DNA of 64,000 bases from an uncultured delta proteobacterium (GTDB lineage Bacteria > Desulfobacterota > Binatia > Binatales > Binataceae), in contig CAVRVY010000001.1 in NCBI GenBank assembly GCA_963724765.1, positions 1-64,000 on the forward strand. The letters are read 5' to 3'. The stretch's first letter is position 1. Each line of letters starts with the position of its first letter. Below are positions 1 to 64,000 of the stretch, one piece after another. The position numbers were made by a program, and so were the translations under genes. The notes under the pieces were generated by a model. The model saw only the letters and a program-made list of their open reading frames with translations, had not been told where the DNA came from and made no database searches.

Positions 1-1141
1 GCTTCTCCAATCCGGTTTCCGCCACTAAGAAGTTTTCCTCCCAGGGAAATATGCCTTGGTTGGTCGACGCAAACCATTCCGGTGCGATCACCATCCCCGG
101 CTCAAGGCGAAGACCCGAGGTCACACGGGCGCTGAACCAGGGTCGTTCGACTACCTCGAAGCCCAAGCTGTGTCCTAGGAACGCGCCTTCCAGCGGATCG
201 CGCAATCCGTGTCGACGCATCCTGTCACGGCGACGGTGTCCTGGGCAATCTCGCCCCAGAGGGCGTCCCGGCCGCCAGCCCTCAAGCGCCTCGTCGTACA
301 CGCGGCGTACCAGATTATAAACTGCGATCTCCTCGGTGGTGGGCTCGCCCCAAGCCAGCAGGATATCGTAGTCGCAGCTATATATAGCCCTTATACGTTG
401 CTCCCGCATCAAACCAGTGCAGCTCGCCCGGTTTCATCTGCCGTTCAGTCGACTGTGCGCGAAAGAAGGCCCAGGCGGGATGCGTAATTGACAGAACGAA
501 ACCCATGTCGGTTGCGCCCGCCTCGCCTTGGGCGCGAACCATCTCGAAGATGAGGTCGCTCTCGGTCATTCGCCGAGAGATGCGACTGGCAAAGATGCGG
601 AAAGCTCCATTTTGGATCTTTACGACGCGACGCAGGCAGGCGATTTCGGTGGGCGTCTTGATCATGCGCAGGCGCGAGAAGAGACCGGTTGCGTCGACCA
701 GTTCGAGATGAGACAACTCTCTGTGCAAAGCATCCAGCTCGCCTGGGGTGATGGCGGCCAAAGCCCCCAAGGCTATACCCACCCGACCCGCTCGTACGCC
801 TGAACCCTCAAGGATGTGCTTGATCATTGCTGGCCTCTCGTTCAATGGCGCAACGACCGGCGGGATGTCGCGAACGTGAGTTTCCGCTGCGTATGCGTCA
901 GCCGTGAGCTTGAGTCCGGTTAAAGCTGGTTCGCCCTCTAGCGGCAGCACAGCTTTGGGAAGCATTAGCTGGTGACTGTACTCGCTCGTCTGGCGCCCGA
1001 GGCGCCGGTGAAACCTGTTAGCCAGAACTGGTTACCTGGGCTGTAGCCGATCAGCGCGCGAAGACCCGATCGGTCCATGCGCTCCCGCGCCCGCGCCCAG
1101 CGCTCTTCGAATTCGGTCTTGGGGAAAATGGGCTCAGCCAT
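1..1141 (-). pseudogene. Xaa-Pro aminopeptidase/creatinase (M24) family, frameshifted, runs off the left edge
   Basis: N-terminus MAEPIFPKTEFEERWARARERM, then LRMIKTPTEI and FDAGATYKGY. The C-terminus GHSLGFEVVERP...LEPGMVIAPE continues in other frames below 378. Several indels. Confidence 0.8.
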
Positions 1142-1257
1142 AAATACCTCCGACGCATAGCACAGACACGTGGCACACTCGCGAAGCCCCAATCCGTGTC
1201 ATAGCTCGCATCTTCCTGGATAGTCATTGCGCTCTACACGGATCTCGACCACTTGAG

Positions 1258-1731
1258 CTAAGTCTTAGGCGCCACTTTGAACACGCCGCTCGCCCGTCCG
1301 ATCTTCCTACCTTCGCTCCTGATGTAGCAGTTAGCGAAGGCTATCTCGCGCCCAACCCGTTTGAAGTCGGTCTGCGCTTCGATCCACTGACCACGGCGGG
1401 CGACTCCAATGAAGTCGTACGTAATACTCGTCGTAAGCAGTGAAACAGGGGGATCACTATGCCGCTCGGCAGCTTTACCAAGAGCAACGTCGGCGAGCGT
1501 GACGAGCAGTCCTCCATGGGCGAATCTGCGCCGGTTGCAATGGTGCTCAAGCACGCAAAAGCCGAACACCAGCCCGCGATCGTCGTTCCGTTCATAAAGC
1601 GGTCCGACGCGGTCGAGGAAAGGACCAGGCTCAGTGTAGGGCACGAAACCCTCCGGCACCGTCACTTCGGCACTCGTCGTTCCTTCAGGAGGTCGTCTCT
1701 CTCGCGGGCCTTTGTCATCGGCTGTGCTCAT
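1258..1731 (-). CDS. PaaI/hotdog-fold thioesterase
   Basis: HCNRRRFAHGGLLVTLADVALG motif. Confidence 0.9.
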   Translation of the reverse strand: MSTADDKGPRERRPPEGTTSAEVTVPEGFVPYTEPGPFLDRVGPLYERNDDRGLVFGFCVLEHHCNRRRFAHGGLLVTLADVALGKAAERHSDPPVSLLTTSITYDFIGVARRGQWIEAQTDFKRVGREIAFANCYIRSEGRKIGRASGVFKVAPKT

Positions 1732-2351
1732 TAAATCGTTCCTCTCCTCTTCCCTGCTCTAGGTCGTCTATTGGCGTGGCGGCTCTGGACGATCGCATGG
1801 TAGGTCCGCCGGATCAGCTCGTCGACGACCGGCGGCGGTGACTCACGCCGGCGCAGGTGCGGGATAACCGCAGCCTTAGGCACGTCGGCCAGCAGGAATT
1901 GCGCGATCCGGAGTTGCTCGGGATTGGCTTCGCCGAAGGTATCGCGCGCAAATTTCTCGTAGCAGGCATCGACCCGCTGAGCCTGCAATCCGACTCCCCG
2001 CTTGAGTGCCTCCGGCCATTCGCCCTGTACGAAGTCGTCCCTGTGGTAGAGCAGAAGGAGGCGGGCGTCGTCGAGGTGCGCGCGCACCCAAACCGGAGTG
2101 TGCAGCGCCGCGGCAAGGCCGTGGCCAGTTTCAATCGCCGCCACAAAATCCTCCTGGAACGCCAGCGCGGTGGCCAGCCATAACTCGCCCAGGAGTAAGT
2201 CGCGTGAAGGGAACCGGTAATAGAAGGAGCCGGTAGGCGCCCCGAGGCGTTGGGTAACGGAGCCAACCGTCACGCCCGCTGGGCCGCTCTCGTGAGCGAT
2301 GTCGCGAGCCGCGCCGAGAAACCTCGCGTTATTGAATTGAGCTCGCCCCAT
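1731..2351 (-). CDS. TetR/AcrR family transcriptional regulator
   Basis: N-terminal HTH GPAGVTVGSVTQRLGAPTGSFYYRFPSRDLL; abuts the thioesterase gene. Confidence 0.9.
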   Translation of the reverse strand: MGRAQFNNARFLGAARDIAHESGPAGVTVGSVTQRLGAPTGSFYYRFPSRDLLLGELWLATALAFQEDFVAAIETGHGLAAALHTPVWVRAHLDDARLLLLYHRDDFVQGEWPEALKRGVGLQAQRVDACYEKFARDTFGEANPEQLRIAQFLLADVPKAAVIPHLRRRESPPPVVDELIRRTYHAIVQSRHANRRPRAGKRRGTI

Positions 2352-2356
2352 CTTTG

Positions 2357-2386
2357 TAGAATATAGATTCTAGAACTAATCGTCTA
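2357..2386. promoter_or_regulatory. Two overlapping palindromic operators, probable TetR autoregulation
   Basis: TAGAATatagATTCTA (2357-2372) and TAGAactaatcgTCTA (2371-2386), immediately upstream of the TetR ATG. Confidence 0.6.
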
Positions 2387-2643
2387 GAGCTACGATCATT
2401 TTGAACGTAACTGAAGGACACGAGGCGTTTGACGTGAGAGCTGCACCCCATCGTGCCCGCTCCACCATGCCGTTGCGGCGCTTGCAAGTGTGACCTAGAC
2501 TAATTTATCAACTGGTACAAAAGATCGGGCAGGCCACGCTCTGAGGACACTGACGACCAGTCCGTTCAGCTCGAAAGCTACAGCATGATCAACTGATCTG
2601 ACTGTGGTTTCGAGCGAATCAGCACTGCACAATTTCATGCGCA

Positions 2644-3093
2644 TCACACATCGTGACGCTGCTTCTCGTATTCGTTGGCAAGCGACCACGCCGAGTAACC
2701 CGAGAATAGTTGAATCAAAACGCCGTGACTTGAGCTCGGCGAGATGAACGCATCATGACGCTCAGGTGTGTCGCTGTCGTTGATGACCCGCATTCCGCTG
2801 TCACGCAGCCTCTCGGCCTCCCACTTCGAGCCAGGAATATTGAACGCTATGTGATGCATACCCTCGCCGCGACGCTTTAAAAAATCGTGAAGGAACGAAT
2901 TCGGGCCGAGCGGTTCGATCAGTTCGATCGCAACGCGGTATAGCTCAAGCTTGCAAAGCCGATAACCCTTGTCGGGACGCTCGAGTTCGTACATGAAGCG
3001 CCCGCCCATCACGCGCTCGTAAAACTGGCGCGCTTGTTCGATGTTTTTGACCGCGATCGCAATGTGATCCAAAACCCCAACACCCCTAGCCAT
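2644..3093 (-). CDS. VOC/glyoxalase family protein (methylmalonyl-CoA epimerase-like)
   Basis: LDHIAIAV...IELIEP...RGEGMHHIAF...HGVLIQL. Confidence 0.85.
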   Translation of the reverse strand: MARGVGVLDHIAIAVKNIEQARQFYERVMGGRFMYELERPDKGYRLCKLELYRVAIELIEPLGPNSFLHDFLKRRGEGMHHIAFNIPGSKWEAERLRDSGMRVINDSDTPERHDAFISPSSSHGVLIQLFSGYSAWSLANEYEKQRHDV

Positions 3094-3114
3094 CCCGGTT
3101 CTCCTTCGATTCGG

Positions 3115-3420
3115 TTACGCTGGTAAGTCCCAAGCGCCAAACGCGCACAGTTGGCAGAACGGCCAATCGAACCCTGCATTCAGGGCCTCGTCGACCAGGT
3201 TGAGCTGGGCGTCGAGATCGCCAGACCAGCCCTTGTCGTCCATCTCAAAGAAGCTGCGATAGCCGGAGACAGCGTCAGCGCCTCGCGCATCCACGAACGT
3301 CTTCAAACATCTTCGCCGCACGCATGGGTCGCAACGTCGGCGTCTTCACACGCATAGGCGAGACGATGGCGTGGCCAATTCCTTTGCTGCCACCGGTGAT
3401 TACGGCCACTCTTGGCCGCG
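3115..3420 (-). pseudogene. Degraded SDR oxidoreductase remnant
   Basis: RVAVITGGSKGIGHAI (TGxxxGIG) followed by out-of-frame fragments such as FFEMDDKGW. Confidence 0.5.
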
Positions 3421-3714
3421 CAAACGCCTCACCCGAAGTCTCCTTCCGGAAAATCTGAGTCCACCTCTGCTTGTAAACACTCCGCCGGCACGAATGTGAA
3501 ATCATCTGGAAGAGCTAAGCAAACCTTGATAAACAAGAGTGTCGATGTGCTTCCTTCGATACGGTTCATGCGCGGTGCCGAGGCGCCAGGAACCAACCGA
3601 GGAGCTCTTCGGGCGGGGCGCGCGAGCGCGACCACCTTCAGGATCGAACGTCGAACATATTTGGAAACATCATCGTGATTTGCCAGGCAGCATCCGATTG
3701 CTGGCCGTCGCTTC

Positions 3715-4632
3715 TCATTTGGCAGCCTCTTCGAGGTTGGCGAGCAACAGGTGGAAATAGATCAGCCCCTGAAACGGAGCCCAGTGACGAAGTATTGCGC
3801 GTACTTGGTCATACCTCAGGGTCCGCTTTGCGGAAAGGCCCATCAACCGGCGCAAGCTGTTTTGTCCTCCAACGTCGTCGCCGGGAAAGACGCTCAATCT
3901 GCCCAAGCCTCTGAGGAGGATGTACTCCGCGCTCCATCGACCTATCCCTTTGAGCTCCATCAGGCGCTCTGCCGCCAGCCCATCGTCCAGGCTGGTAAGG
4001 GCTTCGAGACGATCTTCGTCAGCTGCCAGAATCCGCGCGAGATCCAGAAGCGCCGCGGCCTTCTGTCGGCTGAAGCCTAATTTACGGAGAGCACCAGGCG
4101 TAAGCCGCGCGATGTCGCAGGGCTTGGGGAACGCAAACAGCACTTGATCGTTTCGCGAAAACCTGGCTCCGCTATGCGCGACAAGGCGATTGAGTACCGT
4201 CAGTCCAGCCTCCAGGCTGAGTTGCTGGCAGGAGATCGCGTTGACCGCCGCCTCGAAGACCGTTGGAAACCGCGGCGGTCGGAAGCCAACAAAGCGCTCT
4301 GCGAGTGTCCTCAAATGACGATCGCACGCCGCTAGCCGATAAAAGCCGCTTAGATCAGTGTTGAGACCCAGGAGCTTCTCGACGACGCCGCGCACCCGTT
4401 CCTCGTTCAGGCGGCGCGCTTGATGGATGCAGACGACTTCGAGCTCGGGACGATCCACCGGTGCAATCTGTTTGACAGCAAGATGAATCGGAGAGTCGTC
4501 GATGAGCAAAATCCGCGAGTACTGCGTACCATGCCATCGATCGATGGCGTTACGTGGACGCCGGCGCAGCGCCCAGACGGTCAGATCAAGCCTGAAGGGC
4601 GGATCAGGCCGCAGTATTAAGCGCAATGCCAT
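3715..4632 (-). CDS. alkA: DNA-3-methyladenine glycosylase II (AlkA family)
   Basis: FEAAVNAISCQQLS and HhH-GPD motif LKGIGRWSAEYILLRGLGRLSVFPGDD. Start reassigned to MALRLIL at 4632. Confidence 0.9.
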   Translation of the reverse strand: MALRLILRPDPPFRLDLTVWALRRRPRNAIDRWHGTQYSRILLIDDSPIHLAVKQIAPVDRPELEVVCIHQARRLNEERVRGVVEKLLGLNTDLSGFYRLAACDRHLRTLAERFVGFRPPRFPTVFEAAVNAISCQQLSLEAGLTVLNRLVAHSGARFSRNDQVLFAFPKPCDIARLTPGALRKLGFSRQKAAALLDLARILAADEDRLEALTSLDDGLAAERLMELKGIGRWSAEYILLRGLGRLSVFPGDDVGGQNSLRRLMGLSAKRTLRYDQVRAILRHWAPFQGLIYFHLLLANLEEAAK

Positions 4633-4678
4633 CCGCTTATCGTAGTTGAAATCGCCTACCTCGGAGGGTGCAGCCAAG

Positions 4679-5182
4679 TCATAAACTAGATGAACTGACG
4701 AAAGGAGGGTCGGGGCTATGACGGCGTCTGCAGCGTGTGGAGCAGATGGTGCCGTATACGTCCGCGACCAAAGCGCCCAAGTTGCGGTCACTACCGCCTC
4801 TAAGGTTACGCTGGGATTCACAGGCTATATCGTCTAGTGAAAGCAGTCCGAGGAGTGCGCCATGGGCATCGAGAACCGGCAGGCGGCGCACAAGGTTTTC
4901 GCGCATCAGCCTCGCAGCACCCTCAACGTCATCTCCGCTTTGGCAGGAAATCACTCTCCGGGCCATCGCCGTCTCCACTCTTAGTTCACGCAGGGACCCG
5001 CCCTGCGTATACGCCGCCATGCAGATGTCCCGGTCAGTCAAAAAGCCGACCGGCCTGAAATCTTCGTCCACTATCGGGACCGAGCCACACGCTTCCTCCC
5101 ACATAATTTGCGCGGCGTCGTTAAGGGAATCGTGCGGGTGGCAGACCCTTACCTGATGCTTCATCAGCCGTTTGACTTCCAT
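4679..5182 (-). CDS. CBS-domain pair protein
   Basis: VGFLTDRDI and VRRLPVLD...LLGLLSLDDI. Confidence 0.9.
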   Translation of the reverse strand: MEVKRLMKHQVRVCHPHDSLNDAAQIMWEEACGSVPIVDEDFRPVGFLTDRDICMAAYTQGGSLRELRVETAMARRVISCQSGDDVEGAARLMRENLVRRLPVLDAHGALLGLLSLDDIACESQRNLRGGSDRNLGALVADVYGTICSTRCRRRHSPDPPFVSSSSL

Positions 5183-5233
5183 CGTATCTCCTCCGTCGAT
5201 TGTTTACCTCAAACCTCCTGACAAGGTCGGGCG

Positions 5234-6307
5234 TTAGGCTTTGAAGATGTCTAGATTCGGCGGCCCGGCCACCTCAATCTCCGCCATCACGCCTTTGTTC
5301 AGCGCCCGGGTCATCGCGTGGTCGACGATTTTGATTGTCTGTGGGACCGGAAGCTCCATGTCGGCGACGATCGCGTTTCCGGGTGGCACAGGCACGCTCT
5401 GAAGAAAGCGCATCGGTGGCATCGCGAACGCGCCCATGATCCAGGCTCGCGACCAGATGTTCCCGATGGGATGAAGGCTTGAGAGCAGGTTCGGCCCGCC
5501 GTTGACCATGAAAAGGCGTACGGTCTCACCGACCTTGGCTTTCATCGCGCCGAAGCGTTTGCCGGTAATCGCGTTGAACGCGCCGTTGAAGACGACGTAC
5601 GTCGGGCTCTCCCGCAGCAGACGTTCGGAATCGAACTCGCGCGGCCCGGGCGTCCCCGGCAGCTGCTTCGTGTAGGTCTCGTTCTGGCCAAGGTAGAACT
5701 CGCGATCGACGTGGGGAAGGCCCCGTTCGGGTTCTACCACGATCATGCCGTACATCCCTCGCGCGATATGGATGTCCATCTCTCCCGGCACCGCACAGTG
5801 ATAGGTGAAGGCGCCCGGATACATCGTCTTGAAGGTGATGGTCTTGCTCTGCCCGGGCAGAACAGTCAGCGGGTCGGCGCCGCCGCCCGGGCCGTACACC
5901 GCATGGAGATCGATGGAATGCCACGTGCTGCTGCGACGATGGTTGCGCAACGTCAGGGCGACGGTGTCGCCTTGGCGCACCCGGATCATCGGTCCCGGCA
6001 CTTGGCCGTTGAAGGTCATGTAGGAAAATTTCGCGCCCGGCTCGATCTCGGCGTCCACCTCACGCGCGTCGAAAGTTACTTCGTGATGAATCGGACGGCT
6101 CCTTCCCGTGATCGGCGGTGGGATGCGAGTGGGCTCGGCCACGACTCCGCGATCGAGTTCCGCCGCGGTGGCCGCGACGGAATGAGAACTCGCCACGCTC
6201 GATTCACCGCCGGATGTTGCAATTGCGCTGCCGGCACCAATCCCAATCAGGGCGGCTCCGGCTCCTAACACGCGGAAGAGTTCTCGACGGGAGATGATCG
6301 ATGTCAT
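5234..6307 (-). CDS. nirK: Copper-containing nitrite reductase, Tat-exported
   Basis: Tat signal SRRELF; copper ligand motifs HSIDLH, YHCA, HIARGM, SSLHPIG and VDHA. Confidence 0.92.
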   Translation of the reverse strand: MTSIISRRELFRVLGAGAALIGIGAGSAIATSGGESSVASSHSVAATAAELDRGVVAEPTRIPPPITGRSRPIHHEVTFDAREVDAEIEPGAKFSYMTFNGQVPGPMIRVRQGDTVALTLRNHRRSSTWHSIDLHAVYGPGGGADPLTVLPGQSKTITFKTMYPGAFTYHCAVPGEMDIHIARGMYGMIVVEPERGLPHVDREFYLGQNETYTKQLPGTPGPREFDSERLLRESPTYVVFNGAFNAITGKRFGAMKAKVGETVRLFMVNGGPNLLSSLHPIGNIWSRAWIMGAFAMPPMRFLQSVPVPPGNAIVADMELPVPQTIKIVDHAMTRALNKGVMAEIEVAGPPNLDIFKA

Positions 6308-6333
6308 GGTTTACGCCTCCGGCATCCGTGTAG

Positions 6334-6708
6334 TCACGCCTTTCGCAATTTTCTGTCGAGCAACTCTTTAAGCACGACGGCCTGGTTGTGCTGCTGATCC
6401 TTGGCGCTATAGACGAGCGTCAGGGTTCCACTGCGGGCGATCTCGAGCAGTTCCGCCAGCAAAGATGCCGCTTCAGGGCGTTTGAGTTCGTTCAAATAAC
6501 GCTTGCGAAATTCCTGCCATCGAGCAGGGTCGTGGCCAAAGAACTGCCGCAGCTCATTGCTCGGGCCGAGTTCGCGCATCCATTTCTCGACCTGCGCCTC
6601 CTGCTTCTTGACACCGCGAGGCCACAGGCGATCCACCAACATTCTGGTGCCGTCACCACGACTCGGAGGATCGTAGGCTCGTTTGATGGCGATCATCGTG
6701 GCGCTCAC
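6334..6708 (-). CDS. DUF488 (YeaO-like) protein
   Basis: IKRAYDPPSRGDGTRMLVDRLWPRGVKK...HNQAVVL. Confidence 0.92.
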   Translation of the reverse strand: MSATMIAIKRAYDPPSRGDGTRMLVDRLWPRGVKKQEAQVEKWMRELGPSNELRQFFGHDPARWQEFRKRYLNELKRPEAASLLAELLEIARSGTLTLVYSAKDQQHNQAVVLKELLDRKLRKA

Positions 6709-7886
6709 AGCGGAATGGCTGAATCGAGTTCGGCCAGTGTAAAAGTGTGTCCTTCGCTGATGAGCGCGCGCGCTCTTTCAACCTTCTCCCACACGTTCCA
6801 CAGTAGAACGCCTCGTATCGTGCCGGCGCGTAGGTAGTACACGATCCCTTCCCGGTAGGGTTCCTTCCACTTGTTCACCGTTTGGATTCGCGCGTCGATT
6901 TCGCCGACAGCCTCATAGCCGAGTTCGAAAAGGTCGGAGTAAAAGAAGGGGAGGTGCGTATAACGCTCGGAAGCCCCGGTCATATTTCGCCCAGCTAGCC
7001 GACCCATCGTATTGGCGTTGTCTTCGTGCTCAACGCGAATTCGCTTGTTCAGTGCGGGATTGAAGAAATTCGCGACATCGCCGGCCGCATAGATATGAGG
7101 CGCACTCGTCTGAAGGAGCTCGTTAACCACGATCCCGTTGGAGACGTCCAGATTCGCAGCCTTGGCCAGATCAACATTGGGCGTAATTCCGATGCCGGCA
7201 ACCACCGCATCCACCGTGATTGACTGATTGCCGGGTACATGGAGAACGAGGCGGTTTCGATGTTCTTCGAGACCTTCCACGGTTTTGCCGGTCAGAACCT
7301 CGACACCTTTTTCTTGGTACAATCGCGTAACCGAATCCGACAAATCGGCGGGGAACGCGAGCAGCGCTATCCCGGTTTCCGGAAAAATCATTGTGACGTG
7401 CTTGCCGTTCATCGCGAGCGCCGCCGCGATTTCAGAGCCGATGAAACCTCCCCCAATTACCGCGAACCGATCCCCCTTGTCTGCCAGACCACGGAGCCGC
7501 CGGTAATCGTCAAGTGTTCGAAAATAGATGATCGACTCAGTGCCAAACGGCAGATGTCGAGGTGATCCGCCAGTGGCGAGGAGCAGCTTCTTATAGGAGT
7601 ACGCGCCCCCGTCCCGATCCACGACGCGTTGCTCGTTCACGTCGACCCGTGTCGCCGTCGTTCTCAAGTGAAGCGTCACGCCAGCAACTTCGGCGGTTTT
7701 GCGCCATATGCTCTCCAGTTCTTTTCCCTTCCAGAGGCCTTTGGAGAGCGGAGGCCGATCGTAGGGCCCAGCGGCCTCGGCGCAGATGAGCCCTATTGAT
7801 CCGTCGCTGTCGAGCTCCCGAATACCTCGGACTGCGGCATCGGCTGTCATGCCGCCACCTACGATTAAATACTTGTAGTATTCCAT
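6705..7886 (-). CDS. FAD/NAD(P)-dependent oxidoreductase (ferredoxin-reductase/MDAR-like)
   Basis: IVGGG, YDRPPLSK, LATGG, VIGGGFIGSE, IYAAGDVA, PFFYSD. Start MEYYKY at 7886. Confidence 0.9.
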   Translation of the reverse strand: MEYYKYLIVGGGMTADAAVRGIRELDSDGSIGLICAEAAGPYDRPPLSKGLWKGKELESIWRKTAEVAGVTLHLRTTATRVDVNEQRVVDRDGGAYSYKKLLLATGGSPRHLPFGTESIIYFRTLDDYRRLRGLADKGDRFAVIGGGFIGSEIAAALAMNGKHVTMIFPETGIALLAFPADLSDSVTRLYQEKGVEVLTGKTVEGLEEHRNRLVLHVPGNQSITVDAVVAGIGITPNVDLAKAANLDVSNGIVVNELLQTSAPHIYAAGDVANFFNPALNKRIRVEHEDNANTMGRLAGRNMTGASERYTHLPFFYSDLFELGYEAVGEIDARIQTVNKWKEPYREGIVYYLRAGTIRGVLLWNVWEKVERARALISEGHTFTLAELDSAIPL

Positions 7887-7969
7887 TTTGCTTTTCCTGA
7901 AGGCCTTGCTTCGCTCCTGTCGGCTCACGAAGCGGTTCCGTTCTGGTCCGCGAACGTTCTCCCAGCCTT

Positions 7970-8345
7970 CGTTTAAGAGGACCGTCCGCGAAATAGCTCG
8001 TCGAACTGGGTGATATGAGCCCCTTCTCGTCAAACTTCCAATTCTCGTTGCCATAGGCGAGAACAGGTTCCAGAATCATCGTGCCATTCTAGGCAAAGCG
8101 CACGGCGATTCGATTTCCGGCAAAGGCCCACAGCTCCTAGCTCCTTGGCCCACTTGCGCGTGAGAAACTGGATGATCGCCGCGCGGCCCTGGATAAACTC
8201 GCGCGGTTACCCCACCGGTGCTGTTCTCGGCGTGAGCGAGCGCCACCCGTTCCGGGTCGCGCGCATTCCAAGCGTCCTCCGCCATCCGAACTTTCTGGAC
8301 CGCGGTCTCGTGACGGAACGGTGGAAACGGGGGTCGTGATGTCAT
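7970..8345 (-). pseudogene. DUF1348 (SnoaL/NTF2-like) protein, multiply frameshifted
   Basis: RPPFPPF...[23 protein letters not shown], then AYGNENWKFDEKGL in another frame. Confidence 0.75.
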
Positions 8346-8357
8346 AGCAACGTACTC

Positions 8358-9866
8358 TTACAGCTTGCAGTAAACTGATTTGATCTGGGTATAGAGCTCC
8401 AACGAATGCATACCGAGTTCGCGGCCGAAACCGGACTGCTTATAGCCGCCGAACGGCGAGATAACGTCAGAGCCACCATGAGAATTGATCAAAATGGTTC
8501 CTGCCTTCAGGGCACGCGCGAGCCGATGCGCACGGCTGATGTCACGGGTCCACACAGTGGCGGCAAGCCCGTAGAGCGTGTCGTTGCCCTGGAACACTGC
8601 ATCGTCTTCATCCTTAAACGGAATTGCCGCCGCGACTGGCCCGAAAATCTCCTCGCGAGCAATCCGCATATTGTTATCAACGTCGGCGAAGACCGTGGGC
8701 TTGACGAAATAGCCCTTGCCACTCAGTGCCTCGCCGCCGGTTGCCAGCTTGGCCCCCTCTCCCTTACCGACTTCGACGTAGTTCATCACCCGCTCGAACT
8801 GCTCCTTTGAGACGAGCGGCCCCATCTTCGTCTTTGGGTCGAACGGGTCACCCAAGACCATGCTGGCGCTGGCCTTTACGAATTTCTCGACGAAATCCCC
8901 GTACATGTCGCGCTGAACGAAGATACGAGTTCGAGCTGCGCATACCTGGCCTGAGTTGTAGAAGACTCCAATCATCGCGCTTGGCACGGCGCTCTCCAGA
9001 TCGGCATCGGGAAAGATGATGTTGGGCGACTTGCCACCGAGTTCGAGTGACACACGCTTCAAGTTTCCGGCCGAGGCCTGGAGGATCAGTTTGCCAACCT
9101 CCGTCGAACCGGTGAAGGCGACCTTGTCAATGTCGCGATGCTCGGCAATCGAACTTCCAGCACCGGGACCGAAGCCGGTGATGATATTGACGACGCCGTC
9201 GGGCAGACCGGCTTCGAGGATCAGCTCACCAAGCCTGAGCGCGGTGAGCGGTGTTTGCTCCGCGGGCTTCAGGATGACGGTGTTGCCGCATGCGAGCGCC
9301 GGTGCGATCTTCCAGGCAGCCATCAGCAGCGGAAAATTCCACGGGATGATCTGTCCGCACACGCCTATGGGTTCGCGCAGCGTGTAGTTGAACATCGACG
9401 GATCGGACGGATTGGTTTCGCCATAGATCTTGGTGCACCAACCGGCGTAGTAGCGAAAGGTTTCGGCCGCCTTCGGAATATCGATCGCCCGCGATTGCGA
9501 GAGCGGCTTGCCGTTGTCGAGTGTCTCGAGTTGGGCGAGATCATCAGTGTGTTGCTCGATAAGGTCGGCAATCTTGATTAGATAACGAGCGCGCTCGTGC
9601 GGTCCCATCTTGGCCCACCTGCCAGTCTCGAAGGCCTTGCGCGCCGCCTTAACTGCTTCGTCTACATCGCCCTTGTCACCCTCGGCCACCAGTGCGACAA
9701 CGTCCTCGGTGGCCGGATTGATGGTCTCGAATGTCTTGCCGGATTTCGACGACATCCATTGTCCGCCGATGAGGAGCTTCTTCGGTGAGCCATGCAGAAA
9801 CTGGAGCACCGACGGATTTAGAATTATCTGGTCGCTTGCTTGCGTTGTCGCTGCAGTGTCGTTCAC
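8358..9866 (-). CDS. NAD-dependent aldehyde dehydrogenase
   Basis: IIPWNFPL, FTGSTEVG, LELGGKSP, catalytic NSGQVC, EEIFGPV. GTG start after GGAGG. Confidence 0.95.
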   Translation of the reverse strand: MNDTAATTQASDQIILNPSVLQFLHGSPKKLLIGGQWMSSKSGKTFETINPATEDVVALVAEGDKGDVDEAVKAARKAFETGRWAKMGPHERARYLIKIADLIEQHTDDLAQLETLDNGKPLSQSRAIDIPKAAETFRYYAGWCTKIYGETNPSDPSMFNYTLREPIGVCGQIIPWNFPLLMAAWKIAPALACGNTVILKPAEQTPLTALRLGELILEAGLPDGVVNIITGFGPGAGSSIAEHRDIDKVAFTGSTEVGKLILQASAGNLKRVSLELGGKSPNIIFPDADLESAVPSAMIGVFYNSGQVCAARTRIFVQRDMYGDFVEKFVKASASMVLGDPFDPKTKMGPLVSKEQFERVMNYVEVGKGEGAKLATGGEALSGKGYFVKPTVFADVDNNMRIAREEIFGPVAAAIPFKDEDDAVFQGNDTLYGLAATVWTRDISRAHRLARALKAGTILINSHGGSDVISPFGGYKQSGFGRELGMHSLELYTQIKSVYCKL

Positions 9867-9923
9867 CGTACGCCTCCATTGCAAAGCTGCTACGTTTTGC
9901 TCCGCGGTGCCCCTGAAAGGGGA

Positions 9924-10355
9924 CTATTTCGTCACTGTTATCTCGCCGACCATGTGGTCCTTTTCGTGCGGGATACATGCGTAGGCGTACCGGCCAGGCA
10001 CCGAAAACGTGTAGCTCCAACTCGCTCCCGGCGGCATGAAGCCGGAATCGAAAGGCTTCGCACCCGCCGGCAGAGCTACGTCATTTTTATTCTGCACCAA
10101 GCTTGGGTCAGTCGTTACGTCGTGAAGGCTCTGCGCGGTGTTTTTCCACACCACCGTCGTGCCCGCTTTGACCGTGAGCTTTTCGGGGACGTAGGCGGGC
10201 GGTTTGTCGGTCATCGTGACCACAATCGTCTTACCCGCCGCACGGGCGGTGCGCGTTGGTTGAGTTGTCATCAGTCCGAAAATTGCGATAACGGTTAGGC
10301 CAAAGAACAGCCTGAAACTTACGAAACGAGAGACCTCTGTCTTCACAGCTCGCAT
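9924..10355 (-). CDS. Periplasmic type-1 copper cupredoxin (plastocyanin/azurin family)
   Basis: Signal peptide; HDV...YACIPHEKDHMVG gives the H, C, H, M ligands. Confidence 0.9.
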   Translation of the reverse strand: MRAVKTEVSRFVSFRLFFGLTVIAIFGLMTTQPTRTARAAGKTIVVTMTDKPPAYVPEKLTVKAGTTVVWKNTAQSLHDVTTDPSLVQNKNDVALPAGAKPFDSGFMPPGASWSYTFSVPGRYAYACIPHEKDHMVGEITVTK

Positions 10356-10498
10356 ACTCCTTGATTCAGTTCCGACTCGACAATCATCGCGCCTCGAATG
10401 TGTGCATCACGGCAAGCGTGGAGTCACCCAGCGCATGCGTCACGAAGGTCTACTTTCCGGCTTGGCAGGTGTGCGACACTTTCAGCAACCGGCCGCCA

Positions 10499-10717
10499 TC
10501 ACTCCTCTGCGCCGTGCCCCAACCTGGGCATGTGCGTGGCGATCTCCGCATCGATACCCAGAGCGGCTGTCTGGATCACTGCTAGGGATTGCAGTGTTTC
10601 ATCGGGAAGAGGGCTGGTCGGCGACGCGGCCGCGAGCTTATGCAGAACTTGCAGCCGTTCCCTGACCAAACGGTCGCGCAGCTTAATTAGGGCCTCCAGC
10701 TCGGGGTTATTGTTCAT
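10499..10717 (-). CDS. Small hypothetical protein (72 aa), first gene after the NsrR box
   Basis: GGAGAG RBS before ATG; helical composition. Confidence 0.6.
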   Translation of the reverse strand: MNNNPELEALIKLRDRLVRERLQVLHKLAAASPTSPLPDETLQSLAVIQTAALGIDAEIATHMPRLGHGAEE

Positions 10718-10736
10718 GATTTCTCTCCATTGCTAG

Positions 10737-10776
10737 AACATATATTTACAATACATCTTTATAGCCGAAATGTCAA
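10737..10776 (-). promoter_or_regulatory. Sigma70-type promoter overlapped by an NsrR box
   Basis: Minus strand TTGACA-17-TATTGT. The 11-1-11 site AAGATGTATTG-T-AAATATATGTT at 10737-10759 covers the -10. Confidence 0.8.
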
Positions 10777-11126
10777 TCGTGAGGTTTTCGCCGGCTGTCA
10801 GTCTCCGTAGATGCGCGGCATCTGTGGTCGCGGTCTATTGGGCGGTCTCGTTCCCTTGCCAAACTCGCGTGGGTACCACCGAAAAAGCCGCCGACGATGA
10901 CGACATGAGGGTTCTCGTCGATCACTCCAACAAATCGGCAGGTTGGTCCAACAGGGGGACGTCATAGCCGGCTCCTGTCAACACTCGCTTCGCTGGCGGG
11001 ACTCGCTCGCGATCAAAAGCCGATTACCGCGAAGTCGTAACGGGAGTTAGCCAATTTTCACGCCGTCTGAAAAAGAGGGCGGCAACTGCGTCGCTCGGCA
11101 CTCAATCGTGGAGAATGGGTGTGTGC

Positions 11127-12509
11127 TTAGACCAGGAGGCTCGCCGGGTTCTCCAGGAAGCGCTTTATCTCGTTCAGGAAGCGTGCGCCGATGACTCCGT
11201 CTATTATCCGGTGGTCGCATGCGACCGTCACCATCATGGTCTTGCCGATGCCGAGCTGACCGTTGCGCACGACGGGGCGATCCTTAATGGCGCTTACGGC
11301 CAGGATTGCCGCCTGTCGCGGAACGATGACGGCGGCGAAGTGCTCGACCCCAAGCATCCCCATATTCGAGATCGTAAACGTCGCACCCGAAAGATCGTCG
11401 CCTGAGAAGCCGCCGCGCGCCGCCTTCGTAACCAGGCGATGCGCCGCGCGCGCGATCTCTGGCAATGTCAGCCGCTCACATTCGTGGATCACTGGCACGA
11501 TAAGACCGTCCTCGACCGCGACCGCCATCCCGATATTGATGTGTGGATAGATGATAACGCCGTTGTCCTCGAAGCTCGCGTTCATCCGGGTATAGCGGCT
11601 CAGGGCGAGTGCGGTCGCCTTGATGATTATGTCGTTGTAGGTGATGTCCTCTTCGAAGAGTTCGGTCGCTTCGAGCGAGTTCTTGAGCTTGACCGCCTCC
11701 TCCATGTCGACTTCGATGGTGACGTAGAAGTGCGGGATTTCGCGCTTGGACTGGGCCATGCGCTGCGCGATTGTCTTGCGCATCTTGGACAGCTCTTCGC
11801 GCGTTCCGGGTGCGCCCTCACGTGGCGCGATCAGGCGACGGAAGCGAAACAACTGCTGCTCGCGGATGAAGTCATCGACGTCGCGTTTGGTGATGCGCCC
11901 TTCGGGGCCACTGCCCTTTATCTCGTTCAAATCGAGGCCGGCTTCCTCGGCCGTCCGACGCGCAAGTGGCGAAGCGCGAAACTTGGCGTGCTCGCCGACA
12001 GCGGGCGGCCGCGACGGCGTGGCGACCGCAACCGCTTTCGGCCGCGGCGGAGCCGCGATAGCGGTGGGAACCGCGGACGGATTGGCGCTGAGAGCAGGAT
12101 GGACTTCCGGCGCTGGAACCGCGAAGTCGTCGGTTGCACTGACGGCTTCGCCGGCCGGCTCGGGCTCTTCCATCTCCGCCAGAGGCTCAGCCGACACGCG
12201 TGTCGGCTGAGCCTCTGCAGCCGGCTGCGCAGGCGAGGCGCTCGCGCCTGCGGGCGCGTGTGCCTCGTCTGCGGACCTCAGGACCGCGATAACCTCGCCA
12301 ACCTTCGCGCTCTCGCCCTCCTTGAGCCGGATCTCGTCGAGTACCCCGTCGTCGAAGGCCTCCATCACCATGTCGGCCTTGTCGGTCTCGACTTCGGCGA
12401 TTGCGTCGCCGCGATGAATAGTATCGCCCGGATGCTTGAGCCAGCGCAGAATCTTGCCCTCTTCCATCGTGTCGGAGAGCTTCGGCATCGTAATCTCGTT
12501 GCCGCTCAT
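11127..12509 (-). CDS. pdhC: Pyruvate dehydrogenase E2, dihydrolipoamide acetyltransferase
   Basis: Lipoyl domain EVETDKA; E3-binding ASPLARR...GSGPEGRI; catalytic DHRIIDG. Confidence 0.93.
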   Translation of the reverse strand: MSGNEITMPKLSDTMEEGKILRWLKHPGDTIHRGDAIAEVETDKADMVMEAFDDGVLDEIRLKEGESAKVGEVIAVLRSADEAHAPAGASASPAQPAAEAQPTRVSAEPLAEMEEPEPAGEAVSATDDFAVPAPEVHPALSANPSAVPTAIAAPPRPKAVAVATPSRPPAVGEHAKFRASPLARRTAEEAGLDLNEIKGSGPEGRITKRDVDDFIREQQLFRFRRLIAPREGAPGTREELSKMRKTIAQRMAQSKREIPHFYVTIEVDMEEAVKLKNSLEATELFEEDITYNDIIIKATALALSRYTRMNASFEDNGVIIYPHINIGMAVAVEDGLIVPVIHECERLTLPEIARAAHRLVTKAARGGFSGDDLSGATFTISNMGMLGVEHFAAVIVPRQAAILAVSAIKDRPVVRNGQLGIGKTMMVTVACDHRIIDGVIGARFLNEIKRFLENPASLLV

Positions 12510-12596
12510 GATGGTACGACCCTTTTCGTATCTCGCACGCAAGCGATCCCGGCCGGACGCGCGTCAACTCCGGCACGAGCCCTCGATCTTCTCTCG

Positions 12597-13568
12597 CTAG
12601 ACCAACTGCTCGGCGACCTTGACGATATCGGCCGCGCTGGGCAGGGCCGCGCGCTCCAGTCGCGCGTTGTACGGCATCGGCGTATCGAGCGTGGCTACGC
12701 GCTCGACTGGCGCATCGAGATGGTCGAACGCGGCTTCGTAGATTTGTGCCGCAATCTCGGCACCGGCGCCGCCCGTGCGCCATCCCTCGTATACAACGAT
12801 CGCTTTGCCGGTTTTCTTGACGGAATCGATGACGGTCGCGATGTCGAGCGGATTGAGCGTGCGCAGGTCGATAACTTCGGCGTCGATTCCCTCGTTCTCA
12901 AGCGCGTCGGCGGCGGCAAGCGCGTCGTACACGCATTTCGAGTACGCGACGATCGTGACGTCCTTGCCCACGCGCAGCACGTTAGCCCTGCCGAGCGGCA
13001 CTAAGTGCTCGCCTTCAGGCACCTCGCCCTTCACACCGTAGAGCGATTCGTGTTCGAGAAAAACCACCGGATTCTCCTGGCGGACGCACGTCTTCAGCAG
13101 GCCCTTGGCGTCGGCCGGGGTCGCCGGGATTACGACACGTAACCCTGGGGAGTGCAGGAAATAAGCTTCGAGGCTCTGGCTGTGCTGCGCGCCGAGTTGA
13201 TGGCCTGCGCCCTGCGGTGCGCGTATAACTACCGGCACCTTGGCATGGCCGCCGAACATGTAATGAATCTTGGCGGCGTGGTTGACGATCTGATCCATCG
13301 CGAGCAGGGCGAAATTGACAGTCATCAACTCGACGATCGGTTTGAGCCCGCCCATCGCGGCACCGATTCCCGAACCCACGATCGTGAGTTCCGAGATCGG
13401 CGTATCGCGCACGCGCTTCTCACCATAGACCGCCAGCAGGCCGTCGGTAACCTTGAAGGCACCGCCGAAATAGCCGACCTCTTCGCCCATGATGAAGACG
13501 CGTTCGTCGCGCTCGAGTTCCTCGCGCAGGGCTTGGTTGAGCGCTTCTCTGTATGTGATGTGGGCCAT
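12597..13568 (-). CDS. pdhB: Pyruvate dehydrogenase E1 beta subunit
   Basis: RVRDTPISE, AQHSQSLE, EVIDLRTL. Confidence 0.93.
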   Translation of the reverse strand: MAHITYREALNQALREELERDERVFIMGEEVGYFGGAFKVTDGLLAVYGEKRVRDTPISELTIVGSGIGAAMGGLKPIVELMTVNFALLAMDQIVNHAAKIHYMFGGHAKVPVVIRAPQGAGHQLGAQHSQSLEAYFLHSPGLRVVIPATPADAKGLLKTCVRQENPVVFLEHESLYGVKGEVPEGEHLVPLGRANVLRVGKDVTIVAYSKCVYDALAAADALENEGIDAEVIDLRTLNPLDIATVIDSVKKTGKAIVVYEGWRTGGAGAEIAAQIYEAAFDHLDAPVERVATLDTPMPYNARLERAALPSAADIVKVAEQLV

Positions 13569-13583
13569 GCTGAGACCTCGCCT

Positions 13584-14588
13584 TCACTCCACGTAGACGT
13601 ACCTGCCAAGTTCGTCGATCGAGGGCTCGGGACTTTGCTCGGCGAACTTCACTGCGTCGTCGATAATCGCGACGACTTCGCGCTCGATGTCGTCTAGCTT
13701 GGTATCGATCGAGTTTCCTTCATGCAGGAGCTTGGCCCTGAGCTTCTTGATCGGATCGCGCTCCTGCCAGATTCGTTCCTCACGCTTGGAGCGATACTCG
13801 GCCGGGTCGGACATCGAATGGCCGCGATAGCGATAGGTGACCGCTTCGATGAGCGACGGGCCATGGCCCTCACGGGCGCGCGCTGCCGCCTCGAGCACCG
13901 CTTGATAGACTGCGAGCACGTCCATTCCGTCGACTCGCACGCCCGGCATCTTGTACGGCTCGGCAAAGCGGTAAAGCTCCTCCTGGCAGATGGCGTTCTG
14001 TACGAGCGTGCCCATACCGTAGAAGTTGTTCTCGCACATGAAGATCACGGGCAGCTTCCAGAGTGAGGCCATATTAAGGCTCTCGTGGAACGCGCCCTGT
14101 GGCAGCGCACCGTCGCCGAAGAAGCAGCAGACTACCTCGGGCTCCTCCTTATAGACGATTGAGAGCCCGAGTCCAGCCGCAAGCGGCAACCCGCCACCGA
14201 CGATGGCATAGCCACCCATGAAGCGCAGGTTGGCGTCGAACATATGCATCGAGCCGCCGTGCCCGCGCGAAAGTCCGGTCGATTTGCCGAACAGCTCCGC
14301 CATCACCACGCGCGGAGACGCGCCCTTGGTAAGGCAATGGCCATGCTCACGGTAGGTGGAGACGACGTAGTCCTTGTCGTAGAGGGCGGAGATAGCGCCT
14401 ACGGCGACCGCCTCTTCGCCCGCATAGAGATGGCAGAAGCCGGTGATCTTGCCCCGGCTATACATCTCCGCGACCTTGTCCTCGAAGCGCCGGATCAGAA
14501 CCATCCGCCGATAGAGGTCCATCAACCGGGCCTCATCAATCGTCAGCAGGGCACGTTCGGCGATGTGTTTTTCACGTTCCGGGGCCAT
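13584..14588 (-). CDS. pdhA: Pyruvate dehydrogenase E1 alpha subunit
   Basis: GFCHLYAGEEA; TPP-binding GDGA...ENN; TYRYRGHSMSDP. Confidence 0.95.
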   Translation of the reverse strand: MAPEREKHIAERALLTIDEARLMDLYRRMVLIRRFEDKVAEMYSRGKITGFCHLYAGEEAVAVGAISALYDKDYVVSTYREHGHCLTKGASPRVVMAELFGKSTGLSRGHGGSMHMFDANLRFMGGYAIVGGGLPLAAGLGLSIVYKEEPEVVCCFFGDGALPQGAFHESLNMASLWKLPVIFMCENNFYGMGTLVQNAICQEELYRFAEPYKMPGVRVDGMDVLAVYQAVLEAAARAREGHGPSLIEAVTYRYRGHSMSDPAEYRSKREERIWQERDPIKKLRAKLLHEGNSIDTKLDDIEREVVAIIDDAVKFAEQSPEPSIDELGRYVYVE

Positions 14589-14771
14589 CGTAAAAACCCC
14601 CGGCGCCCGCGAGGCGCCTTATTCGATTAAATCAAAATCCATCATGGATGCCCGCCACAGATGTGGCGATAACCGGCAAACTCGGAGACGAGCACCTTCA
14701 GCAGTGAGCGAGAATCTGCCTTTCTCAAGGTTTATTTCTCCACTGATGAATTGCGTGGGCCCTATCGTCGG

Positions 14772-15353
14772 TCACTCCGGTCTCTCGTCTCGAGGATTCA
14801 GCAAAGAATCTCCGTAACCCGCGCGTATTAGCACTCGCTTCGCTGCCGCGAGAACCTTGGGGCTCTCAACCCAGGGTGATACGGGAACCTTTGCGGCCGC
14901 TTCGCAGCGGGCGAGGATCTCATCAAGCTCAGGACCTGCGACCCTTTCGCACTGTTCGTAAACGCCGCCCGGGGCCTCTTCGAGCGGATTATGCGCGTCC
15001 AACACGGCGCGTATGGCGCTGAGCGTTGTGGCGGAGGGCGGGAGCATCATCAGCGCGGCGAGCGCGCCGTGATCGAGTCTCAGGCGGACCGCAAGCGCCA
15101 GAGGTTCTCCACCGCGCCGCCGCTCAGCCATCGGCAGCAAGATCTTCTCCTCGATGCTGATGTGCCTGAGCAGGCCCTTGCGGAATTCTCCATAGCTCTC
15201 AATGCTAGCCGCTCCTTCCTGTGCCGAAACCTGTGCCAACAGACGGTCCAGATTTGCGTGCTCGGCCGCCATGAGTTGACAGAGGCGTCCGCCAAACGAT
15301 TCGCTAGCGCGGCTGTCGCTGTGTTCAGCTTCCTCTAAAACTCGTGAATTCAT
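14772..15353 (-). CDS. Hemerythrin-like (HHE) domain protein
   Basis: EHANLD...RHISIEEKILLP...DHGAL...HNPLEE. Confidence 0.8.
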   Translation of the reverse strand: MNSRVLEEAEHSDSRASESFGGRLCQLMAAEHANLDRLLAQVSAQEGAASIESYGEFRKGLLRHISIEEKILLPMAERRRGGEPLALAVRLRLDHGALAALMMLPPSATTLSAIRAVLDAHNPLEEAPGGVYEQCERVAGPELDEILARCEAAAKVPVSPWVESPKVLAAAKRVLIRAGYGDSLLNPRDERPE

Positions 15354-15402
15354 CGGGAGTCGTCCTTTGAGGTTCAGCCAAGCCTCTGTTGCGTTCGCCC
15401 GA

Positions 15403-15879
15403 TCACAACCAACCATGGGTGCCCGCCACCGCCGCGGCGATAACAAGCAAACTCAACACGAGCAGCATCCAGTGCATGGTCTCGATTCGCGCGAGAGCCT
15501 TGGCGGGTTCGGTTGCAAGCATTCGTTCCAGGCGGGGTCCGACGAACAGTGGCTCGATGACGAACAGCATCAGCCCGAAGATCAGCCACAATGCCACCAT
15601 CGCATGCATCCACCAGTAGCGGGCCTCCGTGAATCGCGGCCAAGCGTTGAGTGCCCCAACCATGTAAAATCCACTCAGGCCAACGATGAACCAGGCGATC
15701 CTCGCTTGCGGACGAAAGCGGCGCTCGACCTGCTCGAACAGCCAGACTTTCTGCTCATTCGGCTCGAGTCGGCGCATCGCCGGAAAGATCACGGTCGTCA
15801 CCGCCGCTATGCCGCCGATCCAGATCACTACCGAGAGCACGTGTAGCGCGCGCCCCACGCTTAACCACCCGTATCTCAT
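15403..15879 (-). CDS. Four-TM membrane protein (CopD/HemJ-like pattern)
   Basis: ALHVLSVVIWIGG...WWMHAM; four hydrophobic segments. Confidence 0.65.
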   Translation of the reverse strand: MRYGWLSVGRALHVLSVVIWIGGIAAVTTVIFPAMRRLEPNEQKVWLFEQVERRFRPQARIAWFIVGLSGFYMVGALNAWPRFTEARYWWMHAMVALWLIFGLMLFVIEPLFVGPRLERMLATEPAKALARIETMHWMLLVLSLLVIAAAVAGTHGWL

Positions 15880-16199
15880 CTCACGGACCTCAGGCGGGGT
15901 GCGTGTTTGAGATGGAACTCTAATGCCAGGACAGCGAAAGAACCCAGCACCAGTGTCCTGAGAAGCCAAGTGCGTGCGCTGAGTCCCACCAGCGAGGCAC
16001 GTAGCGCCGTGTACAGGGCCTCAGCGATGTGCACCATCAAGCTGAACGCGAAGAGGACCCGCCCCGCCCGCGCGGCAACACCGAAAGGCCCGAGCGCCAA
16101 GGCGCCGAGCGCTATCCACAGAAGGCCCGCGATGCGCCATTCGCGCTCGGCAATTGCGATTTCGTCGTATCCGGAAAGCATTTGTCGTCGCTGCATCAC
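15876..16199 (-). CDS. Small membrane protein
   Basis: Three hydrophobic segments; 4-bp overlaps with both neighbours. Confidence 0.65.
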   Translation of the reverse strand: MMQRRQMLSGYDEIAIAEREWRIAGLLWIALGALALGPFGVAARAGRVLFAFSLMVHIAEALYTALRASLVGLSARTWLLRTLVLGSFAVLALEFHLKHAPRLRSVR

Positions 16200-17386
16200 G
16201 GAATTATCCGTTGCCCCTTATGCGAGGCCATCATGCGCGGCATGCATTGCCGCCCCTTCAATATCCCGGAGCTGACAGCGTGTCCGGTGTTTCCGACAAA
16301 GATCAGTACGGCAACTACATTCAGAAGGCCGCCCCATTCGTAAGCTGCATAGGAGTGCGCCAGGTCGCCGCCGATACGCAGGAGAAGCGACAGGTGCAGC
16401 AGCGCCGAATGCGCATAAAAGATTTGACGGTAAGGCAACGGCCTCTGCAGCACAGCCGGAAAGATCATGGGCGCATGGGCGAAGATCATCGAGAAGACGA
16501 AGCCAAGAAAGACGCTGTGCAGCATCACGTCGTAATGAAAGGTCGTCAGATCGTTCCCGAACCAAATCCACGTAAGCCCGCCGAAGCCCAGCCAGAAGTA
16601 CCCGGCCAGCAGGTTCACCGCGATGAAGCGAGTGAGTCCCTGCTGCTTCACGGTCCGGCGCGCGAGATCGTAGCGCCACAGCCAGAGCGCCATCACGAAC
16701 ATCCCAATACCAGCGAGCCGAAGGCCAGGAGCGGGGTTATGCGATGCGAGCGCAAGGCCGACCAGAAAAATTCCGGTGCCGAATAGAAAGAGCGCGCGGT
16801 TTTGCTCGCCGGGCCCGGTCAGTCGGCTCAACTCAAGCCGCTCACCGACAATGGTCAGGACGAGGAAGCCAGTCCACCAGAAGAACATCTCCAGGATTGG
16901 TATGCCGGCGAGCCACAGGCAGTTGCCGACAAACCACGCTATTGCCCCGAGCGCCATCGTGACCGTGAATGAAGCCGGCTGGCGGTGGAGGATCGCGGCA
17001 AAAATCGCGATAAGACCCAGGCTGCCCACAGTGATGAGCAAAGGTCCGACCGGGTCGGGCACGCCCACGATCAAAGCAAGAGCGCCTAGGCCGCTCAGCG
17101 AGGGCGCGACATAACTCCAGCCCGTTCCGAGCGCCACCGCTCGTTCGAGGCTTATCAGCGTACCGAGAAAGCCGCATACCATCAGTGGACCATGCGCCAC
17201 ATAGAGTCCGGGCTGAATCGCCGGCAGATTCCACCCTAGGCGCAGCAAGCCGGCCCATAGTGCCGCCATGAGTGCGACGATCGCGAGCGCAAGCAGCGGC
17301 AGCCGCTCATACTTGAGCCTTGGAGGCGCCGGCGTGCGAGCAGCGCCGCCGCTTTCAACCGTCAACTGAGGTCCGCTTGCTCCCAT
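16196..17386 (-). CDS. NnrS-like polytopic membrane protein
   Basis: HGPLMVCGFLGTLISLERAVA...LHSVFLGFVFSMIFAH; about 12 TM segments. Confidence 0.75.
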   Translation of the reverse strand: MGASGPQLTVESGGAARTPAPPRLKYERLPLLALAIVALMAALWAGLLRLGWNLPAIQPGLYVAHGPLMVCGFLGTLISLERAVALGTGWSYVAPSLSGLGALALIVGVPDPVGPLLITVGSLGLIAIFAAILHRQPASFTVTMALGAIAWFVGNCLWLAGIPILEMFFWWTGFLVLTIVGERLELSRLTGPGEQNRALFLFGTGIFLVGLALASHNPAPGLRLAGIGMFVMALWLWRYDLARRTVKQQGLTRFIAVNLLAGYFWLGFGGLTWIWFGNDLTTFHYDVMLHSVFLGFVFSMIFAHAPMIFPAVLQRPLPYRQIFYAHSALLHLSLLLRIGGDLAHSYAAYEWGGLLNVVAVLIFVGNTGHAVSSGILKGRQCMPRMMASHKGQRIIP

Positions 17387-17491
17387 GTTTGAACTCTCGC
17401 GCTATCCAGTGCTCGCCAGATTTTCCTCGACGTCCGACTTGTGATCGTTCTCGACGACTTCTCCGCTTCTGCCGCGTGAGGAGTATGCCAA

Positions 17492-17869
17492 TCAGCCGAT
17501 CGCGGTAGTGAGCAGTACCGCGCTCTCCTCGAGAGCTTCGAGGCTATGAAGGACATCGCGGTCCAGGGCGACCATGCTTCCAGCCGATAGCCTCACCTGC
17601 TCGGTTCCAGTGGAAAAGCGAATCACGCCGGAAAGCACGTGCACGGCGATCGGTCCTCTCGTGCGATGCTCTTTTAGTTGGGCCTCCTTCCTAAGCACCA
17701 TAAGCAGGACGTTCAGCGCACCATCTTTAACCAGGCTAACGGCGAGACGATCCTCCGATGACCACTCCGGCTTTTCTTTGAGACGCGCTATCTCATCCGC
17801 GATCGTGATTGACACCATTGCGCCCGCGCTCGGGCGAAGCGCCTGCTTATTCTTTTCGTGGTCGGTCAT
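17492..17869 (-). CDS. Cupin domain protein
   Basis: LKEHRTRGPIAVHVLSG...LHSLEALEES. Confidence 0.85.
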   Translation of the reverse strand: MTDHEKNKQALRPSAGAMVSITIADEIARLKEKPEWSSEDRLAVSLVKDGALNVLLMVLRKEAQLKEHRTRGPIAVHVLSGVIRFSTGTEQVRLSAGSMVALDRDVLHSLEALEESAVLLTTAIG

Positions 17870-18084
17870 ACGATGTCCCCCCAATCTGTCGTCCCGTTTT
17901 CGTTCACCCAGCGACCGCCATCGTCGGCCCAGCGTGTCAGAGCCCGCTGGTCGATCAGCCTCTCATCCGGAGCGATCGCTGCCTGAGCGCTTGCTTCCAA
18001 TCTCCGCCCCGGCTCGCGAAAACGTCCGAGCGTTGGCACACAGAAAACTTGATTGAAAAAACTCGAATGCTGGCCTGCGTCCAT
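17866..18084 (-). CDS. Small hypothetical protein (72 aa)
   Basis: GAGGTG RBS; stop overlaps the cupin start (ATGA-type); RWADDGG motif. Confidence 0.55.
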   Translation of the reverse strand: MDAGQHSSFFNQVFCVPTLGRFREPGRRLEASAQAAIAPDERLIDQRALTRWADDGGRWVNENGTTDWGDIV

Positions 18085-18139
18085 AGCTCACCTCCCAAGA
18101 ACCTCTCGCACTTCTGCAAGAGCAAAGGACCTCTTCGGC

Positions 18140-18607
18140 CTACGAGACCGACTTCGCAGCGCCGGTTAGGCTGGCCCCCTCCGCTTCGAGAGCGGCCAGA
18201 CGCTTGCGGATTTCCTTGTCGTGATTCCATCGCGCCGTAACCTCGCGCAGGATCGCCGCGGGACCCAGAAGCTTTCCATCTTCGCCGCGGATTAGAGCGA
18301 TCGTAAACTCGATGGAGATTCGCGAGCCGTCCTTGCGAAGCGCCGGGACTGCCAGCAAATTCCGGCTGTATTGGGTGCGCCCGGTCCTCATCGTCTCATT
18401 GTACCCGTCCCAGTGACGCTCCCGGAGATTCTCGGGAATGATCAGGTCCATCGACTTGCCTACGATCTCGTCGGCGCGAAAGCCGAAAATTCTCTCCGCG
18501 CCGGCGTTCCATAGCTGCACCTTGCCGTCAGCGTCTCCGAAAATGACCGCGTCTCCGGTATTGTCGACAATCTGCCGGCACAGCCATTCATGGGTATATT
18601 CCGCCAT
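18140..18607 (-). CDS. Stand-alone PAS domain protein
   Basis: WNAGAERIFGFRADEIVGKSMDLIIPE...RKDGSRISIEFT. Confidence 0.9.
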   Translation of the reverse strand: MAEYTHEWLCRQIVDNTGDAVIFGDADGKVQLWNAGAERIFGFRADEIVGKSMDLIIPENLRERHWDGYNETMRTGRTQYSRNLLAVPALRKDGSRISIEFTIALIRGEDGKLLGPAAILREVTARWNHDKEIRKRLAALEAEGASLTGAAKSVS

Positions 18608-18626
18608 TTCGATCACCTCACGTCTG

Positions 18627-18929
18627 CTAGCTGTTGAGGTGGCGCGCCAGATCCACGAAACGGTCCCAGGGTGTGGCGGTCCAAAGCTCGGCAGTGGCGC
18701 GGCCGAAGGAACGAATCAAGAGGGCGACTTTGGTCGCCGTGTCAGCGTCAGGCGCCTCAAAAATGTCCACGTAGTCGCAGGGTCCCGCGATCGCGTAGTT
18801 GGCGAGCCACTTGATCGCGGAACACTCTTGCTTGATGCGGTCGTTGACTTGGCGGTTCAGGTTCTCCACAGCGGCCGGTGCCGCCAACGCATCCGGCGAA
18901 AGCCTGGTAAGCATCACATAAGTGTTCAT
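18627..18929 (-). CDS. GYD domain protein
   Basis: YAIAGPCDYVDIFEAPD. Confidence 0.85.
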   Translation of the reverse strand: MNTYVMLTRLSPDALAAPAAVENLNRQVNDRIKQECSAIKWLANYAIAGPCDYVDIFEAPDADTATKVALLIRSFGRATAELWTATPWDRFVDLARHLNS

Positions 18930-18992
18930 GTACGAAGTCCTCCTTGTCTGCGAATCTTCATCCGCCTCTAGCTCAGAGATCTGCCAGGAATT

Positions 18993-19343
18993 CTATTTGA
19001 GTCCCCACTTGCGTTTGTTCTCCTCAATCTCTTCAGGAGTGGGACCGGGCTTCTCCTCGAACGTTTTCACCCGGAACTGCTCGGGCGATTCAACCGTCCG
19101 GCGGTTAAGCGCGACATCGCTCTGGAACAACTCCGGCACCGCCGGCTCCTCGTAGATCGCCTGCCACGGACACTCCGGTTCGCAGGCGCCGCAGTCGATG
19201 CATTCGTCCGGGTTGATGTAGAGCTGATTCGGCAGTCCGTCTTTACCGGGTTCAAGTGGTTCGTAGATGCAATCGACGGGACAGACGCTGACGCATCCCG
19301 TGTCCAGGCAGTCAATGCACAGCCTCGTTATGACCCACGGCAT
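18993..19343 (-). CDS. Dicluster (7Fe/8Fe FdxA-type) ferredoxin
   Basis: [17 protein letters not shown] and [12 protein letters not shown]. Confidence 0.93.
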
Positions 19344-19370
19344 GACTCACCTTCCTTTCCCAGAGGGGGC

Positions 19371-19880
19371 TCAGGCGGACTGAGCGGCCGCCGCGTGGCT
19401 GCGGACCGTGTCGGCCCAGCGCAGCAGGTCCAAGTGCGCTCCGCGCGACTGGTCCCGCGCTTCTAAAACCCGCTGCATCGTTTTGTCCGGCAAAAGCTCG
19501 GCCATAATCGAAAGCCCGTCGCACTCAAAGACATGTGGTAGAAGGCTGCGCGCATACTTCGCGCCGCTCTGGGCATCCTGCTCGGTAAGCTCACTCTGGG
19601 CGGCTAGCTCCACGAGATTGCGCGCCGCATCAATCGCGCGATCGTGATCGCTCAGCAGCTTCTGCACCTGCTCCTCATCAAGTACCTCGATGAGCGCCGG
19701 GTAAAACGCTTCCTCCTCGTAGCGAAAATGCGGTCCGGCTAATGCCGCCGCTTGGTTAAGAAAATGGCGAACGTTTGACACATCTCGGTTGCGGAAGGCC
19801 TGGATCAGGTTGAGCAACGAATCGCGAATCGCGCGATGTTCATTCTTGAAGACTTCTCCGAACTGGGTTGTAGCTGACAT
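19371..19880 (-). CDS. Hemerythrin-like (HHE) domain protein
   Basis: EHRAIRD...HFRYEEEAFYP...DHDRA...HVFECD. Confidence 0.85.
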   Translation of the reverse strand: MSATTQFGEVFKNEHRAIRDSLLNLIQAFRNRDVSNVRHFLNQAAALAGPHFRYEEEAFYPALIEVLDEEQVQKLLSDHDRAIDAARNLVELAAQSELTEQDAQSGAKYARSLLPHVFECDGLSIMAELLPDKTMQRVLEARDQSRGAHLDLLRWADTVRSHAAAAQSA

Positions 19881-19893
19881 TCAATTCTCTCCT

Positions 19894-20274
19894 TTATGAA
19901 ATTGCGTGAACGTTTTCGCTGAGCTGGTTGATGGTGAAGCGCGGTACGAGCACGATGACTTCTGCTGACGGGTTCTCAACGACCGCCTGACAACCAAGCC
20001 GCGAAGTCATCGCCAGGCCGGGCGCCTTGTCGAGCAGATCCTCTTCCTGCTCCGACGCTTCCGAGAGTTCGTCGAACCCCCGCTTGACGATCACGTGACA
20101 GGTCGTACATGCGCAGTTGCCGCCGCAGGCGTGCTCCAGATGCACGCCGTGCCCGACTAACACATCAAACAGCGAACCCGCCTTGCCGTCATGCTGAAAC
20201 GGAGTCCTTGCGGGATCGAACTCAATCACCTGCTCGGGCTCGCCGCTCTCGAAAACGACTCGGATCGTGGCCAT
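19894..20274 (-). CDS. [2Fe-2S] ferredoxin (ISC Fdx/adrenodoxin type)
   Basis: HACGGNCACTTCH...SRLGCQ; start MATIRVVF. Confidence 0.92.
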   Translation of the reverse strand: MATIRVVFESGEPEQVIEFDPARTPFQHDGKAGSLFDVLVGHGVHLEHACGGNCACTTCHVIVKRGFDELSEASEQEEDLLDKAPGLAMTSRLGCQAVVENPSAEVIVLVPRFTINQLSENVHAIS

Positions 20275-20302
20275 GCTGATGCCGCCTGCCCGACGTGCCG
20301 TC

Positions 20303-20635
20303 CTATTGCGTCTGCCCTTCGCTCGCCGCCATCGCGATTCCGCCGTGGCTGAGCGCCGCGCCAGCGCGCATCTCGGCCGCCACGTAAATTGCCTCGGCGA
20401 TCTCCTCGTCGGTAGCGCCAAGCCGCTTAGCCCCTCGCACATGTCCGTCAATGCACCAGGGACATTGCGTGACATGCGCCACGGCAATCGCGATGAGGTT
20501 TTTGACCTTGCTCGACAGCGCGCCATCCTTGAACACCGCTTCGCTGAAGCTGGCGAAGGCCTGCGCGGTTTCGGGTTTCAGGTGCCGCAATTTCTGACGG
20601 TGCTTCGCCGCGTCTTTCACATAGAAATCAGCCAT
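20303..20635 (-). CDS. Carboxymuconolactone decarboxylase/AhpD-like protein
   Basis: GALSSKVKNLIAIAVAHVTQCPWCIDGH (CxxC). Confidence 0.9.
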   Translation of the reverse strand: MADFYVKDAAKHRQKLRHLKPETAQAFASFSEAVFKDGALSSKVKNLIAIAVAHVTQCPWCIDGHVRGAKRLGATDEEIAEAIYVAAEMRAGAALSHGGIAMAASEGQTQ

Positions 20636-21260
20636 GGTCGTCTCCTTTCGGGCCGTTGGTCTGATGGCCCGTCTGATTGAATTCGCCGCCGTTAACAGGC
20701 GACGCCGACAGCTCTGGACATTGCAGGGTAAAGTGAACGATTCCCGCGTCGTTCGCGTGATGAAGAATGCATCCGCTCTTGCGCAAGACCGCGAGCATTC
20801 GGCTGTTATCACCTAGAACGTCAGCTTCAAACTGTGTGATGCCGCTCTCGTGAGCGATGTGGCCGAGGTGCCGAATCAGCAATGGTCCGACTCCGGCGCC
20901 CTGGTATTCGTCGAGCACCGCCAGCGCTATCTCAGCCCGCGAGGGGACCTCCTTGCGGATGTAACGGCCAACTCCGATGAACCGCTCGCGGCCCTTCTGC
21001 CAAGAAGTCGCTGCGAGGCCGACGTGTCGGATGAAGTCGAGCTGGGTGAAACGTGCAAGGTCCTCGTCGGTCAGCTGCCGTTTGTAGCCGAAGAAGCGGA
21101 AGTAGCGCGTTTTCGCGCTGAGCCCAGCAAAGTGATCGAGCAGCCGCGCCTTGTCGTCGGACCGGATAGCACGTATTCGGATCGCGCTACCGTCGCGCAG
21201 GACCTCATCGACGGCATAACTACGAGCTTCGATCCGTCGCGGCATGATATCGGCAGCCAT
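20628..21260 (-). CDS. GNAT acetyltransferase (Pat-like domain)
   Basis: LRDGSAIRIRAIRSDD...LSAKTRYFRFF...EYQGAGVG...DNSRML. Confidence 0.88.
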   Translation of the reverse strand: MAADIMPRRIEARSYAVDEVLRDGSAIRIRAIRSDDKARLLDHFAGLSAKTRYFRFFGYKRQLTDEDLARFTQLDFIRHVGLAATSWQKGRERFIGVGRYIRKEVPSRAEIALAVLDEYQGAGVGPLLIRHLGHIAHESGITQFEADVLGDNSRMLAVLRKSGCILHHANDAGIVHFTLQCPELSASPVNGGEFNQTGHQTNGPKGDDHG

Positions 21261-21261
21261 T

Positions 21262-22152
21262 TCATCTCCCCGACGACACCATCGCGGTGCGCAACAAACC
21301 TGCTGGCGGCTGGGCGGCGGCTCGATCACGTCGAGCCGGATCAATCACGCAGGCCTTCTGAGCGGCCTGCTCGAACAAGTAGCCCGAGCCGCCCTGGCCC
21401 ACGATCGTGAGCAGGTCTCTGCCGCTCAACACGCGTATGCCGCCGAGGATGGCGATTCCGCGGTTGAAAAATGGCCGCGGCCAGAGGGGAGTGGTTGGCC
21501 CGGCCATCACGCGAACTCGTGCGGCTCGTGAAAGGCTCAAGAGCTCTTCGATCCCGCCTTCAACCAGCGTCGAACCTGATAGAATAACTACGCTCGCCGG
21601 CTCCAGGGCCTCTGCAGCGCGTTCGGGCGGCATCCACAGAGCCTGCTCTTCCGGCTTGAGCGCCTCGCGATGTTTGTCGATCACCTTGAGGCTTGAGACC
21701 CGGCCCTTGAGCTTCTTTATGAAGGGGATGAACGCCCCTACCATCACGACCCTATCGTCAGGCGTGATTTCGGCCGCATCCAGCGCATCAAGCCCTTCTC
21801 GAAGCACCCCCTCTGGCAGCCCGTGCCGCTCGATGGCTGCGGCGGAAAGCGCATTCAGTGTCGCGATGCCGAGTGCTCGTCTGAGAGCGCTCGGCGAAAG
21901 GGCATACTCCGCCGTCTCCCACGCCTTGACGCCGATGAGACGACCGGCCGGCGGCGCTCCCGCGGCGGTCTTCGGGCAGCATACCGTGTCGCTCAAGTCG
22001 CGCGGCGTGAAGGCGACTCCGACATCGCCAGTTGAGATTTCGACCGCCGTGTAGAACACCCCGACACGCGCGTCGCTTACCAGCAATTCATCGCTGAAGT
22101 TAAAACGTAAGTGCCCAAGCCATTCCGCTAGCAAATTCATGAGATGCCCCAC
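21262..22152 (-). CDS. DUF364 (putative metal-binding Rossmann-like) protein
   Basis: RALGIATLNALS...VVMVGAF...VILSGSTLV...GPTTPL. Confidence 0.8.
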   Translation of the reverse strand: MGHLMNLLAEWLGHLRFNFSDELLVSDARVGVFYTAVEISTGDVGVAFTPRDLSDTVCCPKTAAGAPPAGRLIGVKAWETAEYALSPSALRRALGIATLNALSAAAIERHGLPEGVLREGLDALDAAEITPDDRVVMVGAFIPFIKKLKGRVSSLKVIDKHREALKPEEQALWMPPERAAEALEPASVVILSGSTLVEGGIEELLSLSRAARVRVMAGPTTPLWPRPFFNRGIAILGGIRVLSGRDLLTIVGQGGSGYLFEQAAQKACVIDPARRDRAAAQPPAGLLRTAMVSSGR

Positions 22153-22676
22153 TGAACCGCAGCATCCGTCGGCAATGTGCTTGCCTTGCCCTCTCCGTAT
22201 ACGCGTTGCATACGGAGCCGAATTTCGTTCCCTATCCCGCGGCCTGCGTAGTGCCTGAGGACCGTCAGGTAGACCTGTTCGTCTCTTCGCAAATGCAGCC
22301 TGAGCACCGCATTCAGTTGCGCCAGCAGGAGTTCAAGCTCCCGACGGATCGTCCGGTGTTCCGAGTCTTGTGCGCTGTTAAGCCTTGCTGTCCTTAGGCA
22401 CTCATCGATCAGGCCAATTTGGCGCTCCACAAACTGATGATCGATGGCCATGGTTGCGGTCACACTCATGTCCTGCCCCGTGATGAGCGCGTCAACCAAC
22501 TGGTAAAGATGATGCTCTTCGCTATGCATGTGCGGTAAAAGTTTGTGCCGCAGAAATCCAATTAGCTGAAGGCTATGGGTTCCCTCTGCATCCGCCACGA
22601 CGGCGCCGCTCAGAGCATTGAGAGCGCGCAGAATCTCCTGATGATAGGCCTGAATTGTTTCAATCATCTGATTCAT
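22137..22676 (-). CDS. Hemerythrin-like (HHE) domain protein
   Basis: YHQEIL...LLPHMHSEEHHLY...DHQFV...HLRRDEQVY. Confidence 0.85.
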   Translation of the reverse strand: MNQMIETIQAYHQEILRALNALSGAVVADAEGTHSLQLIGFLRHKLLPHMHSEEHHLYQLVDALITGQDMSVTATMAIDHQFVERQIGLIDECLRTARLNSAQDSEHRTIRRELELLLAQLNAVLRLHLRRDEQVYLTVLRHYAGRGIGNEIRLRMQRVYGEGKASTLPTDAAVQWGIS

Positions 22677-22701
22677 GGCGCGATCTCCGCTCGGCCTCTA
22701 C

Positions 22702-23013
22702 TCAAGTCCAGCCCAGCTGACGCTTGCCCTTTTCGGAAATCATCTGGGGCGACCAGGGCGGATCCCAGACCAGTTCGACGCTTATGTTCTCGACTTCATC
22801 GTGCTGGCTCAGGATCGCCTCGCGCACCTCCTCGGTCAGATACGAATGCATGGGACAGGCCGGCGTCGTCATCGTCATCACGATGCGCACGTTGTCGCCC
22901 TGAATTTCCATGCTGTAGACGAGCCCGAGATCGACGATGTTGACCCCGACCTCGGGATCGTTGACCCCGCGCAAAGCCTGCAGGATGTCCTCTTCGCTCG
23001 CCATGGTTACCAT
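22702..23013 (-). CDS. DUF59/SufT-like metal-sulfur cluster assembly factor
   Basis: VNDPEVGVNIVDLGLVY...MTMTTPACP...LVWDPPWSP. Confidence 0.92.
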   Translation of the reverse strand: MVTMASEEDILQALRGVNDPEVGVNIVDLGLVYSMEIQGDNVRIVMTMTTPACPMHSYLTEEVREAILSQHDEVENISVELVWDPPWSPQMISEKGKRQLGWT

Positions 23014-23053
23014 CCCAGCTTGAAGCTCCGACATCACCGGGAGCAGCGGCGCT

Positions 23054-23779
23054 CTAGTGTCCGCTCCGCCGCCCGATCCGAACCCGCCAGACCTCCGGAC
23101 CCTGTTCGAGGTAATCCCACGAAAACTGACCGGTGTGCTCCGCCTCGAACTGGTAGTAGAGCGGCCGCGGGTCGTGGTCATTGGTCAGAATGAACGCCTC
23201 GCCCGGCTTGAGCCCCGTATAGGTGTCGAAGATGAGCGTATGACGCTCCCGCGGTACGACGTTGCGCACGTCCAATGGCCGATCGTCAGGCATGCTATTC
23301 TCCTTCTCGTAAGATTCGTGAATTGCTTCCAGGATTTGGCGCTGATGCGCATCGTCGAGTTGTCGTTCGATCAGTGGCAGGTAGACACGCTCTTCCTTGG
23401 CCAGATGAAGTTCCACAATCGCGTCCAGCCGGAGCGACAATTCCCGCAGGTCCCGCAGCAGCAGCGCTCGCTCGCTGTCACCCGCACTCTCGAGCCGATG
23501 CGTTACAAGCTCAATCTTCGCGACGTAGTCGTTGATAAATTCGTGATCGACCATCATGGTCGTCGTCGCCTTGCCGTGTTCCCGAACGAGCGTATCGACG
23601 ACGCCGTAGAGGTGGCGCTCCTCGCCGCGCGCATGAGGCAGCAGATCGCCCTTCAGAAACGCCACGAACGCATCGCGCTCGGTCTGTGGCTCGCCACCCC
23701 CTACCCCTCGCGCATGCGCCTCCAGAGTCCTGGCCAAAGATCGATGATGCTTTCGGATTGCGTCGGAGAGAGTGCTCAT
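23054..23779 (-). CDS. Hemerythrin-like + DUF2249 fusion
   Basis: HHRSL...HARGEERHLY...DHEFI...HLAKEERVY, then LDVRNVVPRERH...NDHDPRPLYYQF...GPEVWRVRIG. Confidence 0.9.
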   Translation of the reverse strand: MSTLSDAIRKHHRSLARTLEAHARGVGGGEPQTERDAFVAFLKGDLLPHARGEERHLYGVVDTLVREHGKATTTMMVDHEFINDYVAKIELVTHRLESAGDSERALLLRDLRELSLRLDAIVELHLAKEERVYLPLIERQLDDAHQRQILEAIHESYEKENSMPDDRPLDVRNVVPRERHTLIFDTYTGLKPGEAFILTNDHDPRPLYYQFEAEHTGQFSWDYLEQGPEVWRVRIGRRSGH

Positions 23780-23846
23780 GACCACGTTTCCTTTTCCGGC
23801 CTTGGCGCGCCAGGCTCAACTAGCGCGCTTGACGGAACGGCTCCTT

Positions 23847-23869
23847 AAGATGTATTGAATATACATCTT
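23847..23869. promoter_or_regulatory. NsrR box in divergent promoter region
   Basis: AAGATGTATTG-A-ATATACATCTT, flanked by TTGACG (+, 23829) and TTGACC (-, 23885). Confidence 0.85.
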
Positions 23870-23890
23870 CTACAACGGTGGTCAAGAGCA

Positions 23891-24633
23891 ATGCCTCCAA
23901 GAAAACGATCAAGCGGCACGGTCGGCTTAGCAGGAGCGATCCGCGAACGTCCGGTCCTCGATTTGGGAGGACTCTCCGAGCGCGAACGCGCACGTGCGCT
24001 GGAGGCCTTTGAATGTCTCGCACCCGGCGACTACTTTGAGGTTGCGGCCCGCCGGAAGCCGGGGCCACTTTTCTTCGAATTGCAGAATCGCTACGGCCTC
24101 GACTTTTACTGGTGGCCGCTCGAAGCGCGGCCCGCTCGTATGGCGGGTGATGCTGGCCAAGCCCGCGCAGGGAGCACAACGGACGGTCGCAAGTGTCATG
24201 GGTGCCGATCATCACCGCCTGCACGAGCTTTGGCGTGAGTTCGAGTTTGCGGTAGGGCTCTGTCAGATTGACAGCGTCCACCGCCGTTTGGGCGAATTGT
24301 CATTGGGACTGAGGCGCTACATCGACATCGAGGAAGCCGTGCTGTTTCCCCTGCTCGAAGCGCAAACGGGAATGGATGGCGGCGGCCCGACGGCCGCAAT
24401 GCGGTCAGAACACCGCGAGATCGAGCGCGTGGTGGATCAACTCGATAGAGCTCCGCCTGACGAGGGACTGCGCTATAATCCTGCAAACGTTCGACCAGCC
24501 GGTTGAGCCGATGGCGCTTTTCCGGAGTCACTACCTCAAGGAGGAAGCAGTTCTGTATCCCCTTATGGACATGGTCTTCAGCCACGCCGAAGAGAGGGAA
24601 CTTTTGCCGCTTATCCAGGCCTTTGAAATCTAG
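23891..24633 (+). pseudogene. DUF2249 + hemerythrin-like fusion with two frameshifts
   Basis: VLDLGGLSERER...PLFFELQ / GPLVWRVML...DHHRL...IEEAVLFP...EHREI / HYLKEEAVLYP across three frames. Confidence 0.8.
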
Positions 24634-24638
24634 CCGCG

Positions 24639-25127
24639 ATGCAGCTCACCTATTACACCGATTATTCCCTGCGGGTCCTGATGTATCTCGCCATTCAGCG
24701 CAACCGAATCGCCAACATCTCGGAAATCGCCGAGCGTTACGACATCTCGCGCAACCATCTCGTCAAGGTCGTGCACAACCTTTCTCGCGGCGGATTCATC
24801 AAAAGCTATCGCGGCAAGGGCGGTGGCATCGAGCTGGCGCGCGATCCGAGCCACATCAATATCGGCGAGGTTGTCCGCTACACCGAGGGGCCGCTTAAGC
24901 CCGTCGAGTGCTTCGATGTCGAACGGAATCGCTGCGTCATCACGAATGTCTGCGGCCTGGCGGACGTGATCGCCGAGGCCTGCGACAGTTTCTTCGCGAC
25001 CCTCGGTCGCTACACGCTGGCCGATCTCGTCAAGCGCCGTGAGCGCCTGAGCAAAGTACTCGACCCCGCGTCCAAGCCTCAACTGAACCGGAGCATCAAG
25101 CCGCTGGCTTGTCTTCGAAGGGCGTAG
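24639..25127 (+). CDS. nsrR: Rrf2-family NO-sensing repressor NsrR
   Basis: MQLTYYTDYSLRVLMYLA, ISRNHLVKVV, RGKGGG and three Cys ligands (ECF...NRCVITNVC). Confidence 0.88.
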   Translation: MQLTYYTDYSLRVLMYLAIQRNRIANISEIAERYDISRNHLVKVVHNLSRGGFIKSYRGKGGGIELARDPSHINIGEVVRYTEGPLKPVECFDVERNRCVITNVCGLADVIAEACDSFFATLGRYTLADLVKRRERLSKVLDPASKPQLNRSIKPLACLRRA

Positions 25128-25349
25128 AACCCGAGAAGGTCAATGCCGGCCATGACAATGCCTCTGCCAGGATGTAAGAGCGACGACAGCTGAGTTGCCG
25201 CCCAAATGACCGCCCCGCTCGGCATCGTAGCGATCAGGAGTTGGCGAGGAGGTTCCGAGGAAAGAGCCCAGTTTTTTCGAGCGTGGTTGAGATGATTCCG
25301 AGTTGCGGACATTAGCGGAAACGGTAAAGATGCCCGCAGCTGTCAGATT

Positions 25350-25990
25350 TTGGGGGGGGGTGACGCGGTGGGAAAATCAAATCAGCATCATCGCCAAAAC
25401 AAAATCCCTGGCTGGCAAAAAGCTGGCGGATGGTCCAAGGCGGCTCCACCACAGTTGAATGTGCTCAGAGAAGTCGTCGTCGCGCCGGGACGTGCCATGA
25501 AGGCCACAGAGGTCTTCGACACGTACTGGCGATTCGCCGCTCTGCGGCAGCGCCTCTTCATGCGCAGAGTTGCAAGGAGCCTTCCTCCGTGGACAGACGA
25601 CCCCGTGTTATCAAGTTATCGGTTCACCAACGTCTATCGTGCCACCGACCGCGTCAGCCAGTATCTGATTCGAAATGTTCTCTATCGAGGTGAGCAAACG
25701 GGAGAGGAGATGTTTTTCCGAGCCATCCTCTTTAAGTTCTTCAACCGGATCGAGACGTGGGAACGCCTCGAGGCGAAGACGGGCCCGATAACTTGGAGGG
25801 GATTTGATTTCGACCGGTACGCGATGGCCCTCGACGCAATTGCCGAACATCAAGGCCCGATTTACTCCGCTGCCTACATCATGCCCTCGCCCGCGTTCGG
25901 TTATCGCCGCAAACACCTCAACCATTTGCGGCTGTTGGAACGCATGATGCTCGACGGTGCACCCTTCCGTGTAGAGAGAGCCCACTCACT
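25350..25990 (+). pseudogene. Truncated 5-hmdU DNA kinase helical / alpha-glutamyl-putrescinyl thymine pyrophosphorylase-like protein
   Basis: FDTYWRFAALRQ...PPWTDDPVLSSYRFTNVYRATDRVSQYLI...LFKFFNRIETW...IYSAAYIM; ends abruptly. Confidence 0.75.
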
Positions 25991-26149
25991 AATCTAGCTA
26001 TGGACGTGGTTAAACGTGTGCCGAGGCTTCAGGCTATCGGGGCTCACGCAACACATTGGCTTAAAGACCAGATTTACGAGCATCTTCAGTACGCTTATGA
26101 GAATGGAATCGACAGACCGGAAATCACCAAATGGAAGTGGCCATACTAA
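25991..26149 (+). pseudogene. xfp: C-terminal fragment of phosphoketolase
   Basis: Manual translation NLAMDVVKRVPRLQAIGAHATHWLKDQIYEHLQYAYENGIDRPEITKWKWPY*. Confidence 0.8.
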
Positions 26150-26253
26150 CTCGACAGCTAGGCTTCGCCTTAAGATGGGTTCACCTTTGCACGTAGGTGA
26201 AGCGCAATTTACTTGGCCACCAAGCGTGAAAGCCACAGGAGGATCGTCGCCAC

Positions 26254-27039
26254 ATGGCTGAAGTAATGCCCGCGATCTTTTTTGGGCACGGCAATCCGAT
26301 GAATGCCGTGTTAAGCAACGGCTATACCGAAGGATGGCGCCGTATGGGGAAGCAGATAAGGCGGCCCAGGGCCATCTTGTCAGTTTCCGCGCACTGGTTT
26401 GTGCCAGAAACGAGCGTCACGATCAGCATGGCGCCGCGGACCATTCACGATTTCGGTGGCTTTCCGCGTGAGCTATATCGGGTGCAATACCCCGCACCGG
26501 GCGATCCGGAACTCGCCCGTCGGGTGCACGAGATGCTGGCACCTTTGGAGGTCAAGCTCGACAGCTCGTGGGGACTCGATCATGGGACTTGGGCCGTGCT
26601 CCGGCATGTTTATCCGAATGCCGATGTTCCTGTCGTCCAACTCAGTATCGACGAAAGACAGCCTGCGTCGTTTCATTTCGAGATCGGCCGGAAGCTGGCA
26701 CCTTTGCGGAGCGAACGCATCTTGATTGTCGGTAGCGGGAACTTGGTCCACAATCTCCACGCTTATGCATGGGGGCAGCACATGCCTGATCCGTACGATT
26801 GGGCAATTCGTTTCGAAAAGCAGGCGAAGGAGATGATGGTCGCCGGTCAATACAAACAGCTTATCGATTACGAGACCCTGGGCCCGGACGCAATGTTGTC
26901 CATTCCGACCCCGGATCACTATATGCCTTTGCTCTATGTGCTAGGGACTAGGCGGCCCGGCGAAGCCATCACCTTTCCAATCGAAGGCGTCGACGGAGGG
27001 TCCATATCGATGCTAGCTGCGCTGGTAGGCGGCGCGTGA
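26254..27039 (+). CDS. ygiD: 4,5-DOPA extradiol dioxygenase family
   Basis: FFGHGNPMN, SAHW, WGLDHGTW, GSGNLVHNL, PTPDHY. Confidence 0.93.
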   Translation: MAEVMPAIFFGHGNPMNAVLSNGYTEGWRRMGKQIRRPRAILSVSAHWFVPETSVTISMAPRTIHDFGGFPRELYRVQYPAPGDPELARRVHEMLAPLEVKLDSSWGLDHGTWAVLRHVYPNADVPVVQLSIDERQPASFHFEIGRKLAPLRSERILIVGSGNLVHNLHAYAWGQHMPDPYDWAIRFEKQAKEMMVAGQYKQLIDYETLGPDAMLSIPTPDHYMPLLYVLGTRRPGEAITFPIEGVDGGSISMLAALVGGA

Positions 27040-27067
27040 TCGCAAACTTCGAGTCAGGATCGCTAGT

Positions 27068-28261
27068 TCACGCATGTCCAGTTTCTTGAGAGTCGCGAAA
27101 GACTAGTTTATGAGTATGCCGCGCGATCATTAAGTCTTCGTTGGTTGGTATGACACGAACCAAACGACGGCTGTCGCGAGCGCTAATCAGATCGGCACTA
27201 GCATCGTTTCGCTGACTATCGAGCGAAATGCCCAAGTACTCGAGACCACGACAAATCTCCCAGCGCACCGGAGCAGCATGTTCACCAATGCCGCCAGTGA
27301 AAACCAGAAGATCCAGCCCGCCGAGCACGGTCGTCAGCGCGCCGATCTGCTTGCGCGCGTGATAACAGAACATTTCTACTGCCTGCGTCGCATCCGGTTC
27401 GGAGCGCCTCCGCTCCAATAGCGTCTCCATGTTGGAACTTGTGCCTGAAACACCGAGCAACCCAGAGTGGCCGTTTACAAGACGTTCCAGCTTGCTTGAG
27501 TCGAGTTTCTTTTGGTTCAGCAAAAATAGAATCGCACCGGGGTCGAGGTCGCCGCTTCGCGTTCCCATCATAAAGCCGCCCGTGGGCGAGAATCCCATCG
27601 TAGTCTCCAGCGGCCGACCATCGCGCACGGCGACCATACTCGCTCCATTGCCAAGGTGTGCGATTATGATACGCGAGGGCGCGTCATGGCCCAGCGACTG
27701 CATGATGTATTCGTAGGAAATCCCGTGAAAGCCAAAGCGTCGCAACCCTTGGTCCCATAGAGCACGAGGCACCGGAAAACGCCGGGCCACTTCAGGCATC
27801 GCATGGTGGAAGGCAGTGTCAAAGCATGCGACCTGCGGCAGACTGGGATAGTGGGCGGTTGTTTCCTCGATTCCCCGGATTTCATCCGGGAGATGCAGTG
27901 GCGCAAAAGGAATCAAACGCTTGAGTTCCGATGTCACGGGCGCAGTGATTCGCTCTGGGGCGAAATGATCTGGCCCTCCGTTCACCAATCGATGACCCGC
28001 CGCGTCAGGAGATGGCAGCTTGAGCTCTGTAAGTGCTTTGAAGATTTTTTGAAGTGGCGCTTTCGGATAAGGAAAGTTCGACTTCGCGGACAGGATCTTT
28101 TTCTTTCCGTCGCGGACCTGAATCCTGGCCCTTCGGGTGCCGATGCGCTCTATTTCGCCGTCCGCAAGAAGAACCTCGGCTTTATCCGTGATCCGATAGA
28201 GGGAGAATTTCCGCGTCGAAGAGCCGCTATTCAGGGACAGTATGATAGGAGCTGCCTTCAC
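27068..28261 (-). CDS. ackA: Acetate/propionate kinase
   Basis: LNSGSST, FDTAFH, RRFGFHGISY, HLGNGAS, MGTRSGDLDP, FTGGIGE. Confidence 0.93.
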   Translation of the reverse strand: MKAAPIILSLNSGSSTRKFSLYRITDKAEVLLADGEIERIGTRRARIQVRDGKKKILSAKSNFPYPKAPLQKIFKALTELKLPSPDAAGHRLVNGGPDHFAPERITAPVTSELKRLIPFAPLHLPDEIRGIEETTAHYPSLPQVACFDTAFHHAMPEVARRFPVPRALWDQGLRRFGFHGISYEYIMQSLGHDAPSRIIIAHLGNGASMVAVRDGRPLETTMGFSPTGGFMMGTRSGDLDPGAILFLLNQKKLDSSKLERLVNGHSGLLGVSGTSSNMETLLERRRSEPDATQAVEMFCYHARKQIGALTTVLGGLDLLVFTGGIGEHAAPVRWEICRGLEYLGISLDSQRNDASADLISARDSRRLVRVIPTNEDLMIARHTHKLVFRDSQETGHA

Positions 28262-28356
28262 GGCTTTGAGTCCTCGGAAATGCGCGTCCACGCATGCGCT
28301 GGACGATTTCTGAGTACCTGTTCCTAGTCAGAAGCAACCTTCTACTCGGACATCGT

Positions 28357-29067
28357 CTAAGACGCGGAAGGTATACGCACGCCGACCTCGTCGAGATGAT
28401 CCAACAAGTCTGCCGGGTCGTTGTACACGCGGTAGGCTCCTGCGCGCTCAAGCTCGTCTTGTCCGTACCCACCAGACAGAAGACCGACTCCGAGTGCCCT
28501 CGCGCGCCGAGCGGCCAGCTGGTCCCAAACGCTATCGCCGACGACGATAGAAGACTCGATGTCCACGCCAAGTCGCTCCGCTGCCGCTAGGAAAAGATCG
28601 GGGTCGGGCTTTGCGAACCGTACCTGATCTCTCGTAATAATGATGACGTTAGGATCGAGAGAAAGCAGATCGAGAGTCGGTCGGGCAGACTCCATGCGGC
28701 CGCTGGTGGCGATAGCCCACGGTACGGCGAGGTCCGTGAGTTTCTTAAGCAACTCGCGCGTTCCGGGTAGTGGCCGAACCTGCGAAACGTGGCGAAGGTA
28801 TTCATGCATATGAACGCTCTGGAGTTTTTCAGCCTGTTCCGCATCGATTGCTCGACCTGTCTCGCGCGATAATGCGTTGATCATCAATCCTCCGCTCATA
28901 CCCATTCTTCGGTGAATCCGCCATACAGAGAGATCGATGTTTGCCTGCTCCAAAGCGGCACGCCAAGCGAGAACATGCTGATAAACGCTGTCAACTAAGG
29001 TCCCGTCCAGATCGAATATAAGAGCCGGTCGCGCACTCAGGGCTGTGACTTTGCGTTCAGTTTCCAT
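28357..29067 (-). CDS. HAD-superfamily hydrolase
   Basis: FDLDGTLVDS, AKPDPD, VGDSVWD. Confidence 0.92.
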   Translation of the reverse strand: METERKVTALSARPALIFDLDGTLVDSVYQHVLAWRAALEQANIDLSVWRIHRRMGMSGGLMINALSRETGRAIDAEQAEKLQSVHMHEYLRHVSQVRPLPGTRELLKKLTDLAVPWAIATSGRMESARPTLDLLSLDPNVIIITRDQVRFAKPDPDLFLAAAERLGVDIESSIVVGDSVWDQLAARRARALGVGLLSGGYGQDELERAGAYRVYNDPADLLDHLDEVGVRIPSAS

Positions 29068-29787
29068 CGTCGTTTCTCGCTTTTTTGAAGTTGTAACCCT
29101 AAATTCCTCAGCCGAGCAAGTCGGCCCAGAAACGGGTACCGGCGTGTCCGGCAAATAGCGATGGTTTTCGTCATTGCAACCTTTCCGAGAGATCAGTGAC
29201 CACATGCGGTGGCCGCCCTGTCGGAGAAAGGGTCTGCTCCCGCCGGGGCTCCGGACTCTCGGTCGCTGCGACTTGTTTGGTCAAAGTTCGGCCTGCGCTG
29301 CGTGCCCTCGCGGGTAGTGGCAATTTTAAATCTGCTCCAATGGACGGTGACGAGGTCAGACTGGTGCGAAAACCTTCGCACAAAACAAGAACGTCTATTG
29401 CGGCATTTTGGATATGCGGTATTTGTCCTCATGCGTGGATCTGAGGTAGCGTCACCGACAGCCCCGAAGGCTGATTCTGACGAGCCGGACCCAAACAACT
29501 GACGCTGTTCGTCGGAGTGGGCGAATGACAAAGGAGAAGCAGATGTGCCAACATTGCGCTGATGGCTTAGATCACGGCCTGGCTCGACGCACGCGGGTGT
29601 CGCAGGTCCTGGCGATTATTGAGTATCGAGCGCGCTTCCAGCGCCGGCGGCATTACGCATAGGTAAAGAACTCCTAACATGGATCGCGGAAGACGAGCCC
29701 ACCCACCGATGTGATCAGGTCGTCCGATGCAATCATGTCGTCGCAGCTGAAGCCCCGACAGAAGCGGCGGCCTGACAGGAGAGGGTC

Positions 29788-31074
29788 ATGACCAGAGACG
29801 CACGCGTCGTCACGCACGCTCTGCCCGGACCAACCGACGATCTTCTCGTCAAGCTGGAGGGCATCTATCGAGACATTCACGCCAATCCGGAACTTTCCAT
29901 GCAAGAGCACCGCACGGCTGGCATCGCCGCTGCGTGGTTGCGTGAGCAGGGATATGACGTGACGGAGGGTGTTGGCGGCACGGGAGTTGTCGGATTGCTC
30001 CGCAACGGCGATGCTCCGGTTGTACTACTGCGCGCCGATATGGACGCGCTGCCGATTAAGGAAACCACCGGCCTAGCTTACGCGAGCGACAAGACCGGAA
30101 CCGACCGATTCGGGCAAGCTACATCAATCGCCCATTCCTGCGGGCACGATATGCACGTTGCCTGGTTGATGGGGGCGACACGTATCCTGTCCGAGAATCG
30201 GAGCATGTGGCGCGGAACGGTGATGGCCGTATTCCAGCCAGGCGAGGAAACAGGCCAAGGCGCTCGCGCCATGATCAAGGACGGCATGGTCAAGCGCTTT
30301 CCCAAGCCGGAGGTCACCTTAGCCCAGCATGTAATGCCGCTGTCGGCGGGTCAGATCGGCTGGCGCACCGGGACGATGCTGTCAGCCGGCGATAGTTGGG
30401 AGGTGACGTTGTTCGGCCGGGGTGCGCACGGCTCAATGCCCCAAAAGAGTATCGACCCGGTGGTGATGGCGGCGGCGGCGGTGATGCGTCTGCAGACGGT
30501 GGTGTCACGGGAAGTGGCGATGACCGACTCCGCAGTAGTCACCGTCGGGACCATGAAAGCCGGCATGAATGAAAACGTCATCCCCGACCGGGCGCTGCTT
30601 CGCCTGAACGTTCGCACCTTCAAGGATCAAGTGCGCACTCGGGTGTTGGCCGCGATCAAACGTATCCTGGAGGCAGAAGCGGAGGCTTCTGGCGCTCCAA
30701 AACCTCCGGAATTGTCTGTGCTCAGCGAGTATCCGCTAACCCGCAACGATGAGGCTGCCACTCGAAAGGCGGTAGCCGCTTTCCAACGCGAGTTTGGCGA
30801 CGGTCGGGTGACAGAGATCGCTCCAGCGACGGCGAGCGAGGATTTTGGGCTGTTTGGCGCAGCTTGGGATGTGCCGACTGTGTTCTGGGTGATTGGCGGC
30901 ATTGATCCAACCATCTACGCGAATGCTCAAAAGGCTGGCAAGCTGGACGAACTGCCGGCCAACCATGCTCCCGACTTCGCTCCGGTGCTCCATCCCACTT
31001 TGGAGACTGGCGTCGAAGCGATGCTGGCCGCTGCAGGCGCTTGGATTTGCTCGCCTGCGACGAGCGCAGTTTGA
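29788..31074 (+). CDS. M20 family amidohydrolase (hippurate hydrolase-like)
   Basis: LRADMDALP, HSCGHDMH, FQPGEE, SEDF. Confidence 0.93.
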   Translation: MTRDARVVTHALPGPTDDLLVKLEGIYRDIHANPELSMQEHRTAGIAAAWLREQGYDVTEGVGGTGVVGLLRNGDAPVVLLRADMDALPIKETTGLAYASDKTGTDRFGQATSIAHSCGHDMHVAWLMGATRILSENRSMWRGTVMAVFQPGEETGQGARAMIKDGMVKRFPKPEVTLAQHVMPLSAGQIGWRTGTMLSAGDSWEVTLFGRGAHGSMPQKSIDPVVMAAAAVMRLQTVVSREVAMTDSAVVTVGTMKAGMNENVIPDRALLRLNVRTFKDQVRTRVLAAIKRILEAEAEASGAPKPPELSVLSEYPLTRNDEAATRKAVAAFQREFGDGRVTEIAPATASEDFGLFGAAWDVPTVFWVIGGIDPTIYANAQKAGKLDELPANHAPDFAPVLHPTLETGVEAMLAAAGAWICSPATSAV

Positions 31075-31110
31075 TTATGGCGGCGCCGCGCGGCCTATGC
31101 GGCCTCGACC

Positions 31111-31756
31111 ATGCATAGCGCCTTCTTGCAAAACCTGATGGATGTCCTCGACTGGGTGGGAACGTTCGCATTCGCCTTGAGCGGCGGACTGCTGGGTGTA
31201 CAGAAGCGATTCGACTTGTTCGGCGTCCTCTTTCTGTCGTTCGTGGTGTCGGTCGTTGGCGGGATGATGCGCGACGTTCTGATTGGCGCAGTCCCGCCGG
31301 TCGCAATCGCGGACATTCATTATTTTGCGATCGCGATGATTGGTGGCTTGATCACCTTCTATTTATATCCCAAGGTGGCATCGCTCCAGCGCCAAATACT
31401 GCTGCTCGACGCGGTTGGCCTTGGCTCTGTTTGCGGTCATCGGCGCACAAAAGGCGATAGATCATGGCGTCAATCCATTGATGGCGGCGATCTTAGGCAT
31501 GCTGACCGGAATCGGCGGCGGGATGACCCGTGACGTCCTCGCCGGAGACATCCCGTTTGTTCTGCGAGGCGATCTTTACGCGATTGCGGCGCTGGCCGGT
31601 GGAGCGATCGTATCGATCGGGACCGTCATGGGTGTGCAGCCCGCCTATCCGATGTTGTTGGGCGCCGCTGTGTGTATCTTCCTTCGGCTGATGGCAATCT
31701 ATTTCGGTTGGCGCGCACCTGTCGCCCGCTGGAGCGACGATGGGGAACATGAGTAA
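31111..31756 (+). pseudogene. TRIC/UPF0126 membrane protein, one frameshift
   Basis: FAFALSG...GGMMRDVLIG / GIGGGMTRDVLAG...LYA, split near 31425. Confidence 0.85.
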
Positions 31757-32002
31757 GGCCGCGCGTACTGGCTGTGTAAAATATGGTCGATGAGCGCCGC
31801 GGCGCATTTGGAGCGTAGTTGATGACATACGTCTGGTCACGTGCGGCTTGGACAACTGGCACGAGCTATTCGCTAGGAAATCTGTTCTCAAAAACTCTGA
31901 AGATCGCGAGCGTCCAGACGTAGGAAACCTGATGGCATTGATGCGTCGACGACAAAGCGAGACGCGCAGCACCTATCGTGGGGCCCCGACGTATGACTCA
32001 CC

Positions 32003-33380
32003 TTAGGCTGGGCGTGGTGAGGTTTTTGGCCGCCACATCAATGCGATCTCTTCAAGGGTCTTACCGCGGGTTTCCGGTACCCAACCCACGATGAAAATCA
32101 TCGCTGATATCGCCATTGCTGCATAGAGGAGGAACAATGACGGTCCCATTAGAGAACGCAAAATCGGAAAAGTCAGAGAGACAACAAAGTTCGCCAGCCA
32201 GTTTGCGGCTGTCGCGACGGCCGCTGCTCGCGCGCGAACGCGATTGGGAAAGATTTCCGAAATCATCAGCCACACGATGGGCCCCAGCGAAAAAGCGAAG
32301 CACACGATAAAAACCCCGACGCATGCGACAGTAACCGGCGCGGCCAGTTGCGGGGAGAACTTCAGCGCGGGTCCAAAAAGTTGCGCGCCTCCAAGCATCC
32401 CCAAGCTGAGAGTCATGCCGATCAGCCCCGCGAGTAAAAGCGGCTTACGTCCAACGCGATCAACCAGCCAAATGGCGACGATGGTTGAGAAGACGTTAAC
32501 TACGCCGATCCCACTGGTTGCCGCGAGCGCGGTGGAGGCACTGCTGAGGCCAGCCTGCCGGAAGATTATAGGCGCGTAGTAAATGATCGTATTGATACCC
32601 GTGACTTGCTGGAATACCGCGAGCCCCACTCCCACAATGAGCGCCGGGCGAAGCGAGCGATCCAGCAACTCTGACCATGCGGCTGGTTGCTCGTGGGCAA
32701 GGTCTTTCTCGATTTCACTTTCCTCGATCCCCGCCTCCTTAGGATCGCGAATCTTCAGCAGGACCGAACGCGCCGTCGCCTTGGCGCCGCTCTTCAACAG
32801 CCACCGAGGCGACTCAGGCATAGAAAGCATGCCGAAAAATAGAATCAAGCCCGGCACGGCGCCCAAACCAAGCATCCAGCGCCATGCTTCATGTGGTGCC
32901 AGTGCATGATCGCAAATGTATGAAACGAGGATGCCCACCGTGACCGCGAGCTGAAAAAGAGAAACCAGTCTTCCGCGGACGGCTGCCGGAGCCATCTCTG
33001 CGATGTACATCGGCGCAGTCCCGGAGGTCAGACCGATTGCCACGCCAATCACGAGTCGGGAGACGATCAGCACGGACAGGCCGCTCGCAAACGCAGAGGC
33101 CAGCGCACTCACAACAAACAATGCGCCGGCCCGAATCAGGGTGGGGCGACGTCCAGAATCAATCGGCCAAGGAACCTCCGCCCAATGCTCCGAAGAGCGC
33201 TCCCAGCGTCACCACGCTGACCAGTAACCCTACAGCTGCGGGGCTCAGCGCGAACACAGGAGTTATGAACATGATGGCGCCTGAAATCACTCCGGTATCG
33301 AAACCAAAGAGGAGACCGCCGGTCGCCGCGACAAGGGTAACCATCGCGACGTAAAGAGGAGCTCGAGACTTTGCGGGCAT
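32003..33380 (-). pseudogene. Sugar porter (SP) family MFS transporter, one frameshift near 33160
   Basis: [56 protein letters not shown]. Confidence 0.9.
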
Positions 33381-33920
33381 CGTTTCGGAAGACACGGGCT
33401 GGCTCATCACTGCCTCTTTTTCGGACTGTCTCTAAGTTCTCGACTGTCGCACACTCGAAGGCCTTACGGGTGCGAAAAGAGAGTCCGGGCAGGCCGGTTT
33501 TTACGGAGTCAGAGCGCTGCTGGGAGGAGTGCCGCCGGTCAAATTCCGCTACCACACACTCGCGTGCAAGTCGATGAAGGGACTGGCCTTTCTTTCGCGT
33601 CCAATCGCACGCATCGGGTTGATCGTCGAGCTGGACAGAAATCTCCTCGTCACCACGAAAGACGCCGAAATGGCGGGCAGCCCTGCGATTGAGGAAATCA
33701 CATTCATCGGTGTTTCAGGTCTCAATGGTGAATTTTTGCCCGCTCGCCTTCGCGACAGTGAGGTCTGTGCGCTGGTTAGCTTCCCGTACCTCGCACTCAC
33801 ATGCTAGTTCAAAAACAAGCGGGTGTATTCCGTGGTCTGGTCGTAGCGATCAAATACTTGAGCACGCTCGTTTCCTGGAGAGGTGCGCTGCACTAGCGAG
33901 CGCGGGACAACGGGGTCGGA

Positions 33921-33968
33921 AGTGAGGACAAAATGATTATCCTGGCTGGTGACATCGGCGGTACCCAC
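33921..33968 (+). repeat. 48-bp direct repeat, copy 1 (RBS plus first 12 codons of glk)
   Basis: Identical to 35481-35528. Confidence 0.95.
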
Positions 33969-34119
33969 CGCCGCGATGATGCTGGCGGGCGCGGCGGCTT
34001 GTTTCGCGCTCCGGCCGCTCGCCATGCTGCGCTGCTGGCATCTGATCGCCAGATCGGCGCAAAGGCAGGCGCCGGCGAACGCCGCCGACAGGCAAAGGGA
34101 CGACCGCGGGAGGCGTTGA
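33969..34119 (+). pseudogene. C-terminal fragment of a second TRIC/UPF0126 gene
   Basis: AAMMLAGAAACFALRPLAMLRCWHL resembles PMLLGAAVCIFLRLMAIYFGWRA of the copy at 31.7 kb. Confidence 0.55.
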
Positions 34120-34120
34120 C

Positions 34121-35368
34121 ATGAGTGCGGCCGTACTGATTTGCGGCAAGGTGTTCGACGGGTCATCGGATGTCCTGACCGGCCCCGCGGAGATCTCGTC
34201 GAGCAAAATCGTATCGCGGAAATCGGGCGATCGGTGCGTCGGCCCGCTGACGCATCTACGATCGACCTTTCGGACCGAACAGTGAGCCCCGGATTTATCG
34301 ACACCCACGTGCATCTGACGATGGATGCGGCCAATTTGGCACAGCAAACTCTCGAATCATCAGCGAGCAAAGCTCTAAAGGCTCTCGGTCTCGCGCGTGA
34401 ATACATGAGTTATGGCTTTACGACCGTGCGCGATCTTGGCAGCGCCGATCCTGATTGGCCAACCGTCGATCTTCGCAACGCGCTAAACGCCGGGTTGGTC
34501 GAAGGACCACGGCTGATCGCCGCCGCGCATATCATCAGCGCAAGCGCCGGCCATGGCGACTTGCGCGGATTTTACAACGCCCGCTGGAAGTTGCCGGTTT
34601 CGGCCATTGCCGATGATCAAGGAAGTATTCGGAAGCTGGTGCGGCGTGAGCACATCTTTGGCGGCGATTGGATCAAGACTACGAACACCGGCGGCTACTT
34701 CAGCCCCGGCGATGATCCCGAGCGCGTCACATGGTTCGATGACGAGTTCGCGGTGTTAGCCGCGACCGCCCGCCAGCTCGGCATGCCGCTCGCCGTGCAT
34801 ACGGGCGCTGCCGAGGGTTGCAAACAGGCGATCCGCTTCGGTGCACGCAGCCTTGAGCACGCCTACCTGATCGACACGGAAGGGATCGAGATGGCTGAAC
34901 GGGCCGGGGCTTACATCGTGCCGACGATGCAGATGACTCTGGAAGATCTGCGCGAAATGCAGGCCGGTACGCTACCCAGCCAGGCGGTGTGGAAGTTCCG
35001 GCGTGACAACGAAAGGATCCTGGAATCCCAGCGATTGATTGCGGGAAGCAAAGTGAAGATCGCCTACGGCACCGATTGTGGGATGTTTCCCGTTCAATCA
35101 TGGGATCTTGGAGTTTCAGGCGATGGTCAAGGCAGGATTGAGCTCAATTCGAGCGCTCAAGTCAGCGACCAGCGTCGCGGCGGAGCTGCTTGGCCGCGCT
35201 GATTTAGGGATGCTCGCCCCCGGCATGCTCGCCGATATCGTCGGAATGATCGGCGATCCGCTTGCCGATATCGCCGCCACAGCGAGAGTCGATTTCGTAA
35301 TGAAAGATGGCGCGGTTTATCCCGCTCTCAAGCGTGAATTTAAACCGGAACCGTCGCCGCATTGCTGA
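34121..35368 (+). pseudogene. Metal-dependent amidohydrolase (Xaa-Pro dipeptidase-like), two frameshifts
   Basis: MSAAVLICGKVFDG / PGFIDTHVH, GFTTVRDLG, SLEHA, YGTDCG / LAPGMLADIV. Confidence 0.85.
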
Positions 35369-35480
35369 AAAGTGTTCGCTTCGGTGATAACCGGGCGGAA
35401 CCGCGAGTGCAATTGCGATCAAAGGCTCCTAGCACAGCAGCGCTTCGACAGCGCCTTGGGTGCAGGCACACCCGGCCGAC

Positions 35481-35528
35481 AGTGAGGACAAAATGATTAT
35501 CCTGGCTGGTGACATCGGCGGTACCCAC
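35481..35528 (+). repeat. 48-bp direct repeat, copy 2 (functional glk start)
   Basis: Identical to 33921-33968. Confidence 0.95.
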
Positions 35529-36473
35529 AGTCGAATCGCTTACTTTTCCGTTGCACAGGACGAAATCAAGCCCGTCGCTGAGGAGGTCTATCTCAGCGCC
35601 GACTATACTGGGCTCGCCACGATCGTAACCAAGTTTGTCACGAGTCATCGAGCAGACTGCAAGCACGCGTGCTTTGGTGTTGCCGGTCCGGTGCATGACG
35701 GTCAGGTCAAGGTCACAAATTTGCCCTGGACCGTCGATGCGTCGGCGCTGGCGAGTGAACTCGGCCTCGAGCGAGTCACCCTTATCAACGACTTGGAGGC
35801 GATTGCTTATAGCGTTGACGTACTGAAGCCGCAAGACTTCGTAATTCTGAATGAGGGAGATCCGAAAGCCGCAGGCAACGCGGCGGTAATAGCGGCAGGT
35901 ACCGGATTGGGCGAGGCCGGGCTTTACTGGGATGGTACTCGCCGCGATCCTTTCGCATGCGAGGGTGGCCATACTAACTTTGCGTCCACCAATGACTTGG
36001 AGGACGAATTGCTTCGATACTTGCGCGCGCAATTCGGGCACGTCAGTTGGGAGCGCGTAGTTTCGGGGATGGGATTCGTCAACCTCTACAACTTTCTCCG
36101 TGATACTGGCCACGGTGCAAAGACTGACTTTATCGATTTCGAGGCGACGCAGGAGGATCCCGCGGCTCAGATCTCGCGACACGGACTCGACGGAACGAAC
36201 GGGATGTGCGTGCAGGCGCTAGACATGTTTGTCTCGCTCTATGGTAATGAAGCCGGCAACCTTGCACTCAAGCTCATGGCGACTGGCGGAATTTTCATCG
36301 GAGGTGGGATCGCTCCGAGAATCCTCAAGAAACTTCGCGATTCGAGTTTTCTCACGGCTTTCACCGCGAAGGGGCGAATGAGCAAAGTTCTGAAAGCTAT
36401 TCCGGTTCGGGTAATTCTAAGCGACAAAACCGGCTTACTTGGAGCCGCCCGCTGCGGCGCTCTGAAGGCGTAG
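35493..36473 (+). CDS. glk: Glucokinase
   Basis: ILAGDIGGTH, GVAGPV, LINDLEA, GTGLG, EGGH, ERVVSG. Confidence 0.95.
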   Translation: MIILAGDIGGTHSRIAYFSVAQDEIKPVAEEVYLSADYTGLATIVTKFVTSHRADCKHACFGVAGPVHDGQVKVTNLPWTVDASALASELGLERVTLINDLEAIAYSVDVLKPQDFVILNEGDPKAAGNAAVIAAGTGLGEAGLYWDGTRRDPFACEGGHTNFASTNDLEDELLRYLRAQFGHVSWERVVSGMGFVNLYNFLRDTGHGAKTDFIDFEATQEDPAAQISRHGLDGTNGMCVQALDMFVSLYGNEAGNLALKLMATGGIFIGGGIAPRILKKLRDSSFLTAFTAKGRMSKVLKAIPVRVILSDKTGLLGAARCGALKA

Positions 36474-36567
36474 ACTCTCTTGTCTGAGCAAACTGCCTGC
36501 CTTGCGCCGCAGGCCATCCGCGAGGTCCTAAGAGAGAGCCAACGTCACGGTTTATGCGAGTCAAGTC

Positions 36568-37916
36568 ATGCGCCATTTCGTTCTGAGATCGCCGATCGCG
36601 TGCCTCCTGCTCGGCTTCATACTTCCTATAGCGTCTGCACGCGCGCAAACATTCTCGACCCCCTGGATGCACTCCGCCCAGGGAGATTGGGCGACTCCGT
36701 GGGGTGTGATCGATCCCCGGATTTTGTTTTTCCCCCATCCTGGGGGCAGCTAACAGGTGCCACCGGAAATTGGGGTGGATTGCGCAGTCAGCTCTCCGAG
36801 ACCGGAATCTCTTTTTTCGGGTCGTATGAAAGCGAATCCGCCGGCAACCCGGTCGGAGGAGAGGTGCACAAGTTGCGGTACACGCATAACATTGCGCTCG
36901 GGATCGCAGTGGATCTGCACCAGCTGGTAGGTCTCACCGATACCTACCTGCTTGCGTCCGCTTCGGAACGTACCGGCAATAGTCTGTCGCAGGACATACC
37001 CAACTTTTTCAACGTCCAGCAAATCTACGGCCATCAAACGATACGGCTGGTGGACCTGGCGGTCGAAAAGCTATTGTTCGACAAGAAGCTGGATATCGTT
37101 GGCGGCCGTGTCAACGCACTCGATGACTTCGCGACATCACCACTTTACTGTTTTGCGCAAAACCTTGGCTTCTGCGGAAATCCGCTGAGCATCTCTACAA
37201 ATGCTTCAGTGCCCAGCTACCCCGGGACTGCCTGGGGTATCCGCGCGCGCTACGAGATCTCGAGTCAGCTCTACACGATGACGGGCGCGTATAATACCTA
37301 TCTCCATTTCCGCGACGATAAATTCCACGGCGTTGACTTCAGCATCCGACACAATTCTGGCGTCGCGATCATGGAGGAACTCGGCTATTCGCCCAAGCCG
37401 CTGCGAGACATCGGATATCCTGGGAATTTCAAGCTCGGCGGGCTGTATGACTCAGAGCCAAGGCTGCAATTCGAAAGCGGTCAAATGCGCGGCGGGACTT
37501 GGCAGATTTACGCGACGGCCCAGCAGCGACTGTTACCTCTCCCGACGGGCGCTACGAACCCTCACCAAGGGTTGTGGGGATTCCTGGCACTTACGTATGC
37601 GCCGCCGAAGATGAACCAGCTTGAATATTTCGGAGACACGGGACTTTTGTACTTCGGCCTGATCCCACATCGGCCTAACGATGAGTTAGGCCTGTTTGGA
37701 GTGTGGGGGAAATTTTCAAGCGATCTCCAGGATTCGGAAAGCGCGAGCAATCAGCCGATAATGACGCATGAGGCGATCATCGAGGCCAACTATATGTATA
37801 ATGTAACGCCATCGCTAACGGTACAGCCGGATATTCAAGGCGTGTTCCGACCTAATGGAACTGGCCTGACCAGTGACACGCTCGTACTCGGTGTTCAAGT
37901 CGCAATAACCCTTTAG
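36568..37916 (+). pseudogene. Carbohydrate-selective porin OprB family, frameshift after the signal peptide
   Basis: Signal MRHFVLR...ARAQ in one frame; TGNWGGLRSQL...RPNDELG...VQPDIQGVFRP in another. Confidence 0.85.
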
Positions 37917-38053
37917 AGAATTGAGCGTGACGATCTCAGCGCCGAGCGATTTACCGGTCATGTACGATGTGCGTATCACACGCGGGTCGATTCTTGTTGA
38001 CAGACTCGGAAGCGGGTCCAATCCCCGATGGCGAACGACGATAGCTCCTTAAG

Positions 38054-39667
38054 TTACGGACAGTTTTTGTTTCCAGCGCCGACGAAGGCCAGGAAGGTGA
38101 TGCTTGCTGGCGCGAATTCGACATGATTCGACGCAAGGCGTCTGCCATCGAGACTGGGAAGTTCACCGTCGTCGTCCAACCTGAGCTCATGTCCATTCAA
38201 CTGGAGCCGGGAATCCTCTAGCTTCTGCGCCGTCAAGGTGTAGCGGTCCGCCGACATTGGTAGGTCAATGGATTCCATTTTAGTCCGATTCGTATTGATC
38301 GCTAGCAGCGTCACTCCGCCGGGATGGTCGGGCAAGCAATGCGCGTAGACGTGTAGTCCGGGATGAGATGGCCCGGCATTGAGGACTGTCCGACCCATGA
38401 GTTTGCGCCACAAAAGAGCGGCCCAGTAATTGGGACGTGGCGTGAGTGTGTTTTGATCGATCAGGCCATATTCGCTCGACGCGAGCGTGTTGTGGAAAAC
38501 GACTTTAATGCCACGCTTGGCCATACGACCGTGCTGGTCGAGGTAGCGGAAGGTGTCGAGAAACGTGGATGCCCAGGGATTGCCGCCGCATGCCGCATCG
38601 GCTGTCTCGGTCACCCACACCGGCTTGCCCGGTTCGAAACGGTCGCCGAGAACTCGATAAAAGGCATCTATCTCATCCGGGCGAGCGAGCCACTCTTCCG
38701 ACAGCGCCGCGCCATCGGTCGTGCCAGCTATCCCACCGCCGAGAGATGCGCAGCGCTCGGAAGCGGCCGCATAGGAATGGTAGGAGAATACGTCGAATTC
38801 CGGCCTCGGGGTAGCAGCAAATATGTCCGCTGTTTTGATCAGCGGGCCCGGCATGAGCTTAATCCCTTCCCCGACAGACCCGGGACCGACGATTAACATG
38901 TCGGGGGCAGTCGCCCTGGCGAACGCCTGAAAGACGGAAAAGTCCCGTGCATAAGACGCGGCGTCATAGCCTGGAGGGGCGCCCCCCATAGCCGCAAAAG
39001 ATGGCTCATTGAAGAATTCCGCCGCAACGATTTCGCCGCCGACGGACTTCGTATAGGCGAGAAATCTTCGTGCCTGATCGGGCGTCCAGACGCCGGTCGA
39101 GTCGCGAACGCCCTGGCTTATGGAGAACGATGTTACTAGCTTCGCGTTCACCGCTTTTGAAAAATCGATGACGCCCGCCCATTCGCGGCGCGTCAAAATA
39201 CCCTGGAAGCCTTGGGGCGGGGTCGTGAGGGCAGCGTCGTCCGAATCCTCGAAATATACGGAGTTCGCCCACGTGCCGCTCACGCGCACGTATGTGGGCG
39301 CAAGTGCGGCGGCCAGCTTGCGTAAGCGCGCGTTCGAGAGGTCAACCGGTGGTCGGGCCTCGAAGATAGCCGCGTCTTGGCCTATTTGGAGAGCCGCTGC
39401 GCCACTCGATTTGGATGCCGTAGCTGCAGTCTTGGCCTTTGGGGCAGTTTCGCGCTGGCTCTTGTAAGGCTTCCAGAATTTGGCGCCGATAACCTCGGCC
39501 ATCTCAACGTTGTACGACTGGTAACGGTCATCTACCGAGGCGACACGCGGCATTGTAGCAGGCACCAGGGAGACGGAAGCTGCATTTGTGGAGCTTGCGG
39601 AACCCGCTGCTGCGAGGGCGGCGACCAGCACCAATGCCCAAAACCTATCAGAGCAGTCGTTCTTCAT
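38054..39667 (-). CDS. Secreted GH79-like glycoside hydrolase (beta-glucuronidase/heparanase-like)
   Basis: Signal peptide; YVRVSGT, acid/base FNEP, nucleophile WVTET, FRYLDQHG, PRPNYW. Confidence 0.8.
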   Translation of the reverse strand: MKNDCSDRFWALVLVAALAAAGSASSTNAASVSLVPATMPRVASVDDRYQSYNVEMAEVIGAKFWKPYKSQRETAPKAKTAATASKSSGAAALQIGQDAAIFEARPPVDLSNARLRKLAAALAPTYVRVSGTWANSVYFEDSDDAALTTPPQGFQGILTRREWAGVIDFSKAVNAKLVTSFSISQGVRDSTGVWTPDQARRFLAYTKSVGGEIVAAEFFNEPSFAAMGGAPPGYDAASYARDFSVFQAFARATAPDMLIVGPGSVGEGIKLMPGPLIKTADIFAATPRPEFDVFSYHSYAAASERCASLGGGIAGTTDGAALSEEWLARPDEIDAFYRVLGDRFEPGKPVWVTETADAACGGNPWASTFLDTFRYLDQHGRMAKRGIKVVFHNTLASSEYGLIDQNTLTPRPNYWAALLWRKLMGRTVLNAGPSHPGLHVYAHCLPDHPGGVTLLAINTNRTKMESIDLPMSADRYTLTAQKLEDSRLQLNGHELRLDDDGELPSLDGRRLASNHVEFAPASITFLAFVGAGNKNCP

Positions 39668-39989
39668 TTTCTGCCCACGCTTGAAGCGAGCGGTTGTACT
39701 CTTGGGCGGCTGGATCTCTCGAAGACGAAGGTCAGCGGACCTTCGAGAGATTCAATAGACCCCGAGAAGACGCAACGGATGCCTTCTCTTTATCTCGGAG
39801 ACGAGATTCACGGAAGAGCCGATTGGGCAGAGAAAGCGTACACCGCTTTGGCCGATCGACTGTAGATCTCTTGCGGTTTGCCGTATTCGGCACAGAGTGG
39901 TAGCTAATCATGCATTGGCTGTCCCAAGTACGAGCCTCGATGCCTGAAGGATTGTGAAAGGGCCTTCGGTCAAAGTGACGACGGTCTTT

Positions 39990-40035
39990 TCCACCTCTGC
40001 CGCATCCACCTCTGCCGCATCCACCTCTGCCGCAT
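39990..40035. repeat. Tandem repeat, 3 x 15 bp
   Basis: (CCACCTCTGCCGCAT)3. Confidence 0.95.
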
Positions 40036-40079
40036 TGCCGGCATCGCGCGCTTCGCGAAAACGGAGGAAGACAGGTTCA

Positions 40080-40646
40080 ATGAGCACCACGCGAAAAATA
40101 GCAGTGTTCGTCGGAAGCCTCCGCAAAGGCTCATATAATCGCATGACCGCCAAAGTTCTAGCGGCGCTTGCGCCTGAGGGACTTGAGCTCGAAATTGTCG
40201 AGATTGGACAGCTTCCCCTATACAACCAGGACAGCGACGATGAAGGAAGGCCCGCTCCAGCATGGGTTGCGTTCCGCGAAAAGGTCAAGGCAGCTGACGC
40301 CGTTTTGTTCGTGACGCCGGAATACAATCGATCGGTTCCAGGGGTGCTCAAAAATGCGATCGATGTAGGCTCTCGTCCGTACGGACATAGTGCCTGGGAG
40401 GGCAAGCCTGGTGCCGTGATCAGCGTGTCGCTGGGTGCGATCGGCGGTTTCGGCGCAAATCAACACCTGCGGCAGTCATGTGTATTCCTGAACGTCCCCA
40501 CAATGCAGCAGCCGGAGGCCTATATCGCACGTGCCGCAACTCTCTTCGACAAAGAAGGAAATATCACGAACGAGAGCACACGAAAGTTCTTGAAAGGTTT
40601 CATCGACGCCTTCGCTGAGTGGGTCGACGTTCTCATTGCCCATTGA
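40080..40646 (+). CDS. NADPH-dependent FMN reductase (ChrR/SsuE family)
   Basis: GSLRKGSYN, TPEYNRSVPGVLKNAID. Confidence 0.93.
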   Translation: MSTTRKIAVFVGSLRKGSYNRMTAKVLAALAPEGLELEIVEIGQLPLYNQDSDDEGRPAPAWVAFREKVKAADAVLFVTPEYNRSVPGVLKNAIDVGSRPYGHSAWEGKPGAVISVSLGAIGGFGANQHLRQSCVFLNVPTMQQPEAYIARAATLFDKEGNITNESTRKFLKGFIDAFAEWVDVLIAH

Positions 40647-40705
40647 ATCGCATCATGCGCCATCTCGCGCGCGGAAACGAATAAATACTACAGGAGGAAT
40701 CTAAC

Positions 40706-41291
40706 ATGAGTAACCCGGCTGTATCTAATAAAAGGCTTAGTTCGCAACTTGAGATTGATTACCCTGATTTCTCGAAATTGCCTGAGCCAGTGAAGCAAAA
40801 ATACGAAAGCTTACCTACAGTAGTGAACATTTTCCGAATGCTGGGTTACAGCTCAGGTACCTTCGTGGAAATCATAAATCTAACCAATGCCATATTCAAG
40901 AAACTTAAACTATCCGACTACCACAAAGAGCTTCTTGTTCTGCAGGTGGCTGCGCATGAAGGCAATGTCTATGAATGGGAGCAACATGTTTCCATTTCTC
41001 AAGCGGCAGGCGTTCGCGCAGATCAATTCATTGCCATTGCTGAACAACGCTTTGAGGACGGTGAAGCATTTGTGCTGCGTGAACGTATTCTGTTGAATTT
41101 TGGAAAGATAATACTCCAACAAGGCAAAGCGCCGACAGTTGTGTTTCAAGCACACGCTTGAGCACTTCACGATTGAAGAATTGTCTGACGCCATGATTGT
41201 CATTGGCTATTACAAATTATTATCAATTTACACCCAGACCTTCAAAGTTCCGATTGATCCGCAAGAGGACGGAAGCTGGGTTAAAGGGTAA
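40706..41291 (+). pseudogene. CMD/AhpD-like protein, frameshifted, low GC
   Basis: NIFRMLG...KELLVLQVA...YEWEQH; C-terminus in shifted frames. Confidence 0.7.
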
Positions 41292-41326
41292 GGACACAAC
41301 AGTTCCTAGTAAAGGAGGAATTAGCT

Positions 41327-42163
41327 ATGAATCAAAGAAATGGATTTGTAGGACTAGGGACAATGGGCTTTCCGATGGCGGTTAATTTAAAGAAAGCTGG
41401 TTTTGAAGTAATTGGTTATGATTCCTTTAAAGGTGCTTATGAGAAGGCAGAAGCTGCGGGAATAAGAATGGTAGGAACTTTAAAAGAAATGGCCGAACAA
41501 GCTGACGAAGCGATGATCTCAATGGTTCGTGACCATGCCCAAAATGTTGACATTATTTTTGGTGAGGGCGGTCTGTTATCTGCTCAAACTAAAGGCGAAA
41601 CAATTATTGTCATGAGTGCACTTGATCCTGAGACAATGAATGAATTAGGCAAACAAGTCGAAGAAGAAAGTGATTTAAGATTAATTAGCGCTGCAGTGAG
41701 CGGGGGTGCTTCAGGTGCCAAAGCCGGAACACTATCGATTATGACGGCTGGCTCAGAAGACATCGTAAAATCTTTCCGACCATACTTCGATGCCATGGGA
41801 TCCAAGATCTTTTACTATGGCGCGAAGCCAGGAAATAGCCAAGTGGCAAAGTTAGTCAATAACATGATTCTAGGTATTAACATGAATGCCGTGGCGGAAG
41901 GACTGAAATTAGCGAATCACTATAACTTACCCTAAGAAGAGCTATTCAACTTACTAAAAGTGAGTACGGGTGACAGTTGGGTAGTCAGAAATTGGAGCGA
42001 TGTCTCAGGATGGACAGCTGACACTGCCTTAGCCGTGTTACTGAAAGATTTGAAGGCGACGTACAACGAAGGGCTTCAACACAATCGAACGTTACCGTTT
42101 AATGCCCTATCATCCACACAATTATTTAATTCTATGGGAAAAGAAAAGCGAGAAACCAGATAA
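41327..42163 (+). pseudogene. NAD(P)-dependent oxidoreductase (3-hydroxyisobutyrate dehydrogenase family) with in-frame stop
   Basis: GFVGLGTMG, AVSGG, KLVNN. After TAA at 41933-41935 the same frame continues EELFNLLKVSTGDSW. Confidence 0.88.
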
Positions 42164-42268
42164 TGTGTTTTTGTCGCACGTGTTCCCCGTCAGTGCAAGT
42201 TGGACAGTGAAAGAAGCGCGCTGAAGATACCTCACCATGGTAAGGGCGTAACCAAGGAAGGATTGCTC

Positions 42269-43645
42269 GTGGATCCGAGGACGCAAAGCCCAACAATCAC
42301 GCGAATACTTCTGTTAGGCGGCGGTTTCGCCGGGATCTACACCGCGCGCCGTCTAGAGAAGCTGTTTGCTGGCCGGCGCGACGTCGAGATCGTCCTGGTC
42401 AGTCGCGATAACTTTCTACTGATGACGCCGCTGATGTTCGAAGTCTGTTCGGGAACGCTGGGGGCAAGCGATTGCTCGATCTCGATCCGGGAGTTTTTGC
42501 GAAAAGTAAGGTTCGTTGAAGCGTCGGTCGATGAGATCGACCTGGAGCATCGCCTCGTCCGAATTTCCTCGGGCGATGCTAACAAACGAGAGTTGCCTTA
42601 CGACCAGCTTGTGCTCGCACTGGGCAGTTTGACCAATACGAGTCGGATTCCCGGCTCGGAGTTCGCGTTCACGTTTAAGACACTCGCCGACGCCATTTTG
42701 CTCCGCAACCATGTGATCGAGCGAATGGAGCGGGCGGAGGCCAAATCCGAGCGGACGCTGCGCCGGCGCGATCTAACGTTCGTGGTCATCGGAGGCGGCC
42801 TTGTTGGCGTGGAAATCTTCGGTGAATTGACTGCCTTCATGGACGAAATCCTTCGCTACTACCCGGGCATCCGCCGTGAGGAGATTCGGCTTTATCTTCT
42901 AGAAGCAAGCGGAAAAATCATGCCGGAGTTTTCAGAGAAACTGGCCGAGTATTCCACTCGCGTGCTCTCGAAGCGGAAAGGAGTCAGCATTCGCGTCAAC
43001 TCACCTGTCGAGCGCATCACGGCGGGCCAAGTTCATCTGAAAGACGAAATTCTTGAGGCTTCGACTATAGTTCTCTCGGCCGGCGTTGTGCCATCGCCAA
43101 TAGTTGCAAAGCTACCGATCCAAAAAGACAGGCATAGCAAGATCGCGGTCGAAGCGACAATGAGATGCAAGGAGCATCCGGAAGTCTGGGCGGCGGGAGA
43201 CTGCGCGTCAATACCCGATCCAACAGGCAGGCCGTATCCTGATCTCGCTCAGCACGCGATGCGCGAAGCGAAGGTTTTGGCCGACAACATTTATGCGACG
43301 GTCAATCAGTTGCCGATGAAACCATTCCTGTACAAGACGAAGGGCGTTATGGCATCTCTGGGACACCACCGCGGAGTGGCGGCAGCGATGGGCATTCCGC
43401 TTCGTGGGTTTTCGGCGTGGTGGCTTCGACGCAGCTATTACCTCTTGGTCACGCCGCGGATGCCTCAGCGCGTTCGACTCGTTGCAGACTGGACGATCGG
43501 TCTTTTGTTTCACCCGTCTTTGAGCAAGATCGATCTCAGCACTGAACGAGAAATGCTACTCCGCTATGCCGCCGTCGGAGCGCTCGCCGAGAGCGGACGC
43601 GCACCGGAGTTGAAGAGCGCTATCGCTCCGGAAAACGCTCGCTGA
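42269..43645 (+). CDS. Type II NADH:quinone oxidoreductase (NDH-2) family
   Basis: LGGGFAG, YDQLVLALG, VIGGGLVGVE, WAAGDCA, AQHAMRE. Confidence 0.9.
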   Translation: MDPRTQSPTITRILLLGGGFAGIYTARRLEKLFAGRRDVEIVLVSRDNFLLMTPLMFEVCSGTLGASDCSISIREFLRKVRFVEASVDEIDLEHRLVRISSGDANKRELPYDQLVLALGSLTNTSRIPGSEFAFTFKTLADAILLRNHVIERMERAEAKSERTLRRRDLTFVVIGGGLVGVEIFGELTAFMDEILRYYPGIRREEIRLYLLEASGKIMPEFSEKLAEYSTRVLSKRKGVSIRVNSPVERITAGQVHLKDEILEASTIVLSAGVVPSPIVAKLPIQKDRHSKIAVEATMRCKEHPEVWAAGDCASIPDPTGRPYPDLAQHAMREAKVLADNIYATVNQLPMKPFLYKTKGVMASLGHHRGVAAAMGIPLRGFSAWWLRRSYYLLVTPRMPQRVRLVADWTIGLLFHPSLSKIDLSTEREMLLRYAAVGALAESGRAPELKSAIAPENAR

Positions 43646-43730
43646 ACTTTGAAGCTAGAATCTGTGAGGCCTGGAGTACTCGGCGCGATTGACGAAGAAA
43701 GCAGCCGAGAGTGTTGACGGGGGAAATGTC

Positions 43731-44141
43731 ATGCTCAAGCTCGCCGAAGCAAATCGGGCCGTCGAGGCGGCTCTCACGAAAGCTGATGAACTAGGTATTC
43801 ATATCAGCGTCAGCATCTGCGACGCCTACGGGCGCCTCGTTGCTCACCAGCGGATGGACGATGTTTTCGCGGAAGCTAGTCGTGCGTCTATCGGCAAGGC
43901 CATCGCCGCAGCAGAGTTAGGTCGTCCAAGTGGCGAGGAGTCGGAGAGAAATGTGGAGGAATCTCTGGTGGTCGTAGTGCTCGCAGAAGGGGCTCCTGTC
44001 ATTCGGACGCGTGGCGGTTTGCCGATAATTCGCGGAGACGAAGTGGAAGGCGGAGTCGGAGTGTGCGGCGGGCATACGCATGAACAGGACGAGGAATGCG
44101 CACGCGCCGGAATCCAAGCCTTGAAAAAGCAGAGACGTTGA
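43731..44141 (+). CDS. GlcG/HbpS-like heme-binding protein
   Basis: SVSICDAYGRL...RMD...GGLPI...GGVGVCG...QDEECA. Confidence 0.88.
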   Translation: MLKLAEANRAVEAALTKADELGIHISVSICDAYGRLVAHQRMDDVFAEASRASIGKAIAAAELGRPSGEESERNVEESLVVVVLAEGAPVIRTRGGLPIIRGDEVEGGVGVCGGHTHEQDEECARAGIQALKKQRR

Positions 44142-44230
44142 AATTTACCGCACTTGCGAGATGCTCCACCGGAGAGGCATGCATATATGGATCGTGGTCC
44201 AAGGTAGAGTTGAATAAAGGAGCCACGCAC

Positions 44231-44944
44231 ATGACGAAAACGCCGCAAGAGAGAAAAATTGTCGTGAGCAAAGATGGTCCATACCTGGTATCCGGAGATG
44301 TACCTATCGCGCTTCAGATCATCACTCCCGACAGCGATGGAATGTCCTGGGAATGGAAGGAGGGCAACACACTTGGCGAGAAATCGAGCTATGCGCTTTG
44401 CCGTTGCGGCCACTCCAAGAGAAAACCATTCTGTGACGGTTCTCATACCGAAATCGGGTTCGATGGCCACGAGACCGCGAGTCGTGTGCCGTACGCCCGG
44501 CAGGCGGAAACCTTCGAAGGGCCCACTTTGGTCCTGAGCGACGCTGAAAACCTATGCGCGTTTGCCCGGTTCTGCGATCCGGGTGGAAAGATTTGGTCGC
44601 TCATTAAAGAAACTGAAGAGCCCGAGGTTCGTGAACTGGTGATCCGCGAGGCGATGCATTGCCCGGCCGGCCGCTTGGTCCTGCACGATGAGAAAACGCA
44701 TAAGGAAATCGAAGACCCTCTGCCTGCTTCGATCGGAGTGGTGGAAGATCCTGCACTGGGATGCAGTGGCCCGCTCTGGGTCCGCGGGGGGATCACCATT
44801 GAGTCGCAAGACGGCAAGCGCTACGAAAAACGGAACCGCGTGACGCTCTGTCGTTGCGGGGCGTCCCAGAACAAACCGTTTTGCAACGGAGCGCATGCAA
44901 GCATTCAATTCAATGACGGTCTTCTCGTCACGCCATCGCCTTAA
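44231..44944 (+). CDS. CDGSH iron-sulfur domain protein
   Basis: Two CDGSH-type motifs (LCRCGHSKRKPFCDGSH, LCRCGASQNKPFCNGAH) around a CAFARFC...CPAGRL domain. Confidence 0.92.
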   Translation: MTKTPQERKIVVSKDGPYLVSGDVPIALQIITPDSDGMSWEWKEGNTLGEKSSYALCRCGHSKRKPFCDGSHTEIGFDGHETASRVPYARQAETFEGPTLVLSDAENLCAFARFCDPGGKIWSLIKETEEPEVRELVIREAMHCPAGRLVLHDEKTHKEIEDPLPASIGVVEDPALGCSGPLWVRGGITIESQDGKRYEKRNRVTLCRCGASQNKPFCNGAHASIQFNDGLLVTPSP

Positions 44945-45182
44945 CATGGTCTGCAGAGTGGCGCCGCGATATAGGCTCCGACTTCTCCTCGACTGGCGCA
45001 CCTTCCTATGAAGGAGCGAACCGTAAGATCTATACTGATCGAGGAATCGCCACCTCGATCTTCTCTACCAGGGACCGGATCGAACACGGCAAGTTTGCCA
45101 AATTGCGCTTGAGTCAATTTACGGCGCGTTGCTCTCTTTCGGCTAACAAACAGGTGCGCACCAACGGCAGCTCCGACTCTCA

Positions 45183-46829
45183 ATGGTAGACGGGTTTACG
45201 GACGAATCGAGAAAAAAAGGTCCAGCGACGAAATCTGCGAGCGAGCGCCGTCTTTCTGCGTGGGGACCATTTCGGCACAATTCGTTCACAGTCATATGGA
45301 CAGCAACCGTCGTCTCGAACATTGGCGGCTGGATGTACAGTGCTGCCTCCGGCTGGCTGATGACGAGCCTCAATCCTTCGCCGCTCATTGTTTCGATGGT
45401 TCAGGTCGCAACTACTTTGCCGATGTTTCTGTTCGCGCTTCCGGCCGGAGCGCTCGCAGATATTGCGGACCGGCGTAAACTTCTCATCTTCGGCGAGGTG
45501 GCTACCACCGCCTTTTCAGCTGCGCTTGCCGCGCTCGTTTTTTTGCACCAGGTGAATCCGCTCAACCTGTTGCTCCTAACATTCGTGATCGAGGCAGGAT
45601 CGGCAGTCACTGCGCCGGCCTGGCAAGCGGTTGTTCCGCAACTGGTGCCCAAGTCGGAATTGGCGCCCGCCATATCTGCCAACAGCGCCGGCATCAATGT
45701 CAGCCGCGCGGTCGGTCCGGCGCTTTGCGGCGTCATCATTGCCGCGTATGGAATTGCCGCTCCGTTTTGGATCAACGCGGTCAGCACACTGGCGGTCGTT
45801 GGAGCGCTGGTATGGTGGCGGCAACCGAGAACGGCAGGACAGCGTCTGCCGCCAGAGCAGTTCCGCAATGCCATTCGCACGGGTCTGCGCTATGCAAGGT
45901 ACAACGGTCCGCTGAGTGCAACGCTTGTGCGCGCAACAGCGTTCTTCCTCTTTGCTAGCGCTTATTGGGCGTTGTTGCCCCTGGTCGCGCGCAGCCAGAT
46001 CGCAGGTGGCCCGGAAATCTACGGCATCTTGCTTGGAGCGATCGGCGCCGCCGCGGTGGTCGGTGCTTTCGCTCTGCCTCGATTGAGCGCGGCGCTTGAT
46101 CCGGACCGGTTGGTAGCCGTGGGAACGATTGGCACCGCGATCGCTATGGCGCTATTCGGATTGGCTCACGATGTATTTATCGGGGTACTCGCGAGCCTGA
46201 TCGCCGGTGTTTCCTGGATTGCTGTTCTCTCAAGTCTCAATATTTCAGCTCAAGTCGCGTTGCCCGACTGGGTGCGGGGCCGTGGGCTCGCGATGTTCGT
46301 GACGGTCCTTTACGGTGCATTGACCATCGGCAGCGCGGTTTGGGGCCAGGTCGCGAGTGTCGCTAGCCTGCCCATCGCGCACTTCATCGCCGCCGGGGGC
46401 GCGTTGACTGCGATTCCGCTCACATGGCGATGGAAACTTCAGACCGGCGCTGACCTCGACCTAACGCCCTCGATGGAGTGGCCTACACCGATCACGACGC
46501 ATGAAATCGAGCGCGATCGTGGGCCGGTGCTTGTGACGACGGAATATGACATCGATCCAAAGCAGCGTGAACCATTCCTTAAGGCACTCGACAAATTGGC
46601 ACGCGAGCGCCGGCGCGACGGCGCCTACGACTGGGGGGTGTTTGAGGATCCGGCAGTCGAAGGCCGATTCGTCGAGACGTTTCTGACGGATTCATGGCTG
46701 GAACATCTACGTCAGCATGAGCGTGTAACCAAAGCCGACAGGGTGCTGCAGAAAGCAGTCGACCGCTTTCAAAGGAAAGGCAGACCGAAGGTCACCCATT
46801 TGATCGCTGCCGATAATGTGAGGTCATGA
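45183..46829 (+). CDS. MFS transporter (DUF894/MFS_3) with soluble C-terminal domain
   Basis: GALADIADRRK, RAVGPAL, LPDWVRGR, RRRDGA...SWLEHLRQHERVT. Confidence 0.9.
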   Translation: MVDGFTDESRKKGPATKSASERRLSAWGPFRHNSFTVIWTATVVSNIGGWMYSAASGWLMTSLNPSPLIVSMVQVATTLPMFLFALPAGALADIADRRKLLIFGEVATTAFSAALAALVFLHQVNPLNLLLLTFVIEAGSAVTAPAWQAVVPQLVPKSELAPAISANSAGINVSRAVGPALCGVIIAAYGIAAPFWINAVSTLAVVGALVWWRQPRTAGQRLPPEQFRNAIRTGLRYARYNGPLSATLVRATAFFLFASAYWALLPLVARSQIAGGPEIYGILLGAIGAAAVVGAFALPRLSAALDPDRLVAVGTIGTAIAMALFGLAHDVFIGVLASLIAGVSWIAVLSSLNISAQVALPDWVRGRGLAMFVTVLYGALTIGSAVWGQVASVASLPIAHFIAAGGALTAIPLTWRWKLQTGADLDLTPSMEWPTPITTHEIERDRGPVLVTTEYDIDPKQREPFLKALDKLARERRRDGAYDWGVFEDPAVEGRFVETFLTDSWLEHLRQHERVTKADRVLQKAVDRFQRKGRPKVTHLIAADNVRS

Positions 46830-46835
46830 GGCCGG

Positions 46836-48299
46836 ATGCAGCTGACGCGTATGCCAATACGAGAGGATAACCAGAGCGTGCGCGCCTTGCGCGGTCTCGC
46901 GGGTGCTTTGTCGCGAGCAGCCGGGGCACCGCTGGTGGGGAATAATCACGTGCGCTTACTCAAAGACGCACGGCAGAATTATCCTGCTTGGCTCGGGGCC
47001 ATCAACACGGCGGAGCACCACGTGCATTTCGAAAACTACTTCATTTACGACGACGATACTGGACGAGAGTTCGCAGACGCTATGATCGCGAAGGCGCGCG
47101 GGGGCGTACCAGTCCGGCTGATCTATGACTGGATGGGCGGGCTCGGAAAAGCGTCACGGCGGTTTTGGAGCCGTTTGCGGGCCGGCGGAGTCGAGGTGCG
47201 TTGCTACAATCCGCCACGCTTTGACAGTCCACTGGGTTGGATATCTCGCGACCATCGCAAGATGCTCGCGGTGGACGGCCGCGTGGGTTTTATCACGGGC
47301 TTGTGCGTGGGCAGGATGTGGGTCGGCGATGCGAAACAGAATATTGAACCGTGGCGCGACACCGGTGTTGAACTGCGGGGATCTGCCGTCTCAGAAATCG
47401 AGCAGGCATTCGCACAAATCTGGGCCATGATGGGCGAACCGATTCCCGAGCTTGAAGTGGTTGGCGGAGATGCCGCGGTCTCGGCTGGCGATATGGACGT
47501 GAGGATTGTGGCGAGCTTGCCCGCCACCGCTGGCATGATTCGCGTGGACGAACTCGTTGCGGCACTCGCGCGAAGAAGGCTGTGGTTAACGGATGCCTAT
47601 TTCGCGGGGACTAGCTCCTACGTGCAAGCTTTGAGAGCTGCCGCAAAGGATTGTGTTGACGTTCGGCTTCTGGTTCCGAACGCGACCGACATCCCAATGC
47701 TACGACCCCTATCCAGAGCGGGCTATCGGCCGCTCCTGGAAGCGGGGGTCCGCGTCTTTGAGTGGAACGGCACGATGATTCACGCGAAGACGGCGGTTGC
47801 CGACGAGCATTGGGCGCGGGTCGGTTCGACCAACTTGAACATCGCGAGCTGGTTCAGCAACTGCGAGTTGGACGCGATCGTAGAAAACGATTCTTTCGCG
47901 CGCGAGATGGAAGAAATGTATCTCGGGGACTTGGAGAACAGTACTGAGATCGTTCTGGATAGAGGACGCAAAACTCGAGCTTACAAGGCAAATGCTCATC
48001 CCGTCCCGCACAGCGGGGGAAGCGCCGGAAGAGCAGTTGCGGGAGTGGTTCGAATCAGCAATACGGTTGGTGCGGCGATCAGTGATCGCCGAGTACTCGA
48101 ACCCGTCGAAGCTCGTATTCTGATCATAGCCGCAGTGCTTCTCTTGAGCGTCGGCGCCTTAGTTACGCTCTTTCCCCGATTGTTCACATACTCGGTTGCA
48201 GCGGTCAGCGCGTGGCTCGCCCTTGCACTTCTCTACCGAGGCTATCGATTACGCGGCGAAGGTAAGAAGAAAGCAAAAACATCTGACAGCGATCGCTAG
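46836..48299 (+). CDS. Cardiolipin synthase / phospholipase D family
   Basis: Two HKD motifs: DHRKMLAVD and IHAKTAVAD. Confidence 0.9.
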
Positions 48300-48604
48300 A
48301 CAGGCACGAATTTTCGATTCCGCGAAATTCGTCAGCTTAACGGAGCCTGCCTGCACCAGAAAAATGAAACGTACTTCGAGCCCGAAAGCCTGAAAAGGTC
48401 TACACGGCGATATGGCTTCTAACTCACAAGGTTGCCCGGCAGTCCGGCTGAGGACCACAGCCTGCGCCACGGTACGACGCAGCTCTGAAGCAAATTGATG
48501 ATCCTGTCAGTAACTATTGAGTATATGTCCATTTCCGCAATCTCCGATGGCCATTGTGATGGTGAAGGGAGAACCGCTTTCACATTTCCCCCTGGGTGGG
48601 CCGG

Positions 48605-48985
48605 TTAGAACGGGATGTCGTCCGAAGCTTCGGCCTTGGACGCGTCGCCATTCGTGCGGTTGCCAAGCAGGAGGAGTTACCGCGCGACGATTTCAGCCCG
48701 GTAGCGCTTGCCGCTTCCGTGCTTGGCTTTGTACTGGCAGGTAGTAAGCCGTCCTTCGATGTAAACCTGACGGTCTTTGCTCAGGAACCGGTCGCACATA
48801 TCGGCCGGCCATCCGAACGCGACGATCCGATACCAATCGGTGCGCTGGTGCTTCGCGCCGTTGCGGTCCCTAAACCGCCCCGTAGTAGCCAACGAGAAAT
48901 TCGCCACGTTCTGCCCTGACGGCAAAAGACGAATGTCGGGGTTAGCTCCCAGATTGCCGATCACGGTCACCTTGTTAACTGACAC
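48605..48985 (-). pseudogene. ssb: Single-stranded DNA-binding protein with in-frame stop
   Basis: VNKVTVIGNLG...VYIEGRL...EIVAR* then in frame LLLLGNRT...DDIPF*; AGGAGG RBS. Confidence 0.88.
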
Positions 48986-49189
48986 GACTACGAACCTCCT
49001 TGTTCGTTTGCGCCCGCTTACCGTCATAAGACAGGGTGTGCTGCGCTTTGCTTTCATCACCGCGCAACTTTTTGTCCGCGCGGTCCCACACCCCGAACTA
49101 GAGGGCCGTGCTCAGATTCTCTAGATGCGCGAGCGGAGCGGGCGGCAGGACGTGCCAGAGCGCAGCAGCCCCTTAAGGGCAGGCACGGC

Positions 49190-49597
49190 GTGCCTGATCG
49201 AGGCGGCCGAAAAATCCGTTGGGGCCCATCACTCTGAGCCGTATCGGCTGCGGATCAAATACCTGTGTGAGGATCTGGATGTGCTAAGGCGCCGACTGAA
49301 GGACTTGGCGCGGGACGTCGAACGTAAACTGGATGATCACGAGGTGGGTAAACTGCTGATGACTATCGAAGGCCTGAGCCCTCTGACTACGGCTCGTCTG
49401 ATCGCGGAGCTCGGAGATCCAGCCCGCTTTGATAGCCCCGGCGCGATCGCGAGCTACGTCGGCGTGATTCGGCGCATCCGCCTCGATGCGAAAATTGCTG
49501 ACCGCAGTCTGGAGCGTGGCGACTCACCGCAGACCCTTCCGCCGATAATGCCGGCGCTCCCAGCTCCGAAAAACGCTTGACGGACTCCACGGTATCT
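49190..49597 (+). mobile_element. IS110-family remnant (partial transposase and probable right end)
   Basis: LLMTIEGLSPLTTARLIAELGDPARFDSPGAIASYVG (Transposase_20-like), then TTGACG...ACGGTATCT. Confidence 0.75.
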
Positions 49598-49926
49598 AGC
49601 GCAGCGAACGCCACCAATGAGAGCGGCGGCGAAGCGGAGATCGCAGGCGGAGTGGAGATGCGGTGTGGGGCCGCGACGCGGAGTTTACGGAGCGCTCGCG
49701 GGGAGGCTCACAGCGGAGACGGCTGCTGTTTCGATTGTGGATGACGTTGTTCAAAAGGAGACAGCGATTTATCGCCACGTACCAAGTTTCGTGGTATCTT
49801 CGCTTAAGCTTGTAGGAGTGGCTTCAGGTTTTCCGAAGCGCCGAGTCAGCGTCTGTGGTCAGCGGAGCGGACTTCGAAAGCGGTTTGCTTTGAGGTTAAT
49901 GTGCTGGATGGGTGGCCGGGCAGGGA

Positions 49927-51858
49927 ATGCAAGACGAGTATCTGATCCATCTGAACTTCTTGCCCGTGAAGGGCGTCCTCCCGATGTGCAGGTTGCATCG
50001 ACGCGGCTATGCCTCTGCACAAGAACAACGTCCGTTCTCCACGGCAAGGTCTTACCGCCTTCCGGTCCGTCCCGGCGACGCCGAAGGGTGGGAGCAATTT
50101 TGGGTCTCGTTGGAGGGCAGAGAAAGCTTCGCTTCCTTCGAGTTCAATCCGTCGTGGAATTTAGGGTTAGTTCGACACGTGCTCTTCGCATCGCTAGTCG
50201 CGTCGGTTGAGCGATCGTTAGAACCAGAACAGTATCGGGTTCCAGAAAACGAGTTTATCCAGGAAGTTTCGTTGATCATGGAGAGGCATCCAGAGGGAAA
50301 TGAACTTCTGGTTATCCAACCGTACTCTCTTCGCGCATCGCGACAGACAGGGTTTCTTGTGGACTTCCACTTCGAGTTGGGCAAGGGGGTAGCGTTCGAC
50401 CGGCGGGTTCAGCAATTGAGTCTGAGCCTGAACAAGAACTTTCGGCGCAACGCAGACCATCACGTCGATCGAAGTGCGAAAATTAGACAGTTTCTCGATC
50501 TGCGTTGGAGTGTGTTCTCAGAGGTAAGACTGCCGGGTTGCTCGAATCCAATCGCAATTGAGAAGGAGTTTGTTGCTCTTCCATCGGAGAGGCTGCGCCC
50601 CAAGGTGTATGTCTTTTCTGGGGGGAGAGAATCAAGAAGCCAATTTGCAGGGCTTCGGGACTTTGGTCCTCTTGAGCCCCTTGGTGGTCCCACGAAGTTA
50701 CTGTTCGCGTTTAGAGAGCGTGACCGGCAGGCTGCCCGGCGGTTGGCTGTGTCACTCAGGGGGCTCCGGCAGCAGGGACATTTCAGTTTTCCTGGATTTA
50801 AGCGGCTGTTCAAAACTGATCTTGAAATCGACGCGCAGCCAATCGTCCTTCCTGACCTTACGGAGCAGACGATGCAAGCCGCACTAGAGCGCGCGATGAC
50901 TGAACGCCAAGAAGGAATGCAAGTGGTTCCGGTGATCGTGCTACCGGAAGGCGAAGATAACGGTTACTACGAGTTGAAGGCGCTCTTTTCACATTCGGGT
51001 GTGCCGACTCAGGTTTGTACACTCAAAATTCTCGAAGACGAAGAGTTGCTCAAGTGGTCGATCGCTAACTTGGCGCTACAGATTTTCTGCAAAGCGGGGG
51101 GTCGGCCGTGGAAGGTTCGCCCGACTCCGGAGAGGTCTTTGATCATAGGAATCAGTCAGTCACACAAGACGAAATTGGTCGATGATCGACGTCGAATTGA
51201 GAAGTACTTTGCGTTCTCGGTGCTGACTGATAGTAGCGGCTTGTTCCAGAAAATTCGCGTGCTAGGCGAAGGTATTGACGATTCGAGTTATATTTCAGAC
51301 CTTCGAGCGAATCTCAAACGTATATTGGAGGAGAGTGCAGACCTGTTCGGGCGGGTGGTAATACACACCTCGTTCAAACTAAAACATTCAGAGATGGACG
51401 CGATTCAACGAACAACTCGGGAGGTAGCAGGTGCGTCTCGAGCGGGATGCAAATTCGCAGTTATCAAAGTAAATCAGAGAAACCGCTTCTTCGGTGTCAA
51501 TCGGTCGGTCAATAGCCTCGTTCCTTTTGAGGGGACAAAGATCAGGTTGGGCCGCAATGAGTATTTGGTTTGGTTTGAAGGCCTTTTGCCTGAGCAGCCG
51601 AGCGTAACGCGAGCATTCCCAGGCCCGACTCATTTGCAGTTCCTGCGGATCAGAGAGGAGGGTACGGGAATCGCCGAAGAGAGAGAACTGCTTCAAGATA
51701 TAGTTAATCTGTCAGGCGCAAACTGGCGAGGTTTCAATGCGAAAAGCGCGCCTGTTTCGGTCTTCTACTGCCATCTCGTTGCGGACTTGGTTCAGGATTT
51801 TCATGACAGAGGGTTACCACTTCCGGCGGTGGAGGATATTCGTCCGTGGTTCCTGTGA
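49927..51858 (+). CDS. Prokaryotic Argonaute, long type with inactive PIWI (long-B-like)
   Basis: L2 GLRDFGP; MID YYELK...PTQV...NLALQIFCKAGGRPW; PIWI IIGISQSH and VVIHTSF lack the catalytic Asp residues; LSGANWRGFN...PV...PWFL end. Confidence 0.9.
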   Translation: MQDEYLIHLNFLPVKGVLPMCRLHRRGYASAQEQRPFSTARSYRLPVRPGDAEGWEQFWVSLEGRESFASFEFNPSWNLGLVRHVLFASLVASVERSLEPEQYRVPENEFIQEVSLIMERHPEGNELLVIQPYSLRASRQTGFLVDFHFELGKGVAFDRRVQQLSLSLNKNFRRNADHHVDRSAKIRQFLDLRWSVFSEVRLPGCSNPIAIEKEFVALPSERLRPKVYVFSGGRESRSQFAGLRDFGPLEPLGGPTKLLFAFRERDRQAARRLAVSLRGLRQQGHFSFPGFKRLFKTDLEIDAQPIVLPDLTEQTMQAALERAMTERQEGMQVVPVIVLPEGEDNGYYELKALFSHSGVPTQVCTLKILEDEELLKWSIANLALQIFCKAGGRPWKVRPTPERSLIIGISQSHKTKLVDDRRRIEKYFAFSVLTDSSGLFQKIRVLGEGIDDSSYISDLRANLKRILEESADLFGRVVIHTSFKLKHSEMDAIQRTTREVAGASRAGCKFAVIKVNQRNRFFGVNRSVNSLVPFEGTKIRLGRNEYLVWFEGLLPEQPSVTRAFPGPTHLQFLRIREEGTGIAEERELLQDIVNLSGANWRGFNAKSAPVSVFYCHLVADLVQDFHDRGLPLPAVEDIRPWFL

Positions 51859-51865
51859 GCGGTGA

Positions 51866-52963
51866 ATGACAAGCAGGTCCAAGGATATCATTATTCTGTT
51901 AGGTGCTGGCGCGAGCGCCGAAGCTGGGATACCTGTCTCGAGTCGAATGATTGGTAGCGTGGAGGAAAACCTTCGGAGTAGAGACGACTGGAGCGAATTT
52001 GGGCAGCTCTATAATCACGTCAAGAGCGCGATACACTTTTCCGCGGGCCTGAAGGGCCGCTTCGGTGATGATGTCCCTTTCAACATCGAAACTCTAGTGA
52101 ATACTCTTTATGAGCTTGAGAGAAACGAGGAACATCCACTCTATCCGTTCATTGCTGCGTGGAATTCTAGGTTTGTAGCGCTTGCCGGGCCGAACTTTGA
52201 GTCAGTGCGCCGGTTTAGGAAGTTGATCCTGGGGGCGCTGAAGAAATGGATGTGCATAGAGAACGCTGCAAAGTCGAATTACTACAAGGGCTTGAGCACG
52301 CTACAGCAGGATTTAAACTACCCTCTTCATGCCTTCTCGTTGAACTATGACCTGTGCGTAGAGCGTTTGAATCAGCCGGCGTTCCGTGTCGAGACGGGGT
52401 TTGCGGACTATGGGCCGGATAACCCTTGGGACTTCGAACGGTTCGAAGATCTCGAGTTGACGAACAATCCGTCCCCGCAGATTCTTCTCTACAAGTTACA
52501 TGGCTCCATAAACTGGAAACGAGACCCCGCAACGAAGAATCTGTTTGCAGTTGATCAAATCGAAAGCGTCGATGAGGAAGAGATGGAGGTCATCTTCGGT
52601 CGCGATTTTAAGCTGGAAGCCGCTGACCCTTATTTGTTCTTCGCTTATGAATTCCGCCGATTTACGCTGTTGACGCGGCTGATCGTTGCGATCGGGTACG
52701 GTTTCGGGGACTTGCATATTAATAAGATGTTGACGCAGAGTCTACGAAGTGACGCCGACCGACGACTTGTAGTCGTTCAGAATTGTAGCCATGAAAGTTT
52801 GGCGGAAAGAGAGATCGAAATAGCGAGGCGTTTGGAGTTGAGCGGCGATCGCAGAGAACAAGTGATAATCGAGAGTGGCTCAGCTAGAGAGTTCTTGGAA
52901 AGTCCAGATTTGGCAAAGAAGTTAATTGGGTTGATCCCAGCGACTAGAGACGCCGGATTTTAA
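51866..52963 (+). CDS. SIR2-like (SIR2_2) NADase effector
   Basis: LLGAGAS, SLNYD, KLHGSINW, IGYGFGDLHIN; 7 bp after the pAgo stop. Confidence 0.9.
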   Translation: MTSRSKDIIILLGAGASAEAGIPVSSRMIGSVEENLRSRDDWSEFGQLYNHVKSAIHFSAGLKGRFGDDVPFNIETLVNTLYELERNEEHPLYPFIAAWNSRFVALAGPNFESVRRFRKLILGALKKWMCIENAAKSNYYKGLSTLQQDLNYPLHAFSLNYDLCVERLNQPAFRVETGFADYGPDNPWDFERFEDLELTNNPSPQILLYKLHGSINWKRDPATKNLFAVDQIESVDEEEMEVIFGRDFKLEAADPYLFFAYEFRRFTLLTRLIVAIGYGFGDLHINKMLTQSLRSDADRRLVVVQNCSHESLAEREIEIARRLELSGDRREQVIIESGSAREFLESPDLAKKLIGLIPATRDAGF

Positions 52964-52999
52964 GGAAAGCGATGCAAAGGGGCGAGTGCCTGGCGGTCC

Positions 53000-53490
53000 T
53001 TATCGTAGAACACAGGTGGATAGAGCGTGCGTCGTAACAAGACCGGCGAAATAGTCTGCCAGTTGAGCAACTAGGGGATGAGACTTAACGAGTACGCCGA
53101 TTTCGATGTTTCTGAGCCAGGCCGCCTGAGTAAAATTCGCAGAAGTGATCATCGCTTTCGTGCGGTCGGCGACAACGCACTTTGCATGCAGGCTTGAACG
53201 TTTCAGCGGATCGTTTGATAGCGAGCGCGGGTCATAGTAAACGTCCGGAAGATTCGCAAACGGCCAGTGTGTTTCTCGAAACTCTTGAGCGAAGCGGCGC
53301 ACGATTTCAGAATCGAGCGAAGTATCGCCTAGCTTCCTACCTATCTCGATGCAAAATTCGACGTGTAGGTTGTCATTCGCCATTCTCGAAGCAAGGAGCT
53401 CGAATATCGGTTTGGCGTTATGGACCGCGTAGCCGATCATTAGCACCTCTCGTCTAGCTTCTGAGATCAAGGTTCGAAGCGTAGTGAGTG
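53000..53490 (-). pseudogene. drmC: DISARM DrmC-like PLD nuclease, 5'-truncated by IS3
   Basis: IGYAVH...WP...VYYDPRSL...LHAKCVVAD...SANFT...RNIEIGV. Confidence 0.8.
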
Positions 53491-53511
53491 TGGTCTGCCC
53501 CCCAATGCCCG

Positions 53512-54381
53512 TCAGATCATAGGTAGAGTCTTTGGTTGTTTTTCCCCCTCCTGGGGCGGAATCAGTTTCTCCGTTTTTAGCTGTGCGAACTCGACTGGCG
53601 TCAGAGCGCCAAGGCTCGAATGCGGCCGACGATGGTTGTAATCGTCGCGCCACGCTTCGATGGTTGTGCGCGCCTCGGCCAGACTCAGGAATACATGCTC
53701 GTTGAGACATTCGTCGCGCAAGCGGCTATTGAACGATTCCACGAAGGCGTTCTGCACCGGCTTACCGGGCGCGATGTAGTGCCAGTCCAGCCGCCCGATC
53801 GACCAGCGTAGTACCGCCGTACTGGTCAGCTCGCAGCCGTTATCGCTGACGATTACTGCGGGAAGCCCACGCTCCAACACTAAGCGCTCCAGTTCGCGCA
53901 CGACGCGCACGCCGCCGATCGAAGTATCGACCACCGTGGCCAGGCATTCGCGACTGAAGTCGTCCACTACGCAGAAGATGCGGAAGCGGCGGCCATCGCT
54001 GAACGCATCTGACACGAAGTCGAGTGACCAACGCCGATTGATCGCATCGGGCAATCCCAGCGGTGCGCGGGTGCCGAGGGCGCGTTTGCGCCGACCGCGC
54101 CGGCGCACCATCAGCTTTTCCTCGCGGTAGATCCGGTAGAGCTTCTTGCGATTCATCACATGGCCTTCCCTGGCCAGTAGCCAACCCAAGCGGCGATAGC
54201 CAAACCGTCGCCGCTCCGCGGCCAGCTCACGCAGTCGCCGGCGCACCGTCGAATCGTCCGGCCGCCTCGACTGATAGTTAGGCTCGAACGGTTGAGCCCC
54301 ACCAGCCTGCATGCGCGCCCTGGCTCATGCGGTACTGCTCGATGAGTCGGGTGACGGCTCGCGTCGCGCCGCAGGCTCTAA
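53512..54381 (-). CDS. IS3 transposase OrfB (DDE), with extra indels near its 5' end
   Basis: [24 protein letters not shown]. Confidence 0.88.
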
Positions 54382-54644
54382 CCGTTTTTTCCGAGCAGAT
54401 CCTTGAGCGCCGCGTTGTCCAGCATCGCCTCGGCCAACAGCTTCTTCAGTCGCCGATTCTCATCCTCCAGCGACTTCAGCCGGCGCGCCTCGGAGACCTC
54501 GAGCCCGCCGTACTTTGCTTTCCATTTGTAGAAGGTCGCGTCCGAGATCCCGTGCCGGCGACATACCTCCGGCGTCTTTGCCCCCGCCTCCGCCTCCCGC
54601 AAGATCCCGATTATCTGTTCCTCGCTGAACCGGCTGCCCTTCAT
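54378..54644 (-). CDS. IS3 transposase OrfA
   Basis: RFSEEQIIGIL...HGISDATFYKWK...LEDENRRLKKL; ends at an AAAAAAC slippery site. Confidence 0.92.
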   Translation of the reverse strand: MKGSRFSEEQIIGILREAEAGAKTPEVCRRHGISDATFYKWKAKYGGLEVSEARRLKSLEDENRRLKKLLAEAMLDNAALKDLLGKNG

Positions 54645-54735
54645 CTGTCCGTCTCCTTTCAGTGACGGACTCTACCTCTAAACTGTTGGGCGGGAAGGGG
54701 GCAGGCCAGACCATCCATCCCTTTCTAGGAGACCA

Positions 54736-54770
54736 CAAACAGAAAACCCCGTGGTCTTGAACCACGGGGT
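54736..54770 (-). terminator. Intrinsic terminator-like hairpin
   Basis: Perfect 10-bp stem ACCCCGTGGT/ACCACGGGGT, 5-nt loop, then TTTCTGTTTG on the minus strand. Confidence 0.65.
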
Positions 54771-55462
54771 CGTAATGTTGTTGGCTGTCAGGATGGAATC
54801 TCTGCGTCAGCCCGCGCGGATTCGTCGGCCATTCTCGGCTCGTGATCCTGCGGGCGGAAAGAACCTCGTACTGTTTTACGATCAAAGCGGAAACATCTCC
54901 CGCATAGACCCATACGAGATAGAATTTCGGCTGGTCACAACGGCCGGTGCACCTTTTGCTGACCTCATCAACGAAGAATTGGACTTCACCGCGGCAGAAG
55001 TGAGAGTCTCTTTACCATTCGCGGTTCTGCCTTGGGCGGTACGATTTAGCAATTGGCGAAAGATTTCGTTCAACAGGTAGCAATTCCGGCTTCAGCGACA
55101 GGAATTCATATCAGTAACTTTGTTTGCGGCCTTCCGTCAAATAATTTCTAATACCCATTGCCAGATGATATTCCCTCAGGATCCAATTTCCTGAATCTAC
55201 GTTATCACACTTGAAAGTTTACGCTCAGGCATCGGCGGAGTGTGACTTTTCAGAATAAATGTCCCCGCTTCTTGCACGCTATTTGCCCCGTGATACGCGT
55301 GCACGGTCCTGTCAGCAGCTTCGTGACCGCTTGTTCCGAAAAGGTTCTAGACCAACGGACGGCCCAAGCCTAGCGGCAAATAGCCGGGAAAGGACAGGGT
55401 CATTTATCTTGAAAGATTACATTTTGTGGCACCACCTTTACGTCCATGCATCACCCCTCGTC

Positions 55463-56859
55463 TTAATATTTCGTGCGCACATACACGCCGACACGCCCAG
55501 GGCATGGATAGCCCCGAGGGTTCTTGTGAGGGTTCAGTGAACCGTCCATCGTTCGTCTGTTAAATGTCTTCCGACAGACAGTGCATCGGTAGACGTAGGT
55601 TGGCCCCTGCTGCCTTGCGCGCGGCGCGCGGCGCGTGCTCGCAATGCGAGGCATCGCCGTGGATGGCGCGACGGTCAATGGTCCGGTCGAAGTCAATTCG
55701 ACAGCGTAACGCGGCGTGAAGACTTGCGAAGTGACGGTCGCACTCTGCATCCGATCCACGCGATAAGAACGGTGTTCGCCTGAATCGCTGCGGATGGCGT
55801 GCAGCACGAAATAGCCTTCGCTGTCTGGCGCAGCGAATAGGGCTCGATGCGGCGCACGCCGCCGTCATAGGTCAGATCGACGCACAGATGGTTCGCCGCG
55901 GCGAAGCGGACGATTTCCAGCGTCGAGCGGGAGCGGATGGGGACACCCATCGGAAGCACGCGGGTCCGGACAGCAATTTCGCCGGCACCGTGCTGGATAA
56001 ACGCGCGTTGCGGGATTTCCGCGCCACCGGTGATCCAGGTGAAGATTTCAGGGAGAGCGTCCCAGAAGTCGTTAAGCGGAGGAAGGACAGGGAGCTGGTG
56101 CGCCAGCATGTCCGACCACATCGCCTCAAGGGATTGGCGATGAGGCACCAGGGTATCGAAAGTTGGAACCGGGATTGCCTTGTATTCGCACTTCTGCCGG
56201 AGCACATCGCTAAGTACGGCGGCTGTTGGACGGCTGTCCGTGTGCCGGTACAGGTTCACCACGTCGTAAAGGTCACGGGGCCGCGTGCGTTCTCCGAGCG
56301 CACGGAGCTTTTCCCCGAAGGCTTCCTCGTACGCGTAACAATTGGCCCAAATACCTCCTTCGGGGCGGTCGGTGTAAGGATGAAATACCTCGCGGCGGAC
56401 GGAAGGAAGTACCAGCCTCTCATCTGCTGTCAGGTCAAGCTTGATCTTCGGCCAACCGCCTGATGTCGGTGAGACCGGGCCGCGATAGGCGATCTTGCCC
56501 TGGCAGTTCATGCGGCCGCGCGGGTTTTCGTAAATGTCGAATTCGAGTTGATCGACGGCGATGTTCAAGCCGGATTGTTCCGTGATCCAGCCGATGACTT
56601 CTTCGAAAACGGGCTGCAGGAAGTCCTCATCAAGATGGCTCTCATCGCGCAGCGTGAAGTCCAGGTCCTCCGAAAACCGATAGGTCTCGAAGTAGCACTT
56701 CTTGAGACACGTGCCGCCCTTGAAGACCCAGCTTTCCGCGATCTCCTCATGCGCGTTGATGCCGGCGAGCATCCAGCCGAGGACATAGTCCTTCTCAACA
56801 ACGCTCGGCAAGAGCGAAAACGACGATGCGGCTTCGAGCAATTCGCGGCGGTCTATCAT
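55463..56859 (-). CDS. AbiEii/AbiGii nucleotidyltransferase toxin fused to a WYL domain and Cys/His tail (one apparent frameshift near 55820)
   Basis: VEKDY, FKGGT, RFSEDLDF, EKLRAL, RPRDLYD; then YDGGVRRIEPYSL / GYFVLHA...RSYRVDRM; tail CTVC...HKNPRGYPCPG. Confidence 0.85.
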
Positions 56860-57662
56860 GCTGCAGTGTCTTTCCAACGCTCTGGCACCCACAGCCGCCA
56901 GGCAGTGACAAGTTTCCGGGAAGAGAGCGCTGGATCGAGCCGGGCATAACCGCTAGTTAGCCGGGAGCGGCACTCGTCCGCGAGAGCTTTGTCGCGCAGG
57001 CGGGTATCAGCTAGAAATCCAAGGCGTTTGAAGATGACGCCATTGTTGAATTGCTCCGCGTAGCGGATTAACAGGTCCCGGTCAGCGGACTTGCCATGAA
57101 GATATGCAGACAAGCAGTCGGCCACGTGATCGATGCCGCCGCCGACCTCTGGCATGGCGATCATGTCGACAAGCGTGCGCGCCGGGTCCGATATTGAGAC
57201 CTTCGTAGATCCGCGCCACAGGGTTTTCAGTCCGAAGAGACGTTTGGCTTTTATGCTGCGAAGCCGAAAAGCCGCGCCCTGCGCGGTTACGCGCTTCTCA
57301 ATGACACGGCGGGTAGTAAAGACCAGCGTTTCGTTGAAGAGCTGCTCGGTGAGTTCCCAATGGTGCGCGGCTGTCCAGCCGCCGATGTAGCTTTCGCCGA
57401 AGAGTGTCGGGACGAGCACCCAGGGATCTGCGATAACCTGTTCGCTGCCGGCCAGATCCAATGGCACGGGAACATAGAGACCGTGCCCTATCCTTCGCAG
57501 CCATCCCTGCTCTCTCCAGCGGGAGAGAAGCTTGGCGGCGGCGCGCCGGTCAATGCCAAGAGTTTGCGCCGCAATGTCAACCGATACCACCTCCTTGGTG
57601 GCACGGAGAACGGCGGCAAGCCGCGCTCGGGAGGCGGGCAATGGGTCGGTTTCGCTCCTCAT
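56856..57662 (-). CDS. AbiEi-type (type IV TA) antitoxin / transcriptional regulator
   Basis: wHTH GWLRRIGHGLY, YIGGWTAAHHWELTEQ, SDPARTLVD, KRLGFL; 4-bp overlap with the toxin. Confidence 0.9.
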   Translation of the reverse strand: MRSETDPLPASRARLAAVLRATKEVVSVDIAAQTLGIDRRAAAKLLSRWREQGWLRRIGHGLYVPVPLDLAGSEQVIADPWVLVPTLFGESYIGGWTAAHHWELTEQLFNETLVFTTRRVIEKRVTAQGAAFRLRSIKAKRLFGLKTLWRGSTKVSISDPARTLVDMIAMPEVGGGIDHVADCLSAYLHGKSADRDLLIRYAEQFNNGVIFKRLGFLADTRLRDKALADECRSRLTSGYARLDPALSSRKLVTAWRLWVPERWKDTAA

Positions 57663-57723
57663 GGACTATATGATATAACACTAAATTCGCATTATCAAGG
57701 AACTTAACGCTCAACAATATAGT
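57663..57723 (-). promoter_or_regulatory. AbiE promoter (probably leaderless) inside an imperfect 24-bp inverted repeat
   Basis: TTGATA-17-TATCAT, 7 nt before the ATG. IR arms 57665-57688 and 57700-57723 match at 16 of 24 positions. Confidence 0.65.
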
Positions 57724-57886
57724 TACCGAGCAGTTGAAGCCTGAAGGCATCCGGCCGGCGGGCAGAACGTCAAGCTTGACGGGCGCGACGACCCAGGCCC
57801 ATCACCATCAGGTGAACCCAGACGCAAATTCTCCAAATGGATGAAATCAATGTAGGCCGACGAATTCTTCCCTCGAATCCACCGCT

Positions 57887-60800
57887 TCATTCTCGATGCG
57901 GCAAATACATGCGTCCTCTTACTCGACGTCGTGGCACGTCAAGCGTGAACTCATAGTGCAGCACAGAGCGGAGTTCTTCAAAAGCAACACTATTCGCAAC
58001 GGCGTAGCCGGCTTTGTCGACCCAGGTCCAGCCGCCGCGCAACTCCACCGGCGTTACATAGAGTTCTCCCGACAGATAGTCGTTTCTGTTCCGGGTCAAC
58101 GTTACACGCCAGTCAAAATGCGGTTGAGGCGGCTGTTCAGGGTCTCGCGACCCAGTCTGCTGTGCCCAATCGCGTATAGCTCGTGGATCAAGTAAGTCAT
58201 TCGCAGCGATTCCTGTTGTCCGCGAACTATAATACGATTGCGACATAACCTCGGCATCGGTTCTTGTTTTTGCATAGCCACGAGCAAGGAGAAATGCGGC
58301 AACAGGCTCCAAGGTTCCCCAGGTCAGCAGCTCCTTAAGCCAGAATGCGATCCACGGCAAGTCGGCGAGCGGCCAATCGCCGATCTCGAGTGGTCGGATC
58401 GGAGCGTGTTCGTTGTCGCTGAAGGCGACGGAAATTAGTCCACCAAGACCCCAAGTGCTGAGGTAGCAGAAATTCTTAGACACATAATCGAACCACACGG
58501 TGATTTGCTTTGGCGTGGGTTGTTCGTCGAGCGTCTCTTTGCACATCCACCATCTAAGCAACCTTTGCCAGTCCCTAAAGTTTCGTCTGCCTCCGAGCTT
58601 TGTGCTCAAGCGGAACGCTGGCACTTCATTTAAGCTGCCGATGACCCGAGCGACAAAGCCAAAACGTTGCTCAGTCGTCCATCGAGCATACTCAAGTCCT
58701 TCCCTAAGCTGGTCTACAATCGATGGAGCTTGCTCTAGCAGTATTATCGCCGAACGCGGCGTCAGACTCGTCCTATAAATGCGGGCGCGTTCTTGTGAGT
58801 CCGGATAGCGCCTTGGGAGCGCACGTCCGCGGCTAAACCAGATCCTACTTAACCGCGCTTCAGCTGACCCGGATGCATGCGCGTAGGTCGCTTGCCAAAT
58901 GCGACGAAGTTCTGCCTCGAGTTCAGCCCCATCGAGCGGCGAGTTCGTCAGCTCCTCAACTTCCCTAAGAGCGCATAGCAGAAAATAGTCGAGAGCATCC
59001 AAGTTACGAACCGCGGGAGTCTCGGGCGCTGTCGTAACGGCGGTCGCCTCCAACCAGCGCGTAAATGCCGAATCCGAGGTTTGCCCGCTCAGGGTCCGCC
59101 AGGTCGACTCAATGGCGCTGAGCAAAGCAAGCAGCGCGCTATCCGCAGTATCCGTGCCTTGCTCGGCTCTACCTGTTGATTGTTCCAGCTCGTCGCGGAG
59201 TTCCTCGTAGCCTCTTCTCTGCCGGTAGCTCCCCTGGTCTGCAGAAAGAACTACAAACGCATGCCCTTCGGTAGCTACACCGGGACGGCCCGCGCGACCT
59301 ATCAAATTTGAAAACTCCTGCAGATCGAACCGGACCTGCCCTCGATAGACACTTGGTATCAGGATATAATTCACCGGAATATTCACGCCTTCCGATAAGG
59401 TCGAGGTTGCGATGATCACCCGCACTGTCCCTCGATCAATCAAGCGCTTCAACCGCCGGCCCACGGGTGGTGGAAGCTTTCCGTGATGGACTGCTATGCC
59501 CCACGACAACAACCTGTATTCGTAAGAGTCTACGGAAAAATAGTCTTCCATTGATGCCAAACATTCCGTGAGCAACGTGTCATCTGTCCTTCTCTCGAAA
59601 TAGGAAGGCAATTGATCCGATCCCCAGTGATCGAGGATCTCCAGACAGGCACCCGTAAAATCGTCAATTCTCTGAGCCATAGAAACCAGAACGGTTGGCT
59701 TCGTTCCTTCGCTTCGTTCAGCAGCGAGATTCAGGGCGGCCCAGAGGGTGGGCGCTCGCATTCTCACTTCCGGCTGATTTCGTGGTCCTAACCGCTGGGG
59801 CATCTTGGCAAAAGGCTCGCCTACGTATGGAGAGGACGTTGTTCTGCCCTCACGAAACTTAAGCGATTGGCCGTTCATCAGGTCATACTGAATGGTGAAC
59901 GACCCTTGAGGACTGACCTCCAACCGCCCAAGCATCTGACGTGTACTGCGGTGGCGCGACTCTATTGGAGTTGCGCCTTCATCGCCAGAAATCCACCGCG
60001 CCAACGATGGCGCCGAACCGGCGGCTACGGCGGAGAGAGCTATTGTGCGGAAGGCATAGCGTTCACGAGCGAGGTTGAGACGAGTTCCTAGCAGTTCCAG
60101 GCGATACGCCCTGCTAGTAGCTTCCTGAAGGCTGAGCAGGTCTGGCCGTCCATAGTTCACTGTGTGGGCTTCGTCAATAATCACCAGCCTCACGCGGTCT
60201 AAAAACAACACACCAAGAAACCGCAGCAACGCGTCCGCCTTTTCGTATGTACAGATGAGTATCGTTGGCTGATCTTGGGATATCCAAGCGTCTGTGAGGT
60301 CCCCAATCCGTGCCCCCGTACAGACCCGTCACAACAATCCTTTGTGCCGAGATACCTCGTAAGTCTTCCGCAAGACGTTCCTCAACCTCTGCGGCCAGTG
60401 CGCGAGATGGAACCAAATACAATACGAGATTGCCGGTTCGTTGACCGTCTAGCCCTTCGGCAGCATTTGGATTGTTCTCGAACAGGGCAGGAATTATTCC
60501 AAGGGTCGCTACTGTCGTTTTGCCTGACCCCGTCGGCGTACATAGCGCAAAGGACCCTCCCCCGCGCAATCGCGAGATTCCAGCGGCTTGAGCTGGCCAA
60601 ACCAGCGCTCTTTTATTCGCGAACTGTGCTCTTGCAAATTGCGTCAGAGCTTCGATGGTGTCCGGAGATGCAGCAACTTGCATTTCAGCAACGGGACCCC
60701 AAAGCGAGGTTTCTACGTAGCGACGTGAAACAGCTCCCACCAATTTCGCTAAAACTGACGAGTAAGAATCTCTGCTATGAAGAAATCCCTCAGCGAGTCT

Positions 60801-61429
60801 ATCCAGCTTTGTGATTGCCCGCTGGACCATGTCATCGCGGCCGTAGCGTAGGTACTCGCAAACTGTTCCTATACATCGGATCACATGTTGAACCGCCAAA
60901 GCTGAAAAGGCAGCTCCGTCGAGACATACCTTGGAATCGTGCTTGCCAGCCCTCCTCGCCAATATTCGACCGTAGCTCGGAGCACAGCGGAAAGTCTGCC
61001 CGCAAAAACCCCGCAAGAATCTCTGATGCCACGCCTGCATCAGGCATTTCCTTGAGCTCGCCCAGAGCCATCGCCGGATAGCCTGCCACTTGGTAAGCTG
61101 CTGCAGAGAGGAGATGTAGAGGGGCTCCTTGAGGGCGCAAATCTGCTCAAGACAGCCACTCCAGTATTTCAGCACCGCGTTTGACGCTTTCTTGCCAACT
61201 GAAACCATCTTCAGGCTGACTGCGTAGAAGAAAAGGCGTATTGAATTAAGGAGGAACGCTTCTTCTTGAGCTCGCCCGATGTCTGATGGCCCGAAGCTCG
61301 CCAGGCCCCGGTCCCATCTGCCTCCGCATGCTCTGACTGTACAGCTTTGCCTGCGACTCGGCTCAGCGCAGTCGCGACGGATGAGCTGATATTCTTTCGC
61401 AAGATACGCGCCGATTCCGCTGTAGGCAT
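57887..61429 (-). pseudogene. Large Ski2-like DEAH-box helicase (HamB-like), several frameshifts in the 5' third
   Basis: PTGSGKT, VPSRALAAEV, IIDEAH, LSAV, AVHHG, TSTLSEGVN, GRAGR. N-terminus MPTAES at 61429 is broken across frames. Confidence 0.85.
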
Positions 61430-62318
61430 CCGGCTACCCTCTTATAGACCGAGTCCACTAGCGTATCCAAATCATCGACATGATATTCGAGTCCAAATAA
61501 CGCCCGATGCGCAGTGTAAGCAGAGTTCGGTGCGCTCGCAGACATCCAGCTTCGCCTGCCAGGTGCTCGCGGTGCTTCGCCACAAACATACACCACCGCG
61601 TCGTATCGCGTCACACCTTGACCGGCTGAAGCTCGATATTTGATTAATGCTTCTTGCCACGCTTCTGCTTCAGGCGTGTCGTAGCAGTTTAGCAGCTCAA
61701 CCAGTTCCCGAACGCTATCCGGAACCGATGATGCGCTGCTGAGTTTTCCGTGGGCCGCGCTCAGTTTGACCGATTGATGACCGGACAAACACTTGGCTTC
61801 GAGCGTCAAGACGTGCGTGATCGAGTCGGCATCATTCTTCACGAAGGCAATCGCATCATCCCCGGTGCGTCCAGGCCGGCGGGCAGCCGGCGCGTCGGGA
61901 TCGTACGCTTGGCCCGCCCTGAGCTGTTGGTTGATGCGCTCAAGATGTTGAAACTCGACGTCATGAAATCTGAAGAGAAGAGCAGGAACCTGCCAGTCAT
62001 TTCGATTGTGTATATCCCAGTGCTCAACAGCTAGAGCCGCAAACGTCTCCCCGAGGTATCCCTTCAACGTGTTTCGGTGCAATAAACCCGGGTAATTCGC
62101 AGCAGGGTCTAGTACTGGATCGTTGAATGGTGACAGAGCATCTTCAAATCCACTACGCAAGCGTAGGCGGGCATCTTCCAAAGCTTCTTGGAAATACGCC
62201 ACAAGTTCCGCTAGTACATCGCACCGCCTTGCAAGTTCTTCATGCCAAAGGCAGCAGGTGGTAGGAACCATTCCCCTGTGGGCCGCGGCTGCTCGACGAG
62301 CCACCTTTGCAAGGTCAC
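61363..62318 (-). CDS. PD-(D/E)xK nuclease-like protein (HamA-like); termini uncertain
   Basis: KGYLGE...GRTGDDAIAF...LEAK; directly upstream of the helicase. Confidence 0.7.
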
Positions 62319-62704
62319 GCGACTAATTCTGCGGAAGCGAATCATCAGCGACTTTCTACAGTTTTCGGACCCGCACTATAGACTAGACTTTCTGTTGATT
62401 CACGAGAAAATTGTGGCAACTTCGGCATACGACAGCAAATCCGGCTGCCCGAGCGGGTCTCTCTTCGCGTGCTGCAGCCGAGCAGCGCCGGTCGGTCGGT
62501 ACGGTTCGTCCGTTCCTCACACCGAGGCAACATGCGCCCATACAGGGATAAGATCGCTCGTGATGGGCCGAATGATCGTCTGAGCGACATAAGCGGCTTC
62601 GAAGGCATGGTTGAGCGCGAGGCCGATTGTTCCGCCAGCGATGCTCGCTGCCATCGGTACAGATGAATGAAGCGCTTGCGCCGCGGGATACAGCAGTCAC
62701 AGCC

Positions 62705-64000
62705 TCAAAGCCATGCCGCGCGGGACAAGCCTGACCAAACGGCGGACCTTGACTTTCTGCTTGCTTCTGCGTCGGCGACTATTTCTCGTATAAACGGCTC
62801 GGGAGCGTTCGCGAAGCGAGCGATCAGGTCGTCGTAGACTGCGCGCTCTTCTTCGCTCCGGCCGAGCTCTCCCAGGGTGATGCTCGTGTTGAATAGCGCC
62901 TTGGCCACCTGCTCGCGCAGAGCCGGCTCCGTTGCGCTGCCAAAGCGCACGATTACATCGTCGTAGAGGGCGATTCCCTGTTGGGTCCGGCCGAGCTGCC
63001 CCAAAGTGACCCCCTTGTCGACCAGCGCGTTGGCCACCGCTCCGCGCAGCGCTGGCTCCGCTGCGTTGCCGAAGCGCGCGATTACGTGGTCGTAGACGGC
63101 AATCGCCTCCTCGTCGTGGCCAAGCAAAGCGAGGGCCGCCCCTTTATCGATGAGTGCAGCGGCGACAAATTCGAGCAGCGGCAGTTCGGCAGAGGAGCCG
63201 AACCGGGCAACGAGGTCATCGTACACCGCGAGCGCATCACCTCTGCGATCGAGTGCATCGAGCGCGCCTCCCTTGCTAATGAGAGCAGCTGCAAGTTGCA
63301 CGCGCAGCGGCGTCTCAGGAGCCGTTCCAAAGTGAGCCAGAACCGCGTCGAAGAGCGGTATCGCGTCTTCGCTCTGATGGAGATCGTTGAGCGCGCTCCC
63401 CTTACCGACAAGGGTTCCGGCAACCTCTTCACGCATCCAGAGCTCAGTCGCCGAGCCGAAGCGAGAAAGCATGTCTCCGTAGACTGAGACCCCCTCCTCA
63501 ACCCGGTCGAGCGCAACGAGCAGCCCCCCCTTCCTGAGAAGCGCCACCATGATCGGCTTGCGCAGATGCGTTTCTGCAGACGAGCCGAATCGGGCCAGGA
63601 AATCATTAAAGGTCGCGAGAGCCTCCGTATAACGGCCGAGCGCAACGAGCACGTTGCCTTTGTTGATTAGCGCCTTGGCGATCTGCTCGCGCAGCGGCAG
63701 CTCGTCAGAGGAGCCGAACCTCGCCAGCACGTCGTCATAGACCTCAATTGCACTTTCACTAAAGCCGAGTCCGAGACCCTTGTTTACGAGCGCCCGGGCA
63801 ACCCGTTCGCGCAGCGAGAGCTCGGTCGCAGAGCCGAACCTAGTAACGACATCGTCATACGCCAGGCGCCCCTCATCAGGACGACCGAGCGCGCATAGGT
63901 TGTGTCCCTTGTTATCAAGGGCCATCGCGACCAATTCGCGAAGCGGCAGTTCGGTAGAGGAGCCGAACCTCGCCAGCACGTCGTCGTAGGCGGCGATTGC
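62705..64000 (-). CDS. Tetratricopeptide-like repeat protein (about 45-aa units), 5'-partial
   Basis: Repeats of A.AL.NKG..L..LGR.EEA.AVYD...ARFG.A.E..LRE. Confidence 0.88.
   Translation of the reverse strand, partial: AIAAYDDVLARFGSSTELPLRELVAMALDNKGHNLCALGRPDEGRLAYDDVVTRFGSATELSLRERVARALVNKGLGLGFSESAIEVYDDVLARFGSSDELPLREQIAKALINKGNVLVALGRYTEALATFNDFLARFGSSAETHLRKPIMVALLRKGGLLVALDRVEEGVSVYGDMLSRFGSATELWMREEVAGTLVGKGSALNDLHQSEDAIPLFDAVLAHFGTAPETPLRVQLAAALISKGGALDALDRRGDALAVYDDLVARFGSSAELPLLEFVAAALIDKGAALALLGHDEEAIAVYDHVIARFGNAAEPALRGAVANALVDKGVTLGQLGRTQQGIALYDDVIVRFGSATEPALREQVAKALFNTSITLGELGRSEEERAVYDDLIARFANAPEPFIREIVADAEASRKSRSAVWSGLSRAAWL

Follow-up and report, generated by a model that had tools for sequence, protein, structure and literature searches.

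An AbiE toxin gene extended by a WYL domain and a C2HC tail, with a one-base gap in a Binataceae assembly

What a WYL domain, a basic linker and a zinc-finger-like tail contribute to an AbiEii toxin is the question raised by positions 55463 to 57723 of the window, by which we mean the whole analysed stretch of 64,000 nucleotides (contig CAVRVY010000001.1, assembly GCA_963724765.1) from an uncultured delta proteobacterium of the Binataceae. A widespread toxin welded to a WYL domain, which is known to read single-stranded nucleic acid, offers a handle on what switches AbiE on. An earlier note, made from the letters of the DNA, had proposed that the toxin carries its own nucleic-acid sensor; if this were true, an AbiE system would for the first time have a molecular trigger, and no earlier WYL domain would have been seen to gate an enzyme directly in place of a transcription factor. 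The gene in the window is itself a further, and damaged, representative of a family already listed in 2014 and covered by the AbiEii models of PADLOC. A second question concerns the origin of the damage.

As shown in Table 1, the span also covers the abiEi antitoxin gene and its upstream region, and the locus is an abiEi-abiEii (AbiE) toxin-antitoxin, or abortive-infection, operon on the minus strand. The antitoxin, of the COG5340 type, scores 37.7 bits with Pfam AbiEi_4 and 27.1 bits with AbiEi_1, and it matches the PADLOC AbiEi model PDLC02271 at an E value of 5e-117; the NCBIfam search returned no family for either the toxin or the antitoxin. The promoter-like site listed in Table 1 is a weak lead, as the motif search found two such sites against 1.1 expected in shuffled sequences, which is no better than chance. 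As a separate observation, the defence island around the toxin carries several lesions.

Table 1. Coordinates of the features of the AbiE locus in the window.
Feature	Position	Strand	Remark
C2HC zinc-finger/ribbon-like tail, residues 420-465	55466..55603	-	motif Y-x-C-x2-C-x-K-x-F-x-R...L-x2-H-K...C-x-G
WYL end and Arg-rich linker, residues 377-419, predicted disordered	55604..55732	-	pLDDT
Stop codon in the shifted frame	55693..55695	-	product of 388 aa from ATG 56859, first 347 native
WYL domain coding region, cut in two by the frameshift	55733..55923	-	residues 313-376, PF13280
Missing base, at the third position of codon Ala347	55819..55820	.	not in a homopolymer
DUF1814/AbiEii nucleotidyltransferase core	56053..56769	-	PF08843, E 4.9e-34
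abiEii-WYL-C2HC toxin gene with one-base deletion	55463..56859	-	1397 nt vs 1398 in intact relatives
abiEi antitoxin gene, 268 aa, intact	56856..57662	-	TGA stop shares ATGA with the toxin ATG
Promoter-like TTGATA-17-TATCAT just upstream of abiEi, weak lead	57670..57698	-	motif search

The nucleotidyltransferase motifs FKGGT, RFSEDLDF, KLDLT and EKLRALGERTRPRDLYDV are all found in the window, and PF08843 scores 118.1 bits over residues 42-280 of the 399-aa open reading frame, where the cut-off is 22.5; the genome search gave 119.5 bits. The structure was predicted for P0001, an intact relative that is 96% identical to the first piece of the window's toxin, and the model reached a pLDDT of 90.7. 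The predicted fold resembles MenT4 (6y56, Z 20.6) and MenT3/TglT (6j7r, Z 20.5), and Foldseek matched 6y56 at an E value of 4e-8. In a single-sequence search of the PDB, 6y56 was the sole match, at an E value of 0.019; the AbiE toxin 9hlo_B was reached by profile search (E 1.7e-9). Over 255-259 residues, the solved MenT3/TglT and MenT4 structures (6y5u, 6j7s, 6y56) share the core fold at Z 20.2-20.6, an rmsd of 3.3-3.5 Å and 12-18% identity; they have different antitoxins, however, and no C-terminal nucleic-acid-binding arm.

The S. agalactiae and L. lactis AbiEi-AbiEii systems (9hlo_B, named 'AbiGII', and 6y8q, AbiEi) are counterparts in that they are bicistronic with the antitoxin first, encode an AbiEi-type antitoxin and a toxin of the same nucleotidyltransferase family, and share the phospho-acceptor and catalytic aspartate positions with the present toxin. 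In the profile alignment to 9hlo_B, T65 corresponds to S63 and D192 to D199; all 20 relatives compared have S63 and D199, and so does the window. According to the available text of Arrowsmith et al. 2026 (bioRxiv 10.64898/2026.01.19.700257), AbiEii transfers UTP or CTP to tRNA, its D192A variant is non-toxic, and AbiEi binds AbiEii and induces the auto-phosphorylation of T65. By analogy with S. agalactiae AbiEii and the MenT toxins, the intact toxin would add pyrimidine nucleotides to the 3' ends of tRNA and thereby block translation, and binding of AbiEi would lead to auto-phosphorylation of Ser63, the equivalent of AbiEii Thr65, and switch the toxin off. The canonical AbiEii toxin, by contrast, has 287 aa and lacks the WYL domain, the linker and the zinc finger, which bears out the earlier statement that characterised AbiEii and MenT toxins lack these parts.

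The remainder of the protein is divided between two reading frames. In the genome search, the toxin was split in two relative to P0001, with residues 1-348 matched at 55816-56859 (96% identity) and residues 346-465 at 55466-55825 (94% identity). The frame of the nucleotidyltransferase reads ...LTYDGGVRRIEPYSLRQTA, after which the register is lost; the second frame reads (E)GYFVLHAIRSDSGEHRSYRVDRMQ..., continues into the basic linker (PRIASTRRAPRARQQG) and ends as YVYRCTVCRKTF...HKNPRGYPCPG...TKY before the stop codon. Intact 465-aa homologues, which are abundant, read RQTAEGNFVLHAI without a break, so the length of roughly 465 aa foreseen for the joined protein was exact. The start codon is ATG 56859 and not GTG 56892 of the open reading frame list, because the homologues begin MIDRRE. 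As sequenced, the 388-aa product contains the complete nucleotidyltransferase core and half of the WYL barrel, and the zinc finger is absent. The copy in the window is broken inside the WYL domain, and the full protein therefore cannot be made as sequenced.

The order proposed for the joined protein, namely nucleotidyltransferase, WYL domain, basic linker and CxxC...H...C tail, is present throughout in the sequence. PF13280 scores 25.3 bits on residues 313-376 of P0001 against a cut-off of 21.8, but 13.3 bits on the split pieces of the window alone. Among the six intact homologues scanned, three lie above the cut-off (25.3, 25.2 and 22.0 bits) and three below it (21.5, 19.9 and 18.9 bits), and the domain was precomputed for 55 of 120 among the homologues listed. 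In the model, residues 293-388 match PafBC (Z 11.5), ssDNA-bound CapW (Z 10.4), ssDNA-bound DriD (Z 10.2) and BrxR (Z 10.1). When the WYL domain was folded apart from the nucleotidyltransferase, the top nine of 48,161 chains in an unbiased search were all WYL proteins, at Z 9.7-12.0, and were the same nine as those found with the full model; the next matches were at Z 8.0 or less. The predicted fold is an Sm/SH3-like five-stranded barrel with a preceding helix, as in solved WYL domains. The earlier assignment of this segment as WYL is thus upheld by the predicted fold and by the sequence of some of the intact relatives.

The WYL fold is shared with CapW, BrxR, DriD and PafBC at an rmsd of 2.2-2.8 Å over 80-87 residues, together with motifs of the R-x-I-E-P-Y and R-S-Y-R-V-D-R types. 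However, these regulators have wHTH and WCX domains, whereas the toxin has neither and carries its WYL domain fused to an enzyme. No HTH family was found on the toxin with Pfam, the matches to wHTH-WYL-WCX regulators cover just residues 293-392 of the model, and a disordered linker and a beta tail follow the WYL domain where the regulators have WCX. Residues R336, R344, R364 and Y366 are conserved in the relatives. The arginines of CapW that contact ssDNA and flank the WYL motif (RWHVR) are replaced by N and H in an alignment by eye, and the ligand may therefore differ.

In the linker, the pLDDT falls below 50 at residues 395-398 and 400-417, and the 45-residue beta tail behind it is predicted at a pLDDT of about 90. 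All 20 full-length relatives compared, the most distant at 34% identity, keep residues Y422, C426, C429, H445 and C453 unchanged, and the columns of the putative metal ligands C426, C429, H445 and C453 show the same Cys or His in 42 of 42 tails, in agreement with the proposed zinc-ribbon-like character of the tail. P0185, a representative outside the 20- and 42-row sets, carries Ser in place of the second Cys. No curated zinc family exceeds its threshold on the tail (Zn_ribbon_8, 13.2-19 vs 34.4 bits; zf-C2H2_6, 14.7 vs 25 bits), and C2H2 fingers of the PDB match it just at E values of 0.12-10 by profile search. The lists of the structure searches were filled by nucleotidyltransferase and WYL matches, so their coverage ends before the zinc tail.

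The subfamily to which the toxin belongs is large and has spread horizontally; its members join a DUF1814 nucleotidyltransferase to a WYL domain, which is followed by a basic linker and a C2HC finger. The scan of species genomes yielded no fewer than 594 stretches that code for a relative, and among the hosts are Acidobacteriota, Proteobacteria, Planctomycetes and Latescibacterota. The search for related loci used an alignment of 20 full-length rows as the query; the whole three-part gene is present in 64 of the 80 best loci. Intact loci occur, for instance, in cultured strains of Bradyrhizobium. In 79 of the 80 best genome loci and in all 11 loci of the phylum sample, the toxin gene is immediately preceded by abiEi on the same strand, a degree of retention that speaks against the earlier contrast of the protein with a simple toxin-antitoxin toxin.

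The architecture is not new. In the portions of Makarova et al. 2014 available to us (PMC4012209), the fusion of WYL with an 'AbiGII-like nucleotidyltransferase (DUF1814)' is named, and supplementary file 6 lists 'AbiGII-like-nucleotidyltransferase+WYL+C2H2', with a 486-aa DUF1814+WYL+zf-C2H2 protein of Afipia sp. 1NLS2 as an example. That cluster of five proteins, listed without further analysis, has the same three domains in the same order as the present family and a similar length (476-486 vs 465 aa), a likeness of listed architectures and not of aligned sequences; the copy in the window differs from it in being frameshifted. The span from AbiEii through WYL also lies within a PADLOC model, since the AbiEii model PDLC02317 (396 positions) covers residues 1-397 of P0001 at an E value of 6e-195. 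The architecture, of which the earlier note knew no characterisation, had thus been recorded before. In the openly accessible literature, we found no experimental work on any member of the AbiEii-WYL-finger subfamily.

Some close relatives lack the WYL domain (275-296 aa) and others lack the zinc finger (382-435 aa); the arm is therefore not needed for the core activity. The nucleotidyltransferase tree, a quick IQ-TREE run with SH-aLRT support, contained 62 complete-looking proteins, of which 58 were hand-picked from 150 representatives and four were taken from the homologue list, fragments being excluded. In this tree the short forms are interleaved with the full forms, and the well-supported branches force at least five to eight changes per architecture class. 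Some of the short forms may be truncated gene calls.

The explanation that we prefer as a whole combines the AbiE identity, the mechanism of the core, the arm as a tether and the indel, and we give it a probability of about 0.45. For its central part, we lean, at slightly less than even odds, to the view that the WYL-linker-zinc-finger arm would be an accessory tether to the RNA substrate and not a sensor of infection. By analogy with other WYL-bearing enzymes, the arm would bind single-stranded nucleic acid, hold the enzyme on its RNA substrate and set affinity or the choice of target. This view is suggested by the facts that the presumed substrates end in single-stranded 3' tails and that WYL domains bind short single-stranded stretches, as in CapW, where three ordered bases are seen at the WYL domain in the available text (PMC11662680). 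It is also suggested by WYL domains that serve nucleic-acid enzymes, although these enzymes differ from the AbiEii toxin: that of the Thermotoga elfii PIF1 helicase is called 'an accessory single-stranded DNA binding module' (10.1101/163188), and WYL1 of the type VI-D CRISPR systems reportedly boosts Cas13d on target RNAs (PMC6547453). An Arg-rich linker and a zinc finger are, moreover, expected additions for affinity, and neither is a feature of known WYL sensors.

To our knowledge, all WYL proteins characterised in defence (CapW, BrxR) and in DNA damage responses (PafBC, DriD) sense ssDNA, which favours a sensing role here as well. In such a sensor-effector protein, the WYL domain would bind phage- or damage-derived ssDNA or RNA, and the binding would allosterically free the nucleotidyltransferase from AbiEi or prevent the auto-phosphorylation of Ser63; we regard this, by analogy with those proteins, as a tentative option of some weight. 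The narrower proposal, that binding of such single-stranded nucleic acid by the WYL domain, with the linker and finger, releases the nucleotidyltransferase from AbiEi-induced auto-phosphorylation and so gives the toxin its own sensor, appears to us less likely than not. The similarity of the WYL fold to ssDNA-bound CapW and DriD (rmsd 2.3-2.4 Å, identity 18 and 24%, respectively) is consistent with sensing, and in the sources available ssDNA is sensed by PafBC and DriD, while CapW de-represses its defence operon on sensing it (PMC11662680). A ligand-sensing role had already been proposed in Makarova et al. 2014 (PMC4012209), as far as its available text goes, and, according to Arrowsmith et al. 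2026 (bioRxiv 10.64898/2026.01.19.700257), E. coli carrying the S. agalactiae AbiE system was not protected from any of 32 coliphages. An arm that is dispensable for the core would suit a regulatory add-on, and the pTM of 0.84 for the full-length model compared with 0.49 for the arm alone suggests that the arm may pack against the core. However, signalling in the known WYL sensors runs by way of dimeric wHTH and WCX domains, and the toxin has neither. We also consider it improbable that the arm acts on DNA or on the antitoxin, by helping AbiEi to repress the promoter or by offering an extra docking surface for AbiEi. C2H2-like fingers with basic linkers commonly bind double-stranded DNA, a generalisation that would fit such a role, and AbiEi has a winged-helix domain; yet the operator search upstream of abiEi returned two 9-nt palindromes and no repeated operator-like sequence, and nothing in the family literature that we consulted suggests a toxin acting as a co-repressor. 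The complex prediction of AbiEi against the arm (residues 296-465), both given as alignments, scored 0.00 in two runs, a value that speaks neither for nor against an interaction.

The remaining question is whether the base missing from the window's gene was lost by the organism or by the assembly. When six homologous loci are aligned with the window at the DNA level, the window has just one gap, one base long, and all six loci have a base there. The site was compared with the contigs of relatives in Logan, and not with the assembly's own reads: three of four metagenome runs have one extra base behind 55819, and the contig of the fourth run stops at 55819/55820, where a loose end starts with the same base. 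The one-base correction 'near 55820' was therefore placed exactly. In the comparison with these contigs, the gap is the sole indel listed over 2200 bases; public runs covered the 2.2-kb stretch in part, with a word share of 0.53 at best. We judge it rather probable that the indel is genuine and inactivated the gene, in a defence island that is itself decaying. The site does not lie in a homopolymer, and rpoB (1418 codons), rpoC (1423) and two Pol III alpha genes (1172 and 1314) are open frames in the same assembly, which argues for a real mutation. So do the damaged neighbours, a helicase gene with one extra base and a DrmC-like gene cut by an IS3 element, and the recurrence of disrupted toxin copies elsewhere (7 of the 80 best loci and 2 of the 11 loci of the phylum sample).

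That the gap is instead an assembly or consensus error, the organism having an intact 465-aa gene, is less probable but deserves to be taken seriously. The lesions of the toxin and the helicase are both single-base indels specific to the window against relatives that are 96-98% identical, and the helicase site lies 4.5 kb away, at about 60294, where P0271 (97-98% identical) reads through. If the missing base is disregarded, the toxin gene shows 94-96% identity to an intact relative and keeps every motif, and the antitoxin gene and the nucleotidyltransferase motifs show no further decay, which counts against a real mutation. The genome consists of 5.4 Mb in four contigs, and we guess that it is a long-read assembly, a type that can keep residual indels. 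Against such an error, the indel in the helicase, like that in the toxin, is not in a homopolymer, no frame break occurs in the roughly 5,300 codons of the four long housekeeping genes, the comparison over 2.2 kb lists a single indel, and other genomes also hold broken copies of the toxin. A programmed -1 ribosomal frameshift that joins the two frames is hardly credible: a -1 slip at ...ACA GCG|AAG... would yield exactly RQTAEG as in the homologues, but the site has no slippery heptamer, and the base is present in the DNA of the relatives, that is, in the six loci and three of the four runs described above.

The toxin gene lies downstream of abiEi in the AbiE operon, with its ATG at 56859 overlapped by the TGA stop of abiEi, as read from the sequence, and its product matches Pfam AbiEii (PF08843) with 118 bits. 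The whole-genome search found no other PF08843 locus in this genome (5.4 Mb, 4 contigs). The translation of the window shows that the toxin frame is intact up to ...YDGGVRRIEPYSLRQTA, where the register is lost, and that the continuation, (E)GYFVLHAIRSDSGEHRSYRVDRMQ... to ...TKY and the stop codon, sits in the adjacent frame. The whole-genome search splits the toxin likewise, into pieces matching residues 1-348 (96% identity) and 346-465 (94%) of P0001, an intact 465-aa homologue whose residue numbers are used here.

The domain analysis was performed on P0001, a natural intact relative, instead of the joined pieces of the window. Pfam assigns residues 30-268 to AbiEii and residues 313-376 to WYL, the latter with 25.3 bits, above the 21.8-bit cut-off, which three of the six homologues scanned exceed. 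At residues 420-436, the zinc-ribbon and C2H2 matches were all sub-threshold. The AlphaFold2 model obtained from a 56-row alignment has a mean pLDDT of 90.7 and a pTM of 0.84, with a helix at 308-322, five strands at 325-380, a disordered stretch at 395-417 and a confident beta tail at 421-464. In the structure comparison, model residues 1-281 match MenT4 (Z 20.6) and MenT3/TglT (Z 20.5), and residues 293-388 match PafBC (Z 11.5), ssDNA-bound CapW (10.4), ssDNA-bound DriD (10.2) and BrxR (10.1). The C-terminal arm was also folded separately from a 42-row alignment headed by a related locus (L014) and searched against 48,161 representative chains without the Foldseek prefilter; each of the top nine matches was a WYL protein (Z 9.7-12.0), with Z dropping to 8.0 or less thereafter. 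The look-alikes of residues 300-465 in the ESM Atlas are likewise WYL clusters, with scores of 0.94, 0.92 and 0.90.

The tail follows the pattern Y-x-C-x2-C-x-K-x-F-x-R...L-x2-H-K...C-x-G, in which C426, C429, H445 and C453 are invariant in all 20 full-length relatives, at identities down to 34%, and the Cys/His columns do not vary among the 42 tails aligned. Its sequence resembles a classical C2H2 finger with the last His swapped for a later Cys (PDB finger matches, E 0.12-10), and the predicted fold in the whole-protein model consists of strands, not a finger helix. The earlier note had described an AbiEii toxin extended by a WYL domain and a zinc-ribbon-like tail; this observation was correct and carefully made.

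The family profile matches PDB chain 9hlo_B ('Abortive infection protein AbiGII', 287 aa) with E 1.7e-9, and the profile alignment places its T65 on S63 and its D192 on D199 of the family. Both S63 and D199 are invariant in the relatives and present in the window. As reported by Arrowsmith et al. (2026, bioRxiv 10.64898/2026.01.19.700257), T65 of S. agalactiae AbiEii is the phospho-acceptor and D192 is the residue essential for catalysis. According to the same preprint, the toxin, when free, transfers UTP or CTP to tRNAs and blocks protein synthesis; bound by AbiEi, it is made to phosphorylate itself, and on these grounds those authors reclassify AbiE as type VII. By analogy, we infer the same core mechanism here: the free toxin would add UTP or CTP to tRNAs and block protein synthesis, and binding of AbiEi would lead to auto-phosphorylation of the toxin, with S63 as the acceptor position.

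The arm, consisting of the WYL domain, an Arg-rich linker and the finger, may serve as a substrate tether, a tentative reading by analogy that is slightly preferred over a sensor. The WYL domain would hold the single-stranded 3' tails of the enzyme's presumed substrates, and the linker and finger would act as an affinity device. The tether is favoured by the report that the WYL domain of CapW binds a few single-stranded bases (PMC11662680) and by the description of WYL in PIF1 helicase, given as the one enzyme fusion studied, as 'an accessory single-stranded DNA binding module' (10.1101/163188). That the arm is instead a sensor, again by analogy, is possible but somewhat doubtful; it would agree with the fact that the core does not need the arm, with the ssDNA-sensing role of all characterised defence- or damage-linked WYL proteins in the sources consulted, and with AbiE having no known trigger.

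The AbiEii-WYL-C2H2 architecture is not new. Makarova et al. (2014, PMC4012209) name 'AbiGII-like nucleotidyltransferase (DUF1814)' among the partners of WYL, and their supplementary file 6 contains a five-member cluster, 'AbiGII-like-nucleotidyltransferase+WYL+C2H2', one of whose members is a 486-aa DUF1814+WYL+zf-C2H2 protein from Afipia sp. 1NLS2. The interpretation in the earlier note is reasonable and was anticipated in 2014. The PADLOC AbiEii model PDLC02317 spans residues 1-397 of P0001, and a 191-member cluster of the ESM Atlas is auto-named AbiEii/WYL. An experimental study of an AbiEii-WYL fusion was not found in the literature searched, which lay outside subscription journals.

When 1.84 billion representatives were searched exhaustively without a profile, 4515 proteins matched at E ≤1e-3 and 542 at E ≤1e-30. 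The complete-looking proteins among the best 150 matches fall into three length classes: those of 450-479 aa carry the NTase, the WYL domain and the finger; those of 382-435 aa carry the NTase and the WYL domain and mostly stop at or just past the WYL motif F-x-P-R-Y-x-V-E; and those of 275-296 aa have the NTase alone (39-54% identity). The classes are intermixed on a quick maximum-likelihood tree built from the NTase regions of 62 complete-looking proteins, on which the well-supported branches require a minimum of 5 to 8 changes for each class. As with the gene call in the window, truncation may account for some of the short forms.

At least 594 stretches in GTDB (one genome per species) encode a relative. 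Among the best 80 loci, 64 have a single open frame that encodes all three parts of the protein, Cys/His motif included, and 79 have abiEi directly upstream; five belong to the class of about 400 aa, two lack the tail motif, one is cut by a contig end and one lacks both the 5' part and abiEi. The hosts of the loci listed, by record titles, include Acidobacteriota (81-86% identity to P0001), Beta-, Gamma-, Alpha- and Deltaproteobacteria, Gemmatimonadales, Obscuribacterales, Dadabacteria, Latescibacterota, Thermodesulfobacteriota, Pirellulaceae, Rhodothermaceae, Binatia and two cultured Bradyrhizobium strains. Of 400 genomes sampled evenly across the window's own phylum, 39 have an AbiEii match at E ≤1e-10. 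About a dozen of these matches bear a WYL domain, with identities of only 46-53%, and none of the four genomes from the window's own family has an AbiEii match. This result, together with the taxonomic spread, points to horizontal transfer.

The operon sits in a defence island.

Features of the AbiE operon and its defence island
Feature	Position	Strand	Match
Piwi-domain Argonaute (648 aa), SIR2_2-domain (SIR2-like) protein (365 aa) immediately after	49912-52963	plus	
DrmC-like PLD nuclease gene with IS3	53000-54644	minus	PADLOC DrmC, E 4.8e-49
IS3-family orfB	53512-54312		
IS3-family orfA	54378-54644		
abiEi antitoxin ORF, 268 aa	56856-57662	minus	Pfam AbiEi_4 and AbiEi_1; PADLOC AbiEi, E 5e-117
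HamB-like (Hachiman-type) DEAD/DEAH helicase, about 1180 aa, broken	57887-61208	minus	
Helicase, remainder ORF	57887-60229		
Helicase, DEAD N-part ORF	60174-61208		
313-aa ORF upstream of helicase	61363-62304	minus	No Pfam or PADLOC match found
TPR-repeat protein with weak BTAD-like stretch, island edge	62705-63979	minus	

The Argonaute and SIR2_2 genes look like an intact pAgo-SIR2 defence pair. About 90 profile positions are missing from the start of the DrmC-like gene, and its 5' end overlaps the IS3-family element, by whose insertion it appears truncated. The helicase is distributed over at least two frames; intact homologues have about 1180-1195 aa. A 97-98% identical relative, P0271, is uninterrupted through ...GTDWGPTDAWI..., where the window carries an additional base following the Pro codon near 60294. 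The N-part is also out of register upstream of about residue 165 of another homologue, P0272, and a second helicase lesion may lie there. The 313-aa ORF could be a helicase partner gene or a piece of the broken helicase's 5' region.

The one-base correction proposed near 55820 is supported by homologous loci and metagenome contigs. Among the 120 homologues listed, 118 have 446-482 aa and are uninterrupted across the site, and in the DNA alignment the window has a single gap, at the wobble position of codon Ala347, where all six homologous loci have a base. Contigs of relatives 88-99% alike were compared from four soil-metagenome runs; no run contained the window's own sequence in full. In three of the four, an additional base follows 55819; in the fourth, the contig stops at this site and the loose end starts with the same base. 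Over 2200 bases compared, no other indel was listed. We consider the indel to be probably a real mutation (about 60-65%, from indirect evidence) rather than a consensus error of the assembly. An error is disfavoured by the non-homopolymeric site, by the damage to adjoining defence genes and by four long housekeeping genes of the assembly without breaks (1418, 1423, 1172 and 1314 codons), but the helicase lesion nearby is likewise a window-specific single-base indel relative to the 97-98% identical relative, which a locally poor consensus would also yield. As sequenced, the gene would give a 388-aa product that keeps the whole NTase core and half of the WYL barrel, has 41 out-of-frame residues and lacks the finger.

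Copies of the same toxin split by a frameshift or a stop codon occur elsewhere in seven of the best 80 genome loci (L024, L032, L037, L048, L060, L072 and L090), and disrupted copies in two of 11 loci (L012 and L013). This recurrence in other species could mean that a toxic gene decays repeatedly, or that a repetitive linker is hard to sequence.
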